A stretch of 64,000 bases of DNA, taken from NCBI GenBank assembly GCA_038868975.1, contig JAWCSA010000002.1, positions 8,059 to 72,058 of the forward strand. Direction: 5' to 3'. The notes beneath the pieces were generated by a model. That model did not search any database. It had not been told where the DNA came from and saw only the letters and a program-made list of their open reading frames with translations. Each line of letters starts with the position of its first letter. The first letter of the stretch is position 1. The translations under genes and the position numbers were made by a program. Below, one piece after another: positions 1 to 64,000 of this stretch. The DNA comes from Nitrososphaerales archaeon. GTDB lineage: Archaea; Thermoproteota; Nitrososphaeria; Nitrososphaerales; UBA213.

Positions 1-1800
1 CCTTCGGAACCAATGCAAACCTTTATTATTTTTTCGTAACTCTTGCAACACATTTACAGCAAACTTTTCTAGTCCTCTTTTCTTAATATAATCCTCGAAT
101 ATTAGTTTTAATAGTCCTCTAACTGAATCAGAAAGGTCATTATCTGATTTTATATATTCGTCAGTATCTGCATAAACTAAGGTCACGGCGTTGTTAATGT
201 CGGGTAGGGTTCCACTACAGATCCACTCAGTCCATAGTAGACGCATCTGAAATAATAGTTCGTCAACAAATTCTCTTCCGTCGTTAAGCATGCATAATTT
301 CCTCCAATCTCTGTATGTGAAACCTTCGTATCTTTCTGCCAATAGCAAAAATTGTCTACGCAACCAATATACTGTAATTTTATTATGTCTCATCTGGTCC
401 AGAACATCATTTCTAAATCGTTCAAGACCTTTTTTTTGTACATACTCTAGTAGTATCAATGTCGCTATTCTTGATACCTCACTTCTTCGTTTATCAGAAG
501 CCGGTTGACTCTCTGATGAGTAAAAATCAGAGGTGTGATGCAAGTAATACTGAATTAGTTTCCATGAATTCCAATTAATTAATACACCGTTAGCTGAATT
601 TGCAGTCTGGAACAATTCCACATAATCGTCGAAAGTCAATAGATTTTCTTCTACCATTTGAATCATCAGTCTCCGTACACTATTCTGAGCTGTTTTATCG
701 GAGATTATATCTTTCTGAATAGTAGTAAATTGTTTTTTCTCAAGTTTCGCTTCAGCATATTTAGCTATATTATAAGCGGTTTTTAATGATCTAGGTGATA
801 TTTTTCGTACCTCTGTCTGATAAATATAATATAATTTTGGAGATGCCCCCCTTTCCTTTCGAAAAGGATATAATCTGCTATAGTCGTGACCTGTAGATAT
901 AGAATTAAGCAAAGAATATCGTGGATTCCTATCCTTTACAATCATTTTTTCAAGCTCATCTTTCAGACCATTTCTTACAGATTTCCAAAGAAACATTAGG
1001 GCGGAATTCGGTACTTCTTCAATCTTGCAATCTGGAGATGTACCGGAGTTAGTAAATTTCCATACAAATAGTGATGCACCTAGTGGTAAGTCATCACGCA
1101 TATCATGCAAGTAAGCCATTACTCTTCTGATAGCAGCTACCGAACCTTCCTTAGATCCCAATGTCTCCACTACTCCTGCAGAGATTCTTTTCTGAACTTC
1201 ATTGACTATACTTTGTACTAGACCATACCAGAATTGTTGTGATGTAGATTGGAAAACTACGAGACGTCCATCAAGTAACATAGTGCCCAATGGTAGATAA
1301 TGCACAGCAAACAGGCATTTTGCACATATATTCGGGGACCTAGACGCTGATGGAAGTGCCTGTGCGTCACTACCAAGACTACCAGCCAATGGAAACCAAT
1401 CGCGACCAACAGCTCTAAAATTATCTTTTTCACCTAGTGGTACCAGAGTTTTTCTTGCAACCACATCGAGATCAAGACTCCTTTCATTACCACAAGCCTC
1501 GCATCTTTCATGGATAGTTTCATTTCCAATATTGTTAAGAAATGCAGTCGTCATAGCGCTATAAATTTCAATTTTCTTTTTCTTTTGTTTCTTGGATGGG
1601 TGCGTGATCAGAGAATTAATTGTGAAAATCATACTAGTGCTTTTAAAAAGTGAATTCCAATATGCTATTCGTTGCCCATGACCATGAACTTTTACTAAAT
1701 GATCGTATGTAAGTTCATCTATTTTATCCAAGCCCGCTAAGGTGGCTATTACTCCTAGACCAGTATCGACAAACGGGTTTCCAGTAAGTTCGATCTTCAA
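1..1800 (-). CDS. cas8a1: CRISPR-associated large subunit, Cst1/Cas8a1-like (CXXC-CXXC family); 3' end runs off the window
   Basis: Absent from the ORF track because its stop lies left of position 1. My manual minus-strand translation from TTG (1800..1798) stays open to the edge. It reads MKIELTGNPFVDTGLGVIATLAG... and has two CxxC pairs (CEACGNE, CAKCLFAVHY). It lies directly downstream of cas6. Confidence 0.55.
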   Translation of the reverse strand, partial: MKIELTGNPFVDTGLGVIATLAGLDKIDELTYDHLVKVHGHGQRIAYWNSLFKSTSMIFTINSLITHPSKKQKKKKIEIYSAMTTAFLNNIGNETIHERCEACGNERSLDLDVVARKTLVPLGEKDNFRAVGRDWFPLAGSLGSDAQALPSASRSPNICAKCLFAVHYLPLGTMLLDGRLVVFQSTSQQFWYGLVQSIVNEVQKRISAGVVETLGSKEGSVAAIRRVMAYLHDMRDDLPLGASLFVWKFTNSGTSPDCKIEEVPNSALMFLWKSVRNGLKDELEKMIVKDRNPRYSLLNSISTGHDYSRLYPFRKERGASPKLYYIYQTEVRKISPRSLKTAYNIAKYAEAKLEKKQFTTIQKDIISDKTAQNSVRRLMIQMVEENLLTFDDYVELFQTANSANGVLINWNSWKLIQYYLHHTSDFYSSESQPASDKRRSEVSRIATLILLEYVQKKGLERFRNDVLDQMRHNKITVYWLRRQFLLLAERYEGFTYRDWRKLCMLNDGREFVDELLFQMRLLWTEWICSGTLPDINNAVTLVYADTDEYIKSDNDLSDSVRGLLKLIFEDYIKKRGLEKFAVNVLQELRKNNKGLHWFRR

Positions 1801-1806
1801 TAATTA

Positions 1807-1944
1807 ACTTAAGTTTGACGGTATATAAGTCTCTTTTCCGAACAACGTGGCAAGATAACTGACCACCGGTGATACTACATGTGGCCGTTGGGGTTTAAAA
1901 GCACCGCTAGAGGAATTTTGCTTTATATACAGCCAAACTTCAAT
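1807..1944. mobile_element. MITE-like nonautonomous element related to the IS at 9591..10854
   Basis: Left end ACTTAAGTTTGACGGTATATAA matches the IS left IR ACTGAAGTTTAACGGTATATAA at 20/22. The right end (reverse complement ATTGAAGTTTGGCTGTATATAAAGC) matches at 19/25. It is flanked by direct AATTA at 1802..1806 and 1945..1949. Confidence 0.45.
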
Positions 1945-1980
1945 AATTAAAATATTAGGAATGGATCGATTTTATTTTTT

Positions 1981-2826
1981 TCATGTAAAAGGTACGCATC
2001 TTACAACTCCAAACCCTGCTGTTCTATCCGAACCAATATTTGAGTATTCAGCAAGGCTTGCAAGTAAGCTTGTAACTTTACACCAATTATTATCATCCTT
2101 CATTCTGTAGGCAGTCCATCCTACAAAGCCTATCTTCCTTGACTTACCATTTACAGTTAGAGTTCTCAGCTCATGCCCTGAAACTCCAACATTATCTTTA
2201 ACCCATTCTTTATACTCTTTATGCGCTTCCTTCCCGAACTGCTTATAGTTTGACATGCATGAATCCCAGATGCGCATAAGGTTAGGAAATATCATTATAG
2301 GATCTGGAAATAACTTATCGAATTTAGAACCTATTGTTGAGAAGTGTGTTGGCGTCTTGAAATAAAGTCTAAATGTTTCAATACTTGAATTTTCGGAAAT
2401 TAACTTGGCAAAATCCTTTGACTTTATGTTCACAGATGATATGTAGAAGGGAGCATCTAGGATCATCACTTTGTTATTTTCATTAAAATAATCTATAGCA
2501 GTCTTGACTAAAGCATCATTTAGAAATCTAATACCAAAAGAGCAAGGATATGATTTGTCCAGAATATACCCCTCCTTCAACTTTTGAATAGACCTGAAAC
2601 GAAGCGGGGTAACTGAATAAGGTTTTACCACATTGGGCTCATGTAATTTTTGTGAAATTGATGGATCTACCTGCCTTAGCATGTGCAACATCAAACCTCT
2701 TGAAATATAACCAGTAAACGAGGGCAGTAAAACTCCCTTCTCCGCAAACATCTTCAACTCAAGTTCAAATGGCAACTCAATCACTTGTGTAAAAATAGTA
2801 CTTGCTAGTCTTTTAAGCTTTAACAA
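1981..2826 (-). CDS. cas6: Cas6 CRISPR RNA endoribonuclease
   Basis: 281 aa. Central LHEPNVVKPYSVTPL block and a C-terminal glycine-rich loop NIGSDRTAGFGVV, both typical of Cas6. It is followed by the Cst1-like gene. Confidence 0.75.
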   Translation of the reverse strand: MLKLKRLASTIFTQVIELPFELELKMFAEKGVLLPSFTGYISRGLMLHMLRQVDPSISQKLHEPNVVKPYSVTPLRFRSIQKLKEGYILDKSYPCSFGIRFLNDALVKTAIDYFNENNKVMILDAPFYISSVNIKSKDFAKLISENSSIETFRLYFKTPTHFSTIGSKFDKLFPDPIMIFPNLMRIWDSCMSNYKQFGKEAHKEYKEWVKDNVGVSGHELRTLTVNGKSRKIGFVGWTAYRMKDDNNWCKVTSLLASLAEYSNIGSDRTAGFGVVRCVPFT

Positions 2827-2915
2827 GGATTTACTTCTTGTATGAACTAGTTCTAACTAGCAAACCTTACACAATCTTCCAAGCGATTTTACCGTTCATC
2901 TGACAAACTGACTAC

Positions 2916-3449
2916 GTGACTGAAGTTTACATTTCTGTTGATATAGAAGCGTCTGATCCGATTGAGTATAGCATGCTCTCCTTAGGCGCTTGCCTAGTTT
3001 CGAATACGGAAAGAAACTTCTATGTGGAATTGAAACCCATTAACAGTAATTACACAAAAGAAGCACTAGAAGTTTCTGGTCTATCAATGGAACACTTACA
3101 GAAATACGGCAGGTCACCAGAGCTTGCGATGAAGAAGTTTGACGAATGGGCAAGAGCAATCCAAGGAAGGCCTGTTCTTGTGGCATTTAACGCCACTTTT
3201 GACTGGAGCTTTGTGAACTATTATTTCCATAAATATGTTGGAAATAATCCTTTTGGCATAAGTGGTCTAAATATCAAGGCCTACTATATGGGAATGATGT
3301 GCAAATGGGGTGAAACGATGAAAAGGAAGATACATGATTCTTTCAAATCCAAGCGTAAGCATACGCATAACGCCTAGGAAGATGCGATAGAACAAGCTGA
3401 ACTATTCTATAACCTGCTGAAATACAATGAATCTCGAGATGCCATATAG
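2916..3449 (+). pseudogene. DEDDh (DnaQ-like) 3'-5' exonuclease interrupted by an in-frame TAG
   Basis: ExoI VDIEAS, ExoII AFNATFDWSF, ExoIII HNA*EDA. The TAG at 3375..3377 sits inside the H-x4-D motif. The frame continues EDAIEQAELFYNLL... to a stop at 3447..3449. GTG start. Confidence 0.6.
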
Positions 3450-3634
3450 AAATGAAAAGAAATGCACCTGCTTTCCGCAAGGTATAACAGATTCTATATT
3501 CGATGTTATTTATACCTCTGCTCTCTATGAAAGTAAAGCTTATTGATCCCGTCTACTGATATCACTTATGCAGATACATAGCATAAGTGTAGTTGTCTTC
3601 CTAAGGCGCATACTGCACAGAAATTTCTTCAAGG

Positions 3635-5223
3635 GTGGTTCTCTTGGTAAATAGCTCAGAGATTAAAAGAATCTATGGTGAAGAAACCTACAGAAGCGGC
3701 AAGCAGTACTATGACGATGGGCATGTGGTGACTGCGGTTAAGCTGAAGGACGTAGTTGTGGGAGAGATCTTAGGCATCTCAAAATACAACACCGTTGTGA
3801 ATTTAAGCAGAGTCCACAGCACATGCAGCTGCCCAGTGGGAACGAACTGCAAGCATGGTGTAGCACTCACGCTACAGTACTTGAGTGGAGAGTTCATAGA
3901 TGGGGATGAAATAACGCAATCTTTACAACGCATTGACAGATCAGGGATCCTGAATGTCCTAGAGAAGCTGTTTAAGGAAGATCCTTCAATCTTGCTCAAG
4001 ATACGAGGTCTTGTAGCACCATCAGAGAAGAGGAACGGAGCACCCCGTCAGAGGATGGTAATTTCTGTCGAGAAGCAAGTAAGGGGCATGTTAAAGCATT
4101 TGGAAAGGGAATATGGCGATAAGCAATTTGCTGATACACGCTATATTTATTAGAACCAATGAGCCATACATGGACAAGAGTCTCCTCTTGTACGTGTTGG
4201 ATTTCTTCGTAAAGAAGAGTACTAACTACGGAGGCTTCTACGATTACGACTTGAACAATAGTTTTGGTGAGATTGTCTTCGAGAATCTCTGCGACGCACT
4301 TGTCAGAAAATCTCTTAATGAGGAAGATCTTCGCAAGCTTGCCGAGCTCATTAACCACGATGAATTAGATGTAATGGACGCATTTCTTGCGAGGTTGGCG
4401 GAGCCTGATAATGCCAAGATACTGTCAAACCTTTCTGACGATGTAAGGAAACTTCAAGGGGCATGACCCATCGCTATATGTGGAGTTTCTTATAAATGCA
4501 GGGAAGTCTGATGAAGCAAGGAGAATATTAAGGGAAAGTAAGAACCCAGCATTAAACGGAACAGAGCGCTTCGATCTGTACCTAAAGATTAGCACCCCGG
4601 AGGCTATTCAGTTTGCGAGGGAAAGAAAAGATTACTCTAGTCTGATTTCATACTATCATGACGTGGGAGAGCACAGTGAAGTTGTCGATATCTTCAGAAG
4701 CCTAACAAAACAAGAACTGGCAAGTATCAAGAGAAGGAAGCTGCATATGCCCCTTGAAGAAGTCTTCCAGTCTCTTAGAAGAGTAAAGCCGGAAGATCAG
4801 AGACGGCTGATGACGAAACTCTTTGACATCTGCTATAGCGAGGAGGAATACGATCTTTGTGCAGATATAGCAATACTGCTTGATGATGAAGCACTCATGG
4901 TTAGGCTCCTCAATATAAGGGAGGAGTACTTGCTGCACCATGACTCCAGGATAAAGCTCCTTAAACACCTCTCCAAATCACAGCCTAAAAGGTCTATCGA
5001 AGAACTGAGAGAGTTTGCTGAGGCATTAATCAACGAAAAGGAAGATAGTTCCTATGAATTGGCCACCAAATGCATCATAATGCTCAAAGAGTTAATGAGC
5101 GGTGATGATTGGGGTGCCTATCTTAAATCAATATACGGGAGGTATTACCGAAAGATCAACCTATGGAGTAAGCTGAGAAGGAAGGGTATTGGGGTGCAGA
5201 AGCATGAAAGAGCTTTGCAATAA
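3635..5223 (+). pseudogene. SWIM zinc-finger protein split over three reading frames
   Basis: SWIM signature CSCPVGTNCKHGVA in ORF 3635..4153. ORFs 4113..4466 and 4480..5223 continue in the other two frames and lack convincing own starts. The second shift is at the G4 run 4458..4461 (..VRKLQG / HDPSLYVEFLINAG..). Confidence 0.6.
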
Positions 5224-5804
5224 TTAACTGGTTGTTTGCAGAATCGTGTATGCAAGCCATTTTACGTATATGAACTCATCAAGAGAAATACAAACAACCA
5301 GTCAAGCAAATTTGTCATTGAAACATAGGATCATTTGCACTAGTCACATTATCAACAATGCTCCAGTGAATTTAACTGTTGGGGCAGAAAAGTGGAGTTA
5401 AATAGTCAGCATGGATTAGGATAATGCCTCGAAGACTGAGGCACTTGTCAGAAGAATCAAACAAAATCCAGTCATTTTTTGCCTTACGTTTTCAAAAGAT
5501 GTTTGATGAAGGGCGTGGGGTAGCACTGTGGAGCGTCTTCTCTGCCATGAAGGCATTGGTGCGCTACAGGTCTTCCATCCACAGTGACCTGTTATTCCCT
5601 CCGCTCTCACCCACACCCAGAACAAGTTACCAGAAGTGTTTAAAATCTTTAGCGTTCAAGTGGCTGTTGTTCTAGAACCTAATTTTCCAAGCTATTCTTG
5701 TTCTCCGCAGATTCACGTCCATGTTGTAGCAAATTACTCCTAGCATCAACTCTTCCCCTGTATCCCTTCTTCCTTACTGTTAGAATGTTCCTGCAATACT
5801 CCCT

Positions 5805-6185
5805 TCACTGCATTGAATGTGCTTTCGAGTCTCTTATGATAATGGTTGCTGAATTCATCTTCTCCGATACGGGAGCAGCTGTGTCATCATGTTGGAACAC
5901 GCCAGTAGATTTGCGTTCGTAGTAAAGCTGCTGCGCATAATTATAACCACATGGAGCACCTCGTATATCAAGTATCTCACCAATCTCTTCCCTTTCGTCT
6001 CCATCGTAATCAAAACTTATTCCAATGCATCCTTTCTCATGTACGTCAACAATGATTCCATGTATAGTATACGCGCGCACTGGCTTTTTTAATAGGTATG
6101 GTAGTCGTATTATATCAGGCAACTCTCCCATTGTAGCGTCAGGATCGAATGGTAGGTTATTCTTGGATACCATACAAGAAATCAT
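5805..6185 (-). CDS. Hypothetical protein, possibly also frameshifted at its 3' end
   Basis: 126-aa ORF. After its stop, protein-like sequence continues in another frame (..IGEDEFSNHYHKRLESTFNAVKGVLQEH..). No recognisable motif. Confidence 0.3.
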   Translation of the reverse strand: MISCMVSKNNLPFDPDATMGELPDIIRLPYLLKKPVRAYTIHGIIVDVHEKGCIGISFDYDGDEREEIGEILDIRGAPCGYNYAQQLYYERKSTGVFQHDDTAAPVSEKMNSATIIIRDSKAHSMQ

Positions 6186-6222
6186 GTATGACGTGCTAAA
6201 ATAGCTTTCAGAGTATAACCGT

Positions 6223-7102
6223 TCAAGTGCCTATTTTCAGGCAACACTTCTTGTACTTCTTTCCACTTCCACAGGGACAAGGATCGTTTCTACCTATCCT
6301 AGTCCGCCTCTTTGCAGCATTATCCTGCGTGATAGGCTTTAGATCTTGTGCTGACTCTGCTTCATCTTGCGCAAGAAGCGGCAGTTTTTCTACATACTTT
6401 CTAGGTCTGAAGTAATCCATTGGATCCTTTGTGTCACGATAGATATGCAATAGATCATCATATGAACCAGAATATATATCCTTGACTTCAGCAAAAGTGG
6501 TCACCATAGGATGTATCATCTGATTATCAAAGAGGGATTTTATGAACGGAAGAGAATCAATATCCTTCATCTCCGTAAACTCCAAGAGAAGCAAGCTCCT
6601 CGTATGAAGATCTCTCTCATTCGAGATGGCCTGCCTCAGACACGCGACTGCCTTCTTCCGTAGGTCACTATCCATGCTTTTATTAGCTATAACCATAATG
6701 GCTCTTGCGGCTGCATCTCTGGCCCATTCGTCGAGTTCTCTGTCCAAAACCACTCGCGAGAGTCGATCGAATCCCTCTGGCCCAAAAGTGGGCGAGCAGT
6801 GACGGGACATCTTCCGTGAGCCAATTTTCATACTCCTCGGTGTAGTTGTACAGTGTGTATACAAGAGCTTCTAGAGCTTCCATACTCTTTATCATTGAGA
6901 GCAGATGCACAGCAGCTATCGGTGCCCAGCATTCATCTTCGTCTTCGCTCCTTCAGTACTTATCACTCTTAACAATATCAATAAGGTACGGCAATACTTC
7001 TTCCTTCCGATCAAGTATCCGCAGAGCTAGTCTCTCATCAACATCCCTTGCAGTTCTGATGAGCTGATCGATAAGTTACTGTATGGATTCGGCTCCTGCC
7101 AT
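6223..7102 (-). pseudogene. DUF1186-like protein with C-terminal SEC-C metal-binding motif, disrupted
   Basis: C-terminal RNDPCPCGSGKKYKKCC is a SEC-C motif. Manual translation from ATG 7102 meets an in-frame TAA (7076..7078) and a TGA (6953..6955, in DKY*RSEDEDECWAPIAAVHLL). There is also a 1-nt shift in a T run near 6791..6794 (LLAHF / GPEGFDRLS). Confidence 0.6.
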
Positions 7103-7194
7103 CCCTTCTAATAATGTTAATAACGAAGATTTAACATTTGCCCAAGATCACTTTAAGTGGTAGTTCTTGGATTTATAACTTGGGTTTGAAGAAT

Positions 7195-7488
7195 ATGCAA
7201 CGCGAATTAAAGAAGATAGCAGAAGAAGCTACTACTGACTGTTATAATGAATACGAGCAGATAGGCAGCTGGTGTGCTTACCTAGAGGATAAGATACAAC
7301 TTCCATGCGGCTGCAAAGTAGGTCGAAAGGAGGGCTTGCTGATCGGCTTCGATACCAATAAGAGTGGCTCTGCTCTTCTTGCAGTAGTCAAGTTTGATAT
7401 GAATGAATACAAAGTAGCCGCTGAGACAGTAACACTGTTTGACAAAAGAACTTCCAAGTACTTGGAAGCATTCAAAGAGTGGCTTTGA
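7195..7488 (+). CDS. Small CcbP-like (so-called calcium-binding family) protein
   Basis: ATTDCYNEYEQIGSWCAYLEDKIQLPC..V..FD...AVVKF....YKVAAETVTL......YLEAFKEWL resembles my memory of the CcbP-type domain. ATG at 7195 is preferred over the upstream TTG. Confidence 0.4.
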   Translation: MQRELKKIAEEATTDCYNEYEQIGSWCAYLEDKIQLPCGCKVGRKEGLLIGFDTNKSGSALLAVVKFDMNEYKVAAETVTLFDKRTSKYLEAFKEWL

Positions 7489-7747
7489 TTGTGATAGTGA
7501 TAATATGGTCTTCTAGCAAGGTATTACGAATCTCAATAACCCAAGCGTAAGTTGTAACAATTTTTAATCAATTAAACAATATCAATTTACTGGTAAAAAT
7601 CCCGTCAGAATCCCGCATCCCGCATTGACAACAATTCTGCACGCACTTTTTGGAAGAATCTCTCCGAAAGGAAGTCCTCTCGTGAGTTCGGACAAGAAAT
7701 TTAGTGTAAGTTTATATGTTCTTTACGTCACCATAATAGTGACATAA

Positions 7748-8572
7748 ATGATATCAAAACAAATATCGCTAAGTCACGTGGAGCAGACGGTATACTTTCT
7801 TAGCCTAAGGCTTGGCAAGAGAATAGTTAACACTGATTTTATATCTTCCCATTTACACATTTCCAAAAATTATGCTAAAGATCTGCTTTACAGTTTAGCA
7901 AAGAAGGATGCAGCTGTTAAGCTTGCAAAGGGTACATACCTGCTTGTGCATCCAGAGATCTTATACGGCAGGAAAGGCTTCAGTGAAGACCCATTATTAA
8001 TAATCGATGAGTTTATGTCTGAACTGGAAAGAAGTTACTATGTAGCATACATAAGTGCAGCAAATCTGCATGGTATAGCACATCAACTGCCATTCACCCT
8101 TCATGTAGCGGTAACAAAAAGAAGGAGAAACATTAGAGCATCTGGAATATCTATAAGGTTTGTAACTGTGAAAAAGGATAGATTCTTTGGCATCCAAGAT
8201 ATGAAATACTCTGACAGAAAACTGAAGGCATCAGATCTTGAAAAGACCGTACTTGACTGCTTGGAAAGGCCAGAGCTTTGTGGTAGTATTAGCGATGTTG
8301 CAGTGATGATCTACGATTCTGCTGAAAGGATAGAATGGAAGAAATTAGTTGATTATGCAAAGATGTTTAACAATAGAGCACTTCTGCAACGGTTAGGCTG
8401 CATATTGGAAAAACTGATGCGTCAAGGATTGAATGTAGATAAAAAAGTAGTTGCAAGTCTACATAAGCTGTTGGATAAAAAATTCGTTTATCCGCTAGAG
8501 CCTAAGCTACCCAAAAAGGGGAAGTTGAATCGTAACTGGATGATAATTGAAAATGTCAAGATAGTGAAATAA
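7748..8572 (+). CDS. abiEi: AbiEi-like antitoxin / transcriptional regulator (type IV TA)
   Basis: 274 aa with an N-terminal wHTH-like region. It lies 2 bp upstream of a DUF1814 nucleotidyltransferase gene, the classic AbiEi-AbiEii arrangement. Confidence 0.65.
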   Translation: MISKQISLSHVEQTVYFLSLRLGKRIVNTDFISSHLHISKNYAKDLLYSLAKKDAAVKLAKGTYLLVHPEILYGRKGFSEDPLLIIDEFMSELERSYYVAYISAANLHGIAHQLPFTLHVAVTKRRRNIRASGISIRFVTVKKDRFFGIQDMKYSDRKLKASDLEKTVLDCLERPELCGSISDVAVMIYDSAERIEWKKLVDYAKMFNNRALLQRLGCILEKLMRQGLNVDKKVVASLHKLLDKKFVYPLEPKLPKKGKLNRNWMIIENVKIVK

Positions 8573-8574
8573 AG

Positions 8575-9579
8575 ATGCTAGATATCACACAGCGAATGTT
8601 AAGGAACTGGGCCGATGAAGTAGGAATTTCTGACCTATCATTGGTTGAGCAAGATGTTAGAGTTTCCTATGCATTAAAGGAAATCACTGAGAACGATCTT
8701 CTGAGGCCTCTTTTATGCCTAAAAGGTGGTACGGCGATAAACAAGCTTTATCTCAAGGATACCTCAAGGCTTTCAGTCGATCTAGACTTTAATCATTTGG
8801 GAGATAAGGATACGGTTGCAAGGCAAAGACCAGATGTAAGAAAGGAGATCATCAGCGTACTTGCTAGGAGCGATCCAAACTACCAGTTCACAATCACAAG
8901 GAGAGACTGGTATCAAACCACCATACAAGCCGTATACAAACCCTTATTTGGATTGCCTAGCGCAAGGCTGAAGATTGAGGTTTCCCACGTAGAAAGGTTC
9001 CCAATACTCAACACCAAAATAAGACCATTCAAGTTAATTGATTCAGGAGAATCATGCAACGTTAAGACATATTCAATAGACGAACTTGTATCAACAAAAT
9101 TACGAGCCTTATTCACAAGAGCTAGAGGAAGAGATATTTACGATATACATCAGGCAAGTGGGATACATCTGAATAAAAAACTTGTAAGGAAGATGTTCAT
9201 CTACTATCTTTTCAGGGTTGGCAAAGCGTATAATTCAAAACTTGATTATAACAAATTGAAAGAAAGATTAGATAAGAAACAGTATGTCGATGATGTTACC
9301 GGTTATATCAGACAGGGAATCCACTTCTCCTTAGACAGGGCTGCTATGACCCTAGCTAAGAACTTGCAGTTTCTTAACAAGCTAGATGAATTAGATCAGA
9401 ATTTTCTGTTGCTGGCAAGGAAACTGAAAGGGGAGGCGATACCTAAAGTTAGAATTAATGTTATAGGCAACATTAAAAATCCATTAAATTATATTTTTCA
9501 AGACACGGCTATTACGCAGCAAGCTAGAAAGGTAACTGTTGGGGACATAGTTCCTTGGCAACAACGCAAAAGGTTCTAG
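8575..9579 (+). CDS. abiEii: AbiEii/AbiGii-family nucleotidyltransferase toxin (DUF1814)
   Basis: 334 aa. LKGGTAINKLY...RLSVDLDF is the hallmark NTase block of AbiEii. Confidence 0.75.
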   Translation: MLDITQRMLRNWADEVGISDLSLVEQDVRVSYALKEITENDLLRPLLCLKGGTAINKLYLKDTSRLSVDLDFNHLGDKDTVARQRPDVRKEIISVLARSDPNYQFTITRRDWYQTTIQAVYKPLFGLPSARLKIEVSHVERFPILNTKIRPFKLIDSGESCNVKTYSIDELVSTKLRALFTRARGRDIYDIHQASGIHLNKKLVRKMFIYYLFRVGKAYNSKLDYNKLKERLDKKQYVDDVTGYIRQGIHFSLDRAAMTLAKNLQFLNKLDELDQNFLLLARKLKGEAIPKVRINVIGNIKNPLNYIFQDTAITQQARKVTVGDIVPWQQRKRF

Positions 9580-9590
9580 AATGATCTTTT

Positions 9591-10854
9591 ACTGAAGTTT
9601 AACGGTATATAAACAAAATTACGGAGAAAGTAAGTGATTTTGGATAGGAACGCAAATTGATCTGATGCTATAATCTTATTATTGCATGCTTGCTCTTGAT
9701 GCAGCGGCATGGCTTAAAGAATATACGAGCAGGTTGAGTTTGAGTTACAATCAGCAGAAACTGCTTGCCAGGTATGTTACTGGTCTGATCGCTTCTACTA
9801 ACAAAACAGTATCTGGCATAAGTTCGATATTCATAAAGCAGAGCAGGATATCCATGAACAGGCTGATGACAGAATGCCCATGGGATACAAGCAAGGTCAA
9901 TATGGAGAGGCTTGAGGAACTGCAGAAACATAATGAGACCAGATGGAGCAAAGATGGCATCCTTATCATCGATGATACCATAATGGAGAAGGAAGGGAAG
10001 GAGATACCGTACGTTGGAAAGTTCTACGACCATTCGCAGAACAGATTCGTTGATGGACACTGCATTGTAAGCACACACTATGCTGACCATAAGACAAGTT
10101 ATGCGATAGACTACAGGCTCTATCTGAAGAAGGGCAACGATGGGTTCAAGACAATGATAGAACTGGCGAAGGAGCTCATAGAACAGTACAGGTTCTTTAT
10201 ACCCGCACGAACGCTCGTATGGGACACGTGGTATACGTGTAAGGAGATGGTAGAGTATGTGGAAGGCATGGACAAGTTCTGGATAGGTGCAGGGAGGTCA
10301 AATATGCTTGTCAAGGTTAACAGGAAATATGTCACGGTTGAGGAATGGGCAGATTCCATAGACAGCAAAAAGTTCCATGAAGTAGAGGTTAATGAAAGGA
10401 AGTTCAGGTGTATAACAAACATCTGTACGTAAAGAGCCTCAATTGTTTCAAAAGAGTGGTAGTATCAGTTGCTGATAACGATAAGAAGGATAGGATCTAT
10501 CTGCTCACGAACTGGAGTGACCATGTGAAGAAGATTATAGCAGATTATATGCTGAGATGGAAGATAGAGAACTTCCACAAGGATGCAAAGCAGCACCTCG
10601 GCTTAGGAAAGGTACAGCTCAGGAACATAGAGGGTATCAAAAAGCATTGGTACCTTGTCTTCCTGGCCCATTCCCTACTGAGGCTTGGTGTTAGAGTCAT
10701 CCTTCGGAAGGACTCTGATACGGAGCATAGGGTGGAGAGTGAGAAGCGTATGTATAGAACTGCTGGAAGATTTCATCTCTTGGATCGTGAGCTCGGGTAA
10801 TCAGAACAAGGTGCATGAAATCATGGAGGTGTTTTTATACCGTTAAACTTCAGT
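9591..10854 (+). mobile_element. IS701/IS4-like insertion sequence (1264 bp) with 25-bp terminal inverted repeats
   Basis: Left IR 9591..9615 is ACTGAAGTTTAACGGTATATAAACA. The right IR 10830..10854 matches it at 24/25 when reverse complemented. I could not see a target-site duplication. Confidence 0.8.
9686..10800 (+). pseudogene. DDE transposase (IS701-like) split by a frameshift near 10396..10430
   Basis: ORF 9686..10432 has ILIIDDTIMEKEGKEIPYVGKFYDHSQNRFVDGHCIVSTHY. ORF 10408..10800 has YMLRWKIENFHKDAKQHLGL. The catalytic residues are therefore split across two frames, and no obvious slippery heptamer is present. Confidence 0.7.
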
Positions 10855-12097
10855 TACTCCTCATAAGTAATACCTCCTCGAACAACCTTCTCGCTACCTG
10901 CCTCTTGCTCTGCAACGGCAGGTGTATGATTCGCTTCTCCTTTAACACAACAAACACCTCGCTAGTATCTGAACCAATTTCAGATCCCTTTCTTGAAACA
11001 TCGTTGGCAATTATCATATCAGCATCGCACTCCTTCATTCTTGCATATGCCCTCTTCACAAGTTCCTCATTGCTGACATTGCTATCCGCTTTGAATGCAA
11101 CAAGGAATGTTTGAGGGCTAACCTTCTTTATCTGATCCACTATCTTGCTCGTTGTCTGTAAACTGATGGTTATCTGCTCGTTTACTCTAGTATCTATCTT
11201 CTCTGTTGCCTGCCTAGCAGGCTTAAAGTCGGATACCGCAGCTGTCATTACCGCAATGTCATAGGTATTGTTCCTAAGTTCATTAACAACAGCGTCCATC
11301 ATCTCCTCACTTGTCTTTACCCTTATCACCCTGATACGATCAGGAATGTCAGCATAGCCATGACCGTAAACCATGGTTACGTTTGCACCCAATTGCAATG
11401 CCTCTTCTGCAATCGCAGCACCAAACTTACCAGAAGCGGGATTTGTAACCACTCTAATTGGATCGATGTACTCAACTGTAGCACCTGCAGTAACAAGGAT
11501 ATTCTTGCCCCTCAGTTTCGAGTTGAATTTACGCAGCACAGCATCCAATACCACTTCTGGCCCAGCAACCTTTGCCTTCCCTTCAACAATATTTGGCTCA
11601 ATGAACTCAACCAATGGCCTCATTTTCTCCATATTCTCCTTAAGTATGGGATTCTCATACATAGCCTCATGCATAGCCGGAGCAATCATTATTGGTATTT
11701 TTGAACCAAGAGCAACACTTGCTATTGATGTTACAGGCGTATCATCTATTCCATTGGCAATCTTACTCAACGTATTGCCAGTGCATGGATAATAAATTAT
11801 CAGGTCTGACATGTTATAGTTTGCAAGTTGCACATGTTCAAGTTTCCATGTTAACTCATTGACAACATCATTGCCGGTAGCCCATCGCATGAGGTCAGCC
11901 GTTATGAGTTTCTCTGCGGACTTGCTAATAACAGCATAAACTTCTGCTCCATGCCTCATCAATAACCTAGATAGATCAACTGCCTTATACGCAGCAACAC
12001 TCCCACTTATACACAGAACAATCTTCTTACCTTTCAATTCTTCCCCGTCTGAGCATAATATATCTTTTGAGGGATGCTCATTCATTTTCGCTTTCAC
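10850..12097 (-). CDS. coaBC: Bifunctional phosphopantothenoylcysteine decarboxylase / phosphopantothenate-cysteine ligase
   Basis: N-terminal flavoprotein block KIVLCISGSVAAYKA. CoaB block LVTAGATVEYIDPIRVVTNPASGKFG. The stop codon lies inside the IS right IR. Confidence 0.85.
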   Translation of the reverse strand: MKAKMNEHPSKDILCSDGEELKGKKIVLCISGSVAAYKAVDLSRLLMRHGAEVYAVISKSAEKLITADLMRWATGNDVVNELTWKLEHVQLANYNMSDLIIYYPCTGNTLSKIANGIDDTPVTSIASVALGSKIPIMIAPAMHEAMYENPILKENMEKMRPLVEFIEPNIVEGKAKVAGPEVVLDAVLRKFNSKLRGKNILVTAGATVEYIDPIRVVTNPASGKFGAAIAEEALQLGANVTMVYGHGYADIPDRIRVIRVKTSEEMMDAVVNELRNNTYDIAVMTAAVSDFKPARQATEKIDTRVNEQITISLQTTSKIVDQIKKVSPQTFLVAFKADSNVSNEELVKRAYARMKECDADMIIANDVSRKGSEIGSDTSEVFVVLKEKRIIHLPLQSKRQVARRLFEEVLLMRSN

Positions 12098-12954
12098 TCC
12101 TTCTCTATCACGCCCAAATCCTTCAACTCCTCATATTCCTTTGCATCCATGTGAAATGTATTTTCTTCTGCTGGAAATCTTCCGCTCTCAACATCGCTCA
12201 TGTACGACGTTACTGCCTTGCCTATCTCATCTCCCAGCTCAGCATATCTCTTAACAAACCTTGGCTTCATCTGCTGATACAATCCCAGCATATCATGTAT
12301 TACCAGTACCTGACCATCACAAAAATTACCGGATCCAATTCCTATGGTCGGAACCTTAACAGACTCGGTAATTATCTTTGCTACTTCTGTAGCGACCTTC
12401 TCCAGAACTATGCAATACACACCAGCCCTCTCCAGCGCTTTTGCATCCTGTATTAACTTGATAGCAGATTCCTTATCCTTGCCCTGAACCCTATACCCCT
12501 GCCACATGGGAGCGGTTTGGGGCAGCAATCCTATATGCCCCATGACCGGCACGCCAGCCCTAACAATGGCCTTTACAGTAGCAGAAATCTCTTCCCCTCC
12601 CTCAAGCTTAACAGCATCAGCGTTGGCTTCCTTCACAAACCTGCACGCGTTTCTAACCGCTCCGGTAACATCAACCTGATAGGACATGAAAGGCATATCT
12701 GCTACCACCATTGCCCTCTTACTCCCTCTAGCAACAGCTCCACAAAATAGCACCATTTCATCCATTGTAACAGGAGTAGTTGTATTGTAGCCAAGCATGA
12801 CCATACCAGCACTGTCTCCTACAAGCAAAATATCAATGCCTGTCTTATCACAGATTGTTGCGGTTGTAAAATCGTAAGCAGTAAGTACACTTATCCTTCT
12901 CTTATACTTCATTGAAACAATGTCGCTAACAGTGGTCTTTCCCATATGCTCCAT
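12094..12954 (-). CDS. panB: 3-methyl-2-oxobutanoate (ketopantoate) hydroxymethyltransferase
   Basis: LTAYD, KLEGG and GHIGLLPQ blocks. 4-nt overlap with coaBC. Confidence 0.85.
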   Translation of the reverse strand: MEHMGKTTVSDIVSMKYKRRISVLTAYDFTTATICDKTGIDILLVGDSAGMVMLGYNTTTPVTMDEMVLFCGAVARGSKRAMVVADMPFMSYQVDVTGAVRNACRFVKEANADAVKLEGGEEISATVKAIVRAGVPVMGHIGLLPQTAPMWQGYRVQGKDKESAIKLIQDAKALERAGVYCIVLEKVATEVAKIITESVKVPTIGIGSGNFCDGQVLVIHDMLGLYQQMKPRFVKRYAELGDEIGKAVTSYMSDVESGRFPAEENTFHMDAKEYEELKDLGVIEKE

Positions 12955-13705
12955 TCAACTTCAACCCGCTAAGAATTAACTTGAGAGAAGAATCTAGGTT
13001 CTTCTTGTTATCAAACTCATATGCTATTTTCCGTAGCTCCTTCCTCTTCATCCTTTTCATCTGTCTGGCAAGTCTTACCATCCTAGCCATCGTTCTAACA
13101 ACGTTATCAACTATTGTAACATTAGCCTTTTGAGCAGTCCTAGATAATGGATTCAAATCAACAGCAATTACTCTCTTACCCATCCTTACCAGTGCCTCGG
13201 TCCTGTCGCCGTCCTCCAGTGGTATCAAAACTACGTCAGCAGCATAGATTCCGTCTGGGTCGACCCTCCTTCTCTCGCTCATCAATTCAGGGATGGTTAC
13301 AGATGCCCTGCTCCCTATGCCCAGCACCTTCTTCGCACCATTGGCAACCAGTAGCTTCTCTATAGAAAGTTCCCTGCCAAGCGTCCTGTAGAACAAGTTT
13401 ACCTCTATTGCAGCATTGGTTACTTCAGCAAGTTCAACTATATCTTTAGGGCACAGGCATGTTACATTGCCGTTTACGGAGATAACCGGCCTCCTTGCTA
13501 AAAGCATATGAGCAACCGCACACCTCATTGCATGAAGCGCATACTTGCTAGTTCTTTCCCTGATAAGATAGTCAAAGGCCTCTCCTCTCCCATGCGCAAT
13601 CAACCCTTCCTCAACCACTATATTATTACGGAACCCATCAACCAGCCTCTCCCTTATCCTCAGTGACTTGGCTCTAGGATGGTTGCGAGGGATGTTTCTT
13701 AACAT
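12926..13705 (-). CDS. Archaeal phosphopantothenate synthetase (4-phosphopantoate--beta-alanine ligase)
   Basis: N-terminal HPRAKSLRIRERL..GLIAHGRGEAFDYL pattern of the archaeal PPS family. It lies between the pantoate kinase gene and panB. Confidence 0.7.
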   Translation of the reverse strand: MLRNIPRNHPRAKSLRIRERLVDGFRNNIVVEEGLIAHGRGEAFDYLIRERTSKYALHAMRCAVAHMLLARRPVISVNGNVTCLCPKDIVELAEVTNAAIEVNLFYRTLGRELSIEKLLVANGAKKVLGIGSRASVTIPELMSERRRVDPDGIYAADVVLIPLEDGDRTEALVRMGKRVIAVDLNPLSRTAQKANVTIVDNVVRTMARMVRLARQMKRMKRKELRKIAYEFDNKKNLDSSLKLILSGLKLNGAYGKDHC

Positions 13706-14574
13706 GTTCTAGCTCCATAGTTATCGATACTGCACACCAGCATCTTTCCATCATATCTATCAAGAATTTTCTTAACACTATGAACATCATCATTGACAAT
13801 TAAAAATACAGTCTCACCAAACATTGCTGTTGATGCCCTGTAACCATTAGCAAGCAAGTCTTCAATGATCTGCTCGCACCTGTCGCTCATGAATCCAATC
13901 GACTTGGCAAATTCTAGTGATAAATCCACGAAGGTGTCGATCGACTTGTTATTTATCAATCTGGAAAGCATCTTTCCACCAATACCATTCATCAATTGCA
14001 CCTTGTTGGTAAGAAATTCTTTTGTTGAAACAGGGGCAATGCAAAACAGTACCGCTTTCCTACCATAAACCGGAATCTTTTCTACTAGTCCAATGCCAGG
14101 TGCCCCGGCATTTAATCGCATCTCAAACCCACCATGAAACTCTGCAATAACAGTGCCGACACCGCACCTACAAGTAAAATCTGCCTTGTGTGCGATCTGA
14201 GCTGCTTGAAGGTTGGTAAGTGGTCTGCCAAGTGCTTCGTTAAGTGCATATGACAAACTTAGTGCTGCTGCGCCGCTTGCACCCAGCCCGTACCCAATAG
14301 GAATTTGAGACTCATGCTCAACAATGATGCTATAATTTTTCTTCAGCAATGCAAGGTATTCGCCTACGACATACCTGGACACTTCAGCATCGTCATGCTT
14401 CCCATTGACAAATACGGAACATCTTTTACCTTCTTCAACGCTTACCCTTGTTCTAATGCCGCTGCTTATGGAAAATCCAGCCCCAAGCGATCCATTGAGC
14501 AATGGATCGTCATGTTGCATAGGGAACTGAACAAAGCCAGTTACATGCCCGGGTGAGAATGCTTCGGCACGCAT
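13699..14574 (-). CDS. Pantoate kinase (GHMP kinase family)
   Basis: GHMP motif PIGYGLGASGAAALSLSYALNEA. Operon context with PPS, panB and coaBC. Confidence 0.7.
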   Translation of the reverse strand: MRAEAFSPGHVTGFVQFPMQHDDPLLNGSLGAGFSISSGIRTRVSVEEGKRCSVFVNGKHDDAEVSRYVVGEYLALLKKNYSIIVEHESQIPIGYGLGASGAAALSLSYALNEALGRPLTNLQAAQIAHKADFTCRCGVGTVIAEFHGGFEMRLNAGAPGIGLVEKIPVYGRKAVLFCIAPVSTKEFLTNKVQLMNGIGGKMLSRLINNKSIDTFVDLSLEFAKSIGFMSDRCEQIIEDLLANGYRASTAMFGETVFLIVNDDVHSVKKILDRYDGKMLVCSIDNYGARTC

Positions 14575-14639
14575 GTATACGATCGATCGCCCGACAAGTA
14601 TATATAAATAATCTATAAAAAGTATAAATAGGTTTAAAC

Positions 14640-15611
14640 ATGGTCAAATACGCGAGAAGGCTGCAGAGGATTGGAAGCAGTGCACTTGTTTCGCTACCAA
14701 ATGAGTGGGTAAGGAACAACAGTCTGGACAAGGGCGCTACCGTTGTTATGGAAGTGGGCAAAGATAATTCGATTATAGTTTACCCTACAGGGAGCGAGCA
14801 GGAGGAGGTAAAGGAAATTGTCATACAGTATCCATCAAAGTATAATGATGCCATAGTGAATGAAATTACCGGCGCGTATCTGCTGGGCTATGATGTTATA
14901 AAAGTGAAAGGGAACATGCAGATTTCGTATGATGATAGAGAGATGATCAAGGAAGTTATTAGGAAGATGGTGGGCATGGAGATAGTTGACGAAGACGCTT
15001 ATAATATAACCGCACAGTTCCTGCTTGACGCTTCAACGCTCGATCCTGCGAAGATTCTCTACCGAATGAGCTCCATTGTATCTGGAATGTATAAAGATAG
15101 TGTAACGTCTTTAACTGATAAGGACCCCAACTTGCTAAAGATAATTAGTAGGAGAGACGATGAAGTCGACAGGCAGTACTTCCTTCTGGTGAGGTTGATT
15201 AGAAGCGCAATTATGAATCCTAAACTTGCCAGTAAGTTGGGTTTATCAAACATAGACATGCTTGACTACAGGATCGCGGCAAACCTTTTCGAGAGTGCCG
15301 GTGATGCCACGGTTGACCTTGCAAAAGCCATTTCAAATGCGGATCAGCTGAAGAAATCGGGTGGGTTGAAGAGAGTGGCCGAGCTTATAGAAAGCATACA
15401 TGACACTGCATTAAGCGCATTTGCAAAGAAAAACAGGGCAGATTCTATAAGAGCAATAAAGCAGTATTCAAAATTCAAAGACCTTCTTGATTCTGTCAAG
15501 CAAAATGCTACAGCAAATACGCTGAATATAATATACCAGATGGATAAGATCGCTAGGTGCTGGGTAGATGTCGTTGATCTTGTGAAGCCTATACCATCTG
15601 CAGGCTCATAG
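14640..15611 (+). CDS. AbrB/SpoVT-domain plus PhoU-domain regulator
   Basis: N-terminal LQRIGSSALVSLPNEWVRNNSLDKGATV is an AbrB-type swapped hairpin. The helical PhoU-like remainder follows. Divergent from the CoA operon across a TATA-rich 65-bp spacer. Confidence 0.6.
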   Translation: MVKYARRLQRIGSSALVSLPNEWVRNNSLDKGATVVMEVGKDNSIIVYPTGSEQEEVKEIVIQYPSKYNDAIVNEITGAYLLGYDVIKVKGNMQISYDDREMIKEVIRKMVGMEIVDEDAYNITAQFLLDASTLDPAKILYRMSSIVSGMYKDSVTSLTDKDPNLLKIISRRDDEVDRQYFLLVRLIRSAIMNPKLASKLGLSNIDMLDYRIAANLFESAGDATVDLAKAISNADQLKKSGGLKRVAELIESIHDTALSAFAKKNRADSIRAIKQYSKFKDLLDSVKQNATANTLNIIYQMDKIARCWVDVVDLVKPIPSAGS

Positions 15612-15872
15612 TCCACAAAGACGCATGCGTTGAAAGATGGTGAATAATGCCTTGATGAAAGATGACTATGTATCAAGGGATTGGGAAGGAACCTGTAATC
15701 CCATATATGTTCCTGATAACCTTTCATAATACATTGGCGAACTGGATGGTTTGGATATGCAGATACATTGTAAATTCGCAATGAATTTCTTCGCTAGAAT
15801 CTATTAACGCTAACTGCATTAGAAATAGCATGCTACATTAGTCGGATCCGGCAAAATTGTTAATGCGCATTG

Positions 15873-18356
15873 TCATTTCACTTCTCTCTCCAATTTGTCA
15901 AGCCTCTGCACAAGTTCTAAGTTCATTGCCCTCAACTTGTCCACCTCCTCCCTCATCTGCGTAACCTCCTTTGGCACCTGCATCGATTCTTTAATCACCA
16001 TCACGTTCTCCTCCGCCATTCTCCTTACTCTAGGGTCAATGTCGTTACTTGCAACCCATTCAATATCTGGAATAGCCTTGGATTCCTGTGCCTCCGCAAA
16101 TGCCTTGATCGCATTTATCCTGACCTTGAACCATGGATCCTTTAGCAATTGCTTCAGATGATCGATGACCCTATCATTATTCTTAGCAAACTTGCCAAGT
16201 GCGAGTGTTGCAGCCTCTCTTACCTTGTGGTGCTTGCCCAGTTTCGACTGCTCTATTAACACATGTGATGCAATCTCATCCTTCAACTCACCCAAGCCGG
16301 CAAGTGCCCCCGATGCTACAACCTCGTTGAACGATCTTATGCGCAATGCCTTCAGCAGTGTGGCAAATACTTCCTTGGAGGTAGATTTTCCAAGGGAGGT
16401 AGCAGCCTCAGACTGCACAAAGTAACTCTCGTCACTCTCCAGTAATGGCTGGAGCAATGGAACACTTTCTGGTTTCTTGAACTCTCCAATCGCTTTTACA
16501 ACGGCCCTCCTTACTTTAGGATGCTTTGCCTTTAGACCATCTACCAATGCGCTGTAGGCAGCATCGGTCTTGATATTACCTAGCGCTTGTGCACATTGAG
16601 CAGACACGCCCCAGAAGGCGTCATTCAGCATCTTTTCTTTTAATGCCTGTATCACATCGTCAGATGCAAAATTGGACAGGGCTTTTGCAGCATAAATTCT
16701 TTCTACGGTATTTCCATTCCTTAACTGTTCAATAAGCATCTGCTTAGAGACCTTCACGTCCATTCTCTTAAGCAACTTGTTCGCTGGATCAACGCTGAAC
16801 CACATTGGCTCGGCGTCAAGTGTAACGTGGAGTGAAGACTCCTTTGAATCTATGTTAAACTTGTATTGCTTCTCGCCACTATGTGTTACAATATGCACAT
16901 CTAGCGGGAAGGAGTATATCGGCGTTCCATCCTCTGTGTTTTGTGTCTGCGCTACCTTTATTGTAGATACCTTAGAATAATGGTCATACATGAACTCAAC
17001 TGTAAGTTCAAGGTGCCCCGGTTTGTAGAGATACTGCTCGAAGAACCGCTGCAGGCTTATGCCAGATGCCTCCTCCACACATTTTCTAAAGTCATCAGTC
17101 TCGGCATTTTTGTAGCTGAACCTTTCCACATAAAGTTTAACGGCTTTTCTAAATACGCTATCACCAACAATACTCCTCAACATGTGAAGCGTGCATGCGC
17201 CCTTCTCATATGTATGACGATCAAAAAGGTCGTCAGGGTGCTTGTACACGTTAGTAACTATAGGCCTCTTGTATCTTTTGGAAGCTTCCTCAAAATATTC
17301 CTCTGCTAACTGCATCATATAGTAATTGAATTCATCCTCTCCTTTGCTGTTCAACCATGAAAGTGCTTCAAAGTAAGTTGCAAATGATTCGTTGAGCCAT
17401 ACGTGCTGCCAGTCCCTGCATGTTACCAAGTCACCAAACCACTGATGTGCAAGTTCATGGGAGACAAGATGGTCGCTTGTAAAATCTATGTGAGCCTTCT
17501 TGTCATGCAGCGTGTCCATCGTAAGCGTGGTTGCACTGACGTTCTCCATTCCGCCGTAGATAAAGTCATCAACTGTAACCTGGGAATATTTATCATACGG
17601 ATACTTTACACCGATGTACTCTTCAAAAAACTTCATCATGTTTCTTGTGTTCGAGAAGGATAGTGCTGCGTTCTCAACTTTATCCGATGGGACATAATAA
17701 AGTAGATCAATACCATTATAGTTCTCCCTGATCTCCTCATATTTTCCAATTACAACAGAAGTTAGATACGCTGGATGCACATGATCCTCCACCCAATGAT
17801 ATCTTGTTTTGCCAGATTTGGCAACGTCCACAAGCTTTCCATTGGATATTGCAATGAACTCGCTGGGAACCTCAATGATCATTTCGCTCGTGAATTTCAT
17901 GTCAGGATGATCAAAACATGGAAACCAGTATTTGGACAGAGAAGCTTCTCCCTGCGTCCACGCCTGAAGCTGTTTGTTTGGATAATAGCTATCAGGCTTT
18001 ACGAAGTAAAAGCCCTGCCTAGGTCTTGCGCTGTAACCTACAGTAAGGGCGATGGTCTCGCCCTCATCTATTGGCGAAGGTAGTTCTATCCTCAGTTTGT
18101 CATCCACGGTCTTGAACCGTAATGATTCCTCGTTCATATCAACTGTTATTATGTTCAGCTCAGCAGCATCCAAGATTATATGATCCAGTTTATCCTGTAT
18201 AGCATTAATTATAAGCGTCTGCTTGCACGTGATGCTCTTTCCCTCAAAATCTGGCTTGAGCTCAAGTTTCATATGTTTTATCGCAAACTGCTTGGTCGGA
18301 ACGTAATTTGGTTTGCTTCCAGCCAGCTCAAACTTTCTACTCGCTTGTGCGGACAT
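15873..18356 (-). CDS. M1-family aminopeptidase N with C-terminal HEAT-like repeats
   Basis: GGMEN exopeptidase motif, HELAHQWFGDLVT zinc site and WLNESFA. The C-terminal third has repeated HEAT/PBS-lyase-like units and ends in a coiled-coil tail. Confidence 0.85.
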   Translation of the reverse strand: MSAQASRKFELAGSKPNYVPTKQFAIKHMKLELKPDFEGKSITCKQTLIINAIQDKLDHIILDAAELNIITVDMNEESLRFKTVDDKLRIELPSPIDEGETIALTVGYSARPRQGFYFVKPDSYYPNKQLQAWTQGEASLSKYWFPCFDHPDMKFTSEMIIEVPSEFIAISNGKLVDVAKSGKTRYHWVEDHVHPAYLTSVVIGKYEEIRENYNGIDLLYYVPSDKVENAALSFSNTRNMMKFFEEYIGVKYPYDKYSQVTVDDFIYGGMENVSATTLTMDTLHDKKAHIDFTSDHLVSHELAHQWFGDLVTCRDWQHVWLNESFATYFEALSWLNSKGEDEFNYYMMQLAEEYFEEASKRYKRPIVTNVYKHPDDLFDRHTYEKGACTLHMLRSIVGDSVFRKAVKLYVERFSYKNAETDDFRKCVEEASGISLQRFFEQYLYKPGHLELTVEFMYDHYSKVSTIKVAQTQNTEDGTPIYSFPLDVHIVTHSGEKQYKFNIDSKESSLHVTLDAEPMWFSVDPANKLLKRMDVKVSKQMLIEQLRNGNTVERIYAAKALSNFASDDVIQALKEKMLNDAFWGVSAQCAQALGNIKTDAAYSALVDGLKAKHPKVRRAVVKAIGEFKKPESVPLLQPLLESDESYFVQSEAATSLGKSTSKEVFATLLKALRIRSFNEVVASGALAGLGELKDEIASHVLIEQSKLGKHHKVREAATLALGKFAKNNDRVIDHLKQLLKDPWFKVRINAIKAFAEAQESKAIPDIEWVASNDIDPRVRRMAEENVMVIKESMQVPKEVTQMREEVDKLRAMNLELVQRLDKLEREVK

Positions 18357-18505
18357 GAACTAGCATTCCTAACCAATGTATAATAAATATTTGCAAAAGA
18401 AAATTTGATGAGACGTCAGTCGAGATGCATCTCCTCATATCCTGGTGTCCTAAGGATCAGTGCAGGTTAGTCTCATCAGCAATACACTTTAAGCAAATAG
18501 GAAAT

Positions 18506-19045
18506 TTAACCTTTGCTTGCAAGATAGGTAAGCACTGCACATATAGTCTTGGCATCCTGAATCTCTCCATTCAAGATCATCTTTACAGCTTCATCTACCT
18601 TTATCTCAACGACGTTAAGCTGCTCATCAGGATCCATTTCATGACTTACCTCCTTCAGATCGGTAGCAACAAAGAAGTGTATCAGTTCGGTGCAGTAGCC
18701 AGGGGTCATGTAGCATCTCATAAGAGCTTCTAACTTCCCAGCCTCATACCCCGTCTCCTCGATCAGCTCCCTTCTAGCACAATCTTCGGGATTTTCTCCG
18801 TCTTCAAGCGTTCCAGCAGGGATCTCGTAGAGCTCCCTATCAATTGCATACCTGTATTGCTTCTCCATGACTATTGTATCATCAATCAATGGAAGTATAG
18901 CGGCTGAGCCACCATGTTCGACAACTTCCCTTACCGCTTGCCTACCGTTGATCCACACGTTATCAACCCTTACACTGATTATCTTTCCATCATATACACG
19001 CCTGCTTGTCACATTATCACATCCATTGACACTACCCTTAAACAT
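18506..19045 (-). CDS. Nudix hydrolase (ADP-ribose pyrophosphatase-like)
   Basis: Nudix box GTLEDGENPEDCARRELIEETGY. Confidence 0.8.
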   Translation of the reverse strand: MFKGSVNGCDNVTSRRVYDGKIISVRVDNVWINGRQAVREVVEHGGSAAILPLIDDTIVMEKQYRYAIDRELYEIPAGTLEDGENPEDCARRELIEETGYEAGKLEALMRCYMTPGYCTELIHFFVATDLKEVSHEMDPDEQLNVVEIKVDEAVKMILNGEIQDAKTICAVLTYLASKG

Positions 19046-19057
19046 ATCTGTCGATTG

Positions 19058-19486
19058 ATGAACTATATGGCAGTAATAACAAAAACAATGAAAATTCGAA
19101 CGAAAGGTGAACTGCAGATGATCAACATAACTGAAGAAGTGGAAGCCGTTGTTAGGGAGAGTAAAGTTAGTGACGGGATTGCAACCATATTTGTTCCAGG
19201 ATCAACTGCTGCCGTTACAACGATAGAATACGAGCCTGGATTGCTCAAGGACTTTCCGGAAATGCTGGAGAGGGTTGCGCCAAGGAACATAAGGTACGAG
19301 CATGAGCAGATGTGGCATGACGGCAATGGGCATTCGCATGTAAGAGCGTCTTTGATAGGGCCATCATTAACTGTGCCCTTTGTCCATAAACAGTTAGCTC
19401 TAGGCACATGGCAGCAGATAGTGTTGATAGAGCTTGATATCAGGAGCAGGGAAAGAAAACTAGTTGTGCAGGTAATTGGAGAGTGA
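19058..19486 (+). CDS. YjbQ/UPF0047 family (secondary thiamine-phosphate synthase-like) protein
   Basis: GSTAAVTTIEYEPGLLKDF...HSHVRASLIGPSLTVPF...LGTWQQIVLIELD. The upstream part of the track ORF overlaps the Nudix gene, so an internal ATG (19058 or 19088) is preferred. Confidence 0.7.
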   Translation: MNYMAVITKTMKIRTKGELQMINITEEVEAVVRESKVSDGIATIFVPGSTAAVTTIEYEPGLLKDFPEMLERVAPRNIRYEHEQMWHDGNGHSHVRASLIGPSLTVPFVHKQLALGTWQQIVLIELDIRSRERKLVVQVIGE

Positions 19487-19647
19487 CAAAAGTATTCAAT
19501 AAAAGCCATGTTACGAGTATTCAAACTAATAGTGAAAGAATTGAAGATGCTATGGTAAGAATGTAAAGCTATTAGTTATGAAAACGGTAAATAGATTCTC
19601 ATTGAAACCCGCTATGGTTATATTGCTTTCACAAGTATTGATCGGTA

Positions 19648-20031
19648 ATGGATAGCGGCGAGATAGAGGTTCCAAAGTCTATACGTCCAATAATGATGGA
19701 TAGTGCTAAAGAGACTAGGTTGGGAGAAAGGAAGGGTGCAAGGAAGCAGTACAGATACGGTAACCTGCATATACGTGAATATGATGATAAGTACGTTGTT
19801 CACATGGATAAGGTTGACCCAAGGAAAGATCCACTAGGTCACTTGCTTAAGGATTCTCCAGAAACCCTGATTGGCATTGCTTCAGGGATCTATTTTTGTG
19901 TAAAAGTGGGCAACGATATTTTTAAGAGGAAGGAGGCTGGGAAGGCGTTACTTGAAAGTGTACTTGCTGGAGGTCTGTCATCGTTAGCCATAGGTTACCT
20001 TGGCTATAGGCTTGTGAAACTGGTCAAGTGA
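19648..20031 (+). CDS. Hypothetical protein with C-terminal hydrophobic segment
   Basis: 127 aa. YRYGNLHIREYDDKYVVHMDKVDPRKDPLGHLL block. Its stop overlaps the ubiB-like start (GTGA). Confidence 0.45.
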   Translation: MDSGEIEVPKSIRPIMMDSAKETRLGERKGARKQYRYGNLHIREYDDKYVVHMDKVDPRKDPLGHLLKDSPETLIGIASGIYFCVKVGNDIFKRKEAGKALLESVLAGGLSSLAIGYLGYRLVKLVK

Positions 20032-21599
20032 TGCCTATGGCAGGTGGATCAAGAGCAAAGGGTAGAGCGATCAAGGTTGCGCTTGCGCTGTTACCAGTTG
20101 CAATCAGGTTCAAACAAGACAGGAAGGAGTGGGTTAGGAAAGAGGGCAAGAACATAGACGAGGAAAAGTTTAGGAGGAATGCAGGTAGAGCTGTAAGCAC
20201 TTTTATAAAACTCGGACCATCATTTGTGAAGCTGGGGCAGTGGCTTTCAACAAGGGCGGATCTTTTACCAGAACCATACTTGGAAGAATTTGCCAAGCTG
20301 CAGGACGATGTTCCACCTGCGTCGTTCGAGGATGTTAGAGGTATTATAGAGGAGGAGCTGGGGCCTTTGGAACAGAAGTTTGATTCCTTTGATACTAACT
20401 GTATTTCAGGTGCAAGCCTTGGTCAGGTGTACAGGGCTCGCTACAGAGATAGAGATGTTATAGTGAAGGTGAACAGGCCGCATATACACGAAATTGTAAG
20501 CAGGGATATAGAAGCGTTGAAGAGGCTTTTGCCATTGGCAATCCGCTTTGTTGATAAGAACATTGGATTTTCTGCAGAATCTATGTTCACCCAGTTCGTA
20601 GAAACTGTTTACGAGGAAATGGATTACAAGATAGAAGCTGAAAATCTGATGCGGATAAAGAAGAACCTATCAGGTGAAAGTAAAGTAATAATTCCTAATG
20701 TGTACCCTGACAGGAGCAGCAGAAGGGTTCTTACACTGGAATACATTCCTGGAGTGAAGGTTACGGATGCGAAGAAACTTGATGAGATGGGCATAGACAA
20801 AGCTAAGCTTGTTATCAGAGTTCATAGGCTTTTCTTCAAGATGCTGCTTAGACATGAGATATTTCATGCCGATCCGCATCCTGGTAACATAGCTGTTACC
20901 GATGATGGTTCACTCATACTGTATGACTTTGGTATGGTAGGAAGGCTTGACAACGAGACTAGGCTTAGACTTGTTAGACTATATCTCTCCCTGGTAGAAA
21001 AGGAACCTGCAAGAACCGTAAACGTTCTGCAAAGTCTAGGTGCTCTATCGCCAGAAGCTAACACACGTGTTATTGAAAAAGGCATAAGCTTTGCAATACA
21101 GGAAATGCATGGCAAGAAGGTCGATGAGATGGAGGTGAGGGCATTGATGGACCTTGCCAACAAAACGATGACAAGGTTTCCTTTCAGACTTCCAAAACAG
21201 CTTGCATTGTATATGAGGATGGCATCCATACTTGAAGGGATCTATCTTACGTTAAAGGTCGACTTTCAATTTGTCAAGGTGTTGAAAGGGTTGTTAGAGG
21301 AAGAGGGCTTGCTAAAGGAGGCCTATGCCGAAGAGTTTAAGGACACTTTGAACAGGTTTGCAAGGGCATTGAACGATACCATGACAGTCGCTCCGTTGAT
21401 CAAATTATATCTTGAGAACCAAAACAATGCTCATGCGAACCCAAATAGGAATGCATTGGTAGCTGGAAGCATCATTACTGCATCTGTGATAATAGGCTCA
21501 TTCATCATAATACAAACAAATCAGTTCTGGGGTCAGATCGGATTCATAGCTTCAGCTGCCATCATGGGCATGTCAATTTTGATAAACAAAAGAAGATGA
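20028..21599 (+). CDS. ubiB: UbiB/ABC1 atypical kinase family protein
   Basis: KLGQWLSTRADLLPEPYLEEFAKLQDDVPP block, kinase-like core HADPHPGNI, and C-terminal TM segments. Confidence 0.8.
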   Translation: MMPMAGGSRAKGRAIKVALALLPVAIRFKQDRKEWVRKEGKNIDEEKFRRNAGRAVSTFIKLGPSFVKLGQWLSTRADLLPEPYLEEFAKLQDDVPPASFEDVRGIIEEELGPLEQKFDSFDTNCISGASLGQVYRARYRDRDVIVKVNRPHIHEIVSRDIEALKRLLPLAIRFVDKNIGFSAESMFTQFVETVYEEMDYKIEAENLMRIKKNLSGESKVIIPNVYPDRSSRRVLTLEYIPGVKVTDAKKLDEMGIDKAKLVIRVHRLFFKMLLRHEIFHADPHPGNIAVTDDGSLILYDFGMVGRLDNETRLRLVRLYLSLVEKEPARTVNVLQSLGALSPEANTRVIEKGISFAIQEMHGKKVDEMEVRALMDLANKTMTRFPFRLPKQLALYMRMASILEGIYLTLKVDFQFVKVLKGLLEEEGLLKEAYAEEFKDTLNRFARALNDTMTVAPLIKLYLENQNNAHANPNRNALVAGSIITASVIIGSFIIIQTNQFWGQIGFIASAAIMGMSILINKRR

Positions 21600-21983
21600 T
21601 CATTGTATAGCTATTGTGCCACCGCTTATCGGTATGCGGATTTCAAGTACTCCATTGGCGTACTTGGCCTTTCCAAGTGCCTCCTCACCTTCCTTGATCT
21701 TCATCGGTAAATGTATCTTCTTTTCAATCTTCAACGGCCTCTGCTGCCAGTAGGAAGTTCCAGCATGCTCAATCGGTTCCCTTGCCGCAGTAATTGAGAG
21801 CGTGCTGTCATTTATCTTGAGGGTTATATTCTTCTTGTCAAATCCAGCAAGGTCAGCGACTATAAGAAGTTCATTCCCATCTTCTACAATATCAACTGGT
21901 GGTGAGACAAATTCGAAGAACTCTCTGGACTTGCTACCCATCTCCCTGATGATCTCCTTGACCACGTATCTTCCAAATCCCAT
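21600..21983 (-). CDS. hsp20: Small heat-shock protein (Hsp20/alpha-crystallin)
   Basis: PVDIVEDGNELLIVADLAGFDKKNITLKI...AKYANGVLEIRIP. Confidence 0.8.
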   Translation of the reverse strand: MGFGRYVVKEIIREMGSKSREFFEFVSPPVDIVEDGNELLIVADLAGFDKKNITLKINDSTLSITAAREPIEHAGTSYWQQRPLKIEKKIHLPMKIKEGEEALGKAKYANGVLEIRIPISGGTIAIQ

Positions 21984-22042
21984 GAAATATTTTAGTCTTT
22001 GTCAGATATATGTTTTAATCTTACCAGGCCCTTCATTACACC

Positions 22043-22243
22043 GTGAAGTTCAAACAAGAATTGCTTTTAGGCGGTGCACTGTTCTCATGGCTAATGGTAT
22101 TTATTGCATGGCGATTTGCATATAGCCTAGAAATCATAGTGGATTGGGCAATATTGGCACTTGCCCTCTCCTTCATCTATGGATTGCTACTTTACAGGAA
22201 TAATGCTAGAAGATCCATGCAAAATCCAGAGGCAATGAGGTAG
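22043..22243 (+). CDS. Small hypothetical membrane protein
   Basis: 66 aa with two hydrophobic stretches. No motif. Confidence 0.3.
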   Translation: MKFKQELLLGGALFSWLMVFIAWRFAYSLEIIVDWAILALALSFIYGLLLYRNNARRSMQNPEAMR

Positions 22244-22321
22244 TTGTTGTCCATAGTTAACCAACGCTGCTAAACTTTATGACTTGTGAATTAATATGAC
22301 AGATAGATAAGATTAAAGTGC

Positions 22322-22801
22322 ATGCGAAGGAATATTTCTAAAAAGAAGATTGTTGTTATAGCTGCTACAACGATAGTCGGAGTTTCGGCATTCTTGGCAT
22401 ATTTCGGCATAGAAGCTGCAAAGAATCTAGATGTTTACATGCACGATTCTACCATGATATCGAAAGATAGCCAGCAAACGAAATACGATGCAAGGATACA
22501 GTTTATCAACAACAGCTTTGTGCCCTTGAGCATTGGTGATACAAGTTACAGCATAAGCGTTAATGGGGAGTTTCTCGGAACTGGGAAGATAAAGCCCTTC
22601 ATAATAGGTCCCTATGGCACAGTAGTTGTTGAGTCAGAATTTACGGGTATAAATGAAGTGCTAGACCGCTATGATGGAAAGATACCGCATGAGCAGACGC
22701 AGCTAACTGGCAAGAGCAACTACAGTTTGTACTTGACTACTCTGGATGTGCCATTCAATCATAACCCTACTGAAGATCAGGTGAAGAAGTTCAGCAAGTA
22801 G
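22322..22801 (+). CDS. Membrane-anchored LEA_2/WHy-like beta-sandwich protein
   Basis: N-terminal TM anchor followed by a pattern like that of the ORF at 26746..27267 (..F.N.N..PL.I....Y.I..NG..LG.G). Confidence 0.4.
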   Translation: MRRNISKKKIVVIAATTIVGVSAFLAYFGIEAAKNLDVYMHDSTMISKDSQQTKYDARIQFINNSFVPLSIGDTSYSISVNGEFLGTGKIKPFIIGPYGTVVVESEFTGINEVLDRYDGKIPHEQTQLTGKSNYSLYLTTLDVPFNHNPTEDQVKKFSK

Positions 22802-22818
22802 TTTTTATTTCCATTTTA

Positions 22819-23736
22819 ATGATATATCGTGTGCTAAAAGGAATAATCGACAGATCGCGTCTGGTAACTGATGTGGATTTCTCTCTACTTGTAAAAAACA
22901 CTTCTACCATGCAGGCGCAGGAGAGGCAGGGTGGAATGTCGGGCGATTCCATTGTTAAAGAAGGTCTTGTTAGAATCAAGAAAGGAAGAAAATTGATATT
23001 TGTGGGAGATCTGCATGGCGATATAGATAGTTTAGCTGTTATACTGCAGAAGAGTGGTTTCTTGAACGACCTCTCAAGCATAATAGTATTCTTGGGTGAT
23101 TATGGAGATAGGGGCGCTGAGTCTGTTGAGGTATACTACGTAATACTTTACCTGAAGACAAGGTTCCCGGACCGTGTCATACTTATGCGTGGCAACCATG
23201 AGGGCCCTGAAAGCATGCCTTTCTACCCCCACGATCTGCCAGATCAATGTCTAACTAAATTTAGCAGCAGTGGTGAACAGATCTATTCACAACTACGTTC
23301 GCTGTTCGACCTGATGTACCATGCCGTCATTCTGGAAAACTCGTACTTGATACTGCATGGAGGTGTTCCAGTTAATTTTGAAACAGTTAACGATCTTGCG
23401 TATGCTAGTAAGACAAATAGTGAGACAAAGCATCTAGAGGAAATACTATGGAATGATCCTAGAGAGATTGAGGGTTCTGAGCCATCCGCAAGAGGATACG
23501 GAAAGTACTTCGGTAAGGATGTTACGGAAAGGGCATTGCGACTAGTCAACGCAAGAGCGCTGATAAGGGCACATGAGGTGTGCAATGGATTCAAGGTGAA
23601 CCACGATGGCCGGGTCCTTACAATATTTTCCTGCAAGGCACCATATGGCAACCGTGATGCTGCATACCTTGTCGTTAATAGGAACAGCTACAACCTTAAT
23701 GCAGATGAACTCTCAAGAACAGTAGAATTAATCTAA
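22819..23736 (+). CDS. PPP-family Ser/Thr protein phosphatase (metallophosphoesterase)
   Basis: GDLHGD, GDYGDRG and RGNHE motifs. The exact start is uncertain. Confidence 0.8.
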   Translation: MIYRVLKGIIDRSRLVTDVDFSLLVKNTSTMQAQERQGGMSGDSIVKEGLVRIKKGRKLIFVGDLHGDIDSLAVILQKSGFLNDLSSIIVFLGDYGDRGAESVEVYYVILYLKTRFPDRVILMRGNHEGPESMPFYPHDLPDQCLTKFSSSGEQIYSQLRSLFDLMYHAVILENSYLILHGGVPVNFETVNDLAYASKTNSETKHLEEILWNDPREIEGSEPSARGYGKYFGKDVTERALRLVNARALIRAHEVCNGFKVNHDGRVLTIFSCKAPYGNRDAAYLVVNRNSYNLNADELSRTVELI

Positions 23737-23760
23737 GAGTGTTCTGAAGGGTTTGGGGAG

Positions 23761-24348
23761 ATGCTTCTAGTAATAGAGGGAAGTGATAAGGCTGGCAAGG
23801 CAACACAGACACAATTGCTAAAGGAGGATCTGGAGAGGAGGGGAGTTAGTGTTGGTACGCTAGCGTTTCCGGTGTATAACACAAAGATAGGTGAAGAGAT
23901 CAGAGCCTTTCTACATGGAGAAAGGAATTACAGCGCACAGGTCAGGCATATGTTACTGTCGGCAAATAGGTGGGAGATGAGAGATGTAATAGAAAAGATG
24001 TTAAGGGAGAACAATATTGTGATACTGAACAGGTATTACCAATCGAACCTAGTTTACGGTTTAGCCAGTGGCTTAAAGTTGGAATGGTTAAGTGTATTGG
24101 ATGAAGGGCTGCCAAAGGAAGATGTTGTTATAGTGCTTGATGTTCCTGCGGAGGTTTCTATACAGAGGATGGCAACCAAGGGAGATATCTTTGAGATGAG
24201 TGACGATATCATGCACAAAGTACCGCAATTGTACAGAGAACTTGCTCGCAAGTATGGATGGATCTTGGTTAATGGCGATAAAAGTAGGGAAGACGTGCAC
24301 CGGGAAATTATGAGTATTGTAGAGGATGTGACGGAACAAAAACATTAA
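23761..24348 (+). CDS. tmk: Thymidylate kinase
   Basis: P-loop VIEGSDKAGKATQ, 195 aa, typical dTMP kinase length. Confidence 0.75.
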   Translation: MLLVIEGSDKAGKATQTQLLKEDLERRGVSVGTLAFPVYNTKIGEEIRAFLHGERNYSAQVRHMLLSANRWEMRDVIEKMLRENNIVILNRYYQSNLVYGLASGLKLEWLSVLDEGLPKEDVVIVLDVPAEVSIQRMATKGDIFEMSDDIMHKVPQLYRELARKYGWILVNGDKSREDVHREIMSIVEDVTEQKH

Positions 24349-24373
24349 GACTGTATGGCATCATGTATCTAGC

Positions 24374-25666
24374 ATGGTCATTACTGCTGTAAGTGAGATA
24401 AACGATCCCATCCATGGTTACGTGTACCTTTCCGAGGTGGAACGGGAGGTAATTGATACGTATGTGTTTCAAAGGTTGAGAAGGATAAGACAACTTGCAG
24501 GAGCTCATTTGACATATCCTTCTGCGCAACACTCAAGGTTCGAGCACTCCCTTGGTGTGATGCATGTAGCGGGTCTTGCTGGGAATGTCCTGGTGAATAA
24601 GGGCTATCTTGACGAAGATAAAGTTCAGATCCTTCGCCTAGCGGCATTGTTGCATGATGTGGGTCATGGACCATTTTCCCATCTGTTTGAAGAGGTGATG
24701 GCTGAGCGGAGTAATGTTACACATGAAGACCTAGGTAGAAAAATAATACAGCAAACCGAGCTCAGAGATATTGTATCAAAATATGGTTTCAGTGCAAAAT
24801 CTATCAGCAGGCTCTCCTTTGGCGAATCAAAAGTATCGTTTCTTAACGAAATAATTGCGGGCGGGTTAAGCGCAGATATAATGGATTACCTTCAGAGAGA
24901 CGCTTACTTCACGGGGGCAGAGTATGGAAAGGTCGATGCCGAGCGCATAATAAGTTCGTTTGAGGTATACAACAACAAGTTGGCTCTAGACAAGGCTGCC
25001 TTGTATTCATTTGAATCTATGATGATATCTAGATATGAGATGTTCAAAGCTGTTTACTTTCACAAAACTGTGCGTGCTGCAGAGGTGATGATCTTGCGCT
25101 CGATGATGCTTGCAGACGAAGAGCTGCATCTAACTGACGCTTCTTTGGAAGGTTATCTGGAACTGACAGACGATGCCACGATGGTTCGGTTGGCCAATTT
25201 AAGGCCCAAAGATGCGCAGCTAGAACTTGCAGCAAAACTGGCTAGAGACTACAGAGACAGAAAGCTGCTTAAATGCGTCTTCGAAAAGATCTTGCATAAA
25301 AGTGACGATATAGTTAGGAAGGTTTTCAGCAAGAAATTACTGAGGAGTATGACCGAAGAAATTGCCGATATCTCTAATGTGGATCCCAATACTATTTACA
25401 TAGATGTTTCCAAAGCACCTTCTGTACCACTAACTCCTACCAAGGAAGAGCTTGGTGCCATAGTGTTGGTGGGCAAAGACGCAAGGGGCAAGAAGGTCCA
25501 TCTCGTTCTTCCTATAAGAGAAATCCCTTTGATAAGCTCGATCTCTGGATTCATGGATATGATAAGAGTTTACACTACAGTAGAGAGCAGGGCAAATGTT
25601 GAGAGGGCTGTAAAAAAGGTTTTAGGCACAGGCGTGGAGTCATGGTATGAAAGGGTCAGCATGTAG
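24374..25666 (+). CDS. HD-domain phosphohydrolase (SAMHD1/dNTPase-like, COG1078-type)
   Basis: RFEHSLGVMHVA...LLHDVGHGPFSH...DIMDYLQRD. Confidence 0.75.
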   Translation: MVITAVSEINDPIHGYVYLSEVEREVIDTYVFQRLRRIRQLAGAHLTYPSAQHSRFEHSLGVMHVAGLAGNVLVNKGYLDEDKVQILRLAALLHDVGHGPFSHLFEEVMAERSNVTHEDLGRKIIQQTELRDIVSKYGFSAKSISRLSFGESKVSFLNEIIAGGLSADIMDYLQRDAYFTGAEYGKVDAERIISSFEVYNNKLALDKAALYSFESMMISRYEMFKAVYFHKTVRAAEVMILRSMMLADEELHLTDASLEGYLELTDDATMVRLANLRPKDAQLELAAKLARDYRDRKLLKCVFEKILHKSDDIVRKVFSKKLLRSMTEEIADISNVDPNTIYIDVSKAPSVPLTPTKEELGAIVLVGKDARGKKVHLVLPIREIPLISSISGFMDMIRVYTTVESRANVERAVKKVLGTGVESWYERVSM

Positions 25667-25672
25667 GTGCAT

Positions 25673-26353
25673 ATGATGAGGAAACGCGTTGTAATTAAAT
25701 TGAGCGGGAGCGTGTTTGGCGAAAATGCAAGCAGGCAGTCACTCTTGAAGTATGCAAAGATGCTGAAATCTCTTAGCAAAAGGATGCAACTGGTTGTTGT
25801 TGCAGGTGGTGGGCATATTGCTAGATACTACATAAAGCTTGGACGTGATCTTGGAATTGATGAAGCCAGTTTGGACGAATTGGGCATCGAGGTCTCACGA
25901 CTGAACGCACAGGTACTTTCATATGCCTTGGGAAAGGCAGCCTATTCGCATATACCAAAGAACTTGCATGAAGTGGTTGTTGCGGTGGAAAGTGGTAAGA
26001 TAGTCGTCACAGGTGGGTTGCATCCTGGTCAGAGCACTAACGCAACATCTGCCCAGATAGCCGAGAAGATTGGGGCGAGTATGTTCATAAACGCCACCGA
26101 TGTAGATGGAATCTATACGGCTGATCCTAATAAATACAAGAACGCAAAGTTATTGCGAACAATAAATGTTCAGGATCTAAGGGGTATGCTTGCCCATGAA
26201 AGTGCCCAAGCTGGTGCATACGATCTGATGGACCTGGTTGCGTTGAAAGTGATAGAAAGATCTAAGCTTCATACAAGGGTCGTGAAATCAGAACCAGATG
26301 TTATAAAACGGGCTGCTGAAGGATCCAGTATTGGAACCTTGATACTTATTTGA
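25673..26353 (+). CDS. pyrH: Uridylate (UMP) kinase, archaeal type
   Basis: VVIKLSGSVF N-terminus, amino-acid-kinase fold blocks GGG..AR and TDVDGIYTADP. Confidence 0.8.
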   Translation: MMRKRVVIKLSGSVFGENASRQSLLKYAKMLKSLSKRMQLVVVAGGGHIARYYIKLGRDLGIDEASLDELGIEVSRLNAQVLSYALGKAAYSHIPKNLHEVVVAVESGKIVVTGGLHPGQSTNATSAQIAEKIGASMFINATDVDGIYTADPNKYKNAKLLRTINVQDLRGMLAHESAQAGAYDLMDLVALKVIERSKLHTRVVKSEPDVIKRAAEGSSIGTLILI

Positions 26354-26666
26354 CAACCTTCGCCTCTCCCTTGAACTCATCGAATCCATCTTTAAGCATC
26401 CTTTCAAACATTTGCTGTGCACTATCTCTTGGCAAAGGTTTCGTCTGAGCTTTTGCATAGCCGTCTGAATCGCATATGATAACAATCATGTTACCATCGT
26501 TGGTCTCTTCTATGGTTACTAACTCCTCCTCCCCAACAGGTTCAAATTCGTTGTCAACTTGTTTGACTGTCTTTGTAAGAAAAGCAAATCCAGAATATTT
26601 GAACAATTTATGCTGAGCCTTTCTTGCTCTCTCCTGTCCTGTAAGAGCTGCTTGATGATATTGCAT
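26346..26666 (-). CDS. Hypothetical protein
   Basis: 106-aa ORF with no recognisable motif. Coding-like composition. Confidence 0.4.
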   Translation of the reverse strand: MQYHQAALTGQERARKAQHKLFKYSGFAFLTKTVKQVDNEFEPVGEEELVTIEETNDGNMIVIICDSDGYAKAQTKPLPRDSAQQMFERMLKDGFDEFKGEAKVVK

Positions 26667-26745
26667 ACGTTTTTTTATTTTTCAACATGTATAAGCCTTT
26701 CATGATCGTGAAAGCTTTAAATCGCTTGGTGAAGTGGTTTAATAT

Positions 26746-27267
26746 ATGCTTACCAGAGGAATTATAGGTGCCATAGCTGGTGGTGTAGTCGTTGTTATTC
26801 TGTTCTTCGTAATGACAACTACTGGTCTTTTGCGGGCACCATCACAGGGTCAGGAATTTGTATCAATGGACGTTGTGCTAAATCTAAACAGCGTAAGGGT
26901 TGTCTCAGTAGATGAAGAGAAAGCTGTGATAGTAGTTGCATTTGATGCTTTTAACCCCAACAGGAATGCTGTGGTTCTAGAATCTATACAGTATAGCCTT
27001 TATGCCGACGGAATGAAACTAGCCACTTCTGAGATAGGCGAAAGGGCAGAGGGCTTCATAACCGGCACGGGCAAGACATTTACCATGTATAGCCAGTTTT
27101 CTGTTACCCTTAGGGACAGAGTGGAAGTAAAAAAATCTCAATTTCTCCTGCCGTTATGGGAGGATCTAAAGAATGGAAGCGTTCAGTGGCGTGTTAGCGG
27201 TACGTCCTTCGTGACAGATCCAGTAAGGGCAGGTGGACAGGAACTAAACTTCGATTTTACTGCTTGA
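26746..27267 (+). CDS. Membrane-anchored LEA_2/WHy-like protein (paralog-like of 22322..22801)
   Basis: N-terminal TM, then VVAFDAFNPNRNAVVLESIQYSLYADGMKLATSEIG, typical of LEA14/WHy domains. Confidence 0.45.
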   Translation: MLTRGIIGAIAGGVVVVILFFVMTTTGLLRAPSQGQEFVSMDVVLNLNSVRVVSVDEEKAVIVVAFDAFNPNRNAVVLESIQYSLYADGMKLATSEIGERAEGFITGTGKTFTMYSQFSVTLRDRVEVKKSQFLLPLWEDLKNGSVQWRVSGTSFVTDPVRAGGQELNFDFTA

Positions 27268-27271
27268 CCAG

Positions 27272-27922
27272 CTAATGCTTCTTGAATCCGAGCAATCTCT
27301 CTAATGTTAAATTACTATACTTTTTCTGCTGTATGTAGCATCGTTCATAATAAGGACATGTTTGACACATTTCTGATGGTTCTAGTATGGGAACCTTCTC
27401 CTCTGTAAGGAGTGTGTTCAGAACCCTTGCTCGCCTAACTGTTTCTTCAAACATTTGCTTGTCCCTAGTAAACGCAAATTCCACCGACTTGCCATCGTTG
27501 GTCATGTAAACAAGAACACCTTCCATCTTTTGAAAAATCCACAGGTTTGCATTCAGGTGTAGAAGATCTTTTGGATTGGGAGTCTTTGGCAACCTATCCA
27601 CAATTACAAATCTAATAACTACATCATCAACAATTGTATCGGCACTATCCACAAGTAAGAGCCCTGAATCTATGCTGTATTCTGCGGTTGTGACTCCCTT
27701 TATTGACTTTCGTATGCCAGTGCTTATTATTGTAGAGACCTTCTGCGCACTCGTTGGGAGAAGGGGGTTCCTTCTATCATAGTATGACCGCCGCAGACAA
27801 GTTATTACTTCCTTTACATGTATCCTCTTGTTATCGGTCTTATCAATCTGTGAATCAAAATCACGATAGATATCATCCACTGCTCTAAGTATAATATCCC
27901 TAAGGTTTCTGTCTCCGAGCAT
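27272..27922 (-). CDS. Cas4-like / PD-(D/E)XK-fold protein with C-terminal CX2CX5C cysteine cluster
   Basis: An N-terminal Cys (VITCLRRSYYD) plus C-terminal CQTCPYYERC matches the Cas4/DUF83 4-Cys spacing. The nuclease motifs are not clearly seen by eye. Confidence 0.4.
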   Translation of the reverse strand: MLGDRNLRDIILRAVDDIYRDFDSQIDKTDNKRIHVKEVITCLRRSYYDRRNPLLPTSAQKVSTIISTGIRKSIKGVTTAEYSIDSGLLLVDSADTIVDDVVIRFVIVDRLPKTPNPKDLLHLNANLWIFQKMEGVLVYMTNDGKSVEFAFTRDKQMFEETVRRARVLNTLLTEEKVPILEPSEMCQTCPYYERCYIQQKKYSNLTLERLLGFKKH

Positions 27923-28195
27923 GCGTTATACAAATGGTCTTGTTTAAATAATTGTTATGCACGTATAGCTCATAGAATATGATTTAATCTAATATGTAAT
28001 TCTAATGCAATTATCTGCTTTATATAAAACTGTGAAAATTCTATTATTCACAATACATAATCTGTGTTAACTATTAAAAATAGGTAATAATTAGTTTGTG
28101 AGAAAATTGTAATAATTTGTAAAAAGATCGGCAGATTTTAATATCGTAGCTGTTATCAAAAAGAGGTGAGGTCAAAACTGTTGCAAACAAAAGGT

Positions 28196-28882
28196 ATGTC
28201 GAAACCAAGTCTAGCTATATTTGATACCTTCAAGACCAGACGTAACAAGTTCACGGGAGAGGCAAAAAGACAACGTGGTATTATAGCACACCTTGCCATG
28301 GAGTCCAATCCTGAACTGAAGACAAGGACCGCAATTGCTCATGTAATAGCCGAAAAGCATGGCATTTTGTGGCAAAACATCTATTCTGGGATATTCAGGG
28401 ATCTGGATGAAGTTCTGATTCCATTGTCTATTGTAAAAGAAGGCGGAAGGCTACCGTTAAGGAGGGGGCCACGGGCGTTGCAGCAAGAAGGTGTGCCGTA
28501 TTACGAGCTTACGGAAGCAGGTTTGCTGGTTTCGTCAACATTGGAAGAGCTTGGAGATGGCAGGATAAGAATGTTGGAGAGATACCTTGATACATTATCT
28601 ATCAACGATCATGAACAGAAACTTTTGAAGGATGGCATATTGTTGCTATTAAAGTTCGCGCCATCATTTGTCTTTAAGATAATAAATGAATACATAATTT
28701 CATACACGGAAGGAGTTATCGCAGACATGGATCCGTTAGATGTTAAGAAGATGCGGGCTATAGTTTCCAATGTGATAGGTGTTGAAAAAGAACTTGTAGA
28801 GGCTTTCACATCAATGTCTAACGATGACCAAAGTACGGTTTCTAGGTTCATCAAGACAATAAGCCAGGCTTTGGATCAGTAA
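28196..28882 (+). CDS. Hypothetical protein preceding the ATPase operon
   Basis: About 228 aa from ATG 28196, with no motif recognised. It follows a ~240-bp very AT-rich spacer. Confidence 0.45.
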   Translation: MSKPSLAIFDTFKTRRNKFTGEAKRQRGIIAHLAMESNPELKTRTAIAHVIAEKHGILWQNIYSGIFRDLDEVLIPLSIVKEGGRLPLRRGPRALQQEGVPYYELTEAGLLVSSTLEELGDGRIRMLERYLDTLSINDHEQKLLKDGILLLLKFAPSFVFKIINEYIISYTEGVIADMDPLDVKKMRAIVSNVIGVEKELVEAFTSMSNDDQSTVSRFIKTISQALDQ

Positions 28883-28916
28883 GGTTAAAATGCTGTAGAT
28901 TTGTGCTTTGCGCTAT

Positions 28917-29522
28917 ATGGATACTCCTGCTCTTGAACGAACGATTACAAAGGTTTTATCTCAGGCTGAAAGTGATATGATCTCAAAAATTGATAGCGCG
29001 TATGAAGATGCTGTTAATAGATTAATCTCTTCAAAGAATGCGATAGAATCAGATTACAGTAGGATAATAGAAGGTGCAAGGAAGCAGGCAGAAAACCTGA
29101 AGAGGCAGATAGTAGGTAGCAGTAGGCTTTCTGCACGGAACAAGCAACTTTTGTTGGTAGAGGAGGCTGTAACAAGGGCCTTTGAAAAGGCCAAGGCAAA
29201 TATAGACTCTATTAGGGAAAGTGAAAAGTATGTTTTCATGATGAAGAAACTTCTTGAAGATGGTCTGAAAGCCGTAAACGTAGAAGAGGTTGTTATTGAA
29301 TGCAACGCGAAGGACAAGAATGTTGTAAAGAAGATAGCGTCCGAGCTCGAGCGAAATACGAAAGTGAGGATGCAGGTTAGTGAGGAGGCTATAAGCACAC
29401 TCGGTGGTGTAAGGGTAAAGTCCAAAGATGGTTCAGTAGTTTACGATAACACGCTTGATTCCAGGATAGAGCGCCTGAAACCCATAATAAGGAAGGATAT
29501 TGCAATGATGTTCATAAAGTGA
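28917..29522 (+). CDS. atpE: A/V-type ATP synthase subunit E
   Basis: Coiled-coil N-terminus and C-terminal [25 protein letters not shown] block. Confidence 0.75.
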
Positions 29523-29527
29523 TATGC

Positions 29528-31318
29528 ATGGTAGCAAAGGGCAGAATAGTATGGATCAGTGGGCCTGCAGTAAAGGCCGATGGTATGTCAGATGCAAAAA
29601 TGTACGAAACCGTTCAGGTTGGTGAGTCGAAGCTTATTGGCGAGGTTATCAGGCTAACTGGCGATGTTGCGTTCATACAGGTTTACGAGTCTACTGCGGG
29701 TTTGAAACCCGGAGAGTCGGTTATAGGCACTGGACAACCGCTGAGTGTTCTTTTGGGCCCAGGCATTATAGGTAAGATTTATGATGGAATACAGAGACCG
29801 TTGGACGATATTGCAAGACGCTCCGGTGCCTTCATTGGAAGGGGCATAAGTACCAAGCCAGTTGATTTATCAAAAAAGTACAAGTTTACACCTACGGTCA
29901 AGATGGGCGAGGATCTGCAACCCGGAAGCAAGATAGGTGAAGTGGAGGAAACGCCGTTACTACTGCATTCTGTAATGTTAGAACCCGATCGCCCGGGAGG
30001 GAAGGTGACTGCAATAGAAAAGGAAGGCAATTACGATCTGGAGCATCCTATCGCTACCGTTGAGCATGATGGTAAAAAGACTGAAGTGCTGATGTACCAG
30101 TTCTGGCCTGTAAGAAAACCCAGACCCTACTCCGAGAAACTAGATCCAACCGTTCCATTAATAACTGGCCAGCGCATACTGGATACATTCTTTCCGATAG
30201 CAAAGGGCGGTACCGGAGCAATACCAGGCGGCTTTGGAACAGGAAAGACTGTAACGCTGCACCAGATAGCAGCATGGGCTGACTCGAAGGTGGTCGTCTA
30301 CATAGGATGTGGCGAACGCGGCAACGAAATGACAGAGGTTTTGATCAAGTTTCCGGAACTTATAGACCCACGTTCTGGAAGGCCGCTTATGGAGCGAACT
30401 GTGCTCGTTGCCAATACAAGTAACATGCCTGTGGCTGCAAGAGAAGCAAGTATCTACACCGGTGTCACGATAGGAGAGTACTACAGGGACATGGGATATG
30501 ATGTTGTCCTTGTTGCAGATTCAACTAGCAGATGGGCAGAGGCATTGAGGGAGATGAGTGGAAGACTCGAGGAGATGCCCGCTGAAGAGGGTTATCCATC
30601 GTATCTTGCTTCAAGACTGGCAGAATTTTATGAAAGGGCAGGAAGGGTAAAGGCGCTTGGAAGCCCAGAAAGGGTAGGATCTGTAACACTTGTTGGCGCG
30701 GTATCACCGTCAGGTGCTGACTTTACTGAGCCTGTAACCACACACACTATTAGGTTCATCAAGACCTTCTGGGGTCTGGATACCAGACTTGCGTACTCAA
30801 GACACTATCCAGCTATAAACTGGATGTTAAGTTACTCTGGTTACTTGGAGGACATTGCAAAGTGGTGGGAAGAGAATGTTGGTAAGGAATGGTACAAGTT
30901 AAGAAGCGAAGGTTACTTCATTCTGCAAAGGGAAGATACCTTGAAGGAGATCGTTCGCTTGCTGGGGCCCGAAGCACTGCCTGATGAAGAGAAGTTGGTG
31001 CTTGAAGTGGCTAGAATGATCAAGATCGGTATACTGCAGCAGAGCGCATATGATAAGATCGACACCTACTGCGGTCCCAGGAAACAACTTGGACTGTTAA
31101 AGTTGATGGTTGGCTTTCATAAGGAAGCTAACAGGGCCTTGAAGGAAGGTGTATCGCTAGCAGATATTAGGGCAATGCCTATAATTACTAGAATGCTTAA
31201 AGCCAAGTTTGAAATTCCTGACGACCAGCTTGAAAAACTCGATGAGCTTGACAAAGATATGCATGCTCAGTTCAAACAAATGGGCGGTAAGCGGGAGGTA
31301 GAACAGGTAGTTGGCTGA
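29528..31318 (+). CDS. atpA: A/V-type ATP synthase catalytic subunit A
   Basis: Walker [17 protein letters not shown], and the non-homologous insert typical of A subunits. Confidence 0.9.
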
Positions 31319-32693
31319 AGCAGGTGTAGAGTATACAAAGGTGCAGGAGATTAGGGGGCCACTGGTTGTCATAGACGGTGTGACTAGAGCATCATTCGAT
31401 GAGCTGGTTGAAATAGAAACTACAGAAGGCGAAAGTAGGCTTGGAAAGGTGTTGGAGGTTGGTTTTGGGAAGGCCGTTGTGCAGGTATTTGAAGGTACCA
31501 CTGGTCTCAGTATAACAGGTACAAAAGCAAGGTTCTTGGGCAAAACTATGGAGTTCCCTGCCTCGCAAGAACTCTTGGGCAGGATATTCGATGGTTTGGG
31601 AAGACCCACAGACGGTTTGCCGGAACCTATTGCCGAGGATTTCAGGGACGTAAATGGTGCTCCCATCAACCCTGAAAGGCGTGACTATCCAGAGGACTTT
31701 ATCCAGACAGGTGTCTCTGTTATAGACGGCATGCTTACTCTGGTAAGGGGCCAGAAGCTGCCCATATTTTCCGGTTCTGGAATGCCGCACAACATACTTG
31801 CTGCACAGGTTGCAAGACAGGCAACGGTGTTGGGTACAACCGAAGAGTTCGCCGTAGTATTCGCTGCAATTGGGGTTCAGTACAGCGAAGCACAGTACTT
31901 CAAACGCAGCCTGGAAGAAAGTGGTGCGTTACGACGCAGCGCCCTCTTCCTTAACCTCGCAGACGATCCTGCTATTGAGAGAATTATAACACCGAGGGTA
32001 GCGTTGACAGCTGCAGAGTACCTTGCGTTTGATCTTGGCATGCATGTTCTTGTTATCATTACTGACATGACCAATTATGCTGAAGCGTTAAGGGAGATCA
32101 GCGCTGCAAGAGAAGAGGTGCCGGGGAGGAAGGGCTATCCAGGCTATCTGTACACCGACCTTGCAACGATCTATGAGCGTGCTGGGAAGGTAAAGGGAGT
32201 GAAGGGTAGCATAACGCAGATGCCCATTCTGTCAATGCCGGCAGATGATATTACACATCCTATACCAGACCTTACTGGATACATCACCGAGGGGCAGATA
32301 GTGTTAAGCAGAGAGCTTTTCAGGAAAGGACTTTATCCACCAGCTGGTGTACTTATGAGCCTAAGCAGACTGATGAAGGACGGTGTTGGGGAGGGCAAGA
32401 CAAGAGCTGATCATATGGAGGTTAGTAACCAGTTGTATGATGCTTATTCAAGGGCACAGGAAGTTAGAGCACTTTCTGAAATAGTTGGTAAGGCAGGTCT
32501 TACAAGTGTTGATCTCAAGTACATGGAATTTGGAGATGACTTTGAAGAAAACTTCTTGAAGCAGAGCTACGACGAAAACAGAACGTTGGAAGAAACTCTC
32601 AGCAGGGCATGGGATGTGCTATCCTCCTTGCCAGAGGGCGAGCTTACAAAGATCAAGGAAAACTACGTGAAGAAGTACTACAAGGCGAGATAA
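31311..32693 (+). CDS. atpB: A/V-type ATP synthase subunit B
   Basis: 460 aa with the conserved B-subunit blocks. TTG start overlapping the atpA stop. Confidence 0.9.
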
Positions 32694-33341
32694 ATGTCAG
32701 CCACTTTTGGGAAGGGCGCTCTGCCAACAAAGATCGAGCTAATTAGGATCAAGCGTTCCCTGAAGGTAGCTAAGATGGTTCATAAGATACTCGATGATAA
32801 GCGAGAGGTTTTGTTAAAAAGAATAGATGAAATGATCGAGGAAGCCAATAAGGCTAGAGAAGATATATGGGCACCTTTAGAAAGCATCTATGCTGCGGTA
32901 TTTGATGCTTATTTGTCTTTAGGAACCAGCACCTTAGAATCTATTGCCATGCTTACACCAGCGGCCATGGAAGTTGATGTGAATGTAAGAAGAATAGTTG
33001 ACGTTAAGGTTCCCACTTTACAGGTATCGACAAAAAACCTAGAGTCACTATCTTATGGTTTTGCGGATACCAACTCTGCTGTCGACAGGGCTGCTAAGCT
33101 GATAAAGAACGTTTTGCCTGGCATATGCAAAGCAGCTGAATTTGAAAATGCAATATTCAGCTTGGCAAAGGAATTGGAAAGGACCCAACGGTTAATCAAC
33201 GCCTTGGAGTATGTTATCATGCCACAGTACGAAAACTCGATAAGGTTCATTACATCTACACTTGAGGAGAGAGAAAGAGAGGAATTTGTTAGGTTAAAGA
33301 AGGTCAAGGTTGTGCTGGAACACAAGAAGGGAAGTGCATGA
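32694..33341 (+). CDS. atpD: A/V-type ATP synthase subunit D
   Basis: 215 aa. PTKIELIRIKRSLKVAK N-terminus and a long coiled coil. Confidence 0.8.
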   Translation: MSATFGKGALPTKIELIRIKRSLKVAKMVHKILDDKREVLLKRIDEMIEEANKAREDIWAPLESIYAAVFDAYLSLGTSTLESIAMLTPAAMEVDVNVRRIVDVKVPTLQVSTKNLESLSYGFADTNSAVDRAAKLIKNVLPGICKAAEFENAIFSLAKELERTQRLINALEYVIMPQYENSIRFITSTLEEREREEFVRLKKVKVVLEHKKGSA

Positions 33342-33463
33342 ATAGCGAATCTATAGACAAACTTTATGCCGAGGCTGAAAGGAGGCTCAAGGAAGAACAT
33401 GATAGAGCAATTGAAAAGATTAAGGAAGAACTTAAGGCTGCTAAGCAAAAGGCACTTCGATAA
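33338..33463 (+). CDS. 41-aa coiled-coil ORF translationally coupled to atpD (possible stalk subunit H/G-like)
   Basis: Below the ORF-track size cut-off. There is an ATGA overlap with the atpD stop. Sequence MNSESIDKLYAEAERRLKEEHDRAIEKIKEELKAAKQKALR. Confidence 0.35.
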   Translation: MNSESIDKLYAEAERRLKEEHDRAIEKIKEELKAAKQKALR

Positions 33464-33833
33464 AGCTTACACATAATTTCGTATTTTATACAGAATTTAA
33501 TACGCAATGCTATAGATTTTCCTTCTGCGTATTACTTCGTTTTATTGCAGGGAAGGGATGGCTAAGGATATGTAGCAAAAATGTACAGCATAAGTGTATT
33601 AATGTCCTGAACAACACATGCCAACGCATGAGGTATGAATAGTTAGGTGACGAAGAAGATTAAGAGAGCTGAATATAGGTTCAAGTTGATCAAATACATT
33701 CAAGAAACTTTTGTTATCGAATTATGCCAAACTCTTATAGTAAAAAATAAAAAAATTACTAATACCGCTTGGCAATTCGCTAATCACAAGCGGGATATAG
33801 TTAAATAGGGCTATTAGTGCATGTTTGGTGCAG

Positions 33834-34148
33834 ATGAATTATAGGCAAAGTGGTCTGTTTCTGGCTTTGTTGGCTGTATCCTTTTCCAGCCTGATGACTA
33901 TATCAGCATTTGGCCAGGAGACCACTGGTGGTATACCCGGTGAGCAGTTGATTGGTGCGGGACTCGCTTTTGGTTTGGCGGCACTCGGTGCAGGCGTAGG
34001 ACTAGGATATGTTGGCGCTGCTGGTCTAGCAGCTATTAGCGATAATCCGAAGATGCAGTCTAGGGTCTTCATATTCATAGGTATGGTCGAATCTATAGCT
34101 ATCTATGGTATAGTCATGATGTTCATCATATTGGGACAGGGACAGTAA
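33834..34148 (+). CDS. atpK: A/V-type ATP synthase proteolipid subunit K (c) with N-terminal hydrophobic extension
   Basis: Gly/Ala-rich hairpin GAGLAFGLAALGAGVGLGYVG and the ion-binding Glu in GMVESIAIYG. An extra segment LFLALLAVSFSSLMTISAFG precedes them. Confidence 0.8.
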   Translation: MNYRQSGLFLALLAVSFSSLMTISAFGQETTGGIPGEQLIGAGLAFGLAALGAGVGLGYVGAAGLAAISDNPKMQSRVFIFIGMVESIAIYGIVMMFIILGQGQ

Positions 34149-34216
34149 GCAACGTAAATAAATCCTTGTAATTTCTAAAGAAAGATTTTAAAGATGCTAC
34201 AAATGCATCTCAGCAC

Positions 34217-36337
34217 GTGCCAGTAGCCAAGCTGATGAAGGCAACACTTATTCTTCCTAGAGTAGAAGCATCGAGAGCAGTTAGCAGCCTAGCAGAGCTT
34301 GAATGGTTTCATCCACTGCCAAAAGGATCGGAATTCATAAACGTAGAACTTGATAACTTGTTATTGAAAGCGCAAAAATTGTTCCAATCGATTGATGAAG
34401 TTGTTAGGGCGCTTGAAATCCCTTTGGAAACTGGTGTGATGGCTACCATGTTCAAGGGAGCACCAAAGGGAAAGACAGAATTTGTTGTTGAAGACCTTGA
34501 TCATCTTGTTTCTGATCTGGAATCCAAATCCAAAGCTATAGTGGAAGAGGCCAGATCTCTTCTCAATGAACATGGATCTATTAAAAGATCGCTGGAAGAG
34601 CACCAAACACTACTGGACGCATTGAAAGTTGCATCAAGCATAAACCTCGATCTTAAAGCTATCAATACCTTGAAAAGGTTTCACGCAACTATGTTTATCG
34701 TTAATACCAAGGAAATACAGGAAATAGAAAGAACGCTTGAAGATCTACTTATCATAACAATGCAGTTGAATGAACTTAAGGTTGCGCTGGTTATCTTCGG
34801 GACTAGAGAAGACAGCGAAAGGATCGGCAAAGTGCTAAGGAGTTTCGATACACATCCATTCGTCATACCATCGCACCTACCACAGAATCCAAGTGAGGCC
34901 TATAAACAGGTAGAGCAGAGGATCAAGGAGCTGGGGAAGAAGAAGGAAGAGCTGGAAAAGAGTATAGAGAAACTCAAACTCAACATATCTACAAAGATTC
35001 TTTCTTTGCACGAAGGTGCTAGAGTTGCCAAAGATGTTTTGGAGACTATGAGAAAGCCCGGTGGTACGAAGAACTTTGCCGTTATTCAAGGCTACATACC
35101 AAGCATAATGGAGAAGAAGATGAAGAAACTATCGAAAGACTGGGTATGCATAATAGATGAGGTGAATGAATATGATAATAAAAAGGATGAACAAGGTGGG
35201 CTTCCGTCGCTGTTATCAAACACGAAATATCTCCGTACCTTTGAGGTCATAACAGCAACGCAGGGTATACCTAGGTACGGCGAAGTTGATCCCACGCCTA
35301 TGATTGCGTTTGTATGGCCACTCTTCTATGGTCTTATGTTTGGCGACCTTGGTCATGGTTTGCTGCTTTTCGGTTTGGGTATGTTACTTAGAACCCGAGG
35401 GCTGGGAGGCATAAGAACTTGGGGCACCCTAATTGCAGCAAGTGGTGCTGCTGCAGCCATGGCAGGTATGATAACTGGGGAATTCTTTGGGTGGCATATA
35501 CATAAAATTGCGGTGTTAAGTGATGTGCTGCACGACATTCCCTTCGTAGGTATACTGCAAGTTTCAGAGTTGAGTTTTGACCAAGTGATAATGGTGCTCA
35601 AAGTCTCCATAGCCATAGGCATCGTTCATCTAGTAAGCGCGTTTGTATTGAACATAAGGAGGAATCTGAGGGAAGGTAAGAAGCTGGAGGTTTACACTCA
35701 CAACATACCTATACTAGTAATGTACGGCGCGGTTGTTGCACTGATACTTGCAGCTATAGGATCTGGTTATGACATAATTGGAATGTTTGGAGTAACAGAC
35801 CGTGTTCATAATGAGCCTGTTCCATGGATCACTTTTATAGTTGGTGAATGGGCAACCGTAGAGGTTATTGCAAAGATCTCTGTTCCAATCTTGTTTGCTA
35901 TGATAGGGATCATGATGATGGGCCACATTATAGAGGAGAAACGTAGGAGGGCACACGGTCTGGAGACTGAAGGTGGCGGTATCATGGGAGCAGTAATTGA
36001 GATAGTGATGGTGCGAACAATGGAGCTACTCTCACATACAATAAGCTACAGCAGACTTGGCATCATGTTGCTTGTGCATGTAGCACTCTTGGTTACTGTT
36101 AATGACGCATACACATACAGTGCAAATAAAGGTGATATGGGCATGGCAATAGCCCTGCTTGTTGGAGGAAATATAGGAATTATTATGATCGAAGGTCTTA
36201 TAGTGTACATACAGGCAATAAGGTTGCATCTTTATGAATGGTTCCCGAAGTGGTATGGAGGAGAGGGAGTTGAATTCAAGAAGATCGTGCCCAAGATGCT
36301 TTACACCAGTTTACTCTGGGAGAAGAAGAGGAAATAG
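34217..36337 (+). CDS. atpI: A/V-type ATP synthase subunit I (a)
   Basis: 706 aa. Soluble N-terminal half, then a multi-TM C-terminal half with the conserved SYSRLG block. Confidence 0.85.
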   Translation: MPVAKLMKATLILPRVEASRAVSSLAELEWFHPLPKGSEFINVELDNLLLKAQKLFQSIDEVVRALEIPLETGVMATMFKGAPKGKTEFVVEDLDHLVSDLESKSKAIVEEARSLLNEHGSIKRSLEEHQTLLDALKVASSINLDLKAINTLKRFHATMFIVNTKEIQEIERTLEDLLIITMQLNELKVALVIFGTREDSERIGKVLRSFDTHPFVIPSHLPQNPSEAYKQVEQRIKELGKKKEELEKSIEKLKLNISTKILSLHEGARVAKDVLETMRKPGGTKNFAVIQGYIPSIMEKKMKKLSKDWVCIIDEVNEYDNKKDEQGGLPSLLSNTKYLRTFEVITATQGIPRYGEVDPTPMIAFVWPLFYGLMFGDLGHGLLLFGLGMLLRTRGLGGIRTWGTLIAASGAAAAMAGMITGEFFGWHIHKIAVLSDVLHDIPFVGILQVSELSFDQVIMVLKVSIAIGIVHLVSAFVLNIRRNLREGKKLEVYTHNIPILVMYGAVVALILAAIGSGYDIIGMFGVTDRVHNEPVPWITFIVGEWATVEVIAKISVPILFAMIGIMMMGHIIEEKRRRAHGLETEGGGIMGAVIEIVMVRTMELLSHTISYSRLGIMLLVHVALLVTVNDAYTYSANKGDMGMAIALLVGGNIGIIMIEGLIVYIQAIRLHLYEWFPKWYGGEGVEFKKIVPKMLYTSLLWEKKRK

Positions 36338-36347
36338 AAGGTATCTA

Positions 36348-37397
36348 TCATTCTGCAAGTAAGAGCTTCGACATTACAACGTCTGTTGGCGCCTTCTGTT
36401 CAACTGCAGATGCTATCGCAGCAAGGTTTCTTACCTCTATAGTTTTTAGCTTTATGGCAGAGATCATGGTACCATAGCTGAACATTGTTCTGAACGCTCC
36501 CAAGTACCTTCTAAATAATACCTTTTCAAAAGATGCCTCAAGATGAGCTATTGCCTCTATATCACTAGTGGGCTGTGGTATCATATCCTTGTATACCGTA
36601 TTTCCAAGTTCGGCTATAGCATCGGTAACATTTTCAGCGTTTATCATCTTCTGAATTACATCGTCGGTAACGGTAGAAGTAGCTCCAACTACAATTTCCC
36701 TTGTTTGCTGCTCGTTAAGACCCCAGAACTTTGACCTTAAAACACTTAAAACGTTGTAAGCATCTATCTCTGGTACAACAACTGCCTTTACGTCGGGTTC
36801 CTTGCCCGCAGTTGCCAGTCCCTTTGCAAGAGCCCTGTAAAATACATGATCAAGAAACGTGTCAAATATCTGCAAGTCGCCTTTTTCCTTATACGTATTA
36901 GCGGCCTTCAGTGCATCTTCGCCAAACTCGCTGCCAGCCAAGCTGGTTACAGCCTCTTCAAGATCTTTAGCTACCAACGCTTTGACGATTATATCACGCC
37001 TGCCAACAAGTTCCTCTGCACGCAAGTTTACATGAGGTAAGATCTCTTCATACGTCCTACCGGATGCCTTGCCCTTTAAAATAAGTTTAAGGTTCCATAT
37101 GATGTAACGCACGAAGTATGCGTTTAGCACATCAGAGCCTCCTGCTATGTTTGACATACTAGCATGGAAGTTAACAAGGTCCTCCCTTAGGGCGTTTTCA
37201 ATGGCCTCGGCGGTATAGGGTTTCTGCAATTTAGAAATAGCATCAAGGTATATTGTATTTTTTATCCGCGTAACAAGCTCATCCATATCTCTAGATTCTG
37301 CTAGTGTTTGCATTGCATCCTTTGAAAGCATCTTGCCTTTCGCAGTAAATGACTTGACTGAACCGAAGATTCTATGTGGCATGCTAATGCGTGTCAA
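36348..37397 (-). CDS. atpC: A/V-type ATP synthase subunit C (d)
   Basis: 349-aa all-helical protein of the right size. Convergent with atpI. Confidence 0.65.
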   Translation of the reverse strand: MTRISMPHRIFGSVKSFTAKGKMLSKDAMQTLAESRDMDELVTRIKNTIYLDAISKLQKPYTAEAIENALREDLVNFHASMSNIAGGSDVLNAYFVRYIIWNLKLILKGKASGRTYEEILPHVNLRAEELVGRRDIIVKALVAKDLEEAVTSLAGSEFGEDALKAANTYKEKGDLQIFDTFLDHVFYRALAKGLATAGKEPDVKAVVVPEIDAYNVLSVLRSKFWGLNEQQTREIVVGATSTVTDDVIQKMINAENVTDAIAELGNTVYKDMIPQPTSDIEAIAHLEASFEKVLFRRYLGAFRTMFSYGTMISAIKLKTIEVRNLAAIASAVEQKAPTDVVMSKLLLAE

Positions 37398-37454
37398 TGT
37401 AATTTACCAAACGTTCATCAAATTCTCTATAAATTTAATCTTTTGTAAGACTGC

Positions 37455-37715
37455 TTAATCAAATAGCGTTTCCAATGCCTTGGTTATCCTGGTTGCGAAC
37501 GCAAAGGTTGCAAAATGTAAAGTAAATCCTACAAGGGCCCCAACAATGACACTGCCTGTTGAATAATACAGGCCAATGAAGGTTGCAAGGGCAGGAATTG
37601 TAAGTATTAGCGCAAGCGCCGTGCTTACCCACATGCCCTTCACCATCAATTCTGGTGTTATGCTCTCAAAACGGCTTTTGAAATACACCCTGTTCTGAAT
37701 AATTTGATTACTCAA
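37455..37715 (-). CDS. Small 2-TM membrane protein upstream of atpC
   Basis: 86 aa with two clear hydrophobic helices. Same strand as atpC and 57 bp upstream of it. Confidence 0.4.
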   Translation of the reverse strand: MSNQIIQNRVYFKSRFESITPELMVKGMWVSTALALILTIPALATFIGLYYSTGSVIVGALVGFTLHFATFAFATRITKALETLFD

Positions 37716-38025
37716 CTGCCTTCATTAAAATAATCACACCGTTTTGATATAAATATTCATGATATGAAGATTATTTCATATAATATTTTTTAATTCGAAT
37801 ATTATCACCTAACGGTCAGAAAAGGGAAAATTTGAGAATTAGAACATTAAATCAGTGAAAAATTACAATGGTTATCTTCATAATTATGATGATGTGGTAT
37901 GAAATTTACTAAAATATTATTGATATGAGAAATATTTTGCAATAGAAATCTAGTCAAAGAAAAAAATCTATTTTACATGCACAGCTTCCTAAAAATTAAT
38001 TAAATGCGATGCGGCATATCATACG

Positions 38026-38466
38026 ATGCAGAAACTTGACCATGACCTGGAATATTTGCTGGATAGGTTCGAAGCGGAAGTTAAGCCCTATGACAAGCTG
38101 GCAGCGCTTGGTCTGATAGTTACGCCTTTAGCAATAGTTTTGATCATCGTTTTTGGATGGTTGCTTGCGCCTTCCCTACCGCACGATGCCCTTCGTTCCT
38201 TTGTTGCAACTGAAAGAGTGTATTGGGTTATTGGAGGAATATTGGCAATAGTGGGTGCGACGAAATTACCTATATTATATGCGGAACACAGGAAGCACCA
38301 GATTTCTAATAAAAAGTACAAACCGTTGAGTGGTGGCAAGTGTATGTGTGACTTGAGTCAGTTGAGGTACCATATGAAAAGACTGGACAGATCGGTACAT
38401 GAAGGGGAAAGAATCAGACATATGCGCATGATAAACTACTACAAGCAACGTCTAGGTATAAACTAA
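38026..38466 (+). CDS. Hypothetical membrane protein
   Basis: 146 aa with two hydrophobic segments and a basic C-terminus. Confidence 0.4.
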   Translation: MQKLDHDLEYLLDRFEAEVKPYDKLAALGLIVTPLAIVLIIVFGWLLAPSLPHDALRSFVATERVYWVIGGILAIVGATKLPILYAEHRKHQISNKKYKPLSGGKCMCDLSQLRYHMKRLDRSVHEGERIRHMRMINYYKQRLGIN

Positions 38467-38470
38467 ATTT

Positions 38471-38932
38471 TTACTGATAAATAAGTTCTTCAACCTTCAA
38501 TATCCTAGCGCAGTATCTGCAGTTAAGGATTGGTTTGGATTTGTCTATAACATCTATTACGGGTTTGATCTCTTCCTTGCTGTTTGTTACGCATAGTGGG
38601 TTTGAACATTTGAAAATGTCTACGAACGCGTCTGGAAGTTCCACCTTCCTCTTTTCCACTACTTTGTAATCTCTTATTATGTTAATAGTGGCCTTGGGCG
38701 CCAACAGCGCAAGTTTGTTGGTCTCCTCAGGCTCAAGGAAACGGTTCTCGACTTTTATTATATCCTTGGTCTCGAGCTTACTACTTGGTACATTCAAGGC
38801 TACAGTTACAACATTTCCCTCCCTACCCGTGATATTGAGAGCCCGGAGAACCACAAGAGCCATGCCTGGATCAATGTGGTCGATAACTGTACCATCCTTT
38901 ATTCTTCGAACGAGAAGCTGAGCTTCCGACAT
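38471..38932 (-). CDS. pyrI: Aspartate carbamoyltransferase regulatory subunit
   Basis: IKDGTVIDHI N-terminal block and a C-terminal zinc domain CSNPLC...CRYC. The start at MSEAQLL (38932) is preferred over 38965. Confidence 0.8.
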   Translation of the reverse strand: MSEAQLLVRRIKDGTVIDHIDPGMALVVLRALNITGREGNVVTVALNVPSSKLETKDIIKVENRFLEPEETNKLALLAPKATINIIRDYKVVEKRKVELPDAFVDIFKCSNPLCVTNSKEEIKPVIDVIDKSKPILNCRYCARILKVEELIYQ

Positions 38933-38974
38933 GAGAATACTTTGTATATGTCTGTTTATAACCATATTGTGATA

Positions 38975-39910
38975 ATGAAGAACAACCTATACGGTAGGGA
39001 TATAGTTTCAATAAAAGAGTTCAGCAGAGACGATCTGGAGTTTCTGTTTAAATCAACGGAGAAATTAAGCGATATGCAGCAGAGCGAAAAAAGAGAACTC
39101 GCTAGAGGAAGAATACTTGGATATCTTTTCTTTGAGCCTAGCACGCGAACAAGACTCAGCTTCGAAGCCGCTATGGCAACCATAGGTGGCAGTTCTATGG
39201 GTATTGCTGACGCTAGATCATCTTCACTGGAAAAAGGGGAAAGTTTAGCTGATACGGTTAGAGTGATCGATCAGTATTCAGATGTTATAGTGTTGAGAAA
39301 CCAGCTGGACGGCTCAAGCAGGTTTGCGGCAGAGGTTGCAGAGAAGCCCGTAATAAATGCTGGAAGTGGTACTGAAGAGCATCCAACACAGGCGATGCTT
39401 GACCTTTATACAATTTGGAAGGAAAAGAGAAGGATAGATGGATTACGTATAGGAATTGTTGGCGATCTAAAGTATGGAAGAACTGTATATTCGCTAATTT
39501 ATGGTTTGACAAATTACAGCGCTCAAATACATTTGATCGCTCCACCATTGCTCAAGATAAGAAAGGAATCGATTTTCAATGTGGAAAAGAAGATCAAGAT
39601 ATATGAACATGAAGCGATTGATGATGTAATTAAGGATCTTGATGTTTTGTATGTCACAAGGATACAGAGAGAAAGGTTTCCTGATGTGCAGGAGTATGAA
39701 AAAGTGAAGGGAAGTTATGTTATAAATTCAAAAATACTGGAAAATGCTAAGAGTGATGTTATCGTAATGCACCCATTACCAAGGCTTGATGAAATAAGTC
39801 ATGACGTTGATAATAAACCAAATGCGAAGTATTTCGAGCAAGTGTCGTATGGAAAGAACCTCAGGGCCACGCTGCTTGCCATGGTTCTAAACGAGGAGTT
39901 GGACTGGTAA
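38975..39910 (+). CDS. pyrB: Aspartate carbamoyltransferase catalytic subunit
   Basis: STRTRLSFE, HPTQ and HPLPR motifs. The start at MKNNLYGRDI is preferred because the longer track ORF overlaps pyrI. Confidence 0.85.
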   Translation: MKNNLYGRDIVSIKEFSRDDLEFLFKSTEKLSDMQQSEKRELARGRILGYLFFEPSTRTRLSFEAAMATIGGSSMGIADARSSSLEKGESLADTVRVIDQYSDVIVLRNQLDGSSRFAAEVAEKPVINAGSGTEEHPTQAMLDLYTIWKEKRRIDGLRIGIVGDLKYGRTVYSLIYGLTNYSAQIHLIAPPLLKIRKESIFNVEKKIKIYEHEAIDDVIKDLDVLYVTRIQRERFPDVQEYEKVKGSYVINSKILENAKSDVIVMHPLPRLDEISHDVDNKPNAKYFEQVSYGKNLRATLLAMVLNEELDW

Positions 39911-39973
39911 TACTTACAGATCAAGTGCTAAGCATTTCAGATAGAAAAATCAGATCAAATAATCTGGATTTTA

Positions 39974-42637
39974 TCAGCCTGAGACGCAGCTGCTCCAGCC
40001 GCACTCGATGCAGCAGTTGCATCCTTCTATGTATGCAATTTTACCATTGCATATAGGACATGGTTCCTCTTCATCCTTGTGTGGAACCATTTGCTTTGCA
40101 TAAGTATGACCATTCTTCGGTTTGAGTATCTTCTCAACCTCCGAATGTACAAACTTGTCCTTTACGTTGTTCATTATATAATCAACTACGTAATCGCTTG
40201 GAAGCACTTCAAAGTTCTTTTCTTTAGAGTCGCTTGTTATATGCAATACCTGTTGATGTCTTGAACCATCTCTGTACACAGTTACACCCTTGAGACCAAG
40301 CTCGTGTGCTAGTAGGTACGAACATTTTACGTCCTCTGCTGTAACATCATTTGGCATGTTTATCGTCTTTGCAATTGCATTTGTTATCCATTGCTGCCAT
40401 ACTGCCTGCGCCATCAGATGGTCTGCCCAGTGGATGTCCATTGCAGTAACGAAGACCCTCTGCATCCATTCAGGTATGCCGTCAAGATGACGTATAGATC
40501 CGTAGTTGTCCGATATTTTCTCCAAAAGTTCGTCACTATACAGACCATTCTCTTTCAGCACTTCATCGAATATCTTGTTTGTGTAGAAGAACCTTCCTAC
40601 AGTTACCCTCTTCTCGAATACGAGAGCAAATATTGGTTCTACACCGTTGGAGCAATCCGCAATCATAGATAGCGTTCCAGTTGGAGCAATTGTGGTTGTC
40701 TGCGAGTTCCTTATGCCAAAGCGCATTATCTTATCGATCAGCGAGTCCCAGTCATAGGAATGCTTGCTCTTTGGAAGCTCGTAGTATCCTGCAATAGGCA
40801 ATTTTCCATATACATAATCTGAATCATTAAACATTGGAAATGCTCCGCGCGTCCTTGCGAGCTCAACACTTTCTTCCATGCTATAATATGTCAAGGCTTC
40901 TGCTAGCTTTGACATCAGTTCATAGCCTTCCCTAGAGCTATATGGGATCTTTAGTTTGAAAAGAAGGTCTGCAAGTCCCATTATGCCCAAACCTATCCTC
41001 CTTGAAAGCTTGGAGGCAATATCGATCTCCGCTACTGGATACTTGTTTGCATCGATAACATTGTCAAGGAATCTGGTGGTTAATCTTATTATCTGCTCGT
41101 ATCGCTGCCAATCAAATTCAAACTCTCCATCGGCTCTGCGTTTTACAAGGTTTGCAAGGTTGATGGAGCCCAGATTGCATGACTCGTATGGATACAGGCT
41201 CTGTTCGCCACATGGATTTGTAGCCCTGATAAATCCTTGGGCTCTCTTCATGACGTTGTACCTATTCATGTTGTCGAAGAACAAAACGCCTGGCTCTGCG
41301 CTCTTCCATGCACTAAGAGCGATAAGGTCAATTAGCTGATTTGCATCTATATGCTTAACAATTGCCCCTGTTCTTGGATTTCTTAACGGATACTTGGACC
41401 TGTTCTTAATAGCATCCCAAAAGTCTTCCCATATGCCTACACTTACATTGAAGTTCTCAAACACCCCGGGTGTGGTCTTGGCAGTTACGAACCTTTCCAC
41501 ATCGGGGTGCCAAACCTCTAGGATGCCCATGTTTGCTCCTCTCCTCTTCCCGCCTTGTTTAACCACATCTGTTACCGTATCGATGATACGCATGAAGGAT
41601 GTTGGTCCTGATGCAACGCCAGATGTAGATGCCACCATATCGCCTTCAGGTCTCAGGTCGGAGTAGTTAATACCAACACCCCCACCAGATTTGAAGATGA
41701 GCGCAGCATCTGTAGACGACTTCATGATATGGTACATGTCGTCCTTCATATCCAGAACGAAACAGGCTGAGAGCTGCCCTAGCCTTGCGCCTGCATTCAT
41801 TAACGTTGGTGAATTGGGTAAGAAGTTTCCTTGAACCATTAGATCCTTGTATTCATCTACACGCTTCGCATATTCATCGAACTTTCCCTCTCCTAGCATC
41901 TGCAATAATTCAGTTGCAGTTACCTTCATCTGACCCTGTCCTGACAGATCCTTATAGATCGTCAGCATGGTTTCGACATGCCATTTGTTCAAAACATATG
42001 ATCCAATCTTGTATTTTTTGTCGAATTCATCTATACGTTGCATGTATTCTGTTATCTCTTCTATGTTCTGTTTCACACCAGCCTTAAGACCAAATATTCT
42101 AGCATCCCGCATCAGGTCTGGTATAGTAATTGTTATTGCAATGCGTTCGAAGAGCTCCTTAGGGCTTTCAATTATCTTTCCATTGGCATCCCTTAACAGG
42201 TACCTAGACGCAAGCACACGCAACGAGTTGACGCTGAAAGCCTTGTCAACGTCGTCAAATGAGGTGCGCTCTAGGATCTTCATCTTCTCCTCTCTTATCT
42301 TGCGCCTCTCGTGCCGGTACAAAATATAGGACTTGGCTGTTTCGGAAAGACCCTCTTCTATAAGCACAGACTCGACGATATCCTGTACGTCCTCTACACT
42401 TGGCACAACGTTTTCATCATATCCCTGCTTCACAAGTCTCTGCACAACTTTAGCAGCCAATCTATCCGCCAACGGATAGTCAGCCCTCTTCGTGGCTACA
42501 AGAGCTTTATAGATCGCGTTAGAAATCTTCGAACTTTGAAAGTCTACGACTCGGCCATCACGCTTTCTTATCTTGCTGATTACTGTAGTTAAATCTGAAT
42601 TAAACACATCGGTCGTCAGTTCCCGCCATCCCCTCAT
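39974..42637 (-). CDS. nrdJ: Class II (adenosylcobalamin-dependent) ribonucleotide reductase with N-terminal ATP-cone and C-terminal Cys-rich tail
   Basis: ATP-cone KIRKRDGRVVDFQSSKISNAIYKAL, active-site block ATNPCGEQSLYPYESCNLGSINL, and tail CPICNG..CNCCIECG. Confidence 0.85.
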   Translation of the reverse strand: MRGWRELTTDVFNSDLTTVISKIRKRDGRVVDFQSSKISNAIYKALVATKRADYPLADRLAAKVVQRLVKQGYDENVVPSVEDVQDIVESVLIEEGLSETAKSYILYRHERRKIREEKMKILERTSFDDVDKAFSVNSLRVLASRYLLRDANGKIIESPKELFERIAITITIPDLMRDARIFGLKAGVKQNIEEITEYMQRIDEFDKKYKIGSYVLNKWHVETMLTIYKDLSGQGQMKVTATELLQMLGEGKFDEYAKRVDEYKDLMVQGNFLPNSPTLMNAGARLGQLSACFVLDMKDDMYHIMKSSTDAALIFKSGGGVGINYSDLRPEGDMVASTSGVASGPTSFMRIIDTVTDVVKQGGKRRGANMGILEVWHPDVERFVTAKTTPGVFENFNVSVGIWEDFWDAIKNRSKYPLRNPRTGAIVKHIDANQLIDLIALSAWKSAEPGVLFFDNMNRYNVMKRAQGFIRATNPCGEQSLYPYESCNLGSINLANLVKRRADGEFEFDWQRYEQIIRLTTRFLDNVIDANKYPVAEIDIASKLSRRIGLGIMGLADLLFKLKIPYSSREGYELMSKLAEALTYYSMEESVELARTRGAFPMFNDSDYVYGKLPIAGYYELPKSKHSYDWDSLIDKIMRFGIRNSQTTTIAPTGTLSMIADCSNGVEPIFALVFEKRVTVGRFFYTNKIFDEVLKENGLYSDELLEKISDNYGSIRHLDGIPEWMQRVFVTAMDIHWADHLMAQAVWQQWITNAIAKTINMPNDVTAEDVKCSYLLAHELGLKGVTVYRDGSRHQQVLHITSDSKEKNFEVLPSDYVVDYIMNNVKDKFVHSEVEKILKPKNGHTYAKQMVPHKDEEEPCPICNGKIAYIEGCNCCIECGWSSCVSG

Positions 42638-42691
42638 ACATATGAGAGAGCGTATAGTTAAGTCTTGCTAAGATTGTGTGTACTCTCATGG

Positions 42692-42710
42692 GTTAACAAA
42701 ATTTGTTTTC
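42692..42710. promoter_or_regulatory. Imperfect palindrome GTTAACAAAATTTGTTTTC in the nrdJ upstream region (candidate operator)
   Basis: The core AACAAA-a-TTTGTT is a perfect 6+1+6 palindrome, 55 to 73 nt upstream of the nrdJ ATG. It lies just downstream of a TATA-like TTTTTATTTA (minus strand, about 42720..42730). Confidence 0.3.
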
Positions 42711-42935
42711 GTGTAGTAAATAAAAATTTTACCGCACCTCCAGACGAATGATTTCGTCAGTTCTACAAATAACAGTATGGTCTGGTGAATGATGGAGATG
42801 AGTAATAGAACTTGAAGCTAAGCATTTACAAACAATATTACAATTAGCATAGAATTATCGTTAAATGAGCACATGTTTTCAGGACTAAATGTAGAAATAC
42901 AGAATAAAGAAGTAATTGTTTAATTTTGTTTTGTT

Positions 42936-45041
42936 TTATTGTGTTTGCAACATGTGTGGTGATTTACATGCAATACACTTGTCAACAGCTTCCATGCTCT
43001 TCTGACCACAGTTGCTGCAAACGTAAACCTTCGTCCTTGGTCTGAAAAATGCCAGCATATCTGCTGCACTTTCTATTGCCGTTTTTACATATGTGTTATT
43101 CATCGATGTGTCTATGTCCATGGTTACAGAAAGACCTCCATTAAGCAGTTTTTCCATTGCGTCGCATTCCTTTATTACCTCTGCGTCCTTCTTCATCGTG
43201 ATAATATCAGCTGCTGGTATGAACACTCCCTGTGAATAGAGGTTATCAATGTTAGTCTGCAATGTCTTACCGTACTTTTCCGTATCTAGAGCGGCAAATC
43301 TTGCAGCGCTGTCATCTATAATCATCGATATGCCCACCTCGTCACTGCCCTGCTTTCCCTTTTCAGTTGCAACGTCAACTGCTGTCTTGATAACCTTCTG
43401 CACCACCTCCAGACAACTATTGCTATCCTCGTAACCTAAGACGTTTGCAACCGATTCGTGTAAACCAACCAAGTTTACAAGCAAGTTAGCACTTCCCCTC
43501 TGCATGAACTGTGTTGTGTGTGCAAGCGTCGGCATCAGTCCCTTCCTTGTCATATCAGTAATTGTCTTCTTGCGCATAGAAAGTGCAGATACAGCTGGTT
43601 TAATCAAAAGAGCAAGCCTTGCCCTAAAATAGGTTTCGTCCTTGTTCGATTCATAAGCTAACCTTGGAAGGTTTATGGCTAGCGATTGTAACGACATTAC
43701 AGTACTTGATGTATGGCCGTTGAGGCTTTTTGATACGCCGATAAGGCTCCTAACTTGTTTTGGATCGCTCAGCAAACTAATCAATCCTCCGTTCCTAACT
43801 ATGCTAGAAACCCTATCTATGTAGTCATTTACAGCACCATTGCTGAAGGAAAGTCCGAGCCCGATTCGTGGTATAGGGGTCGAGTGTAGATACATTTCAT
43901 AACCCTTCAAAAGCGCATCTACCTGCTTCTTGTCTGCACCATCTAGAGCGATGCTCAGCGATGTAACTGGAAAAGTCTGGTTGTACGATGGGGCTCCAGA
44001 AGAGACCATGAGTGCCTTGGCAAACCTGTTAGATAATGAAGCATCGGTACTGCATCTTTGTAACAGGGGTATTATACCATCTATCAGTACCTCAGAGGAG
44101 GCCTCTCTGCTTAACATCTGGTTCAAGAGGGCAATGGAAGTGCAAAAGTCATCCACGTTCTTGATGGGACCTAACCTAGAAACACCCAAGAACTTGCCCT
44201 TCAGGTTTACTCCTTCTTCCGGCAGTTCGTTAATATCCATGAAGATTGCATCTGGTACCAGTTCCCAAATTCCGGGGTTTGAAATGTGTATATCGCCTGC
44301 AAGATGCTGATCTGCTATATCCTTTGGTAATGTATTGAAAACCAAGTATTCGGACAGTAAATTCTGCGCTGTTTTCACAAGTAAACTTTCTATTCCGTTT
44401 CTTACCTCTTCAACGTTATTCATCATCTCCGCAACATCAAAAACAGGCATGCCTATACGGGCAAGTTTATTTCTATACTCTTCGTGTCCATGCTCTATCA
44501 AAACAGCATTAACAATCTCCCTTATTAGAGGAGCAGTCAGGTACGCTGTTTGGAACTTGTAGATCTTGTTCTCAACCTCTTCAGTTATCTTCTGTGCCAG
44601 TTCCAGTGGCACGTTTGCCTCCCTAACCAATGACTGTATTATCTTATGAGAATTGAATTCTTCTATAGATTGGTTAGTGGTTCTGACATACATCTTTCCG
44701 CTCTCGATTATTGAGCGTTCTTCAATCTGCCTCGCAAGGCTCAACACCAACTTTCCAAGATTAGTTATTGTGTAACGTCTCTCTGCCTTGTTCAGGGCAA
44801 CAAGAGATTGACGAAGCAACTTGCGCAGGTGATATGCGAATTTCCCACTTTCCTTCTTTGACTTGAAGCCTGCTAGTGCTTTAAGCTCCGAATAAGTCAA
44901 GGGGCCCTTTGAGTTCAATATACGCAAAATATCTATCCTGTTAGGGCTTGCCATCACAGAGAATATCATACGAACACGTTTCGAAGCTGAATAAAGGACG
45001 TCGCTCTTCTTAGATTCCACAAAATCACTACTCAATTCCAT
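42936..45041 (-). CDS. wHTH (ArsR-like) + ATP-cone + class III RNR (NrdD)-like protein lacking a glycyl-radical C-terminus
   Basis: wHTH: PNRIDILRILNSKGPLTYSELKALAG...RRYTITNLGKLV. ATP-cone: MYVRTTNQSIEEFNSHKIIQSLVRE. NrdD-like blocks: HLAGDIHISNPG, SLAINLPRLAYES, ARFAALDTEKYG, YSQGVFIP, NGGLSVTMDI. The zinc ribbon is CSNCG-x10-CIAC, and the ORF ends 8 aa later. Confidence 0.65.
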   Translation of the reverse strand: MELSSDFVESKKSDVLYSASKRVRMIFSVMASPNRIDILRILNSKGPLTYSELKALAGFKSKKESGKFAYHLRKLLRQSLVALNKAERRYTITNLGKLVLSLARQIEERSIIESGKMYVRTTNQSIEEFNSHKIIQSLVREANVPLELAQKITEEVENKIYKFQTAYLTAPLIREIVNAVLIEHGHEEYRNKLARIGMPVFDVAEMMNNVEEVRNGIESLLVKTAQNLLSEYLVFNTLPKDIADQHLAGDIHISNPGIWELVPDAIFMDINELPEEGVNLKGKFLGVSRLGPIKNVDDFCTSIALLNQMLSREASSEVLIDGIIPLLQRCSTDASLSNRFAKALMVSSGAPSYNQTFPVTSLSIALDGADKKQVDALLKGYEMYLHSTPIPRIGLGLSFSNGAVNDYIDRVSSIVRNGGLISLLSDPKQVRSLIGVSKSLNGHTSSTVMSLQSLAINLPRLAYESNKDETYFRARLALLIKPAVSALSMRKKTITDMTRKGLMPTLAHTTQFMQRGSANLLVNLVGLHESVANVLGYEDSNSCLEVVQKVIKTAVDVATEKGKQGSDEVGISMIIDDSAARFAALDTEKYGKTLQTNIDNLYSQGVFIPAADIITMKKDAEVIKECDAMEKLLNGGLSVTMDIDTSMNNTYVKTAIESAADMLAFFRPRTKVYVCSNCGQKSMEAVDKCIACKSPHMLQTQ

Positions 45042-45305
45042 TTAACCTCTCTACTAATTTTGTTTGATTAAAGTAACTTTGTAAAAAATCTTTGCTATTT
45101 TGGACAATAAGTTTGATGTGTTCGTAACGTGCGCTACCATCCTATACATGCTGTTACAGTAAACTAGGCATTTACAACCAGTTTCTGCAGCTTAACATGG
45201 CGAATTTGCAGCCCTAGCGCTCTACAATGATGTTGGTAGCTTCTTCCAGTATCTCCATAGCATCATCTTTAATACGGGAAACATGACCTTGTTCTTTGAT
45301 GTCAT

Positions 45306-45327
45306 ATGTTGACAAATTTGTCAACAT
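45306..45327. promoter_or_regulatory. Perfect 22-bp palindrome ATGTTGACAAATTTGTCAACAT
   Basis: Read directly from the sequence; it is its own reverse complement. Further GTTGACA/TGTCAAC half-sites lie at 45524..45530 and 45619..45625. Confidence 0.5.
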
Positions 45328-45713
45328 GCGTGCGATATGCAAATACCGCCTTGATCGACGGTGTAACCTATCAACGGTCCTGCATCACTTTCCTAAGATC
45401 CGTTACTGACGAACAAAGGCAACTGAAAAATTGATTGCAATCGGTTATTATACCTATTCACGCTACAATCGGTTCAAAGGTCATTTTCAGATCCACGGCT
45501 AACTTGTAGACACTGCTGTTAACTGTCAACTTTGCCAGCATTTGCATGTAATTCCTTATTACTGAAAACATCTATCACTATCCGTTCCTGCACCCTCTTC
45601 TCAACTGTATGCAGTCTGGTTGACAGGTAAGTCTTGAAACCGTTGTGAAGAGAAGGGGAGTGCGATGGTCAATTTAGATGCACAAGCAACTGTGCTACAG
45701 TTTATCAATCTCA

Positions 45714-45875
45714 TTAGATCCGGTTAACGGAGACGCTGAAGTCCGTTGCCGACAGAACTTGGCCGCATGATGGGCATTTGTTGTTAGTAGGTCTAAGCAC
45801 GTCCTTGACTGGTTTGAGAATCCTCATTGTATAGATGATAGAGCCGCACTTACCACAAGTCACCTCTACAGACAC
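45714..45875 (-). CDS. 53-aa zinc-ribbon protein (CxxC...CxxC), GTG start
   Basis: Below the ORF-track cut-off. Sequence VSVEVTCGKCGSIIYTMRILKPVKDVLRPTNNKCPSCGQVLSATDFSVSVNRI. A TTTTATAA box lies about 25 nt upstream on the minus strand. Confidence 0.4.
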   Translation of the reverse strand: MSVEVTCGKCGSIIYTMRILKPVKDVLRPTNNKCPSCGQVLSATDFSVSVNRI

Positions 45876-45970
45876 AGCTTCCCCTACATTGGTAAGTTAT
45901 AAAAGGTTAGATTTGAATTATTTTTAATTAAGATGATAATTTCTTTAGATCTTCCCTTACTACTAAGCTT

Positions 45971-46807
45971 TCAAACTCTTGCTTTAATCAGTGCATAATC
46001 TATTATCCCTTTCTGGGCAATTTTATTCATGGCTAAAATCGACTTGAAGATAATATATTCTACGAAAGGTGAATACCTAGGAATTACTACGCTTCTGATA
46101 TGCTCTCTGTGTGATAAATAATAGTCTGCCAAGGGCTCATAGACATTCTTACCGATATATTGCACTTCTATGCTGTGAAAGCCAATAGACCCCAATAAAG
46201 CTGGTAATGCCAAGATATTATGGCGCTCAGAGGGCCAAGTGATGTTTAACAAGCCAAGATCCTTCTTGTCACCCCATCCAAGTCGTTCCTTTTTTATTCC
46301 CGGAACGGCAAGACCCAGTATGCCACTTGGTTTTATAATTCTGAAAGCATCCGTAAGGAATTTTCTTAGAGGGCTGAAGTGCTGTGCGCATTCCAGTGCT
46401 ATTATTCTGTCAACACAATTATCCTTTAATGGCAGGTTAAGAGCAGAGGCTTCCAAGGGATTCAAGTTGTTAGAACCTAAATCGTGATGATCTCTACCGC
46501 ATATATCTGCACAAACAATTTTGATGGGACTCAGCAAATTATGCCATAACATAGCAGGACCGCTTTTACCACTACCTACATCCAGCAAAATTTGATTTGG
46601 TTTTAGCTCTACAAACTTCAGCATCTTGTGGCAGAGTGCTATTTGGGCCTGTAAAGGATCCCTGCATCCGTTTTTCCAATACCCAAAGCTCAGCATTTCT
46701 CCTCGCGTTACTAACCCCATGAAATCCCTAAAGGTTTTGTAAAGGTGTCTGACATCCTTTTCTTGCCGCCTGTATGTCCAAAGCATAACATGTATAGGAT
46801 TTATCAT
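45971..46807 (-). CDS. Class I SAM-dependent methyltransferase
   Basis: Motif I LLDVGSGKSGP, plus downstream acidic and post-I blocks. Confidence 0.7.
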   Translation of the reverse strand: MINPIHVMLWTYRRQEKDVRHLYKTFRDFMGLVTRGEMLSFGYWKNGCRDPLQAQIALCHKMLKFVELKPNQILLDVGSGKSGPAMLWHNLLSPIKIVCADICGRDHHDLGSNNLNPLEASALNLPLKDNCVDRIIALECAQHFSPLRKFLTDAFRIIKPSGILGLAVPGIKKERLGWGDKKDLGLLNITWPSERHNILALPALLGSIGFHSIEVQYIGKNVYEPLADYYLSHREHIRSVVIPRYSPFVEYIIFKSILAMNKIAQKGIIDYALIKARV

Positions 46808-46829
46808 GAGATATCGAACTGAATTTGAT

Positions 46830-47195
46830 TTACTTATCCAATGATAGTATGATGCCCCTTTCGTCGTAGCCGACTATCTTTACCCTCGCGTTTATCGGTA
46901 AATTCTTTGGTGAATCAATTCCAGGCAAGAATCCAGAGATATTGAAGCCAGCATCCAATTTCATAACTACCCAAGCGTATGGCTTGTACTTTTCATATTC
47001 TTCAGGAGCAACGTTCTGTATGGTGTATGTTGCGACCTTACCTTTCCCATCCACTTGAACACTTTCCAGATCTTGAGAATTGCACTTGATACAGTAGATC
47101 GTTGTTGCTAACTGCAAGTTACCACATTTCTTGCATTTGTATGCTAAAACTTTACCATTCTTCAGCACTGTAAGGAACTGTTCCCTGCTGATCAA
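46830..47195 (-). CDS. DUF35 OB-fold / zinc-ribbon protein (thiolase-associated scaffold)
   Basis: CKKCGN...CIKC zinc ribbon followed by an OB-fold-like segment. It lies 2 bp downstream of the thiolase gene. Confidence 0.75.
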   Translation of the reverse strand: MISREQFLTVLKNGKVLAYKCKKCGNLQLATTIYCIKCNSQDLESVQVDGKGKVATYTIQNVAPEEYEKYKPYAWVVMKLDAGFNISGFLPGIDSPKNLPINARVKIVGYDERGIILSLDK

Positions 47196-47197
47196 TG

Positions 47198-48361
47198 CTA
47201 AACCCTTCTAAAGATGTGCACAGCACAGCTGGCGCCTGTTGCGCCAAAGTTATGTGTCATGCCAATTTCTGCATCTTTCACCTGTCGTTGACCAGCTCTT
47301 CCAAGCAATTGTTCATATGCCTCAACTACCTGTCCAATACCTGTTGCACCAATAGGATGTCCTTTTGATTTCAAACCGCCGGATGGATTGATTGTAACTT
47401 CGCCCTGATTTAATCTAGTTAAACCTTCTCTAACAGCCATGGCAGCCATTCCTTTGTCAAAGAATCCTAGATCTTCTATGTCAATCATCTCAGCAATCGT
47501 AAAGCAATCATGCACCTCTGCAAAGTCGATATCTTTCGGCGTTAGGTTAGCCTGTTTGTATGCCTGCTGGGCTGCAGCTCTCGTGCTAGGAATTGTTGTG
47601 GGGTCTTCTCTTCCCTGCACAGCAGCTGGGGATGCACCCCTTCCAGATCCAATTACTTCGATGTAATCTGCGTTGTGCTTCTTGGCAAATTCTTCCGTGC
47701 AAAGTATAACTGCGCTGGCACCATCAGAAAACGGACAGCAGTCAAGGAACTTTAAGGGGCTTGCTACCAAAGGAGATTTCATTACATCTTCAACTGTGAT
47801 CTTTTTCTGTACATGTGCTTTAGGATTTAGAATGCCATGCTCGTGGTTCTTTACTGCCACCATCGCCAGATCCTCTTCTGTTGCCTTGTACCTTGTTAAG
47901 TATGCTCTTGCAATTGAAGCAAACAATCCTGGGAATGATGCACCATTCCCGCCTTCATACAAAAAGTCCGAGCAGTATGAAAATAATGTAGTTGATCTTC
48001 CGGTTCCAGTGTGAGTTACCTTTTCAACACCGACAGCTAGAACCGCATCATAAAATCCGGCTGCAACATTAGCATATGCTTCCCTGAACGCAATTGATCC
48101 GCTACCACATGCAGATTCTATCGTTAAACCTGGAACGTGTGGTATTCCCAGATTACTCATTATAACAGGAGCCAGGTGCACCTGATTATCTGCCACACCG
48201 AAAACGTTCGAGATAAAACCATATTGAATATCCTTTGGATCCATCTTTGCACTCTTGATAGCGTCATTGGCAGCGCTTATTGCAAGTTCAACCACGCTTT
48301 CCTTCAACTTGCCATACTTGGTGCTACCAGCACCGATAACACAGACTTTGTTCACTACCAA
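47198..48361 (-). CDS. Thiolase (acetyl-CoA acetyltransferase)-like protein
   Basis: Active-site Cys in IESACGSGS, plus C-terminal GHPIGATG and NFGATGASCAVH. Confidence 0.8.
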   Translation of the reverse strand: MVVNKVCVIGAGSTKYGKLKESVVELAISAANDAIKSAKMDPKDIQYGFISNVFGVADNQVHLAPVIMSNLGIPHVPGLTIESACGSGSIAFREAYANVAAGFYDAVLAVGVEKVTHTGTGRSTTLFSYCSDFLYEGGNGASFPGLFASIARAYLTRYKATEEDLAMVAVKNHEHGILNPKAHVQKKITVEDVMKSPLVASPLKFLDCCPFSDGASAVILCTEEFAKKHNADYIEVIGSGRGASPAAVQGREDPTTIPSTRAAAQQAYKQANLTPKDIDFAEVHDCFTIAEMIDIEDLGFFDKGMAAMAVREGLTRLNQGEVTINPSGGLKSKGHPIGATGIGQVVEAYEQLLGRAGQRQVKDAEIGMTHNFGATGASCAVHIFRRV

Positions 48362-48455
48362 GCAATCCGCTCTGCCATATAAAAATGTAGAGAGCGAAAT
48401 CTTGTTATTATGACTACTCTAAAACTCTTTTAAGTTTAGTTGACCAAGTATCATC

Positions 48456-50528
48456 ATGCTAGGGATAAAGAATTATATTTTAACTATATGTGAGAAGCCT
48501 GACGCGGCAAGAAAGATAGCCAGAGCGATTGGCATAGACGATTTCAAGGAAGTTTGGATCGATGGTCTACAGCTGTTTATTTCTAGGATGCAAGGAAGAA
48601 CTTTTGTTGTGTGTTACGCCCTCGGACATCTTTACACTCTTGAGGATTCTTGTGGTAACAGACATGTTTATCCTGTATTCGAAGTGAAATGGGTTCCTGT
48701 AGGAAAAAAATTCAGGATCAAAAGGATAATTGAAGTTATAACAAAGATTTCCAAGGATGCTTCCGACTATGTTAACGCATGTGATTTTGATCAAGAGGGC
48801 GAGGTTATCGGATACAATATCCTAAGGTATGCATGTGGTAACAAGCATGAAAATGCATACAGGGCAAAATTCTCTACGCTTACAGAAGAGGAACTGCGAA
48901 GTGCTTTTCTAAATATGAAGCGAGGAAGTGGAGCAGGTCTTGCCAATGCTGGCCGAGCAAGGCACAAGCTAGATTTTCTTTACGGCGTAAACCTTTCAAG
49001 GGCACTTTCGGAATCTGTGTACAGGAGCAGCAAGAGGTTCAGAAACCTGAGCATAGGAAGGGTTCAGGGACCAACGCTTTCCTTCGTTGTAGAAAGGGAG
49101 ATCGAGATCCGGACGCATATACCTATACCGTACTGGAACCTGACTGCAAAGTTTGAGAAAGATGGTCAGGCATTCAGTTGCTCGTATGAAAAGGAGAAAG
49201 TGATGAAACTTGCAGAAGCGAAAGTTATTGTTTCTGCTTGTAAAGACAAGGATGGAAAGGTTAGTGATATCATGAGGGAAAGGACAAGGCAAGAGCCTCC
49301 GGTACCATTCAACTTGGGCGATCTGCAAAGAGAAGCTTACAGGCTCTTTAGATTCAACCCAAGTTTTACACTGTCAATTGCAGAACGTCTGTACCTAGAT
49401 GCATTGATTTCTTATCCTAGGACATCAAGCCAGAAACTCAAGTCTATAGATTACAGAAAGATAATCAGGAATTTGGGAAGTATAGGTGTTTACGCTAATC
49501 TATCAGGTAACCTGTTGAAGGAAGAACTGATTCCTCATGAGGGCATTAAGGATGACCCAGCGCACCCAGCTATACATCCGACGGGAGAAGTGCCAAAACG
49601 AAAGCTGGAGAGTGCTGAATGGAGGTTATATGATCTTATAGTAAAAAGGTTCTTTGCAACTTTTGCGAAAGCAGCTATAAGAGAAAAGACTGATGCAGTT
49701 ATAGATGTTAATGGATACAAGTTCGTAGCAAAGGGAAGAACCACCATCGAGGCTGGGTGGACAGTGTATTACATGCCATATGCAGATCTCGCAGATATAA
49801 AACTGCCTTTGTTGAATGTAAATGATGCTGTTAGAAATTTGGGAATCAAAAACATAGAAAGGCAGACCCAGCCACCTCCTCGTTTCAACCAAGCAAGTTT
49901 AGTTGAGAAGATGGAGAGAGAAGAGATTGGAACGAAGGCAACGAGGGCTGAAATTGTGCGCACCTTGGTTAAGCGAGGCTACATAACCGGAGAGAGTATA
50001 GAGGCTACCGAGCTGGGTTTTGCAGTAATTGAAATCATGCAGAGGTACATGCCTGATATCATTTCAGTGCAACTCACCAGAACAATGGAGAATGAGCTTC
50101 AACACATCGAGTTGAATAGAGTTGATGATGGGAGAGTGGTTGATAATGCAATTAAATTGCTGAAAGCATCTTTGGAGAAGTTTAGAAGTAAAGAGAATGA
50201 GGTAGGAGAAGAAATGAATGATGTGATTGCAAAAACAATCTTTGCAGAAAAGAAAGTTGGTCAATGCCCGCTATGTAAAGATGGAGTACTTAGAATAATA
50301 AGGTCAAAGCAGAGCGGTAAGCGATTCGTAGGTTGCTCGAATTATGAAAAATCGTGTAGAGCTTCCATGCCGCTACCGCAGAGTGGGATTATCAGAACTA
50401 CTAGTAAGAGTTGCGAGATATGCAATTGGCCTGTAGTGCTTGTAAAAGCCAAGAGTAGACCTTTGTGGAAGATGTGTGTTAACATTCGCTGCCCAACCAA
50501 AGGCAAGAAGAGTGATCATAAAGTATGA
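48456..50528 (+). CDS. topA: Type IA DNA topoisomerase with C-terminal zinc fingers
   Basis: Toprim ICEKPDAA and CDFDQEGE, the catalytic region ISYPRTSSQ, and C-terminal CPLC...C and CEICNWP...C fingers. Confidence 0.85.
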   Translation: MLGIKNYILTICEKPDAARKIARAIGIDDFKEVWIDGLQLFISRMQGRTFVVCYALGHLYTLEDSCGNRHVYPVFEVKWVPVGKKFRIKRIIEVITKISKDASDYVNACDFDQEGEVIGYNILRYACGNKHENAYRAKFSTLTEEELRSAFLNMKRGSGAGLANAGRARHKLDFLYGVNLSRALSESVYRSSKRFRNLSIGRVQGPTLSFVVEREIEIRTHIPIPYWNLTAKFEKDGQAFSCSYEKEKVMKLAEAKVIVSACKDKDGKVSDIMRERTRQEPPVPFNLGDLQREAYRLFRFNPSFTLSIAERLYLDALISYPRTSSQKLKSIDYRKIIRNLGSIGVYANLSGNLLKEELIPHEGIKDDPAHPAIHPTGEVPKRKLESAEWRLYDLIVKRFFATFAKAAIREKTDAVIDVNGYKFVAKGRTTIEAGWTVYYMPYADLADIKLPLLNVNDAVRNLGIKNIERQTQPPPRFNQASLVEKMEREEIGTKATRAEIVRTLVKRGYITGESIEATELGFAVIEIMQRYMPDIISVQLTRTMENELQHIELNRVDDGRVVDNAIKLLKASLEKFRSKENEVGEEMNDVIAKTIFAEKKVGQCPLCKDGVLRIIRSKQSGKRFVGCSNYEKSCRASMPLPQSGIIRTTSKSCEICNWPVVLVKAKSRPLWKMCVNIRCPTKGKKSDHKV

Positions 50529-50539
50529 ACGGCGATAAA

Positions 50540-51352
50540 TTATTTTGTAAGGTATTTGGTGTAAACGTCACGCCGCCTGTTCCTTAACAATGGTAATTTT
50601 TTCCTGACATCTCTAACAAGTTTGTTATCAATCTGAACCGCTTCAAATCCCTCTTTTTCCTCCATATCGATAACAACTTTACCAAACGGATCAACAACCA
50701 TGCTATGACCAACATAGATGTTTCCTACCTGATCTGGGGCTACAACGTAACACCCATTTTCTATCGCTCTTGCTTTCAGCATTGTCTGCCAGTGCTCAAC
50801 CTTCATCTCGCCCTGAACCCACGCTGATGGTATTACCAAAATATCGGCGCCCATGAGGGCAAGCATCCTTGACATCTCTGGAAAACGTACGTCATAACAG
50901 ATCATCATGCCAACACTACCAATGTTTGTCCTTGAAGGTCTCGTTAGTTCCTTGCCCGCTGCAAGTTTCGCAGATTCCCTGAAGCCCAGAGCATCGTACA
51001 GATGCAGTTTTCTATATACAGAGGATATCTTTCCTGCTTTGTTAATCAAAAGCGCTGTGTCATAAACCCTGTTCTTTATGCTGCTCCTTTCGTATATAGT
51101 CGCAATAACGGTAATGCTATTTTTCCTTGCAGCCTCCTTTAATGTAAAAGTAAATGCCCCTTCAATAGGTTCTGCTATGCTTGCAAGTTCGTTGGCAGCC
51201 TGATCAGGAGGAGAGTAAGCCATCAAGAATTCGGGGAACGCAACCAAGTCAGCGCCACCTGATTTGGCTTTTACTATATATGAGAGTGCCGATCTAAGAT
51301 TATCTTCCTTGTGAGTTGACGCTCGCAGCTGAACAATTGCGACCTTACTCAT
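50540..51352 (-). CDS. Carbon-nitrogen hydrolase (nitrilase superfamily)
   Basis: Glu-Lys-Cys triad context: AFPEF, RKLHLYD and MMICYDVRFPE. Confidence 0.8.
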   Translation of the reverse strand: MSKVAIVQLRASTHKEDNLRSALSYIVKAKSGGADLVAFPEFLMAYSPPDQAANELASIAEPIEGAFTFTLKEAARKNSITVIATIYERSSIKNRVYDTALLINKAGKISSVYRKLHLYDALGFRESAKLAAGKELTRPSRTNIGSVGMMICYDVRFPEMSRMLALMGADILVIPSAWVQGEMKVEHWQTMLKARAIENGCYVVAPDQVGNIYVGHSMVVDPFGKVVIDMEEKEGFEAVQIDNKLVRDVRKKLPLLRNRRRDVYTKYLTK

Positions 51353-51425
51353 ACACTAACGAAAACTATATCGAGATAAAAAGCTTTGAAGAGCTAGAAA
51401 GGATTTAAAGATTGTAACATCAAGA

Positions 51426-51809
51426 TTGTCTGTGTCAGAACTTGATGAGTTATTGGCCTTCATTAGGAAGGCAGAGAACAATCTCGTTTTACTGGTATCT
51501 GACAATGAAATCGATCTAAATTCTGATAATAAGAGCAGGATCTACGCCCTTGAGGTAGATACTGCTACACGCACAGCAGGTGGTAGGAGTGGAGGTTTTG
51601 GTCAAAGGAGGTTCAGGAAAATTTATGGCTTTGATTGTCAAGATGGTACATGTAAGAAAATTTTGGAAACCCATGAAAATCTAGATCAACTCGATACTGG
51701 TTATGTTGTTAGGATACCGATAAGGTTGATTGATGGGAAGGAGGTAATGGCTTCATGTTCCATAGACTCGCAGCTCGTGCGGAAATATAATGAAAAATTT
51801 AATGTTTGA
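51426..51809 (+). CDS. Hypothetical protein (TTG/GTG start)
   Basis: 127 aa. The N-terminal helix ELLAFIRKAENNLVLL resembles the N-terminus of the next ORF. Confidence 0.4.
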   Translation: MSVSELDELLAFIRKAENNLVLLVSDNEIDLNSDNKSRIYALEVDTATRTAGGRSGGFGQRRFRKIYGFDCQDGTCKKILETHENLDQLDTGYVVRIPIRLIDGKEVMASCSIDSQLVRKYNEKFNV

Positions 51810-51821
51810 TTGAGGAGCAAG

Positions 51822-52121
51822 ATGGATGAAAATTTAATGCGTAAAGAAATAGAGAGTTTGTTGAATAATGCAGAGAACTATTTGGTGCTTGCTAAATTTA
51901 AGAAGCGTAAGGATGTTAAAAACTTTGAGGGAATACTTGCTTTGGAATATGCAATTAAGGCTAAAGAAAAGTGCAAAACTCTTAGACATGATGAAGAATT
52001 TTATGAAAGTATAACCAAGAGAATTGAAATTATATTTGATGAACTCAATAAACTCCCTCTTTCCACAGGAGAAAAAAGTCATGAAACCAAGTATGAGGAA
52101 GGAGATGTTGCGGGTGGTTGA
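51822..52121 (+). CDS. Hypothetical helical protein
   Basis: About 99 aa with IESLLNNAENYLVLAKF at the N-terminus. Immediately follows the previous ORF. Confidence 0.4.
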   Translation: MDENLMRKEIESLLNNAENYLVLAKFKKRKDVKNFEGILALEYAIKAKEKCKTLRHDEEFYESITKRIEIIFDELNKLPLSTGEKSHETKYEEGDVAGG

Positions 52122-52128
52122 TGAAAGG

Positions 52129-52437
52129 TTATTTTGATAACTGGATCGCATGTGCATAACCCTCCTTGATCCATTTTAGAACATTACCATCCTTAACGGA
52201 TTTTGTATTGATTTCTATCCATCCTGCCTTTGCCCCATGACTGAACGGTTTGATTCCTTCATTCGTTAATGCCCGTTGTTCTACCGCCTTAAGTCTAACT
52301 ATCATTTTTTCTTTGTTCTTTTTGTCAAAACCAGCGAAGAATCTTCCGTTAACGGAGAAGCATTCGTAACCAAACATCGGTCTTGTAGTTACATGAGGAA
52401 ACTGTTCTATAGCATTCTTAATTATTTTGTATCCCAT
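52129..52437 (-). CDS. TfoX N-terminal-domain-like small protein
   Basis: TTRPMFGYECFSVNGRFFAGFDKKNKEKMIVRL resembles the TfoX_N pattern (MFGG..f..G.mFa). Confidence 0.4.
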   Translation of the reverse strand: MGYKIIKNAIEQFPHVTTRPMFGYECFSVNGRFFAGFDKKNKEKMIVRLKAVEQRALTNEGIKPFSHGAKAGWIEINTKSVKDGNVLKWIKEGYAHAIQLSK

Positions 52438-52895
52438 AGATCCTCAGTTTTGTACCGTACTTATCACTATACTTACTATTACAAATCGAACGAATCAGAG
52501 TAGCAATTCATATGCAAGTAAGATCAAGGGCTGCGGAACAATCCATACCGAGTAAACAGTTCGAAAAAAGCCTATCAACGACCATGTTATGACTCCAAAG
52601 GAAAAGTAATTTATTATTTTATCTCTTCCTTATATTGCATCGTACAAAGTAAAGATTGTAGTATAGATTCCGTGTTGTAATTATTACCCTTGGAGTTAAA
52701 GATGAAGGAAGGTTCTGGTTGAAGCGTATTTCATACACAGACCAGTTTAGCTCTCTGCCCTATATTTTCGCCGAAGGTCACCTTTTGTGATAGAGGGTTC
52801 ATAAAGTGTGTAAAAAGCAAGAATGAGTTCAAGACAGCACTAGTGGCACAGCGATAGCAAGTCTCCTTCAGTTTACCAAAAATAAAGGTTGGTGG

Positions 52896-53213
52896 CTAGT
52901 CAAGACCCATCAATCTACACTTTTCAAGTACGTCCTTGAAAGTGATTAGAGGAACTATCTTGACCGCGTTGAATTTGGCTAAACCACCATCTATGCAGAA
53001 CTTTTCTACCAAATGCGGATCGTCTGCGTCTACAACCCATAGAAATGTGTGTTCTAGAGCTGAATGGTACTGTCCTAGTATCTTGTTTATGCTGTACTTC
53101 TTCCCATATGCCTCCAACTCCGGAGGTGCTTCCAAAACCGCTCTCCTACTGTTCATGTTATTCAAGGGGCAAGACTCTGTAGTATGACTACCCCATATTC
53201 CATACAAGGACAT
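52896..53213 (-). CDS. Hypothetical protein
   Basis: 105-aa ORF with coding-like composition. Possibly DUF3303-like, but I am not confident. Confidence 0.35.
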   Translation of the reverse strand: MSLYGIWGSHTTESCPLNNMNSRRAVLEAPPELEAYGKKYSINKILGQYHSALEHTFLWVVDADDPHLVEKFCIDGGLAKFNAVKIVPLITFKDVLEKCRLMGLD

Positions 53214-53565
53214 GACATTTGTTCTAAACTGAAAGGATAAATAATCTTTCTGATTAGCAGATTAATACGAAGGTACTACTACCCACTGTATTACCGGGAT
53301 ACGAGTCAAAATGGTACGTTGAGCATCTACCATTACGGGTAACTGATGAAACAAGTATATGCAAGGTTTTGGTACCCTCTAGCAAGATTTGCAATATCAC
53401 AGACAAGTTCAACTTCTGGACCTGATTGACGTACAGCATCTGCTTATGCAATTAACAAATCGTTGGTTAAAGGACTGCGTGAAGGTCATAAAGCTCCATG
53501 GGAAGTTATGAAGTATTCCGGTAAGACGGTTGTCTGAACATTAGTTGCTTATTGAAATAAAAAAA

Positions 53566-53745
53566 TTAGGATAGTCTATTGCCTGCAACGTACCAGTTCT
53601 CTTTTGGTGTATCCTGATATACCACTATAACATGCTCCCTTTTGGAACCTAGAACTTTCTCCACGGTGTCTGTGATCGCTTTAGCCAGCTCCTCTTTCTT
53701 CTCTGGAGTCCTCCCAGGCCACAAAGATATTGTTACTAGAGGCAT
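53566..53745 (-). CDS. 4-oxalocrotonate tautomerase family protein
   Basis: 59 aa, just under the ORF-track cut-off. MPLVTISLWPGRTPEKKEELAKAITDTVEKVLGSKREHVIVVYQDTPKENWYVAG has the catalytic Pro-1 architecture. Confidence 0.65.
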   Translation of the reverse strand: MPLVTISLWPGRTPEKKEELAKAITDTVEKVLGSKREHVIVVYQDTPKENWYVAGNRLS

Positions 53746-53795
53746 GGTTTTGCGAGCACAATATCATATTTAAATGATGGAATGTAAGGTAAGCC

Positions 53796-54791
53796 GTGTT
53801 CCCGCTATACGACGAGAACCCTAGGACGACAAAACCTTATGTAAATTACTCACTCTTAGCTGTGAACTTTGCGGTATTCATATGGGAAGTTATAGTGACT
53901 GGGTTCTTCACAAACGAGCAAGCTATGGCACGGATATTTGTTGATCATGGTTTTGTTCCAGCAAGATTTCTTGAAAGTCCATTTGGTATTGCATCAATGA
54001 CATCTTTACTAAGCTCGATGTTCATGCATGGCGGCATAATGCACATACTTGGAAACATGCTGTTCCTCTGGATATTTGGAGATAACATAGAGGATAGGTT
54101 TGGACATGGTAGGTACCTGATAATATACCTCTTCTGGGGCTTTGTTGCAAGCATGGCTCACCTTGCATGGGCCATTGGTGTAGGTGGAAATCAGCTGCTG
54201 ATACCAGCAGTTGGAGCTTCTGGTGCGATATCTGGTGTGCTTGGTGCATATCTTTTGATGTTTCCAAGGGCAAAGATAGTTACGCTTATGTTCTTCTTTT
54301 TTATAACTACAACAAGGATACCGGCGTTTGCATACCTGATACTGTGGTTTGTCTTCCAAGTCTTTTCAGCGTCGTTTGGAGCTGGAGGTGGCGTAGCGTA
54401 TTTGGCACATATAGGAGGGTTTGCCATAGGAGCTGTCTTTGGGGCTGGATACAAATCATTGGCAAAGATGCGCTTGAAACTTGCTTATGTGCCAACAAGG
54501 AGGGAGGAGAAAGTAACAGAGCCAAGGGAAATTTCGCAGACACTTAGACCTTTGCGCATGGAAGGCATTACAACAAATCAGTATGTGGAAATATTGGTAG
54601 AAATGCCTGGTGTCAATGAGAGAGATATTGCTCTTACAGTTGTGGATAATACCCTGTTCATCGATGCTGTCACGGAAGATGGTTATAGAAGGTATAAAGG
54701 GAAGGCAATTTTGAGGGCAAAAGTGAAACCTCAGCCGGAGTTTATGCACTATCTGAATGGAATACTGCGCGTAAGACTGCAACGTATTTAG
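53796..54791 (+). CDS. Rhomboid intramembrane serine protease fused to a C-terminal alpha-crystallin/Hsp20-like domain
   Basis: Rhomboid blocks: HGGIMHILGNMLFLWIFG, GASGAISGVLGAY and AHIGGF. The C-terminal ~85 aa read YVEILVEMPGVNERDIALTVVDNTLFIDA....MHYLNGILRVRL, which resembles an alpha-crystallin domain. Confidence 0.7.
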   Translation: MFPLYDENPRTTKPYVNYSLLAVNFAVFIWEVIVTGFFTNEQAMARIFVDHGFVPARFLESPFGIASMTSLLSSMFMHGGIMHILGNMLFLWIFGDNIEDRFGHGRYLIIYLFWGFVASMAHLAWAIGVGGNQLLIPAVGASGAISGVLGAYLLMFPRAKIVTLMFFFFITTTRIPAFAYLILWFVFQVFSASFGAGGGVAYLAHIGGFAIGAVFGAGYKSLAKMRLKLAYVPTRREEKVTEPREISQTLRPLRMEGITTNQYVEILVEMPGVNERDIALTVVDNTLFIDAVTEDGYRRYKGKAILRAKVKPQPEFMHYLNGILRVRLQRI

Positions 54792-54867
54792 TGTGTTATC
54801 AAGGCATGTAGATGAAAGGATAGCGAACAGTTATATTCTATGAGAGTGTCGCTGCACTGATGTTCTA

Positions 54868-55173
54868 ATGGGCAAAAGAAAGGTGCTTAGTGAATCCGAG
54901 CTGAAGGAACTTGTATTGCCACAGCAAGGTGAGCTTCTGGGCAGAGTTGTAAAGCTGCCGGGAGGAGATCATGTGCTAGTCAAGTGCACTGATGGTAAGG
55001 TAAGGATATGCAGGATAAGAGGGAAGATGAAACGAAGGATGTGGGTCAGAGAAAATGATGTAGTCCTGGTAGTGCCTTGGGAGTTTCAGGATGACAAGGC
55101 TGACATTGTATGGAGATACATTGGTGCCCATGCGGAGTGGCTTGAAAAGAATAACTACATCCAAAGAGAGTAG
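54868..55173 (+). CDS. eif1a: Translation initiation factor aIF-1A
   Basis: S1-like OB block GRVVKLPGGDHVLVKCTDGKVRICRIRGKMKRRMWVRENDVVLV. Confidence 0.8.
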   Translation: MGKRKVLSESELKELVLPQQGELLGRVVKLPGGDHVLVKCTDGKVRICRIRGKMKRRMWVRENDVVLVVPWEFQDDKADIVWRYIGAHAEWLEKNNYIQRE

Positions 55174-55288
55174 TTTGTGTTATGCCCATGGTAATTGTAG
55201 AGTAGCATACATGTGCTATTCATCAGGACATTTTTCATAGGAGGAGAAATTGCCATTTTGTTCATACAGCACCATACTGGTGTATTAA

Positions 55289-55390
55289 TGCGGGGGGTGG
55301 GATTTGAACCCACGAACCCCTAAAGGACAGGGTCCTAAGCTTCGCACTCATAAGAGACCTGCGCCGTTGGCCAGGCTTGGCAACCCCCGC
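55289..55390 (-). tRNA. tRNA-Leu (anticodon UAG inferred) with a ~17-nt intron at a non-canonical position
   Basis: Hand fold of the reverse complement gives acceptor GCGGGGG/CCCCCGC, T arm GTGGG-TTCAAAT-CCCAC, a long variable arm and discriminator A. The anticodon loop CTTAGGA is obtained only if TCTCTTATGAGTGCGAA is removed from the 5' strand of the anticodon stem. No CCA is encoded. Confidence 0.7.
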
Positions 55391-55435
55391 ACAGCAAGTT
55401 GCAATATGAACACGAATTTATCTATTCTTAATTAT

Positions 55436-56977
55436 TCAGCCCAGCAATTGCAGGATCTTCTTTGGCATTTCGTTCAGGTTGCTTATAGCAATACTCTTGT
55501 TGTATCCGAGCGATTTTAACTTCATTGCTATACTCACAGCTTCACGTATGTCCTTGCCGATCCCTATCGATACCATGCTGATATCTTCAATCCTGAATCC
55601 CTGCACTATACTTCTAACAGCCTCAGGATCACTCGGCTCGCCATCGGTAAGTGTAAGGAATATCTCTGGCTTGAGACGCTCCACCAATGGTCTTATACGT
55701 TCATACACCTCAGACAATGGAGTGCCACCAGTAGCAGCTATCTGTGCCAATCTAATTGTTGACATGTTGCTCCACCGTGCTTCAGGGGGCTTTACCACCC
55801 AGCACTTCACCCTGTTCTGTTGTGTATTGAATGCAAAAACGGAAAACTTTACACCCAAGTAGTCAAGCGCTTTACATAGAGCCACTGTAGCGCGTTTGTA
55901 TTCCTGCTCCATATGTGATATGCTGCTCGAATGATCCAGCAGTATGACAATATTAGCCTTGTACGTTATCTTTATGTCAGTGAAGAACGGCTCGTGATGC
56001 TTTTCTATGTAACTCTCCTCATCGAACTCGTCTCCACTGCTGTGATGCCTCTCTATCCAGCCAACCTTCCAATTCCTAAACTCGGCCTTCAGTTTGTTTA
56101 TCAGATCTTCGTTGTAAAGTGACGAAACGTCTATATCCATCCTTTCTGGCACCGACAGATCTACCTGCTGCAGAAGCTGGTCAGAGTTCTTAACAACCCT
56201 ATAGCTTTCTTTGGCAAGCTCTTCAAACTCCTTTTTAACATCATCGCCAGCTAGTGTTTTCTTTAGCACATCTTTCACATTTTCCTTCTTCATTACCCGC
56301 AGGATCTTTTCTATCATATCCCCAAGCATATCGTCCTCATAGGCCAGCCCCGCTTTCGACAGAATTGGTATGTGCAGCAATGCATCCGTTTCCAGCATCT
56401 TCAGCAGTTTTGGTACGTGTTTCTCAAGCCAGTCCGTGCTATGCCTCTCTGTAATAGCCTGCTCTACAATGCTGTTTGCGTAGTCAGCGGCTTTCTGAAC
56501 TATTGATAGTAAGTGTTCGCTAGGGTCGCCATTTATCCATCCTCCACGGAAGTATTGAGCAAAAGCTATGAACTTTCTATAGCTGCCCCAGAAGAAATCG
56601 TCTATGGAGGGCTCATACAGCCTTACCATACCCTCATTGAAGATCATCTCGCTGTTCATGCCAGGCCAGTCTTTCAAACCCAGCAACTGCACCCTTTTCT
56701 CTTCCAAGCAGTTCAGCAGAAAACCATGTGCATAGTCTACGCTTAGTGATCTGTTTGAATATTTTATCTTCATTGCCTGCTTCCAGCAATTTGCCCTCCA
56801 CTGCCTGTACTTTACAAAATCGGAGCCGGCAAAGTATGACAGGGGAGGTAAAGAAATGATTTTCTTATAGATATTAACGGTCGGAGGTCTGTCTGCAATT
56901 ATTACCTGCACCCCCCTATTTCCTGACCATCTCCTTGCAAGAAAGGTTCCTATGTCAAGTAATACTTCGTTATGCAT
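55436..56977 (-). CDS. VWA-domain protein (CbbO/NorD/CobT-like partner of the adjacent AAA+ ATPase)
   Basis: C-terminal VWA with MIDAS LLDHSSSIS, plus ATGGTP and LTDGEPSD. Confidence 0.75.
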   Translation of the reverse strand: MHNEVLLDIGTFLARRWSGNRGVQVIIADRPPTVNIYKKIISLPPLSYFAGSDFVKYRQWRANCWKQAMKIKYSNRSLSVDYAHGFLLNCLEEKRVQLLGLKDWPGMNSEMIFNEGMVRLYEPSIDDFFWGSYRKFIAFAQYFRGGWINGDPSEHLLSIVQKAADYANSIVEQAITERHSTDWLEKHVPKLLKMLETDALLHIPILSKAGLAYEDDMLGDMIEKILRVMKKENVKDVLKKTLAGDDVKKEFEELAKESYRVVKNSDQLLQQVDLSVPERMDIDVSSLYNEDLINKLKAEFRNWKVGWIERHHSSGDEFDEESYIEKHHEPFFTDIKITYKANIVILLDHSSSISHMEQEYKRATVALCKALDYLGVKFSVFAFNTQQNRVKCWVVKPPEARWSNMSTIRLAQIAATGGTPLSEVYERIRPLVERLKPEIFLTLTDGEPSDPEAVRSIVQGFRIEDISMVSIGIGKDIREAVSIAMKLKSLGYNKSIAISNLNEMPKKILQLLG

Positions 56978-56979
56978 AC

Positions 56980-57807
56980 CTACTCAAAGATAGAATCTAT
57001 AAGATCAACGACCTTCCTATACTCGCTCTCTCCCCATTGGGTATAAACATTTGCGAAAACAAGCTTTGCAATATCTTTTGCTTTGGTGCTATCGTTAAGC
57101 AATTTGGCAAAGGCAATGGTCTCCCTTATGCTCGGACTATAGTACAGCTCTTCCACAGTAGCTGCCTCCCTCAAACTATTTGCAAGTCTAATTGCTCTCC
57201 TTACATGATCCTCTTTCCCATCTATCAATACATGTGTCTTGACAATTTCCAGTTCGATATCATCTGGAGGATAATCAAGTTTAATTCTAACAGGAAACCT
57301 GCTTGTCAACTGCTGGGGTAATTCCTTCGTTCCAGCATGTGTCAATGGATTTATTGTGCCTACGACAAACCAGTCCTTATGTGCATGAACCACCTGCCCC
57401 TCTGCCTCCTTCAACACTATCTGTCTCCTATCATCAAGTGCTTCGTCAAGTCTTAAAAGCACGTCGGGTTCTGCGGCATTCAACTCATCAAGGTAAAGCA
57501 AGCCACCATTCCTCATTGATTTGACCAACACGCCTTCAACAAAATCAACATTGCCGCTTTCCAGAGTTTTGGTTCCTACCAGATGGCTCTCCCTAGTACG
57601 CAAGCTTAGGTTAATGCTGAACAGTTCCCTGTCTATCATATCCGCAAACTTGCGCACCAGTGTTGTTTTACCTGTACCCTTTGGCCCTATGATAAGCACG
57701 AACAATTTTGCGTTGTAAGCGTTCCTTAGAACTTCAAGGGAGTTGTTCCAGTCAAGGTACCTTACTATGCTTGCGGAAGACATAAGTATCCTATAACAAA
57801 GACGCAT
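56980..57807 (-). CDS. MoxR-class AAA+ ATPase (CbbQ/NirQ/NorQ/GvpN-like)
   Basis: Walker A GPKGTGKTT and Walker B LLYLDELN, at the ~270-aa size typical of the CbbQ/NorQ family. Ends 2 bp upstream of the VWA gene. Confidence 0.75.
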   Translation of the reverse strand: MRLCYRILMSSASIVRYLDWNNSLEVLRNAYNAKLFVLIIGPKGTGKTTLVRKFADMIDRELFSINLSLRTRESHLVGTKTLESGNVDFVEGVLVKSMRNGGLLYLDELNAAEPDVLLRLDEALDDRRQIVLKEAEGQVVHAHKDWFVVGTINPLTHAGTKELPQQLTSRFPVRIKLDYPPDDIELEIVKTHVLIDGKEDHVRRAIRLANSLREAATVEELYYSPSIRETIAFAKLLNDSTKAKDIAKLVFANVYTQWGESEYRKVVDLIDSIFE

Positions 57808-58113
57808 ATTTGTGTAGCTGGTTCAGAAGTTTCCAGAACCAATGCATTTCTCATGCCTTTGTCCATATGCTACGTCTGGTCCTCCCACTGCTTGGAGGAT
57901 AGTGGCATATAAAGAGGGTTTGATAATGTATGGCATTTCTTGGCATTTGACAAGAACATCTGTATAAGAATGCCCTTATAATACGCTTGTTCTAGATAGA
58001 TTTCGATGCATCACTTCTTCAAGTAGACTATATCCCTCTTGTTGATCACAGGCGTTCATGCTTTGATATTTATGGCACACAATTCTTTAATTGCCTTTCA
58101 TAGAAGCGTTTAG

Positions 58114-58389
58114 TTACTCCAGTCGCTTTATTATATGATATCCGAACTGCGTTTTTACTACGTCTGAGATCTGTCCCGTCTCCAGTGAAAAGGCCGCCTT
58201 CTCGAACTCTTTGACCATAACTCCCCTTCCAAAGTATCCAAGGTCTCCACCACGTTTTCTTGTGCCATCTAAGGAGTGCTGCTCTGCCAATTTGGCAAAG
58301 CTTTCTCCCTTCTTTATTCTGTCTAATATCTGCATTGCGTCACTGAATTTTGCTACAAGAATATGTGCGCATCTGATCTTGTTTGCCAT
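58114..58389 (-). CDS. Parvulin-type peptidyl-prolyl cis-trans isomerase
   Basis: CAHILV...GGDLGYFGRGVMVKEFEKAAFSL..GQISDVVKTQFGYHIIK. Start at MANKIR. Confidence 0.85.
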   Translation of the reverse strand: MANKIRCAHILVAKFSDAMQILDRIKKGESFAKLAEQHSLDGTRKRGGDLGYFGRGVMVKEFEKAAFSLETGQISDVVKTQFGYHIIKRLE

Positions 58390-58838
58390 GAAGATTGTGC
58401 GAAAGAGGTTGTTCATATGTTTTATTGATTAGCATAGGCCCCGCCACAAATCGATGGCAGGGCTGGGTAGATGCCAGTGCGTCCAGACCTTATTAGGTGG
58501 GACTAATTAGGTTAGCCTAATAGTCTTATTTAAACGCTATGCCAAGGTTCTGTTCATTCTTAGGGCGATAGAGTTGCTTCTTCAAAACTTGGTGATAGAC
58601 GTCATGTAGTTTTCTTGCTAGTTGTATTTGCTTGGTACACCGATCATTTCTTCAGCGGCTTGACCAACTTGTACTCATCAAAAGGACAACTATTTTGCGG
58701 TTTCTTATCCAACCTGTCCAGTTTGCCTTTCCAAGTATTCCGCTTGAGCTACCGTCATTCCTATATCCAACGCTCGTGATGAGGTCGTATTGTCTAGATT
58801 TATTATTAATATATCATCAGATTCAAAAAAAAGAGGGT

Positions 58839-59138
58839 TTATCTTTCTGGGTACAACGGATCTATTCTTATTGACAGGGGCAAGGGTTTGTCCTTCGGTA
58901 CCTCATACTTCCTGACGTCCTTGAGGTCCATTTCCAAGAATACATTCTTCTCTACTACCTTGATGAACTCTTTTGGGATATCCCAGCGCATGCCATCGGT
59001 ATCGGAAAATACCACAATGACACCGTCTGCTTCCCTTACTACATGTCCTATGTAAATCCTGTCCCTAACCATTGCACCCATGTTGAACAGGGTTCCTTCC
59101 CATGGCACATATCTCTTTGCTGTCTGTATTTGTTCCAT
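58839..59138 (-). CDS. Hypothetical protein
   Basis: 99-aa ORF with no motif recognised. Confidence 0.4.
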   Translation of the reverse strand: MEQIQTAKRYVPWEGTLFNMGAMVRDRIYIGHVVREADGVIVVFSDTDGMRWDIPKEFIKVVEKNVFLEMDLKDVRKYEVPKDKPLPLSIRIDPLYPER

Positions 59139-59448
59139 GAGATATATAGTGTGTATAAAACTAATAAAATTCTCTCAACATAGAATTTGATCTGTAGTAA
59201 TTGATTGTTATTAATTAACAAAGAACATGATTACTTTTTATGCATCATCATCTGTTCTGATCTGTGTCTTTTTTATCTTGTCCATTACCTCTTCTTTCCC
59301 CTCATGAAACTCAAAGGCTTCGTCCATCAGCCAGTCATACACGTCTTTAGGTGTCTTCTTATCAAGAACCATGTCTTTGCTTCTCGCATTCCATTATTAA
59401 AAATTTCGCGGCGCTACAGATTTAATCTTGCACACATTTCCCTTTGAT

Positions 59449-59925
59449 ATGGAGAGGCCAGAGAATATGGTTTCTGTGCTCTTCTCTGTGTGGGGTGCAG
59501 AAGAAGGGTTCATGAAGAGGGGCAGAGAAGGTATGCTTGTACTTACTAGCAACAGGGTGGCGTTTGTTTCCAAGACACGTATGAATATTACTTGGTGGCG
59601 TGATGAAGTTGATGCGCAGTTAAAACACTTTAGAAAGTCAAACAACACCATAAAGCTTAGTGCAGAATACACTATGGATAGGCTGATTAGGGATCTCAAT
59701 GATGAGATCAACCTGAATATACCGATAAAGCAGGTGATAAGTGTTGGAAGTGAAAAGAAGAACTGGGGCTCTGAAATGAAATTAAAGTTCCAATTGAATG
59801 ATAAGCCTAAAACATACAAGTTTGCTGTAGTAAGGGGATGGACCAACTACCCTGTAAAAGATCCTGTTGCATTCATAGATGTAGATTGGCAGCCATGGAT
59901 AAATGCTCTGAAATCATATATGTAA
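59449..59925 (+). CDS. Hypothetical protein, possibly bacterial-PH/GRAM-like
   Basis: EGMLVLTSNRVAFVSK resembles GRAM/bPH strand patterns. Start at ATG 59449. Confidence 0.4.
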   Translation: MERPENMVSVLFSVWGAEEGFMKRGREGMLVLTSNRVAFVSKTRMNITWWRDEVDAQLKHFRKSNNTIKLSAEYTMDRLIRDLNDEINLNIPIKQVISVGSEKKNWGSEMKLKFQLNDKPKTYKFAVVRGWTNYPVKDPVAFIDVDWQPWINALKSYM

Positions 59926-59976
59926 TGCCGTATACGATGTAATACATTTTTAAACCAATGAAAAACTGTGTATCAT

Positions 59977-60645
59977 ATGGGTAAGGTCTACGTTGTTGGC
60001 GTCGGCCCTGGATCTCCTGAATATATTACAGATAAAGCAAAGGAGATCATAAAAAAGTCCGATATAGTAATAGGTTACAAACATAGTTTAGATGTATTAA
60101 GAGGTTTGCTTGAGGGGAAGGACGTTAGGCAGATAACGTTGAAGACGCAGGAGGAAGTATTTGCTGATGTCGCCAAGAACATTGGTACAAAAATATGTTC
60201 AATCACTTTTACCGGTGACCCGGATTTTTCTGAATCAGAAATAGTTGATAGGTTAATAGAAATATTCGGTAATGTAGAAATCATACCAGGCATAAGTTCC
60301 ATACAAGTTGCCGCTTCAAAATCAAAAATGCCAATAGATAAGAGTGTACTTATCACATTTCATATTACTGGTAGCATAGAGAAGGAGAAGGGTATTTTGT
60401 TGAATGCTATAAGAGATCATAGGAACGTGATCATGCTCCCTAGACCGTGGGACTTTATGCCACAACAGGTAGCTCAGTTTCTGAAGGAGAATGGTATTGA
60501 CGTTGGCAAATTAAATGCCGATATCTATGAATTCCTTACATTGACGAATGAACGGGTTAGCAAAAGCAAGTTAAGCGATATAGAGAATAGGAAATATAGC
60601 GATTTGTGTGTGATGGTGATTTACTATCAGAAGCCCTTTTGTTAG
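59977..60645 (+). CDS. cbiE: Cobalt-precorrin-7 (C5)-methyltransferase / precorrin-6Y methylase subunit CbiE-like
   Basis: Tetrapyrrole methylase N-terminus VYVVGVGPGSPEYITDKAKEIIKKSDIVIGYK. Confidence 0.7.
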   Translation: MGKVYVVGVGPGSPEYITDKAKEIIKKSDIVIGYKHSLDVLRGLLEGKDVRQITLKTQEEVFADVAKNIGTKICSITFTGDPDFSESEIVDRLIEIFGNVEIIPGISSIQVAASKSKMPIDKSVLITFHITGSIEKEKGILLNAIRDHRNVIMLPRPWDFMPQQVAQFLKENGIDVGKLNADIYEFLTLTNERVSKSKLSDIENRKYSDLCVMVIYYQKPFC

Positions 60646-60648
60646 TGT

Positions 60649-61383
60649 TTATGCTATGCCCGGCGGCTCGCCCCGTTCCATTACATTTTCAAGGTAGGAC
60701 ATCTGCTGTTCCATGAACTTCTTCCTCTTCTCCTCTTCATCTAACTCGCTCATGCTAAATGGTTTGATGTCCAACATATTGACAAGGACCTTCAGTATAT
60801 TTTGGGCAGCCTTGGGTTGAACTATGTTTGGGTTATCCATTTCGCCCAAAATACAAACTGCATCTAGCCCGCGTTCCTTTGCGATGCCCAATACCAGCCC
60901 GTTAAACCCAGTAATCTGACCTTCTCCTTGAAGCGGTTCAACACCAAAGCTCCTCACATACTCTACCAAATGTTCATTGTTAACAGCGCCAAACACTCTC
61001 GGCTCCGCATTGCTTGCCTGCCTTAGAGCAGCTCCCATAGAATATAGTCTTTTGACCTTCATTCGCTCTGCTATATGAACCACCTCGTAACAGATCTCGT
61101 ACAATCTTCTTGGATCAGTGGGATTGAACTCCCCGCTAAATATCAACAGGTTCTCCTTCTCTAAATAATAGAATTTGTAACTAGATTGATTGTAATTGAT
61201 AACTCCATCTTTGTATGATACATATGGAGGCCAGTAAGAGTAGATTTCAGCGAAGAGCTTTGCATCAAGTTTCTTTATCAGGTAGCTAATGCCTATACCT
61301 GCAACGTTACCCATGTCAGGCAAGGCAACAACCATGTTTGGCGACTGTAATCTTGGTTCGATATGAATTTTTATTCCGAGCAT
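60649..61383 (-). CDS. PAC2-family (proteasome assembly chaperone-like) protein
   Basis: N-terminal PNMVVALPDMGNVAGIGISYLIKKL pattern, 244 aa. Confidence 0.55.
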   Translation of the reverse strand: MLGIKIHIEPRLQSPNMVVALPDMGNVAGIGISYLIKKLDAKLFAEIYSYWPPYVSYKDGVINYNQSSYKFYYLEKENLLIFSGEFNPTDPRRLYEICYEVVHIAERMKVKRLYSMGAALRQASNAEPRVFGAVNNEHLVEYVRSFGVEPLQGEGQITGFNGLVLGIAKERGLDAVCILGEMDNPNIVQPKAAQNILKVLVNMLDIKPFSMSELDEEEKRKKFMEQQMSYLENVMERGEPPGIA

Positions 61384-61418
61384 GAAATTCAGATGACAAA
61401 ACTCGCTTAAAAACCAAA

Positions 61419-61952
61419 CTATACTGTCTGAATCGTTTCTTGGAGCTTGAATGCCTCTATCATATAGAACTCTATAAAGGCGCCGGCAAGAAGAACCGCT
61501 GCGACTATTCCTAGTTCAATCACTGCTGGTTTCATCATTGGTCTAAGGCTCCTTCTTCTAACTATAGCGTTAATCAGTATGGTACTCTGCGACATTGCTA
61601 CTCCATATGAAAACATCTCCATAAAACCAAATGGTGTTGCTAGTATAGCTAATGGAGGGATGCCTGCGAGTTGGGGTGTTGTCTGTGTTAGTGCTTTGAA
61701 CACCATTCCAGTCGAATATGCAGAAATTATTCCAACGAAAACGCCAAACACAGGAATAAACATCGCGGCTGCAATACGGAAATTGTTCAGGAATATGCCA
61801 ATCGCATCAATGTCCTTCACTTGTTTTTCAAACTCTTCCTTCAACTGATTCGCATCTTCGTCGCTCATCTCCACGCTGGCCCCCATGGAGTATATGCCAA
61901 CAAAAACGGCAGCAGCGATCCCGACGTATGCAAGCCTTCTTCTCCTGCTCAT
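61419..61952 (-). CDS. SpoIIM/DUF95-like integral membrane protein
   Basis: FLNNFRIAAAMFIPVFGVFVGI block and about 5 TM segments. Confidence 0.5.
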   Translation of the reverse strand: MSRRRRLAYVGIAAAVFVGIYSMGASVEMSDEDANQLKEEFEKQVKDIDAIGIFLNNFRIAAAMFIPVFGVFVGIISAYSTGMVFKALTQTTPQLAGIPPLAILATPFGFMEMFSYGVAMSQSTILINAIVRRRSLRPMMKPAVIELGIVAAVLLAGAFIEFYMIEAFKLQETIQTV

Positions 61953-62006
61953 CCAGACGCATATAGATTGCTTCTTATTTCTATCTTCAGTTTCATTAGT
62001 TTCAAT

Positions 62007-63209
62007 TTAACTTACAAGTATAGCTGTAACAGCATCTTCCTTGAATACATTCTTCACCACAGATGGCTGCACCGCAAGTGAAATCTTCTTTGTCCTTCCA
62101 TACCTTCCATGGCTTATGACAGGGGCGGAGATGAGCCCCAAAGTATCAAGAGAACTTACTATCATGCCAACACGCCTTTGGGTAACTGGCTCGAGTCCAA
62201 CCTTCCTGCAAAACTCAACATATCTATTAAACACATCTCCAGTGGATCCGTTCTGCGAAACCATTACGCTGTACACTATCAGCTTTTCATGTATTGCTAA
62301 GGAACGTAATGCTTCGCTTGCCGTATCCTGTTCAATCTTCTTTTCTGCAATCCTCACATGTTTTTCGTCAACATAGTCAGCACCCTCACGCTCTGCAACA
62401 TCACCAGCCACTCGTAGCAGATCAACAGCCCTTCTTGCATCGCCGTGCTCTGAGCCTGCCATGGCAGCACATAGGTTGATAGCCGCTTCCTCTACAACAC
62501 CATCATGAAATCCGGCTCTTGCCCTTTCCATCAAAATCCCCTTTAACTCCTGAACTGTGTAAGGAGGAAAGACTATCTCCTCTTCACTAAGGCTGCTGAG
62601 AACCCTAGGATCCAGAAACTCCTTGAAGTTCAAGTCGTTGGAAATTCCAATTATACCTAGGGAGCCTTTCTTCAATCGAGAGTTTGCCCTAGTCATTTCA
62701 TACAATATCTTATCACCATGTCTCTTGACCAACTCGTCTATTTCGTCAAGTACGAATACGGTGTTTATATCACGGTCATTTATGAAAGTAAGTATCTTTG
62801 CGAACAGATCACCAGATGCAAGACCAGTAGGGGGCAACCTTAGTCCAATCTTGCTACCTAGTTGAACAAGTGCCGTATACTCCCTACTACTTTTCGTATT
62901 TGCATATGCCAGCTTGACAGTAACGTTTAACTTGGATGCGTGCTCCTCCAAGCGCTTTAGCACATGTGTTGCAACTGCTGTCTTGCCTGTACCAGGTTTC
63001 CCATACAGGAACAAATTAGAGGCCCTCGTTCCTTTTAGAAGTGGAGATAGGGCCTCGCCTACAGCCTTCATTTCGTTTTCCCTGTAGAGCAGGCGGTCTG
63101 GGATATAGTCAGACCGGAGCACATTTCTGTTTCTTATGAGAGGCTTACCGGAGACAGCTTTTGTAAAAACATCGTTAAGTATGTCTTCGCCCAAGTAATA
63201 CACCCACAC
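62007..63209 (-). CDS. cdc6: Orc1/Cdc6 replication initiator
   Basis: Walker A GKPGTGKTA, Walker B VFVLDEID, and a C-terminal winged helix. GTG or TTG start. Confidence 0.9.
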   Translation of the reverse strand: MWVYYLGEDILNDVFTKAVSGKPLIRNRNVLRSDYIPDRLLYRENEMKAVGEALSPLLKGTRASNLFLYGKPGTGKTAVATHVLKRLEEHASKLNVTVKLAYANTKSSREYTALVQLGSKIGLRLPPTGLASGDLFAKILTFINDRDINTVFVLDEIDELVKRHGDKILYEMTRANSRLKKGSLGIIGISNDLNFKEFLDPRVLSSLSEEEIVFPPYTVQELKGILMERARAGFHDGVVEEAAINLCAAMAGSEHGDARRAVDLLRVAGDVAEREGADYVDEKHVRIAEKKIEQDTASEALRSLAIHEKLIVYSVMVSQNGSTGDVFNRYVEFCRKVGLEPVTQRRVGMIVSSLDTLGLISAPVISHGRYGRTKKISLAVQPSVVKNVFKEDAVTAILVS

Positions 63210-63754
63210 CAGATCTTCTTTTGCAAGTAATTAAGATTAATTATGATGAAGAACATACTATTAGCTTATTGACTTATAACTAGCCAAATCAACAATTGTT
63301 ACTAAACGTGTTAATGTTAACTTTTATTTATGTACAATTACTAAGGCAGATAACATCCAGCGGATCGTCAGGTGTCCGCCTCAGTTTGAATACCGCCGCT
63401 TTATGGGCAAATATACCTGTTATCCGGGTAGTAACACTGCGTTAACAAGATGTTAACGAAATAGAGAAATAGGGAGAAAATGACGCTTTTACTTCCAGCA
63501 GCGCGTTAAGATGGTTGTTAACAGTGTTAATACACATCTTAACACACCTACATTTCCACTGGAACACACTTTTTGTCCCTTTTTAACACACCTACATTTC
63601 CACTGCATGTTAACATGTTAACATGGTGTACACAATCTCACAGAAGCTTAAGAATAACGATCAAGTATGTTAACACTTTCTTCATTATCAAGCTTAAGTG
63701 TTAAGCTGTTAATGATATAATGCCAATTTGGCGCGCAAAAAAATTAGGATAGAA
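63210..63754. other. Candidate replication origin (oriC) adjacent to orc1/cdc6
   Basis: A noncoding 545-bp block. It has an AT-rich stretch (about 63230..63350), ORB-like repeats and many GTTAAC-type motifs. Confidence 0.7.
63539..63605. repeat. Two perfect 23-bp direct repeats TTAACACACCTACATTTCCACTG (ORB-like)
   Basis: Copies at 63539..63561 and 63583..63605. The reverse complement contains (C)CAGTGGAAATG. Copy 1 carries the full palindromic TTCCACTGGAA core known from archaeal origin recognition boxes. Confidence 0.75.
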
Positions 63755-64000
63755 ATGGACGATGGAGAGGGCGGCAAGTACTCACTCTCCGTCGAAGGGA
63801 ATGTAACGCGTGAGAAGATCCTAAAGGTCTTTGAACTCATGCAGTTGCTAGATATGGAACAGGTAGCCGATAATGTAGACAACTCCAAATCTGTAGGTTC
63901 AAGGATCTGGTCTCTAGTTGAGAATAGGTTCAACTTTGGCGATTTTACCTCGTCAGACCTCCTTGAAGCATATGAGGATCAATACAACGAGCCAGTCAAA
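63755..64000 (+). CDS. Hypothetical protein, 5' part only (runs off the right edge)
   Basis: The frame is open from ATG 63755 to the window end: MDDGEGGKYSLSVEGNVTREKILKVFELMQLLDMEQV... It is absent from the track because no stop falls in the window. Confidence 0.4.
   Translation, partial: MDDGEGGKYSLSVEGNVTREKILKVFELMQLLDMEQVADNVDNSKSVGSRIWSLVENRFNFGDFTSSDLLEAYEDQYNEPVK

Follow-up and report, generated by a model that had tools for sequence, protein, structure and literature searches.

The left end of the window (the whole 64,000-nucleotide stretch of DNA that was analysed) lies within a type I-B cas effector module. The genes of the module are arranged in the order cas6-cas8b-cas7-cas5-cas3, with a fused HD-helicase Cas3, and the assignment to type I-B rests on PADLOC profile matches to Cas8b (1.7e-38), Cas7b (2.9e-41), Cas5b (1.4e-67) and Cas3b (7.6e-188). 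A cas4 gene, a PaREP1-domain gene, cas2, cas1 and csa1 are located downstream on the strand opposite to the effector genes. The large subunit had been labelled Cst1/Cas8a1-like in a preliminary description; Cst1-like is a fair name for it, but the PADLOC scores favour Cas8b of type I-B over Cas8a1. The locus is accordingly of type I-B and not of type I-A. All cas ORFs are intact and of full length when compared with their relatives. Near this complete cas locus, no CRISPR array was detected in the window (1-64000) or in L121 (1-20804); the contig sequence searched starts after the first 359 nt of the record.

The predicted TTG start of cas8b is genuine: an in-frame TAA lies two codons 5' of it, with a single TTA codon in between, which leaves the TTG as the only possible start, and the Cas8b N-terminus MKIELTGNPFVDTG is kept in homologues. 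Upstream of this start, a spacer of 180 nt separates cas8b from cas6. The spacer holds a short segment with inverted ends, and its features are listed in Table 1 together with those of a related IS further along the window.

Table 1. Features at the cas6-cas8b junction and the related IS, with positions in the window.
Feature	Position	Strand	Remarks
cas8b (Cst1-type large subunit, 657 aa in full)	1..1800, start TTG at 1800, continues beyond window start	-	profile and homologues
Target-site duplication TAATTA(A), cas8b-proximal copy	1801..1807	.	
Non-autonomous MITE-like element	1807..1944	.	inverted ends, IS-end matches, absence from L135 and L136
Left terminal inverted repeat CTTAAGTTTGACGGTATATAAG	1808..1829	+	cas8b-side end; core 18/18 identical to left end of L143 IS
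Candidate replacement TATA box TTATATA, outward-facing, in left inverted repeat	1822..1828	-	-28..-22 from cas8b TTG
Right terminal inverted repeat TTGAAGTTTGGCTGTATATAAA, read inward	1922..1943	-	cas6-side end
Duplicated TTG AAG followed by TTT GGC TGT ATA TAA, a 6-codon mini-ORF	1923..1943	-	putative significance
Target-site duplication TAATTA(A), cas8b-distal copy	1944..1950	.	
Conserved A/T box AAAAAATAAAAT, candidate ancestral cas8b promoter	1969..1980	-	directly after cas6 stop
cas6 (267 aa as called; open frame up to 2826)	1981..2784	-	
IS701-family (ISRso17-like) IS, pseudogene, ends CTGAAGTTTAACGGTATA	9592..10853	+	

The segment measures 136-138 bp, since a few bases at the junctions can be counted either as element or as duplication: its limits may be placed at 1808-1943 with a 7-bp duplication, at 1807-1943 with 6 bp or at 1807-1944 with 5 bp. 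A repeat search returned inverted arms at 1811-1828 and 1923-1940, each of 18 nt, which are 89% complementary and 94 nt apart. The longest ORF touching the segment encodes 23 aa, and the segment is thus short (below about 500 bp) and devoid of a transposase ORF, as expected of a MITE. When treated as RNA it folds into a hairpin of its terminal inverted repeats (TIRs), with a free energy of -37.9 kcal/mol and a z-score of -2.6. Its 90-nt interior (1831-1920) was not met a second time in the window or in L121 and L143, and it had no similarity to the IS of the window or to those of L141, L142 and L143 (see below), and no matching family in Rfam. The exact element was found as one copy in about 79 kb of sequence from the source population.

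Terminal repeats and related mobile elements

The origin of the inverted ends was investigated with a consensus of the IS ends, GAAGTTTAACGGTATATAA, which was searched across the 64-kb window allowing up to three mismatches. Exactly four matches were obtained, two at the ends of the element and two at those of the IS, where 0.01 were expected. None of 100 shuffled sequences reached four matches, and a looser pattern led to the same outcome. The preliminary description had proposed a MITE-like element with IS-derived inverted repeats and had given identities of 20/22 and 19/25 between repeats and IS ends; both counts were correct when repeated by eye, and the similarity goes well beyond chance. 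The left repeat core agrees at 18/18 positions with the left end of the L143 IS (Table 1) and at 17/18 with the window IS. At the right repeat, the likeness to the left ends of the IS copies continues subterminally through TATATAAAG-AAAATT. Both ends of the element resemble left ends of the IS, rather than one left and one right end.

The IS in the window probably belongs to the IS701 family and is ISRso17-like, a group that occurs in Nitrososphaeria with ends CTNAAGTTTRACGGTATA. Its DDE transposase is split into two ORFs, and the profiles with the highest scores for these fragments are the NCBIfam IS701 models and Pfam DDE_5. The IS701 model was the best match for both ORFs, at 127.9 and 59.3 bits; each falls below the cut-off of 150 because the gene is split. 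Intact relatives, which JGI names SRSO17 transposase, have a length of 385-390 aa and the same Pfam domains. The closest comparison was provided by L141, an intact 387-aa relative on an IS-sized contig with 83.6% nucleotide identity to the window IS. When compared with L141, the window IS lacks 1 nt near 10406 and 2 nt near 10694; both losses shift the reading frame, and the IS is therefore a pseudogene. Its flanks have only TTA in common, and in two sister MAGs, GCA_038869435.1 and GCA_038870035.1, it is inserted at an identical position. Directly upstream of it, at 7748-9579, lies an AbiEi/AbiEii gene pair (toxin-antitoxin or abortive infection), and the abiEii stop codon is separated from the start of the IS by 13 nt.

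A second IS copy from the same population was found on another contig, in a sister MAG (L143, 2910-4169; GCA_038856265.1, JAWCHE010000032.1). It shares 79% nucleotide identity with the window IS and has a transposase gene broken into three pieces, but of the two copies it is the one whose end is closer to that of the MITE. A further IS with flanks, in L142, is 70% identical to that of the window. Both IS copies seen in the source population are thus pseudogenes, and neither provides a compatible active transposase. The homologue search turned up no intact transposase of more than 82% identity, the nearest one (82%) coming from another sample, and for this reason the element is probably immobile now. 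While its past mobilisation is implied, mobility at present is unlikely.

Further elements of this kind were sought by scanning a JGI metagenome set, in which the source organism is not included, with the two-ended pattern. The scan returned four short elements with the same ends, with 129-140 bp between the repeat cores and with unrelated interiors. Two of them (L128, 66-205, and L130, 4637-4776) are copies of one MITE family of about 146 bp including the tips, whose interior differs from that of the window element; they lie at different loci of metagenome Ga0073934 and in opposite orientation. The copy in L130 is bordered by a clean, non-palindromic 6-bp duplication, GAATAA. In viral contigs the two-ended pattern gave no match. 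A scan of genome contigs (596 Gb) was carried out with the over-degenerate pattern AAGTTTRRCKGTATAWAA and gave at least 120 matches, mostly due to chance; among the matches listed, only one was related. This match (L009, 452-857) is an element of about 400 bp in the Nitrosopumilales MAG CAZLZM010000004.1, with one perfect family end adjoining TAATTA and a degenerate second end; its identity to the IS, over the first third of the latter, is 71%. From its sequence, it looks like an internally deleted IS and a possible intermediate towards a MITE. More distant relatives (L146-L149; transposase P0253, 45% identical) have other ends, CTGACCTTTTACCCCTTATATAC, which again contain TTATATA at about 16 nt from the tip. 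The ends of this IS clade thus seem to have a TATA-like motif as a conserved component, which may serve as the transposase promoter.

Empty sites and the target duplication

Orthologous loci were identified by means of Cas8b homologues in L135 (85% protein identity) and L136 (83%). Homologues of Cas6 were of no use for this purpose, as identity fell to 58% for the nearest one from outside the population and the cas contexts were different ones (N. gargensis, type I-D). The two genes are separated in L135 by a 37-nt spacer without insert, between the end of cas6 at 1280 and the start of cas8b at 1318, and the insert is absent from L136 as well. Subtraction of 143 nt from the spacer in the window likewise leaves 37 nt, which equals the spacer of this closest relative and agrees with the ancestral length of about 37 bp that had been estimated beforehand. 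In the alignment, the window corresponds to the empty site plus 143 bp, that is, the element and one copy of the duplication, and the region is therefore an insertion and not a native spacer. The junction in the relatives reads ...TATTTTATGTA ATGAAGAT... and ...TATCTCAGTTA TTGAAGATCGAAC... In L136 (1-93), the cas6 frame appears to be longer and to extend through much of the spacer, with its stop at a distance of only about 14 nt from the cas8b TTG. The place where cas6 stops is thus not conserved, although the sequence of the A/T box is.

The insert was present, without differences, in all eight of the contigs with an identical Cas8b. These carriers comprise the NCBI MAGs GCA_038869295.1 (contig JAWCRL010000004.1) and GCA_038856265.1, as well as Logan assemblies of several runs, and they showed 0 mismatches over 210 nt in four contigs and over 4974 nt in three. 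Within the population as sampled, the insert is thus fixed, whereas the nearest relatives lack it. With terminal inverted repeats that match an autonomous IS, a target-site duplication and an empty site in related genomes, the segment is best explained as a short non-autonomous (MITE-type) derivative of an IS701-family, ISRso17-like IS.

The flanking direct repeat, CTTCAATAATTAA, is located at 1795-1807 and 1938-1950 and takes in the cas8b start codon. An AATTA duplication had been described at this site and is present at 1802-1806 and 1945-1949, but the direct repeat as a whole comprises 13 bp and not 5 bp. The most suitable reading of its sequence is a target duplication of 6-7 bp, TAATTA(A), extended by 6 bp through an identity of the element tip with the flank, the tip TTGAAG (read inward) being the same as the native cas8b start TTG AAG. 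The probability that this extra identity arose by chance is about 2-5 in 10,000. That targets resembling an element end are favoured, as the cause of the identity, is possible but unsupported. A 13-bp target duplication with a truncated element end was also considered and was rejected: all other members of the family include the three bases before AAGTTT (consensus CTN) in the inverted repeat, and the duplication in L130 is a clean 6 bp. On either side of the L143 IS stands TAATTA, and together with the GAATAA of L130 and the TAATTA adjoining the L009 element, this suggests that the family makes duplications of about 6 bp and appears to prefer TAATTA-like targets.

Promoter geometry and the fate of cas8b expression

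The spacing of putative promoters was analyzed for 53 long ORFs in the window by recording at which distances A/T-only 6-mers precede the first start codon. These 6-mers peaked sharply at -36..-28, with a mode at -30 (14 of the 53 ORFs) over a background of about 2, and 10 of the 53 had one starting at -28. An archaeal TATA box is centred about 26-27 nt upstream of the transcription start. As the A/T-box peak lies at a fixed distance from the start codons, the mRNAs of this archaeon would mostly be leaderless or near-leaderless. Strict TATA words gave too few matches for such a count. Promoter weight matrices, derived by Gibbs sampling in two attempts, were unstable because the start codons are uncertain, and they were too noisy to score the site.

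The A/T box that follows cas6 reads GAAAAAGATAAATC in both L135 and L136. Before the insertion it was located at -37..-26 from the start of cas8b, and it now lies 143 nt further upstream; in the three lineages in which it is kept, it starts at -37..-31. The place that the cas8b start formerly held relative to this box is now occupied by the mini-ORF. The left end of the element is separated from the TTG at 1800 by 6 nt on the minus strand, and the outward-facing TTATATA at 1828..1822 (minus-strand sense) is found at -28..-22, both as given in the preliminary description. Its start at -28 falls within the native peak but is 2 nt closer to the gene than the native mode, so that initiation could fall inside the start codon. 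The A-rich GGAAAAGAGAC stands just before the box, and an A-rich stretch or RAAAG likewise precedes several of the native boxes. No Shine-Dalgarno-like sequence or ribosome-binding motif was seen in the sequence before the cas8b TTG.

Two consequences of the insertion for transcription had been put forward. A break in the cotranscription of cas6 and cas8b found no support, as the longest T run on the sense strand of the element is 4 and the only hairpin is that of the TIRs. The idea that the element supplies a TATA box agrees with the native-like spacing (-28 against a mode of -30), but the native spacer already contains a conserved TATA-like box. The likely effect would therefore be the displacement and replacement of a promoter, and not the gain of a new one. 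That the TIR box took over as the TATA box of cas8b is plausible from its position, with a likelihood close to even or slightly short of it. The position of the motif may also be incidental here, since the motif is built into the transposon ends even in distant relatives.

Taken as a whole, the insertion of an IS701-derived MITE, combined with a candidate promoter replacement before cas8b, is in our view the probable explanation of the locus. The element transposed into an AT-rich TAATTA target with duplication of 6-7 bp, inside the 37-nt cas6-cas8b spacer of the type I-B operon of an uncultured Nitrososphaerales archaeon and between the conserved A/T box and the TTG. The ancestral A/T box would have been the promoter of a nearly leaderless cas8b-cas7-cas5-cas3 transcript until the insert displaced it 143 nt upstream. 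It now faces the duplicated TTG AAG that opens the 6-codon ORF, and the real start would lie behind 143 nt of hairpin-forming RNA. The outward TTATATA at -28..-22, at native spacing, might then take over as TATA box, effector expression might be roughly preserved, and the element itself would now be a stranded fossil. A more general version, which we consider unlikely, would have the family as such be self-compensating: its ends would have a TATA box at a fixed distance from the tip, and its transposase would prefer TAATTA-like targets, which are typical of the region from TATA box to start codon in leaderless archaeal genes. Wherever a core promoter was hit, the insertion would then restore one with close to native spacing. 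If so, such elements could settle before essential or defence genes without silencing them.

A disruptive or neutral insertion would account for the same arrangement, with a silent TIR box and with cas8b expressed either by read-through from cas6 or from the displaced box, across a 143-nt structured leader with a 6-codon decoy ORF. Expression would then be reduced or the system would be decaying. This outcome is somewhat doubtful. The ancestral box is intact and now stands before the duplicated TTG AAG of the 6-codon ORF, the element folds into the TIR hairpin as RNA (-37.9 kcal/mol, z -2.6), and the real TTG has no preceding Shine-Dalgarno-like sequence; in addition, neither the window nor L121 contains a CRISPR array, and insertions of IS and MITEs that disable cas loci are documented (PMC10359306). 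The native-like spacing of the TIR box and the A-rich GGAAAAGAGAC upstream of it, as found for several native boxes, argue against a silent box. The full-length cas ORFs point in the same direction, but this is weak evidence, since all carriers are identical and too little time may have passed since the insertion for the intactness of the cas genes to indicate tolerance.

The element could also have arisen in place, from a full-length IS that inserted here and was then internally deleted, so that the solo relic never moved as a small unit. The single copy in about 79 kb of the source population fits such a collapse, and so does the internally deleted derivative of a related IS, of about 400 bp, in another genome (L009); it is nonetheless improbable, because the 90-nt interior is unlike the window IS and the IS copies of L141, L142 and L143, which are 70-84% identical to the window IS, and because both ends resemble IS left ends. 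The other short metagenome elements, which join such ends to unrelated interiors and include one family with two copies, also speak for movement as a small unit. A native intergenic regulatory hairpin with a coincidental likeness to IS ends would explain the hairpin itself and nothing more. It is refuted by the empty sites in L135 and L136, and its probability is further reduced to practically nil by ends that match four IS copies (window, L141, L142 and L143), four metagenome elements and the L009 derivative, by the target duplication and by the lack of an Rfam match.

The IS701 family usually makes 4-5 bp duplications, whereas those seen here are of 6 bp (GAATAA, TAATTA) and the MITE encodes nothing. 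Outward-reading promoters are found in the ends of IS and MITEs, for example as bacterial hybrid promoters and in Correia elements. The element resembles these in that insertion has set a candidate promoter element in a terminal repeat beside a host gene. It would differ from the bacterial cases, judging from its geometry, as an archaeal TATA box for a leaderless mRNA that replaces a displaced box at nearly the same spacing. In Sulfolobus, the MITEs SM1-SM4, SM3A and SMN1 are mobilised in trans by IS transposases (Redder et al., 2001, cited in PMC3718332), and SM3A persists after the decay of its partner transposase ISC1058 (PMC3718332). The window element is like these MITEs of about 80-320 bp: it is short and without an ORF, it has terminal repeats copied from a resident IS and a short target duplication, and it can outlast a decayed partner transposase. 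It is unlike them in its Nitrososphaerales host and in its IS701-family (ISRso17-like) partner, in place of ISC1058 or ISC1733 (PMC3718332), and it further differs in an interior unrelated to the IS and in its single copy in about 79 kb of the source population. IS and MITE insertions into cas genes are known to inactivate them (PMC10359306). The present case shares with these a mobile element within a cas operon, but the insertion lies between genes, none of the ORFs is damaged, and a promoter element of its own may have come with it. The element works like the classical archaeal MITEs of Sulfolobus, and it adds to the known IS and MITE insertions in cas loci. A quick literature search on MITEs in Nitrososphaera returned nothing relevant, and nothing usable was found in the literature on thaumarchaeal start sites and IS701 duplications.

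The analysis documents an IS701-type MITE family in Nitrososphaeria and a clean pair of insertion and empty site within a type I-B cas operon. As it stands, the case is an ordinary mobile-element insertion with an attractive candidate regulatory reading, and a promoter replacement by the element, while plausible, would be neat but not unusual. If the terminal repeat acts as a new TATA box, this would be a natural case in which the end of a transposon has replaced a promoter, in an archaeon whose mRNAs are leaderless, and it would offer a handle on cas effector transcription in a lineage without a genetic system.

The distance between element ends and neighbouring genes was also compared across the family. 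At 2 of the 16 element ends examined, the start of a long ORF lies 10-11 nt beyond the repeat core, namely that of cas8b (10 nt) and that of a gene called with 131 aa in L142 (1381-1410), which is 11 nt past the repeat core of the related IS and has a geometry near that of cas8b. The case of L142 is one more hint towards a self-compensating family. The shared geometry could be due to chance, or such ends could often come to lie in front of genes.

Follow-up and report, generated by a model that had tools for sequence, protein, structure and literature searches.

Ribonucleotide reductase (RNR) is essential and tightly regulated, and in bacteria the master transcriptional regulator of its genes is NrdR. 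NrdR acts by nucleotide-dependent oligomerisation (PMC9110341, PMC12176259) and is rare in archaea (PMC9110341), with 6 archaeal as compared to 1268 bacterial entries (PMC2795772), which leaves a regulatory niche open. Our literature search found no account of how archaea control RNR transcription. In NrdD, the catalytic subunit of class III RNR, the thiyl-radical Cys sits at the finger loop's tip within an MGCR or MCCR motif, and the beta-A Cys (C175 in E. coli) is 92.6% conserved (PMC9669993). The active site is shut by an NxN flap that follows the ATP-cone (PMC11226230). Oxygen destroys glycyl radicals (PMC2795772).

We analysed a 64-kb stretch of DNA from a Nitrososphaerales archaeon (the window), in which a gene for a 701-aa protein lies directly upstream of nrdJ, the gene for a B12-dependent class II RNR. 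The protein joins a winged helix (wHTH), an ATP-cone, a class III RNR-like body and a Zn-ribbon. We consider it probable, at roughly 60%, that it is a non-catalytic, nucleotide-sensing and DNA-binding regulator of the real RNR gene of the cell, here nrdJ. The original prediction knew of no characterised protein with this architecture, and full-text literature searches likewise found no description of a wHTH-pseudo-NrdD family.

Domains of the 701-aa protein

The features of the locus are collected in Table 1. The gene is on the minus strand, a correction to the original prediction; the domain order proposed there, an N-terminal wHTH, an ATP-cone and an NrdD-like body with a retained zinc ribbon, was recovered by profile and structure comparison.

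Table 1. Features of the regulator candidate, nrdJ and their promoter regions (positions within the window)
Feature	Position	Strand	Evidence
Gene for 701-aa wHTH + ATP-cone + pseudo-NrdD + Zn-ribbon protein	42936..45041	minus	ORF, Pfam, PDB profile, AF2
wHTH, residues 26-100	44742..44966	minus	DUF7347 and HTH_20 matches, AF2 topology
Recognition helix of wHTH, residues ~62-77 (SGKFAYHLRKLLRQ); beta-wing, residues 81-92	within 44742..44966	minus	
Long connector helix, residues 101-116, joining wHTH to ATP-cone	44694..44741	minus	AF2 helix 94-114
ATP-cone, residues 117-193	44463..44693	minus	PF03477
Class III RNR-like body, residues 194-660, barrel without radical residues	43062..44462	minus	PF13597, PDB profile, fold search
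Gly435-Val436, remnant of finger-loop G-C(thiyl) pair	43734..43739	minus	Alignment to E. coli G383/C384
Zn-ribbon C675-x2-C678-x10-C689-x2-C692	42966..43019	minus	Cys columns in alignment
nrdJ, B12-dependent class II RNR, 887 aa, presumed target gene	39974..42637	minus	TIGR02504, Pfam
Spacer holding nrdJ promoter	42638..42935	minus	Sequence, clade footprint
BRE/TATA-like AGCAAGACTTAACTATA, spacer upstream of nrdJ	42653-42669		
CATGAGA, spacer upstream of nrdJ	42684-42690		
AACAAATTTTGTTAAC, spacer upstream of nrdJ	42692-42707		
Palindrome GACGAAATCATTCGTC, spacer upstream of nrdJ	42743-42758		
Own promoter and 5'UTR of 701-aa gene, ~85 nt (…TTTTTTACAAAGTTACTTTAATCAAACAAAATTAGTAGAGAGGTTAA-ATG)	45042..45126	minus	

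The N-terminal region matches two Pfam models: DUF7347 (residues 26-100, E = 4.4e-10), for which a literature search found no paper, and HTH_20 (residues 30-82, E = 6.5e-8, above its cut-off). An AF2 model built from 98 diverse sequences reached a pLDDT of 84.6 (an input of 26 close homologues gave 52.6, too low for use) and places H33-45, H50-56, H62-77, E81-84 and E89-92 in this region, the H-H-H-beta-beta order of a winged helix of the DNA-binding kind that had been predicted. The recognition helix and wing are basic, with K67, H71, R73, K74, R77, K85, R88 and R89. Single-sequence PDB matches of the wHTH to ArsR, SmtB and MarR are weak (E = 0.07-0.95). The ATP-cone is matched by PF03477 at residues 117-189 (E = 8.9e-11; 42.6 bits, cut-off 25.8); a single-sequence PDB search with the cone gave nothing significant. 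Its N-terminal KR(D/N)G motif reads VRTT, so that nucleotide binding by the cone is not guaranteed.

The remainder of the protein is NrdD-like. NRDD (PF13597) matches with E = 1.8e-24, and the best stretch pairs residues 444-694 with profile positions 272-529 of 562; the match therefore does not reach the glycyl-radical end of the profile. A profile of the family retrieves PDB structures of NrdD with E-values from 1e-31 to 5e-37 (best 4.7e-37), and the top 36 Foldseek matches of the AF2 model are all class III RNR (NrdD), with TM scores of 0.5-0.65. Both the ten-stranded alpha/beta barrel and the structural Zn ribbon of class III RNR are present.

Loss of radical-chemistry features

We aligned 98 family members, 51 from ammonia-oxidising archaea (AOA) and 47 from a second tier of longer wHTH + ATP-cone + NrdD-like proteins (~740-800 aa) found in TACK and Asgard archaea, with hosts in Bathyarchaeia, Loki-, Frey- and Jord-archaea, Methanomethylicota and Hecatellales. 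From this comparison the 701-aa protein is best read as a paralogue of the class III RNR catalytic subunit that has lost all radical-chemistry features and is catalytically dead. It scores 73 bits against the NCBIfam NrdD equivalog, whose cut-off is 326. The ORF ends without a glycyl-radical tail (RxxGY), as had been noted, although it does so 9 rather than 8 residues past the last ribbon Cys, and none of the 51 AOA homologues has a residue in the tail columns. The finger-loop region lies within residues 393-457, a stretch devoid of Cys; the thiyl column (E. coli C384) holds Val436 here and V or I in 49 of the 51 AOA proteins (V29/I20), while the E. coli G383 column is G in all 51. At the beta-A Cys column all 51 AOA proteins carry T, S or A, and Cys occupies it in 0/47 tier-2 proteins and 0/98 overall. 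Where E. coli and Bathyarchaeal NrdD have the NxN flap (ENAN), the 701-aa protein and tier 2 show a gap in the alignment. Structural features persist: all 98 sequences keep the four ribbon Cys, NLPR is conserved in at least 95/98 at each position, and the RFxxLD, YS and NGG motifs are likewise conserved in the family barrel.

Tier-2 proteins retain more of NrdD. Their NRDD scores are stronger (up to 303 bits), and the ribbon is followed by a vestigial tail of ~40 residues (SR-x-S-A-K-Y-LPL..W) in which the Arg is invariant and the radical Gly is replaced in 39/47 and kept in 8/47; Cys stands at the thiyl position in 5/47. For the AOA-type protein, missing parts encoded elsewhere were sought by tblastn. 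No split glycyl-radical tail was found in the window (matches had E > 0.05 or were the ribbon itself). With E. coli NrdG, a query of low sensitivity, there was no NrdG-like ORF in the window, and none of ~85 related AOA loci yielded an nrdG match. The only two CxxxCxxC strings of the window sit in stop-to-stop segments that are not plausible genes. The observations that the original prediction named as refuting it, an intact thiyl-radical Cys and a glycyl-radical domain together with nrdG, or an N-terminus without a DNA-binding fold, were not made in these comparisons, in agreement with a probably dead reductase body.

Databases widely and automatically annotate family members as "anaerobic RNR" or "anaerobic ribonucleoside-triphosphate reductase". 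AOA are aerobes, and for them the label is wrong. It wrongly credits obligate aerobes with making dNTPs anaerobically, and metabolic reconstructions based on metagenomes can be skewed by it.

Conservation, gene order and promoters

Relatives were found in at least 572 species genomes, the best 80 of which are all AOA, and the listed ones are full-length; the 701-aa gene is therefore no decaying pseudogene. The family is apparently present in most AOA, globally important nitrifiers that include cultivated Nitrosopumilus strains, and also in Bathyarchaeia, Methanomethylicota and Asgard archaea. Conservation is highest in the wHTH, with 97-99% identity across AOA families as compared to 43-60% for the barrel; the connector helix reaches 99.8-100% across AOA and the ATP-cone 82-89% within AOA. 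Identity to Nitrosopumilaceae is 97% for the wHTH, 100% for the connector helix, 82% for the cone and 43% for the barrel. Against TACK/Asgard homologues the ATP-cone is the best-conserved domain (58%). Recognition-helix residues G66, F68, Y70 and H71 and ATP-cone region residues R120, F129, E141, R174, R190 and R195 are invariant across all 98 sequences. This pattern of identity indicates that the family is under strong purifying selection, greatest on the wHTH.

The tandem arrangement with nrdJ that had been described for the window is common. NrdJ itself scores 747 bits against TIGR02504 (cut-off 400) and has Pfam ATP-cone, lgN and lgC domains, the cone of its own with E = 1.6e-22. A spacer of 298 nt (31% GC) separates the two genes, and 72 AOA loci have nrdJ immediately downstream of the family gene in the same orientation. 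In 6/8 sampled Bathyarchaeia-type loci the tier-2 homologue precedes an intact, HTH-less nrdD, with or without Grx/Trx, whose product retains the beta-A Cys, reads QCC in the finger loop and ends in a tail of the form WSR[VI]TGYYQ..GWNxGK. The family gene thus stands beside nrdJ in AOA and beside nrdD in anaerobes, a linkage that has outlived the swap from class III to class II. RNR adjacency is not universal, being absent at loci L002-L005, L008 and L009 and at the Loki and Methanomethylicota loci. Synteny of the block thiolase-OB / family gene / RNR gene / pyrB/pyrI extends from AOA to Bathyarchaeia and in part to Loki and Methanomethylicota.

Conserved DNA accompanies both genes. Among seven loci of the window's clade, the promoter and 5'UTR of the 701-aa gene are far better conserved than flanking DNA, and a related block, TTTACAAAGTAGTTTTAATCA, occurs throughout Nitrososphaeraceae. 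In Nitrosopumilaceae a cis-block, GGTGTCAACAAAATTGA, lies at about -100 of nrdJ and is nearly unique to that spacer (56/71 matches in 1.36 Mb). Anaerobes share the element TTATACAGAATT upstream of the nrdD operon. Despite a near-identical wHTH, we found no operator that Nitrosopumilaceae share with Nitrososphaeraceae and the window's clade. The four elements of the nrdJ spacer (Table 1) are candidate operator parts at most, and the conserved blocks may be nothing more than elements of promoters or terminators.

Several operator candidates were rejected. The match of AACAAATTTTGTTAAC as a counterpart of GGTGTCAACAAAATTGA scored -4.6 bits (p ~0.52) with a PWM that is not transferable between the clades. 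Unbiased k-mer enrichment for an AOA-wide operator returned T-runs only, and a CTGATC signal upstream of the regulator was mostly the conserved 3' end of a neighbouring small ORF. The ACA[AG]AATT core of TTATACAGAATT is not carried into AOA (5/50 promoters vs 40/451 controls, p = 0.47). The 22-bp perfect palindrome ATGTTGACAAATTTGTCAACAT (45306-45327) is absent from all six relatives and sits in a frameshifted gene remnant whose counterparts in those six are intact; as a window-only repeat inside a decayed gene it was dropped. The 298-nt spacer gave no Rfam match at E <= 1 and a fold z-score of -0.09, disfavouring a B12 riboswitch or other structured RNA.

Proposed role and comparison with known systems

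We infer DNA binding, nucleotide binding and the target of the 701-aa protein. The NrdD-like body would dimerise as NrdD does, and the ATP-cone, judged by domain homology and conservation, would bind ATP or dATP. A nucleotide-dependent shift of the cone could pass through the invariant connector helix to the two winged helices and alter their presentation, which would change DNA binding near the nrdJ promoter and probably also at the protein's own promoter. Such a protein would do the work of NrdR, built independently from an RNR scaffold and an ArsR-like wHTH. The regulator of dNTP supply put forward in the original prediction gains support from the wHTH-centred conservation and from the gene's place upstream of either RNR class. 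Several points speak against a regulator: the lack of an operator shared across AOA, the loci at which the gene has no RNR neighbour, the altered KR(D/N)G motif of the cone, the weak single-sequence PDB matches of wHTH and cone, and the ATP-cone that NrdJ itself has, so that activity control needs no second sensor.

Three other explanations have to be weighed. That the family has kept enzyme activity, be it as a class III RNR whose radical comes from a glycyl-radical "spare part" and an activase encoded elsewhere or as a barrel performing other nucleotide chemistry, would agree with the database annotation, with the conserved barrel, motifs and ribbon, and with the radical Gly and thiyl Cys that a few tier-2 proteins keep. 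We regard it as highly improbable, given that the 701-aa protein lacks the finger-loop Cys, beta-A Cys, NxN flap and tail, that tblastn, of low sensitivity for NrdG, found neither a split tail nor an NrdG-like ORF in the window or in ~85 AOA loci, that AOA live with the oxygen that destroys glycyl radicals, and that the equivalog score is far under its cut-off; the barrel is also the least conserved part, the opposite of what is expected of an enzyme. A non-catalytic RNR-like subunit that regulates or chaperones a reductase, or another enzyme of dNTP metabolism, by protein contact is unlikely for different reasons. Here the wHTH would be an interaction or oligomerisation module, and the 97-100% identity of wHTH and connector, which exceeds that of a typical transcription-factor DNA-binding domain and suggests several constrained surfaces, would fit, as would the lack of an operator shared across AOA and the conceivable heterodimers with the paralogous NrdD of anaerobes. 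However, the AOA neighbour NrdJ is a class II enzyme unsuited to a class III-type dimer, yet gene and wHTH persist; NrdJ already carries an ATP-cone, and the recognition helix and wing are basic as in DNA-binding ArsR-type domains (Pfam HTH_20, HTH_5).

The protein might also be a nucleotide-sensing DNA-binding protein whose main target is other than RNR transcription, such as replication-origin or cell cycle control or a wider regulon including pyrBI, the nrdJ adjacency being inherited synteny. The syntenic thiolase-OB to pyrB/pyrI block allows that adjacency partly reflects ancestry, and some clades keep the family gene after losing its RNR neighbour. This too seems improbable, because another class has refilled the RNR slot and the pairing has endured, a sign that the linkage is under selection, and because the ATP-cone and RNR-derived body point specifically to sensing of ATP/dATP and dNTPs.

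We therefore favour a regulator of the neighbouring RNR gene, and the family is probably a so-far undescribed archaeal switch for DNA-precursor supply; it offers a concrete, testable candidate for transcriptional control of RNR in archaea. A more far-reaching version is tentative and, taken whole, doubtful. In it the entire allosteric apparatus of RNR would have been reused as a transcription-factor sensor, the ATP-cone reading the ATP/dATP ratio and the specificity site at the dimer interface of the dead body reading dNTP balance, so that both size and composition of the dNTP pool would set RNR expression. Archaea would then have in this family their long-missing counterpart of NrdR, one ancestral to TACK and Asgard archaea, its role kept when aerobic ammonia oxidisers exchanged class III for class II RNR.

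Like NrdR, the 701-aa protein couples an ATP-cone to a probable DNA-binding domain, and the family gene accompanies RNR genes regardless of class; NrdR is often a regulator of its own gene, with which the conserved promoter of the 701-aa gene is compatible. In contrast to NrdR, a protein of ~150 aa with an N-terminal Zn-ribbon directly followed by a cone that binds ATP or dATP and governs oligomerisation and DNA binding, it has an N-terminal ArsR-like wHTH and a complete but dead class III RNR body, as befits a paralogue of NrdD, and its ribbon, at the C-terminus, is a homologue of NrdD's structural one. The protein has no match to the NrdR models of Pfam or NCBIfam. NrdR recognises paired boxes in RNR promoters. 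The RNR promoters of family loci carry lineage-specific conserved blocks, and the search brought up no NrdR-box-like operator and none shared across AOA. With NrdD the protein shares the ATP-cone, barrel fold, C-terminal Zn ribbon and the NLPR, RFxxLD and NGG motifs; it differs in the added wHTH and in the absence of the tail, NxN flap, beta-A Cys and thiyl Cys (G-V for MGCR/MCCR), and AOA family members occur in obligate aerobes with no nrdG detected in the sampled loci by the low-sensitivity tblastn. Tier-2 proteins have the same three-domain architecture, the invariant recognition-helix residues, the slot upstream of an RNR gene and pyrB/pyrI and no beta-A Cys, but carry the ~40-residue tail after the ribbon and are partnered by an intact nrdD rather than nrdJ. 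ArsR/SmtB regulators are stand-alone dimers of ~100-120 aa with metal-sensing sites, whereas this wHTH is fused to a 600-aa body and scores 23.7 bits against the metal-sensing model NF033788 (HTH_metalloreg, cut-off 55).

Regulators derived from enzymes, known as "trigger enzymes" or pseudoenzyme sensors, include PutA, BirA and NadR, most of which are still catalytically active. As in these proteins, an enzyme fold would sense the ligand for a DNA-binding protein that regulates the pathway to which the fold belongs; the differences are that the scaffold is RNR and that the radical chemistry is wholly lost. The family would be a clear example of a radical enzyme that became a pseudoenzyme sensor joined to a DNA-binding domain.

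Domain architecture and loss of catalytic features

The original prediction described a 701-aa ORF joining a winged helix-turn-helix (wHTH) and an ATP-cone to a body like that of class III ribonucleotide reductases (RNRs). The ORF was confirmed, on the minus strand, and Pfam profile search recovered all three parts. The predicted NrdD-type zinc ribbon is present and no tail follows it, but the stop comes 9 residues later, not 8. Against the NCBIfam NrdD equivalog the window protein scores 73 bits (cut-off 326).

Features of the putative regulator locus (nucleotide positions in the window; residues of the 701-aa protein where stated)
Feature	Position	Strand	Details
pyrI/pyrB pair (aspartate carbamoyltransferase)	38471-39910	divergent	also at loci L001, L088, L090, L171-L174
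nrdJ	39974..42637	-	complete class II NrdJ with own ATP-cone; TIGR02504 747 bits
NrdJ C-terminus	39974-40080	-	Cys-rich tail (CPICNGKIAYIEGCNCCIECGWSSC)
Regulator-nrdJ spacer	42638-42935		298 nt, 31% GC
wHTH + ATP-cone + NrdD-like + ribbon ORF	42936..45041	-	701 aa
Winged HTH	residues 26-100		Pfam DUF7347 E 4.4e-10; HTH_20 6.5e-8
ATP-cone	residues 117-189		Pfam, 8.9e-11
NRDD PF13597			Pfam 1.8e-24; best stretch stops at profile position 529/562, short of the glycyl-radical end
Zn-ribbon	C675 to C692		CxxC-x10-CxxC
Decayed gene copy	45190-45626	-	188-211 aa and intact in relatives L091, L007, L093
Palindrome	45306-45327		22 bp, perfect
Zinc-ribbon ORF	45714-45875	-	53 aa, double CxxC (…CGKCG…NNKCPSCGQ…)
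Thiolase + OB-fold (ChsH2-like) pair	46830-48361	-	upstream of regulator

NrdD is defined in the literature by its finger loop (MGCR or MCCR) and its beta-A Cys, which is 92.6% conserved (PMC9669993), as well as by the NxN flap and the radical-loop Gly-Tyr (PMC11226230). Catalytic residues were read against E. coli NrdD, in which C175, M382, C384, G681 and the ribbon cysteines were verified, with intact NrdDs from related archaeal loci as further references. In the alignment the window protein has Ala265 in the beta-A Cys column, Gly435-Val436 at the G-C(thiyl) position, a gap at the NxN flap (ENAN) and no residue of the radical tail past the ribbon; neither the intact thiyl Cys nor the glycyl-radical domain named beforehand as counting against the prediction is present. 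The register of the finger-loop region differs between two alignments, and the missing thiyl Cys is independent of it because residues 393-457 contain no cysteine. Neither a split glycyl-radical tail nor an NrdG-like ORF was found within the 64-kb window, which the original prediction had also described as lacking nrdG. Across the entire barrel the body is a true NrdD homologue: a profile of 98 family sequences hits solved NrdDs with E-values from 4.7e-37 to 1.4e-31, and a fold search with the AF2 model (pLDDT 84.6, pTM 0.72) returned class III RNRs as its top 36 matches (TM about 0.5-0.65).

Family distribution and conservation

All proteins returned by a first homology search were full-length, came from Nitrososphaerales and shared the four Pfam domains; among 50%-identity representatives, searched exhaustively, there were 1114 matches, 173 with E below 1e-30. 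When one genome per species was scanned by pattern, relatives turned up in at least 572 genomes, the best 80 of which are all ammonia-oxidising Nitrososphaerota (AOA) and span Nitrososphaeraceae, Nitrosopumilaceae, Nitrosotalea, Nitrosarchaeum, Nitrosotenuis and Nitrosopolaris. Cultivated Nitrosopumilus strains are among the carriers. The gene therefore belongs to a large family and is not a pseudogene. The database label "anaerobic ribonucleoside-triphosphate reductase" is widespread in the family and is wrong for the AOA proteins.

Mean identity to the window protein, against Nitrosopumilaceae and against TACK/Asgard homologues respectively, is 97% and 37% for the wHTH, 100% and 28% for the connector helix, 82% and 58% for the ATP-cone, 57% and 31% for the NrdD N-terminal region, 43% and 19% for the barrel, and 38% and 21% for the ribbon. 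This steep gradient of constraint is the opposite of the pattern expected of an enzyme. Recognition-helix residues G66, F68, Y70 and H71 and cone residues R120, F129, E141, R174, R190 and R195 are invariant in 98 sequences, distant homologues included.

A second tier of homologues (about 740-800 aa), from Bathyarchaeia, Lokiarchaeia/Promethearchaeota, Freyarchaeota, Jordarchaeum, Methanomethylicota and Hecatellales, shares the wHTH and cone with the AOA proteins, scores higher against NRDD (up to 303 bits) and continues past the ribbon for about 40 residues reminiscent of the radical tail. This tail keeps its Arg in 47/47 and its Tyr in 39/47; the radical position is Gly in only 8/47 and mostly Ala, Ser or Thr. 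The beta-A Cys is found in 0/47 and a Cys at the thiyl position in only 5/47. The representative search also returned proteins of about 530-600 aa with wHTH and ATP-cone and without the zinc ribbon (P0225, P0230, P0235, P0236, P0238, P0244, P0245); of these, P0225 was scanned and gave no Pfam match to NRDD. This third tier seems to be the family in a still more reduced form.

Genomic context and promoter regions

The strongest functional evidence is genomic context. The prediction that an nrdJ with its own ATP-cone comes next on the same strand, 298 nt away, stood in the Pfam and TIGR02504 searches, and the suggested survey of archaeal loci found nrdJ directly downstream on the same strand in 72 AOA loci, with spacers of roughly 60 to 900 nt. 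Among loci with enough sequence downstream, nrdJ is missing from that position in one Nitrososphaeraceae clade (L002-L005), in L008 and L009, and possibly in L051. At 6/8 sampled tier-2 loci an HTH-less NRDD gene lies downstream, separated by an Ldh-family gene at L174 and at some loci beside a glutaredoxin- or thioredoxin-like gene. Each of the six encoded enzymes carries a beta-A Cys within PFCQ, a finger loop with a double Cys (QCCR or QCCAYC), a ribbon and the canonical tail WSR[VI]TGYYQ..GWNxGK. In both groups pyrB/pyrI directly follow the RNR gene, nrdJ in AOA and nrdD in the Bathyarchaeia type (pyrB was the only one of the two seen at L173); this linkage is an old tie of purine/pyrimidine-precursor and dNTP-synthesis genes. 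Thiolase and OB-fold genes also lie upstream of the Loki and Methanomethylicota homologues (L087, L089), so that synteny spans TACK and Asgard. The neighbours common to both groups indicate that the slot downstream changed from a class III to a class II RNR and the regulator stayed.

Just upstream of the regulator locus, the 53-aa zinc-ribbon ORF is conserved in the window's clade and many Nitrosopumilaceae loci. The Cys-rich tail of NrdJ resembles the folded zinc-finger domain of long class II C-termini (PMC9669993).

The regulator-nrdJ spacer matches nothing in Rfam at E<=1 and folds no more strongly than expected (z = -0.09). It is normally 84-104 nt in the window's clade (seven loci; six closest relatives), and the roughly 200 extra nt in the window gave no Rfam match and no significant fold. 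Three blocks are conserved across the seven loci: CTTTTTTGAC, which may be the upstream gene's terminator; CATGAGA; and AGCAAGRCTTAACTATA, which resembles a BRE/TATA. Nitrosopumilaceae nrdJ promoters share a composite block, roughly 100 nt ahead of the coding start, in which a short palindrome precedes GGTGTnAA-N5-TTGAn. A PWM built from this block recovers held-out Nitrosopumilaceae promoters (p <= 0.002) and is almost confined to the nrdJ spacer (56/71 matches >=13 bits in 1.36 Mb); three more strong matches (L017, L056, L063) fall just past the regulator stop, where the nrdJ start is unmapped or mis-called. Neither the promoters of Nitrososphaeraceae nor those of the window's clade are recognised by the PWM (p about 0.52 for the window). 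Elements of the TTATACAGAATT type recur among the anaerobes' loci, where they lie upstream of the nrdD operon; AOA promoters show no enrichment for the core of these elements (5/50 vs 40/451), and unbiased k-mer enrichment gave nothing AOA-wide. With blocks limited to lineages, no PWM transfer and no AOA-wide k-mer, we assign no operator.

The last ~85 nt before the regulator ATG are far more conserved than adjoining DNA. In some Nitrosopumilaceae (L063, L064, L067, L079), AAAAATGATCTAA-type repeats spaced ~20-25 nt apart lie upstream of the gene. The 22-bp palindrome was rejected as an operator: it is absent from all relatives and lies inside the decayed gene. Window DNA there aligns with the intact gene in each of three frames, implying at least two frameshifts, with the palindrome at one frame junction; the remnant may be either a pseudogene or an error in MAG assembly. 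An ORF at the same position in Nitrososphaeraceae L002 has a weak Snf7 Pfam match.

Predicted function and its precedents

With a probability of roughly 60%, we consider the window protein a non-catalytic NrdD paralogue that serves as a nucleotide-sensing DNA-binding regulator of RNR expression. A DNA-binding regulator is favoured by retention beside the non-paralogous NrdJ, by the gradient of conservation and by the basic character of the recognition helix and wing. Regulation by protein-protein contact, with the wHTH used for other contacts, is unlikely, and a DNA-binding sensor whose regulon is different or broader is slightly less likely again. Both are kept in play by the failure to find an operator and by the unusually extreme conservation of the wHTH, a combination that is mild evidence against the simplest regulator model. 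A still-active enzyme, as the database label implies, is highly improbable given the same gradient.

A full-text literature search that included RNR papers, with most subscription journals outside its coverage, turned up nothing describing this architecture. Coupling an ATP-cone to a DNA-binding domain for the control of RNR genes is already familiar from NrdR; what appears new in the present family is its architecture, its origin and its lineage. The DNA-binding regulator proposed here is likened to NrdR in mode of action and is not a member of the NrdR family. NrdR accompanies RNR genes of any class (PMC9110341), and the pairing of the present family with class II or class III RNR genes resembles that association.

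What the first reader, a model, noticed from the sequence alone, without database searches (positions are those of the whole stretch)
63210..63754. Orc1/Cdc6-adjacent origin: ORB-like 23-bp repeats plus a dense array of (AT)GTTAAC motifs
Two perfect direct copies of TTAACACACCTACATTTCCACTG lie at 63539..63561 and 63583..63605. Their reverse complement carries CAGTGGAAATG, matching the core of archaeal origin recognition boxes. Copy 1 has the full TTCCACTGGAA dyad. The region also contains ATGTTAAC at 63314, 63450, 63607, 63615 (tandem) and 63667, plus at least eight further GTTAA(C/G/T) variants. This is far more than I would expect by chance, which suggests a second DNA-binding factor or an extended Orc box specific to this lineage. 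Both full ORBs point the same way, whereas classical origins have inverted ORBs flanking the unwinding element. The AT-rich candidate DUE lies at about 63230..63350, next to the orc1/cdc6 start.
Basis: partly seen in the sequence, partly recalled or inferred. Interest (0 to 1): 0.55.

Follow-up and report, generated by a model that had tools for sequence, protein, structure and literature searches.

The report
Archaeal replication origin with extra boxes
This is the chromosome replication origin of a soil-type thaumarchaeon, with ordinary initiator-binding sites plus a conserved, undescribed array of short TTAAC boxes that probably binds a second, still unidentified origin protein.

Summary
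The 533-bp gap between orc1/cdc6 (62007-63194, -) and a divergent gene (from 63728, +) holds two perfect 23-nt repeats that are canonical origin recognition boxes (ORBs). It also holds 14 (G)TTAAC boxes, including 7 of the window's 21 GTTAAC (0.12 expected).

One is inverted (63355-63378, +) and, with an orc1-proximal one (63203-63226, -), brackets the AT-rich stretch 63210-63350. This gives the usual ORB(-)/DUE/ORB(+) layout.

The boxes are not a quirk of this genome:
- Half are invariant in relatives with 77-86% identical Orc1.
- The same array occurs in Nitrosopumilales and Nitrosocaldaceae.
- In Bathyarchaeia-type loci the same place holds a one-base variant, TTCACA (163 observed, 12.7 expected, all 30 loci).
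- Sulfolobales, Archaeoglobi and methanogen orc1 loci lack both.

Box arrays co-distribute with the divergent gene, an unannotated 126-aa predicted winged-helix protein. One recognition-helix residue (T, A, V/I) tracks box type (35%, 66%, 96% TTAAC).

Most likely this is an oriC1-type origin with accessory boxes for a second factor. It is analogous to, but unrelated in sequence to, Sulfolobus ucm/UBP. The binder is inferred, not shown.

The parts
62007..63194 (-). orc1/cdc6 initiator gene (395 aa; start TTG 63194, as in the identical NCBI protein P0001)
   Evidence: Pfam Cdc6_lid, Cdc6_C and AAA. NCBIfam TIGR02928 scores 381.7 bits against a cut-off of 181.3. P0001 is 100% identical and named orc1/cdc6, Nitrososphaerales archaeon.
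63203..63226 (-). orc1-proximal degenerate ORB (TTGCAAAAGAAGATCTGGTGTGGG); it may double as 5'UTR or Shine-Dalgarno sequence
   Evidence: ORB matrix score 4.1, fifth best of 1045 intergenic positions. The block TTGCAtAAGAAGaTctGGT is invariant in relatives. The counterpart is clearly ORB-like in Nitrosopumilales, e.g. L022 AAGGACTGGAAAGATAGGTGTGTG.
63227..63354 (.). AT-rich candidate duplex unwinding element; it must also hold the orc1 promoter
   Evidence: 40-mer stability is -41 to -47 kcal/mol at 70-80% AT, against a window mean of -51.4. The AT-richest decile sits at the same relative place in 11 ammonia-oxidiser loci and 28 Bathyarchaeia loci.
63308..63321 (-). TTAAC box pair inside the AT-rich stretch (GTGTTAATGTTAAC; cores 63311 and 63317)
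   Evidence: ATTAACAT.TTAA is partly conserved in L082, L083 and L087.
63355..63378 (+). Inverted degenerate ORB (ATCCAGCGGATCGTCAGGTGTCCG), opposite in orientation to the two perfect ORBs
   Evidence: ORB matrix score 6.9, rank 18 of 128,000 in the window. The ACACC-N4-GATC block is invariant in relatives. The homologous inverted ORB cccACACACC..TTCCACTCTAGC lies next to the AT-rich tract in Nitrosopumilales.
63441..63457 (-). TTAAC box pair (GTTAACAAGATGTTAAC)
   Evidence: TAACA and TT.AC are conserved at aligned columns.
63480..63503 (-). Third direct ORB, degenerate in this genome (CGCTGCTGGAAGTAAAAGCGTCAT)
   Evidence: Matrix score 4.6. At the aligned position L082, L083 and L087 have a good ORB, cTCCAGTGGAAGgAAtGGgGT.
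63505..63531 (-). Three TTAAC boxes (GTTAAG, GTTAAC, GTTAAT; cores 63506, 63518, 63527), 9-12 bp apart
   Evidence: All three TTAAC are invariant in six aligned relatives.
63539..63564 (-). Strong ORB a (reads TTCCAGTGGAAATGTAGGTGTGTT on the - strand); it contains 23-nt repeat copy 1 and the full dyad
   Evidence: Exact repeat. Matrix score 27.0, rank 1 in the window. Matches the common ORB consensus at 18 of 20 positions (PMC4164010).
63583..63608 (-). Strong ORB b (ATGCAGTGGAAATGTAGGTGTGTT); it contains 23-nt repeat copy 2, 44 bp from copy 1
   Evidence: Matrix score 25.6, rank 2. The 41-44 bp spacing is kept in relatives.
63607..63622 (-). Tandem box pair ATGTTAACATGTTAAC directly abutting ORB b
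   Evidence: (I11). Both TTAAC are invariant in relatives.
63669..63674 (-). Single box GTTAAC
   Evidence: (TG)TTAA is invariant in relatives.
63700..63713 (-). Box pair GTTAAGCTGTTAAT at -28 to -15 of the p126 start, where its promoter is expected
   Evidence: TTAACA is invariant at one of the two. The same pair sits 14 nt before the p126 ATG in Nitrosopumilales.
63728..64000 (+). 5' part of the divergent gene p126 (126 aa; starts TTG 63728; runs off the window). It is an unannotated predicted winged-helix protein and the candidate box binder.
   Evidence: The full gene is in L081. It has 688 homologs, all 'hypothetical', with no Pfam domain. The AF2 model gives a C-terminal winged helix with pLDDT about 90. 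Synteny with orc1 holds in Nitrososphaeria and Bathyarchaeia.

Best explanation
The 63195-63727 interval is the Orc1-dependent chromosomal replication origin (oriC1 type) of a Nitrososphaerales archaeon.

Inferred mechanism
- Orc1 monomers bind two strong direct ORBs (63539-63564 and 63583-63608), a decayed third ORB, and two weak ORBs of opposite polarity.
- The two weak ORBs bracket the AT-rich stretch 63227-63354, where MCM would be loaded and the duplex opened.
- Layered on this is an array of about 14 short boxes with consensus t-G/c/a-TTAAC-A. Most sit as pairs about one helical turn apart in the half of the origin far from orc1, interleaved with the strong ORBs. One pair lies in the AT-rich stretch.
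- These boxes are most likely binding sites for a second sequence-specific protein that builds or regulates the origin complex.
- The best candidate is the winged-helix protein p126. It is encoded divergently at the edge of the array, and its own promoter is covered by a box pair.

What is shown: the sequence elements, their enrichment, their conservation and their phyletic pattern.
What is inferred: origin firing, Orc1 binding, any protein binding to the boxes, and the identity of that protein.
For: Origin
- An orc1/cdc6 gene is adjacent.
- The ORBs match the published consensus and rank 1-2 in the window (PMC4164010).
- Three further weak ORBs are the next-best matrix hits in the region: 3 observed against 0.30 expected, P = 0.004. 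They lie at positions where relatives have clear ORBs.
- The ORB(-)/DUE/ORB(+) layout matches the pattern reported for 67% of predicted CDC6-type oriCs (preprint 10.64898/2026.08.15.744077).

Boxes are functional
- Enrichment is 60-fold, and box pairs occur only here in 64 kb.
- 7 of 14 TTAA cores are invariant across six genomes, against 9% for random 4-mers, P = 1e-4.
- The same array is present in Nitrosotalea, Nitrosotenuis, Nitrosopelagicus and Nitrosocaldaceae loci.
- TTCACA is the top enriched 6-mer in 30 of 30 Bathyarchaeia-type origins, P = 8e-118, in the same half and the same orientation.

A second factor rather than Orc1
- The boxes changed C to A in the ammonia-oxidiser ancestor while the ORB core GTGGAAAT stayed the same.

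p126 as the candidate
- The gene is syntenic wherever boxes occur. The median is 7 boxes against 1.3 expected with p126, and 1 against 0.9 without.
- It has a predicted winged helix.
- The residue at the third position of the helix motif LSxxSTYL tracks box type:
  - T: 35% TTAACA
  - A: 66% TTAACA
  - V or I: 96% TTAACA

Precedent
- Sulfolobus origins need a non-ORB motif bound by a non-initiator protein (PMC12141716).
Against: - There is no replication, footprint or ChIP data for this organism or its relatives.
- The window ends 273 bp past the origin, so skew is uninformative.
- The two ORBs that flank the AT-rich stretch are weak here (scores 6.9 and 4.1). The orc1-proximal one could be conserved merely as a ribosome-binding region.
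- The AT-rich stretch is not exceptional. It only just reaches the window's least-stable 1% of 40-mers (about -41 against a cut-off of -42.6 kcal/mol), and other intergenic regions reach that level too.
- The co-distribution of p126 with boxes, and the residue-to-box covariation, rest on few independent evolutionary events. The ammonia-oxidiser ancestor is one; the A-type clade is another. Both are therefore confounded by phylogeny.
- T-type genomes still carry 35% TTAACA.
- p172 (membrane helix plus wHTH) and p122 are equally syntenic.
- p126's fold matches are generic winged helices only, all with E > 0.001.
- TTCAC is one base away from the ORB arm TCCAC, so weak Orc1 binding is not excluded.
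Confidence: 0.6

Rival explanations
1. The boxes are auxiliary low-affinity Orc1 sites. They would be half-ORBs read by the Orc1 winged-helix domain that help Orc1 spread or oligomerise from the strong ORBs, much as weak DnaA boxes work in bacterial oriC.
For: - TTCAC differs by one base from the conserved ORB arm TCCAC (sequence comparison).
- The boxes abut and interleave with the strong ORBs, e.g. TTAAC-A-TCCAGTGG is invariant.
- The Methanobacteriaceae ORB consensus TT[TA]CACTTGAAAT contains TTCAC (PMC4164010, Table 1).
- Ammonia oxidisers appear to have one Orc1, so no second initiator is known (own knowledge).
Against: - In ammonia oxidisers the boxes shifted to TTAAC, while the ORB core recognised by Orc1 stayed GTGGAAAT..GG(T/G)G. 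One reader for both should have co-varied.
- The boxes lack the G-string and the GGAAA arm that Orc1 contacts.
- Orc1 loci of Sulfolobales, Archaeoglobi and Methanosarcinales have good ORBs but no box enrichment.
Confidence: 0.2
2. The boxes are only transcriptional operators. A regulator, possibly p126 acting on itself, would control the divergent p126 and orc1 promoters, with no direct part in replication.
For: - The array is concentrated in the p126-proximal half.
- One pair sits at -28 to -15 of the p126 start in both Nitrososphaerales and Nitrosopumilales.
- Winged-helix proteins with weak BlaI/CopY/MecI similarity are typically autorepressors.
Against: - Nine to fifteen sites spread over 400 bp is far more than a promoter operator needs.
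- The sites are interleaved with ORBs, and one pair lies inside the AT-rich stretch next to orc1.
- Their positions relative to the ORBs, not only to the promoters, are conserved.
- This reading is not exclusive of an origin role.
Confidence: 0.15
3. GTTAAC is a methylation target. An orphan HpaI-type methyltransferase would mark the origin for timing or sequestration, as with the Dam/SeqA GATC clusters in E. coli oriC.
For: - GTTAAC is a 6-bp palindrome and a known restriction-modification site (own knowledge).
- 7 of the 14 boxes here are full GTTAAC.
Against: - The palindrome is not what is conserved. The 5' base varies G/A/C at orthologous positions.
- Only 47 of 155 TTAA cores in ammonia-oxidiser origins are GTTAAC.
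- The homologous boxes in Bathyarchaeia are the non-palindromic TTCACA.
- GTTAAC outside the origin is at chance frequency: 21 in the whole window against 13.4 expected from shuffles.
Confidence: 0.03

Closest known systems
Archaeal oriC1-type origin (Orc1-1 with ORBs; Sulfolobus oriC1, Pyrococcus oriC, N. maritimus oriC)
   Same: - An adjacent orc1/cdc6 gene.
- ORBs of the TCCAGTGGAAAT..GG(T/G)GT type, each with a defined polarity.
- An AT-rich stretch bracketed by oppositely oriented ORBs, plus additional distal ORBs.
   Different: - Here the best ORBs are the distal direct pair, and the ORBs flanking the DUE are degenerate.
- The G-string is GGTGTG rather than GGGGT.
- A second class of about 14 short boxes fills the distal half. 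The reviews and tools I could read do not describe it (PMC4010727, PMC5333045, PMC4164010, 10.64898/2026.08.15.744077).
ucm / UBP of Sulfolobales and Desulfurococcales (Dhanaraju et al. 2025, PMC12141716)
   Same: - A conserved non-ORB motif inside Orc1-dependent origins.
- It is bound by a small non-initiator protein and is needed for origin function.
- It is restricted to particular lineages.
- The authors explicitly ask whether other lineages have analogues.
   Different: - The ucm is a single copy of about 10-11 bp (TTATACAAAC) in the middle of the DUE. Here there are 9-15 copies of a 6-8-bp box, mostly outside the DUE.
- No ucm is present in this origin.
- UBP is a beta-rich saddle protein with more than 300 genomic sites, and its gene is not reported to be origin-linked. 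The candidate here is a winged-helix protein encoded at the origin, and in 64 kb the boxes cluster only at the origin.
WhiP-type replicator-initiator pairing (Sulfolobus oriC3) and plasmid iteron/Rep systems
   Same: - A winged-helix protein gene sits next to an array of its presumed binding sites at an origin.
- The repeats are direct and roughly in helical phase.
   Different: - No detectable homology of p126 to WhiP or Cdt1. Fold hits to the Cdt1 C-terminal domain have E about 0.02 and are no better than hits to Fur, MecI or ArsR.
- The boxes are 6-8 bp, not 17-22-bp iterons.
- The origin still carries full ORBs and an orc1 gene.
Accessory sites of bacterial oriC (IHF, Fis, SeqA/GATC, low-affinity DnaA boxes)
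   Same: Short, clustered, conserved non-initiator or weak-initiator sites that shape or time origin firing.
   Different: - A different domain of life with unrelated proteins.
- The methylation analogy fails, because the palindrome is not the conserved unit.

Membership tests
Archaeal Orc1/Cdc6-dependent oriC (oriC1 type) | Adjacent orc1/cdc6 initiator gene | tested here: met
   62007-63194 (-). TIGR02928 scores 381.7 bits against a cut-off of 181.3; Pfam Cdc6_lid and Cdc6_C.
Archaeal Orc1/Cdc6-dependent oriC (oriC1 type) | Two or more ORBs matching the consensus (dyad TCCA..TGGAAA plus G-rich tail) | tested here: met
   Two sites match TCCA[CG]T[TG]GAAA[TC][GA]AAGGGGT at 18 of 20 positions (PMC4164010). 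They rank 1 and 2 of 128,000 positions under a matrix built from relatives only.
Archaeal Orc1/Cdc6-dependent oriC (oriC1 type) | Oppositely oriented ORBs bracketing an AT-rich DUE (ORB(-)/DUE/ORB(+)) | tested here: inconclusive
   Candidates lie at 63355-78 (+) and 63203-26 (-), around a 70-80% AT stretch. They are weak in this genome (scores 6.9 and 4.1) but positionally conserved, and clearly ORB-like in Nitrosopumilales.
Archaeal Orc1/Cdc6-dependent oriC (oriC1 type) | Replication actually initiates here; Orc1 binds the ORBs | not testable with these tools
   This needs marker-frequency analysis, initiation-point mapping, ChIP or footprinting. Only one side of the origin is in the window, so skew is uninformative.
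Archaeal Orc1/Cdc6-dependent oriC (oriC1 type) | Homology to an experimentally mapped origin | tested here: inconclusive
   The architecture and flanking genes are shared with Nitrosopumilales loci L013, L016, L022 and L056. [quoted passage not shown]
ucm/UBP accessory system (Sulfolobales) | ucm consensus TTATACAAAC | tested here: not met
   The only match in the intergenic region has 2 mismatches, consistent with chance.
ucm/UBP accessory system (Sulfolobales) | Single site centred in the DUE between the ORBs | tested here: not met
   There are fourteen boxes. Twelve lie outside the AT-rich stretch, mostly in the p126-proximal half.
ucm/UBP accessory system (Sulfolobales) | UBP homolog (beta-rich saddle protein) | not testable with these tools
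   Only 64 kb of the genome is available. The origin-linked candidate p126 is predicted to be a winged helix, not a UBP-like fold, and no UBP entry appears among the 50 PDB fold hits listed. The paper reports UBP only in Sulfolobales and Desulfurococcales (PMC12141716).
mini-ORB / weak initiator sites | Contains the ORB dyad core | tested here: not met
   The box consensus tGTTAACA lacks TCCA..TGGAAA. It resembles only one arm, TCCAC, at 3 of 5 positions (TTCAC at 4 of 5).
Methylation-site cluster (Dam/SeqA-like) | Strictly conserved palindromic target | tested here: not met
   Only 47 of 155 cores are GTTAAC. The flank varies at orthologous positions. The Bathyarchaeia counterpart TTCACA is not palindromic.
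Iteron/Rep or WhiP-type replicator-initiator pair | Origin-adjacent gene for the protein that binds the repeats | not testable with these tools
   p126 is adjacent, has a winged helix and is syntenic with the boxes. Binding is untested, and it has no detectable homology to WhiP, Cdt1 or Rep.

The most novel reading that the evidence does not exclude
Nitrososphaeria and Bathyarchaeia share a previously unrecognised origin component.

- The small winged-helix protein p126 is always encoded at the edge of oriC. It would bind an array of TT(A/C)ACA boxes next to the ORBs.
- Its specificity would have shifted from C to A in the ancestor of the ammonia oxidisers through a Thr-to-Val/Ile change in the recognition helix.
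- It would be a second, lineage-wide origin factor. Functionally it would be akin to Sulfolobus UBP or to a Cdt1/WhiP-like co-loader, but unrelated in sequence.
- It could be tested directly in cultured Nitrosopumilus or Nitrososphaera.
Probability: 0.3. Interest if true: 0.8.

Novelty: new variant of a known kind. Interest (0 to 1): 0.62.

Why it matters
How archaeal origins work beyond Orc1 and ORBs is largely unknown. The first accessory element, ucm/UBP, was shown to be essential only in 2025 and is confined to Sulfolobales and Desulfurococcales. Its authors asked whether other lineages have analogues (PMC12141716).

This finding supplies a concrete candidate for two large and ecologically dominant groups, the ammonia-oxidising Thaumarchaeota and the Bathyarchaeia. 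It offers:
- a defined DNA motif;
- a one-base lineage switch that can serve as a natural specificity test;
- a named candidate protein family of 688 'hypothetical' proteins.

It would also improve origin prediction in these phyla. Nitrosopumilales ORBs have lost half of the dyad and are easy to miss, whereas the box array is conspicuous.

Tried and rejected
Searches that gave less than hoped
It was useless for close comparison but became the wide phyletic panel. Close relatives came from the look-up of encoding contigs instead.
- An Rfam search of the region, and of the whole window, found nothing, so no known RNA explains the conservation.
- Literature searches for GTTAAC in archaeal origins, and for thaumarchaeal or bathyarchaeal origin motifs, found nothing relevant.
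- The primary N. maritimus mapping paper (Pelve et al. 2013, doi 10.1111/mmi.12382) is not held. I cannot exclude that it mentions the boxes.

Ideas rejected
- Small ORFs in the intergenic region (41-49 aa). The relatives differ by indels that are not multiples of three.
- GC skew on the window. Only one arm of the origin is present.
- p126 as a family specific to ammonia oxidisers. tblastn finds it next to orc1 in Bathyarchaeia too.
- The ucm in this origin. It is absent.
- An ORB-like hit at 36115-36138. It lies inside a long ORF and is a chance match.
- Chance or composition as the source of the boxes. Shuffles, the rest of the window and the flanks of more than 80 loci all exclude it.

Tool refusals
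Full report
**1. What is in the sequence**

The finding sits in the gap between two divergent genes. On the minus strand, 62007-63194 encodes a 395-aa Orc1/Cdc6. It carries the Pfam domains Cdc6_lid, Cdc6_C and AAA, and scores 382 bits on NCBIfam TIGR02928 against a cut-off of 181. It is identical to a protein from a Nitrososphaerales MAG.

On the plus strand a gene starts at TTG 63728 and runs off the window. Its full 126-aa product (p126) is readable on a second contig that encodes an identical Orc1 protein (L081).

- The 23-mer TTAACACACCTACATTTCCACTG occurs exactly twice, at 63539 and 63583.
- There are 14 distinct (G)TTAA(C) boxes in all.
- GTTAAC occurs 7 times here against 0.12 expected from the other 63.5 kb (P = 7e-11).
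- TGTTAA occurs 17 times against 0.52 expected.
- Boxes paired 6-13 bp apart occur 7 times in the gap and never elsewhere in the window.

**2. The repeats are canonical ORBs, and there are more of them**

Read on the orc1 strand, the repeats are (T)TCCAGTGGAAATGTAGGTGTG. That matches the published common ORB motif TCCA[CG]T[TG]GAAA[TC][GA]AAGGGGT at 18 of 20 positions (PMC4164010, Table 1).

I built a position matrix from 29 ORBs of relatives only and scanned the window. The two repeats score 27.0 and 25.6, ranks 1 and 2 of 128,000 positions.

The next three hits in the gap are the sites I had already picked out from alignments:
- an inverted ORB at 63355-63378 (+), score 6.9;
- a decayed third direct ORB at 63480-63503 (-), score 4.6;
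- an orc1-proximal one at 63203-63226 (-), score 4.1.

Three such hits against 0.30 expected gives P = 0.004.

The inverted and proximal sites bracket 63227-63354, the least stable part of the gap at 70-80% AT. Relative to orc1 this is ORB(-)/DUE/ORB(+), the pattern reported for two thirds of predicted Cdc6-type origins (preprint 10.64898/2026.08.15.744077). It is also the arrangement of Sulfolobus ORB3-DUE-ORB2 (PMC12141716).

The two perfect copies are distal ORBs, and the flanking pair exists but is weak in this genome.

**3. Relatives**

Five related loci with 77-86% identical Orc1 share the gene order PcrB - p122 - p172 - p126 | about 520 bp | orc1 - SpoIIM - PAC2.

In their alignment only 35% of columns are invariant. 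The invariant ones fall in blocks: the ORB cores, the ACACC-N4-GATC block of the inverted ORB, an AT-rich TAATAATAATTGA block, the proximal ORB, and TTAAC after TTAAC.

Seven of the 14 TTAA cores are invariant in all six genomes, against 9% of random 4-mers (P = 1e-4).

The TTAA at the end of each 23-nt repeat is not conserved. The repeat's perfect length therefore reflects concerted evolution of the two ORBs inside this genome. The same is seen in a Nitrosocaldaceae locus, where about 40 nt are identical.

**4. Phyletic spread of the boxes**

In a panel of about 80 Orc1 loci from across the archaea, TTAAC is strongly enriched upstream of orc1 only in the following:
- the window's family: 14-21 observed against about 1.4 expected;
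- Nitrosotalea: 13 against 0.5;
- Nitrosotenuis: 18 against 1.3;
- Nitrosopelagicus: 12 against 1.1;
- another Nitrososphaerota genome: 14 against 0.9;
- Nitrosocaldaceae;
- more weakly, one Nitrososphaeria MAG.

The layout is homologous across these orders:
- a box pair just before the p126 start;
- single boxes;
- a pair abutting the first ORB;
- two or three direct ORBs;
- more boxes;
- an inverted ORB;
- the AT-rich tract;
- orc1.

Pooling 155 TTAA cores gives the consensus t-G/c/a-TTAAC-A. The 8-bp palindrome TGTTAACA is only the commonest form, and there is a bias for TTAACA to read toward orc1.

**5. The unexpected part: a one-base variant in Bathyarchaeia**

Non-ammonia-oxidising Thaumarchaeota and Bathyarchaeia lack the TTAAC array. 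An unbiased 6-mer count was run on the p126-orc1 gap of 30 such loci. The top word is TGTGAA/TTCACA: 163 observed against 12.7 expected, present in all 30 loci, P = 8e-118. It ranks ahead of the ORB-derived words.

TTCACA differs from TTAACA by one base. It occupies the same p126-proximal half of the gap, mostly in the same orientation, again often as pairs 8-11 bp apart.

Some Bathyarchaeia keep GTTAAC as the first box next to p126. Sulfolobales, Desulfurococcales, Archaeoglobi and Methanosarcinales loci show no enrichment of either form.

The boxes are therefore an old, conserved second element of this origin type in Nitrososphaeria plus Bathyarchaeia. The ammonia-oxidiser clade fixed the A variant.

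**6. Who reads the boxes?**

Nothing here shows binding. Three lines of inference point away from Orc1 and toward a second factor.

- *The boxes changed but the ORB core did not.* The boxes went from C to A in the ammonia-oxidiser ancestor, while the ORB core (A)GTGGAAAT..GG(G/T)G did not change.
- *The boxes co-distribute with p126.* Loci with the gene have a median of 7 boxes against 1.3 expected. Loci without it have 1 against 0.9 (Mann-Whitney P = 2e-9). This is confounded by phylogeny.
- *p126 looks like a DNA binder.*
  - It has 688 homologs, all 'hypothetical', and no Pfam or NCBIfam family.
  - Between Nitrososphaerales and Nitrosopumilales it is about 55% identical, against about 48% for Orc1.
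  - AlphaFold gives an N-terminal hairpin and helix, then a confident C-terminal winged helix (pLDDT about 90).
  - PDB fold hits are generic winged helices (Fur, MecI, ArsR, and the Cdt1 C-terminal domain at E about 0.02). None is significant.

The recognition helix of p126 is almost invariant (LSxxSTYLSR) except at its third residue. That residue tracks box type:
- Thr in 37 Bathyarchaeia-type loci: 76 TTAACA against 139 TTCACA, 35% A-type.
- Ala in one clade of 9 loci: 48 against 25, 66% A-type.
- Val or Ile in 11 ammonia-oxidiser loci: 128 against 5, 96% A-type.

Fisher P values run from 9e-6 to 1e-33, but sites within a clade are not independent.

A hydrophobic side chain facing a thymine methyl in place of a Thr facing a C:G pair is chemically sensible. 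That is my inference only.

One box pair also lies at -28 to -15 of the p126 start, as expected for autoregulation. p172 (membrane helix, coiled coil, wHTH) and p122 are equally syntenic and remain alternatives.

**7. Comparison with what is known**

The origin itself is an ordinary member of the Orc1/ORB class. [quoted passage not shown]

The closest precedent for the boxes is the Sulfolobus ucm. It is a single motif in the middle of the DUE, given as TTATACAAAC in the Ori-Finder-Arch preprint. It is essential for oriC1 firing and is bound by the abundant beta-rich protein UBP, which touches MCM. UBP is limited to Sulfolobales and Desulfurococcales (PMC12141716).

The present boxes differ in several ways:
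- sequence: no ucm is present here;
- copy number: 9-15 against 1;
- position: mostly outside the DUE;
- the fold of the candidate binder.

They work like an accessory origin element but are not members of that family. They are not mini-ORBs, because they lack the dyad core. They are not methylation clusters, because the palindrome is not the conserved unit and the Bathyarchaeia form is not palindromic.

I found no description of the boxes in the reviews, tools and genome papers I could read.

**8. Verdict**

- The origin interpretation is supported. I put it at about 0.9 for origin identity, on comparative grounds only.
- The box array is real, ancient and functionally constrained.
- A second origin-binding factor is the best explanation. 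The composite statement has confidence about 0.6, with p126 specifically at about 0.3.
- The main rivals are weak Orc1 half-sites (0.2) and purely transcriptional operators (0.15).
- Novelty: a new variant of a known kind.
- Interest is moderate to high. It turns the open question posed in PMC12141716, whether other archaeal lineages have accessory origin proteins, into a directly testable one for two major phyla.

Noticed in passing
L081:1168-2513; the same in L082-L087, L089, L013, L016, L022, L056 and many Bathyarchaeia loci: A conserved trio of unannotated genes sits beside the origin. It comprises p122, p172 (N-terminal membrane helix, coiled coil, C-terminal wHTH; weak HVO_A0261_N and HTH_27 hits) and p126. 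A membrane-anchored wHTH protein encoded next to oriC could tether the origin to the membrane. Its function is unknown.
   Followed up: partly
window 63539-63608; L089:2735-2835; L084:2591-2660: ORB copies within one genome are more alike than orthologous ORBs between genomes. The identical stretch is 23 nt here, about 40 nt in the Nitrosocaldaceae locus and 20 nt in L084. The spacer between dyad and G-string differs by lineage: GTAG, GGAG, TGTG, AAAG. This suggests gene conversion or co-evolution with Orc1.
   Followed up: partly
L013, L016, L022, L056 (Nitrosopumilales), upstream of orc1: Nitrosopumilales ORBs have lost the left arm of the dyad. They read CTAGAGTGGAAATAAAGGGGT in place of TCCAGTGGAAAT. 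A search for CCAGTGGAAA with one mismatch finds none, so consensus-based origin finders could miss them.
   Followed up: partly
L001:3375-4001, L003:3381-4001, L090:2326-3001: In some non-ammonia-oxidising Thaumarchaeota, p126 lies directly upstream of orc1 in the same orientation, not divergent. Few boxes lie between the two genes, and ORBs lie on both sides. The origin has been rearranged there.
   Followed up: no
L013:3533-3545 and equivalents; L082:3560-3570; window 63654-63662: GATC-containing palindromes are conserved in these origins. GTGATCGATCAC sits next to the p126 start in Nitrosopumilales, and TTGATCGATCG occurs in Nitrososphaerales relatives. The inverted ORB also carries a conserved GATC. 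Their meaning is unknown.
   Followed up: no
L087:2840-2880: A microsatellite (ATGAT repeated about 6 times) lies inside the AT-rich origin stretch of one relative.
   Followed up: no
window 36115-36138 (+): This is the third-best ORB matrix hit in the window (ATACAGTGCAAATAAAGGTGATAT, score 17.9). It lies inside a 706-aa ORF (34217-36337) and is judged a chance match.
   Followed up: yes
window 1-64000: No Rfam family reaches its gathering score anywhere in the 64 kb, so no tRNA, rRNA or known small RNA is detected in this stretch.
   Followed up: partly
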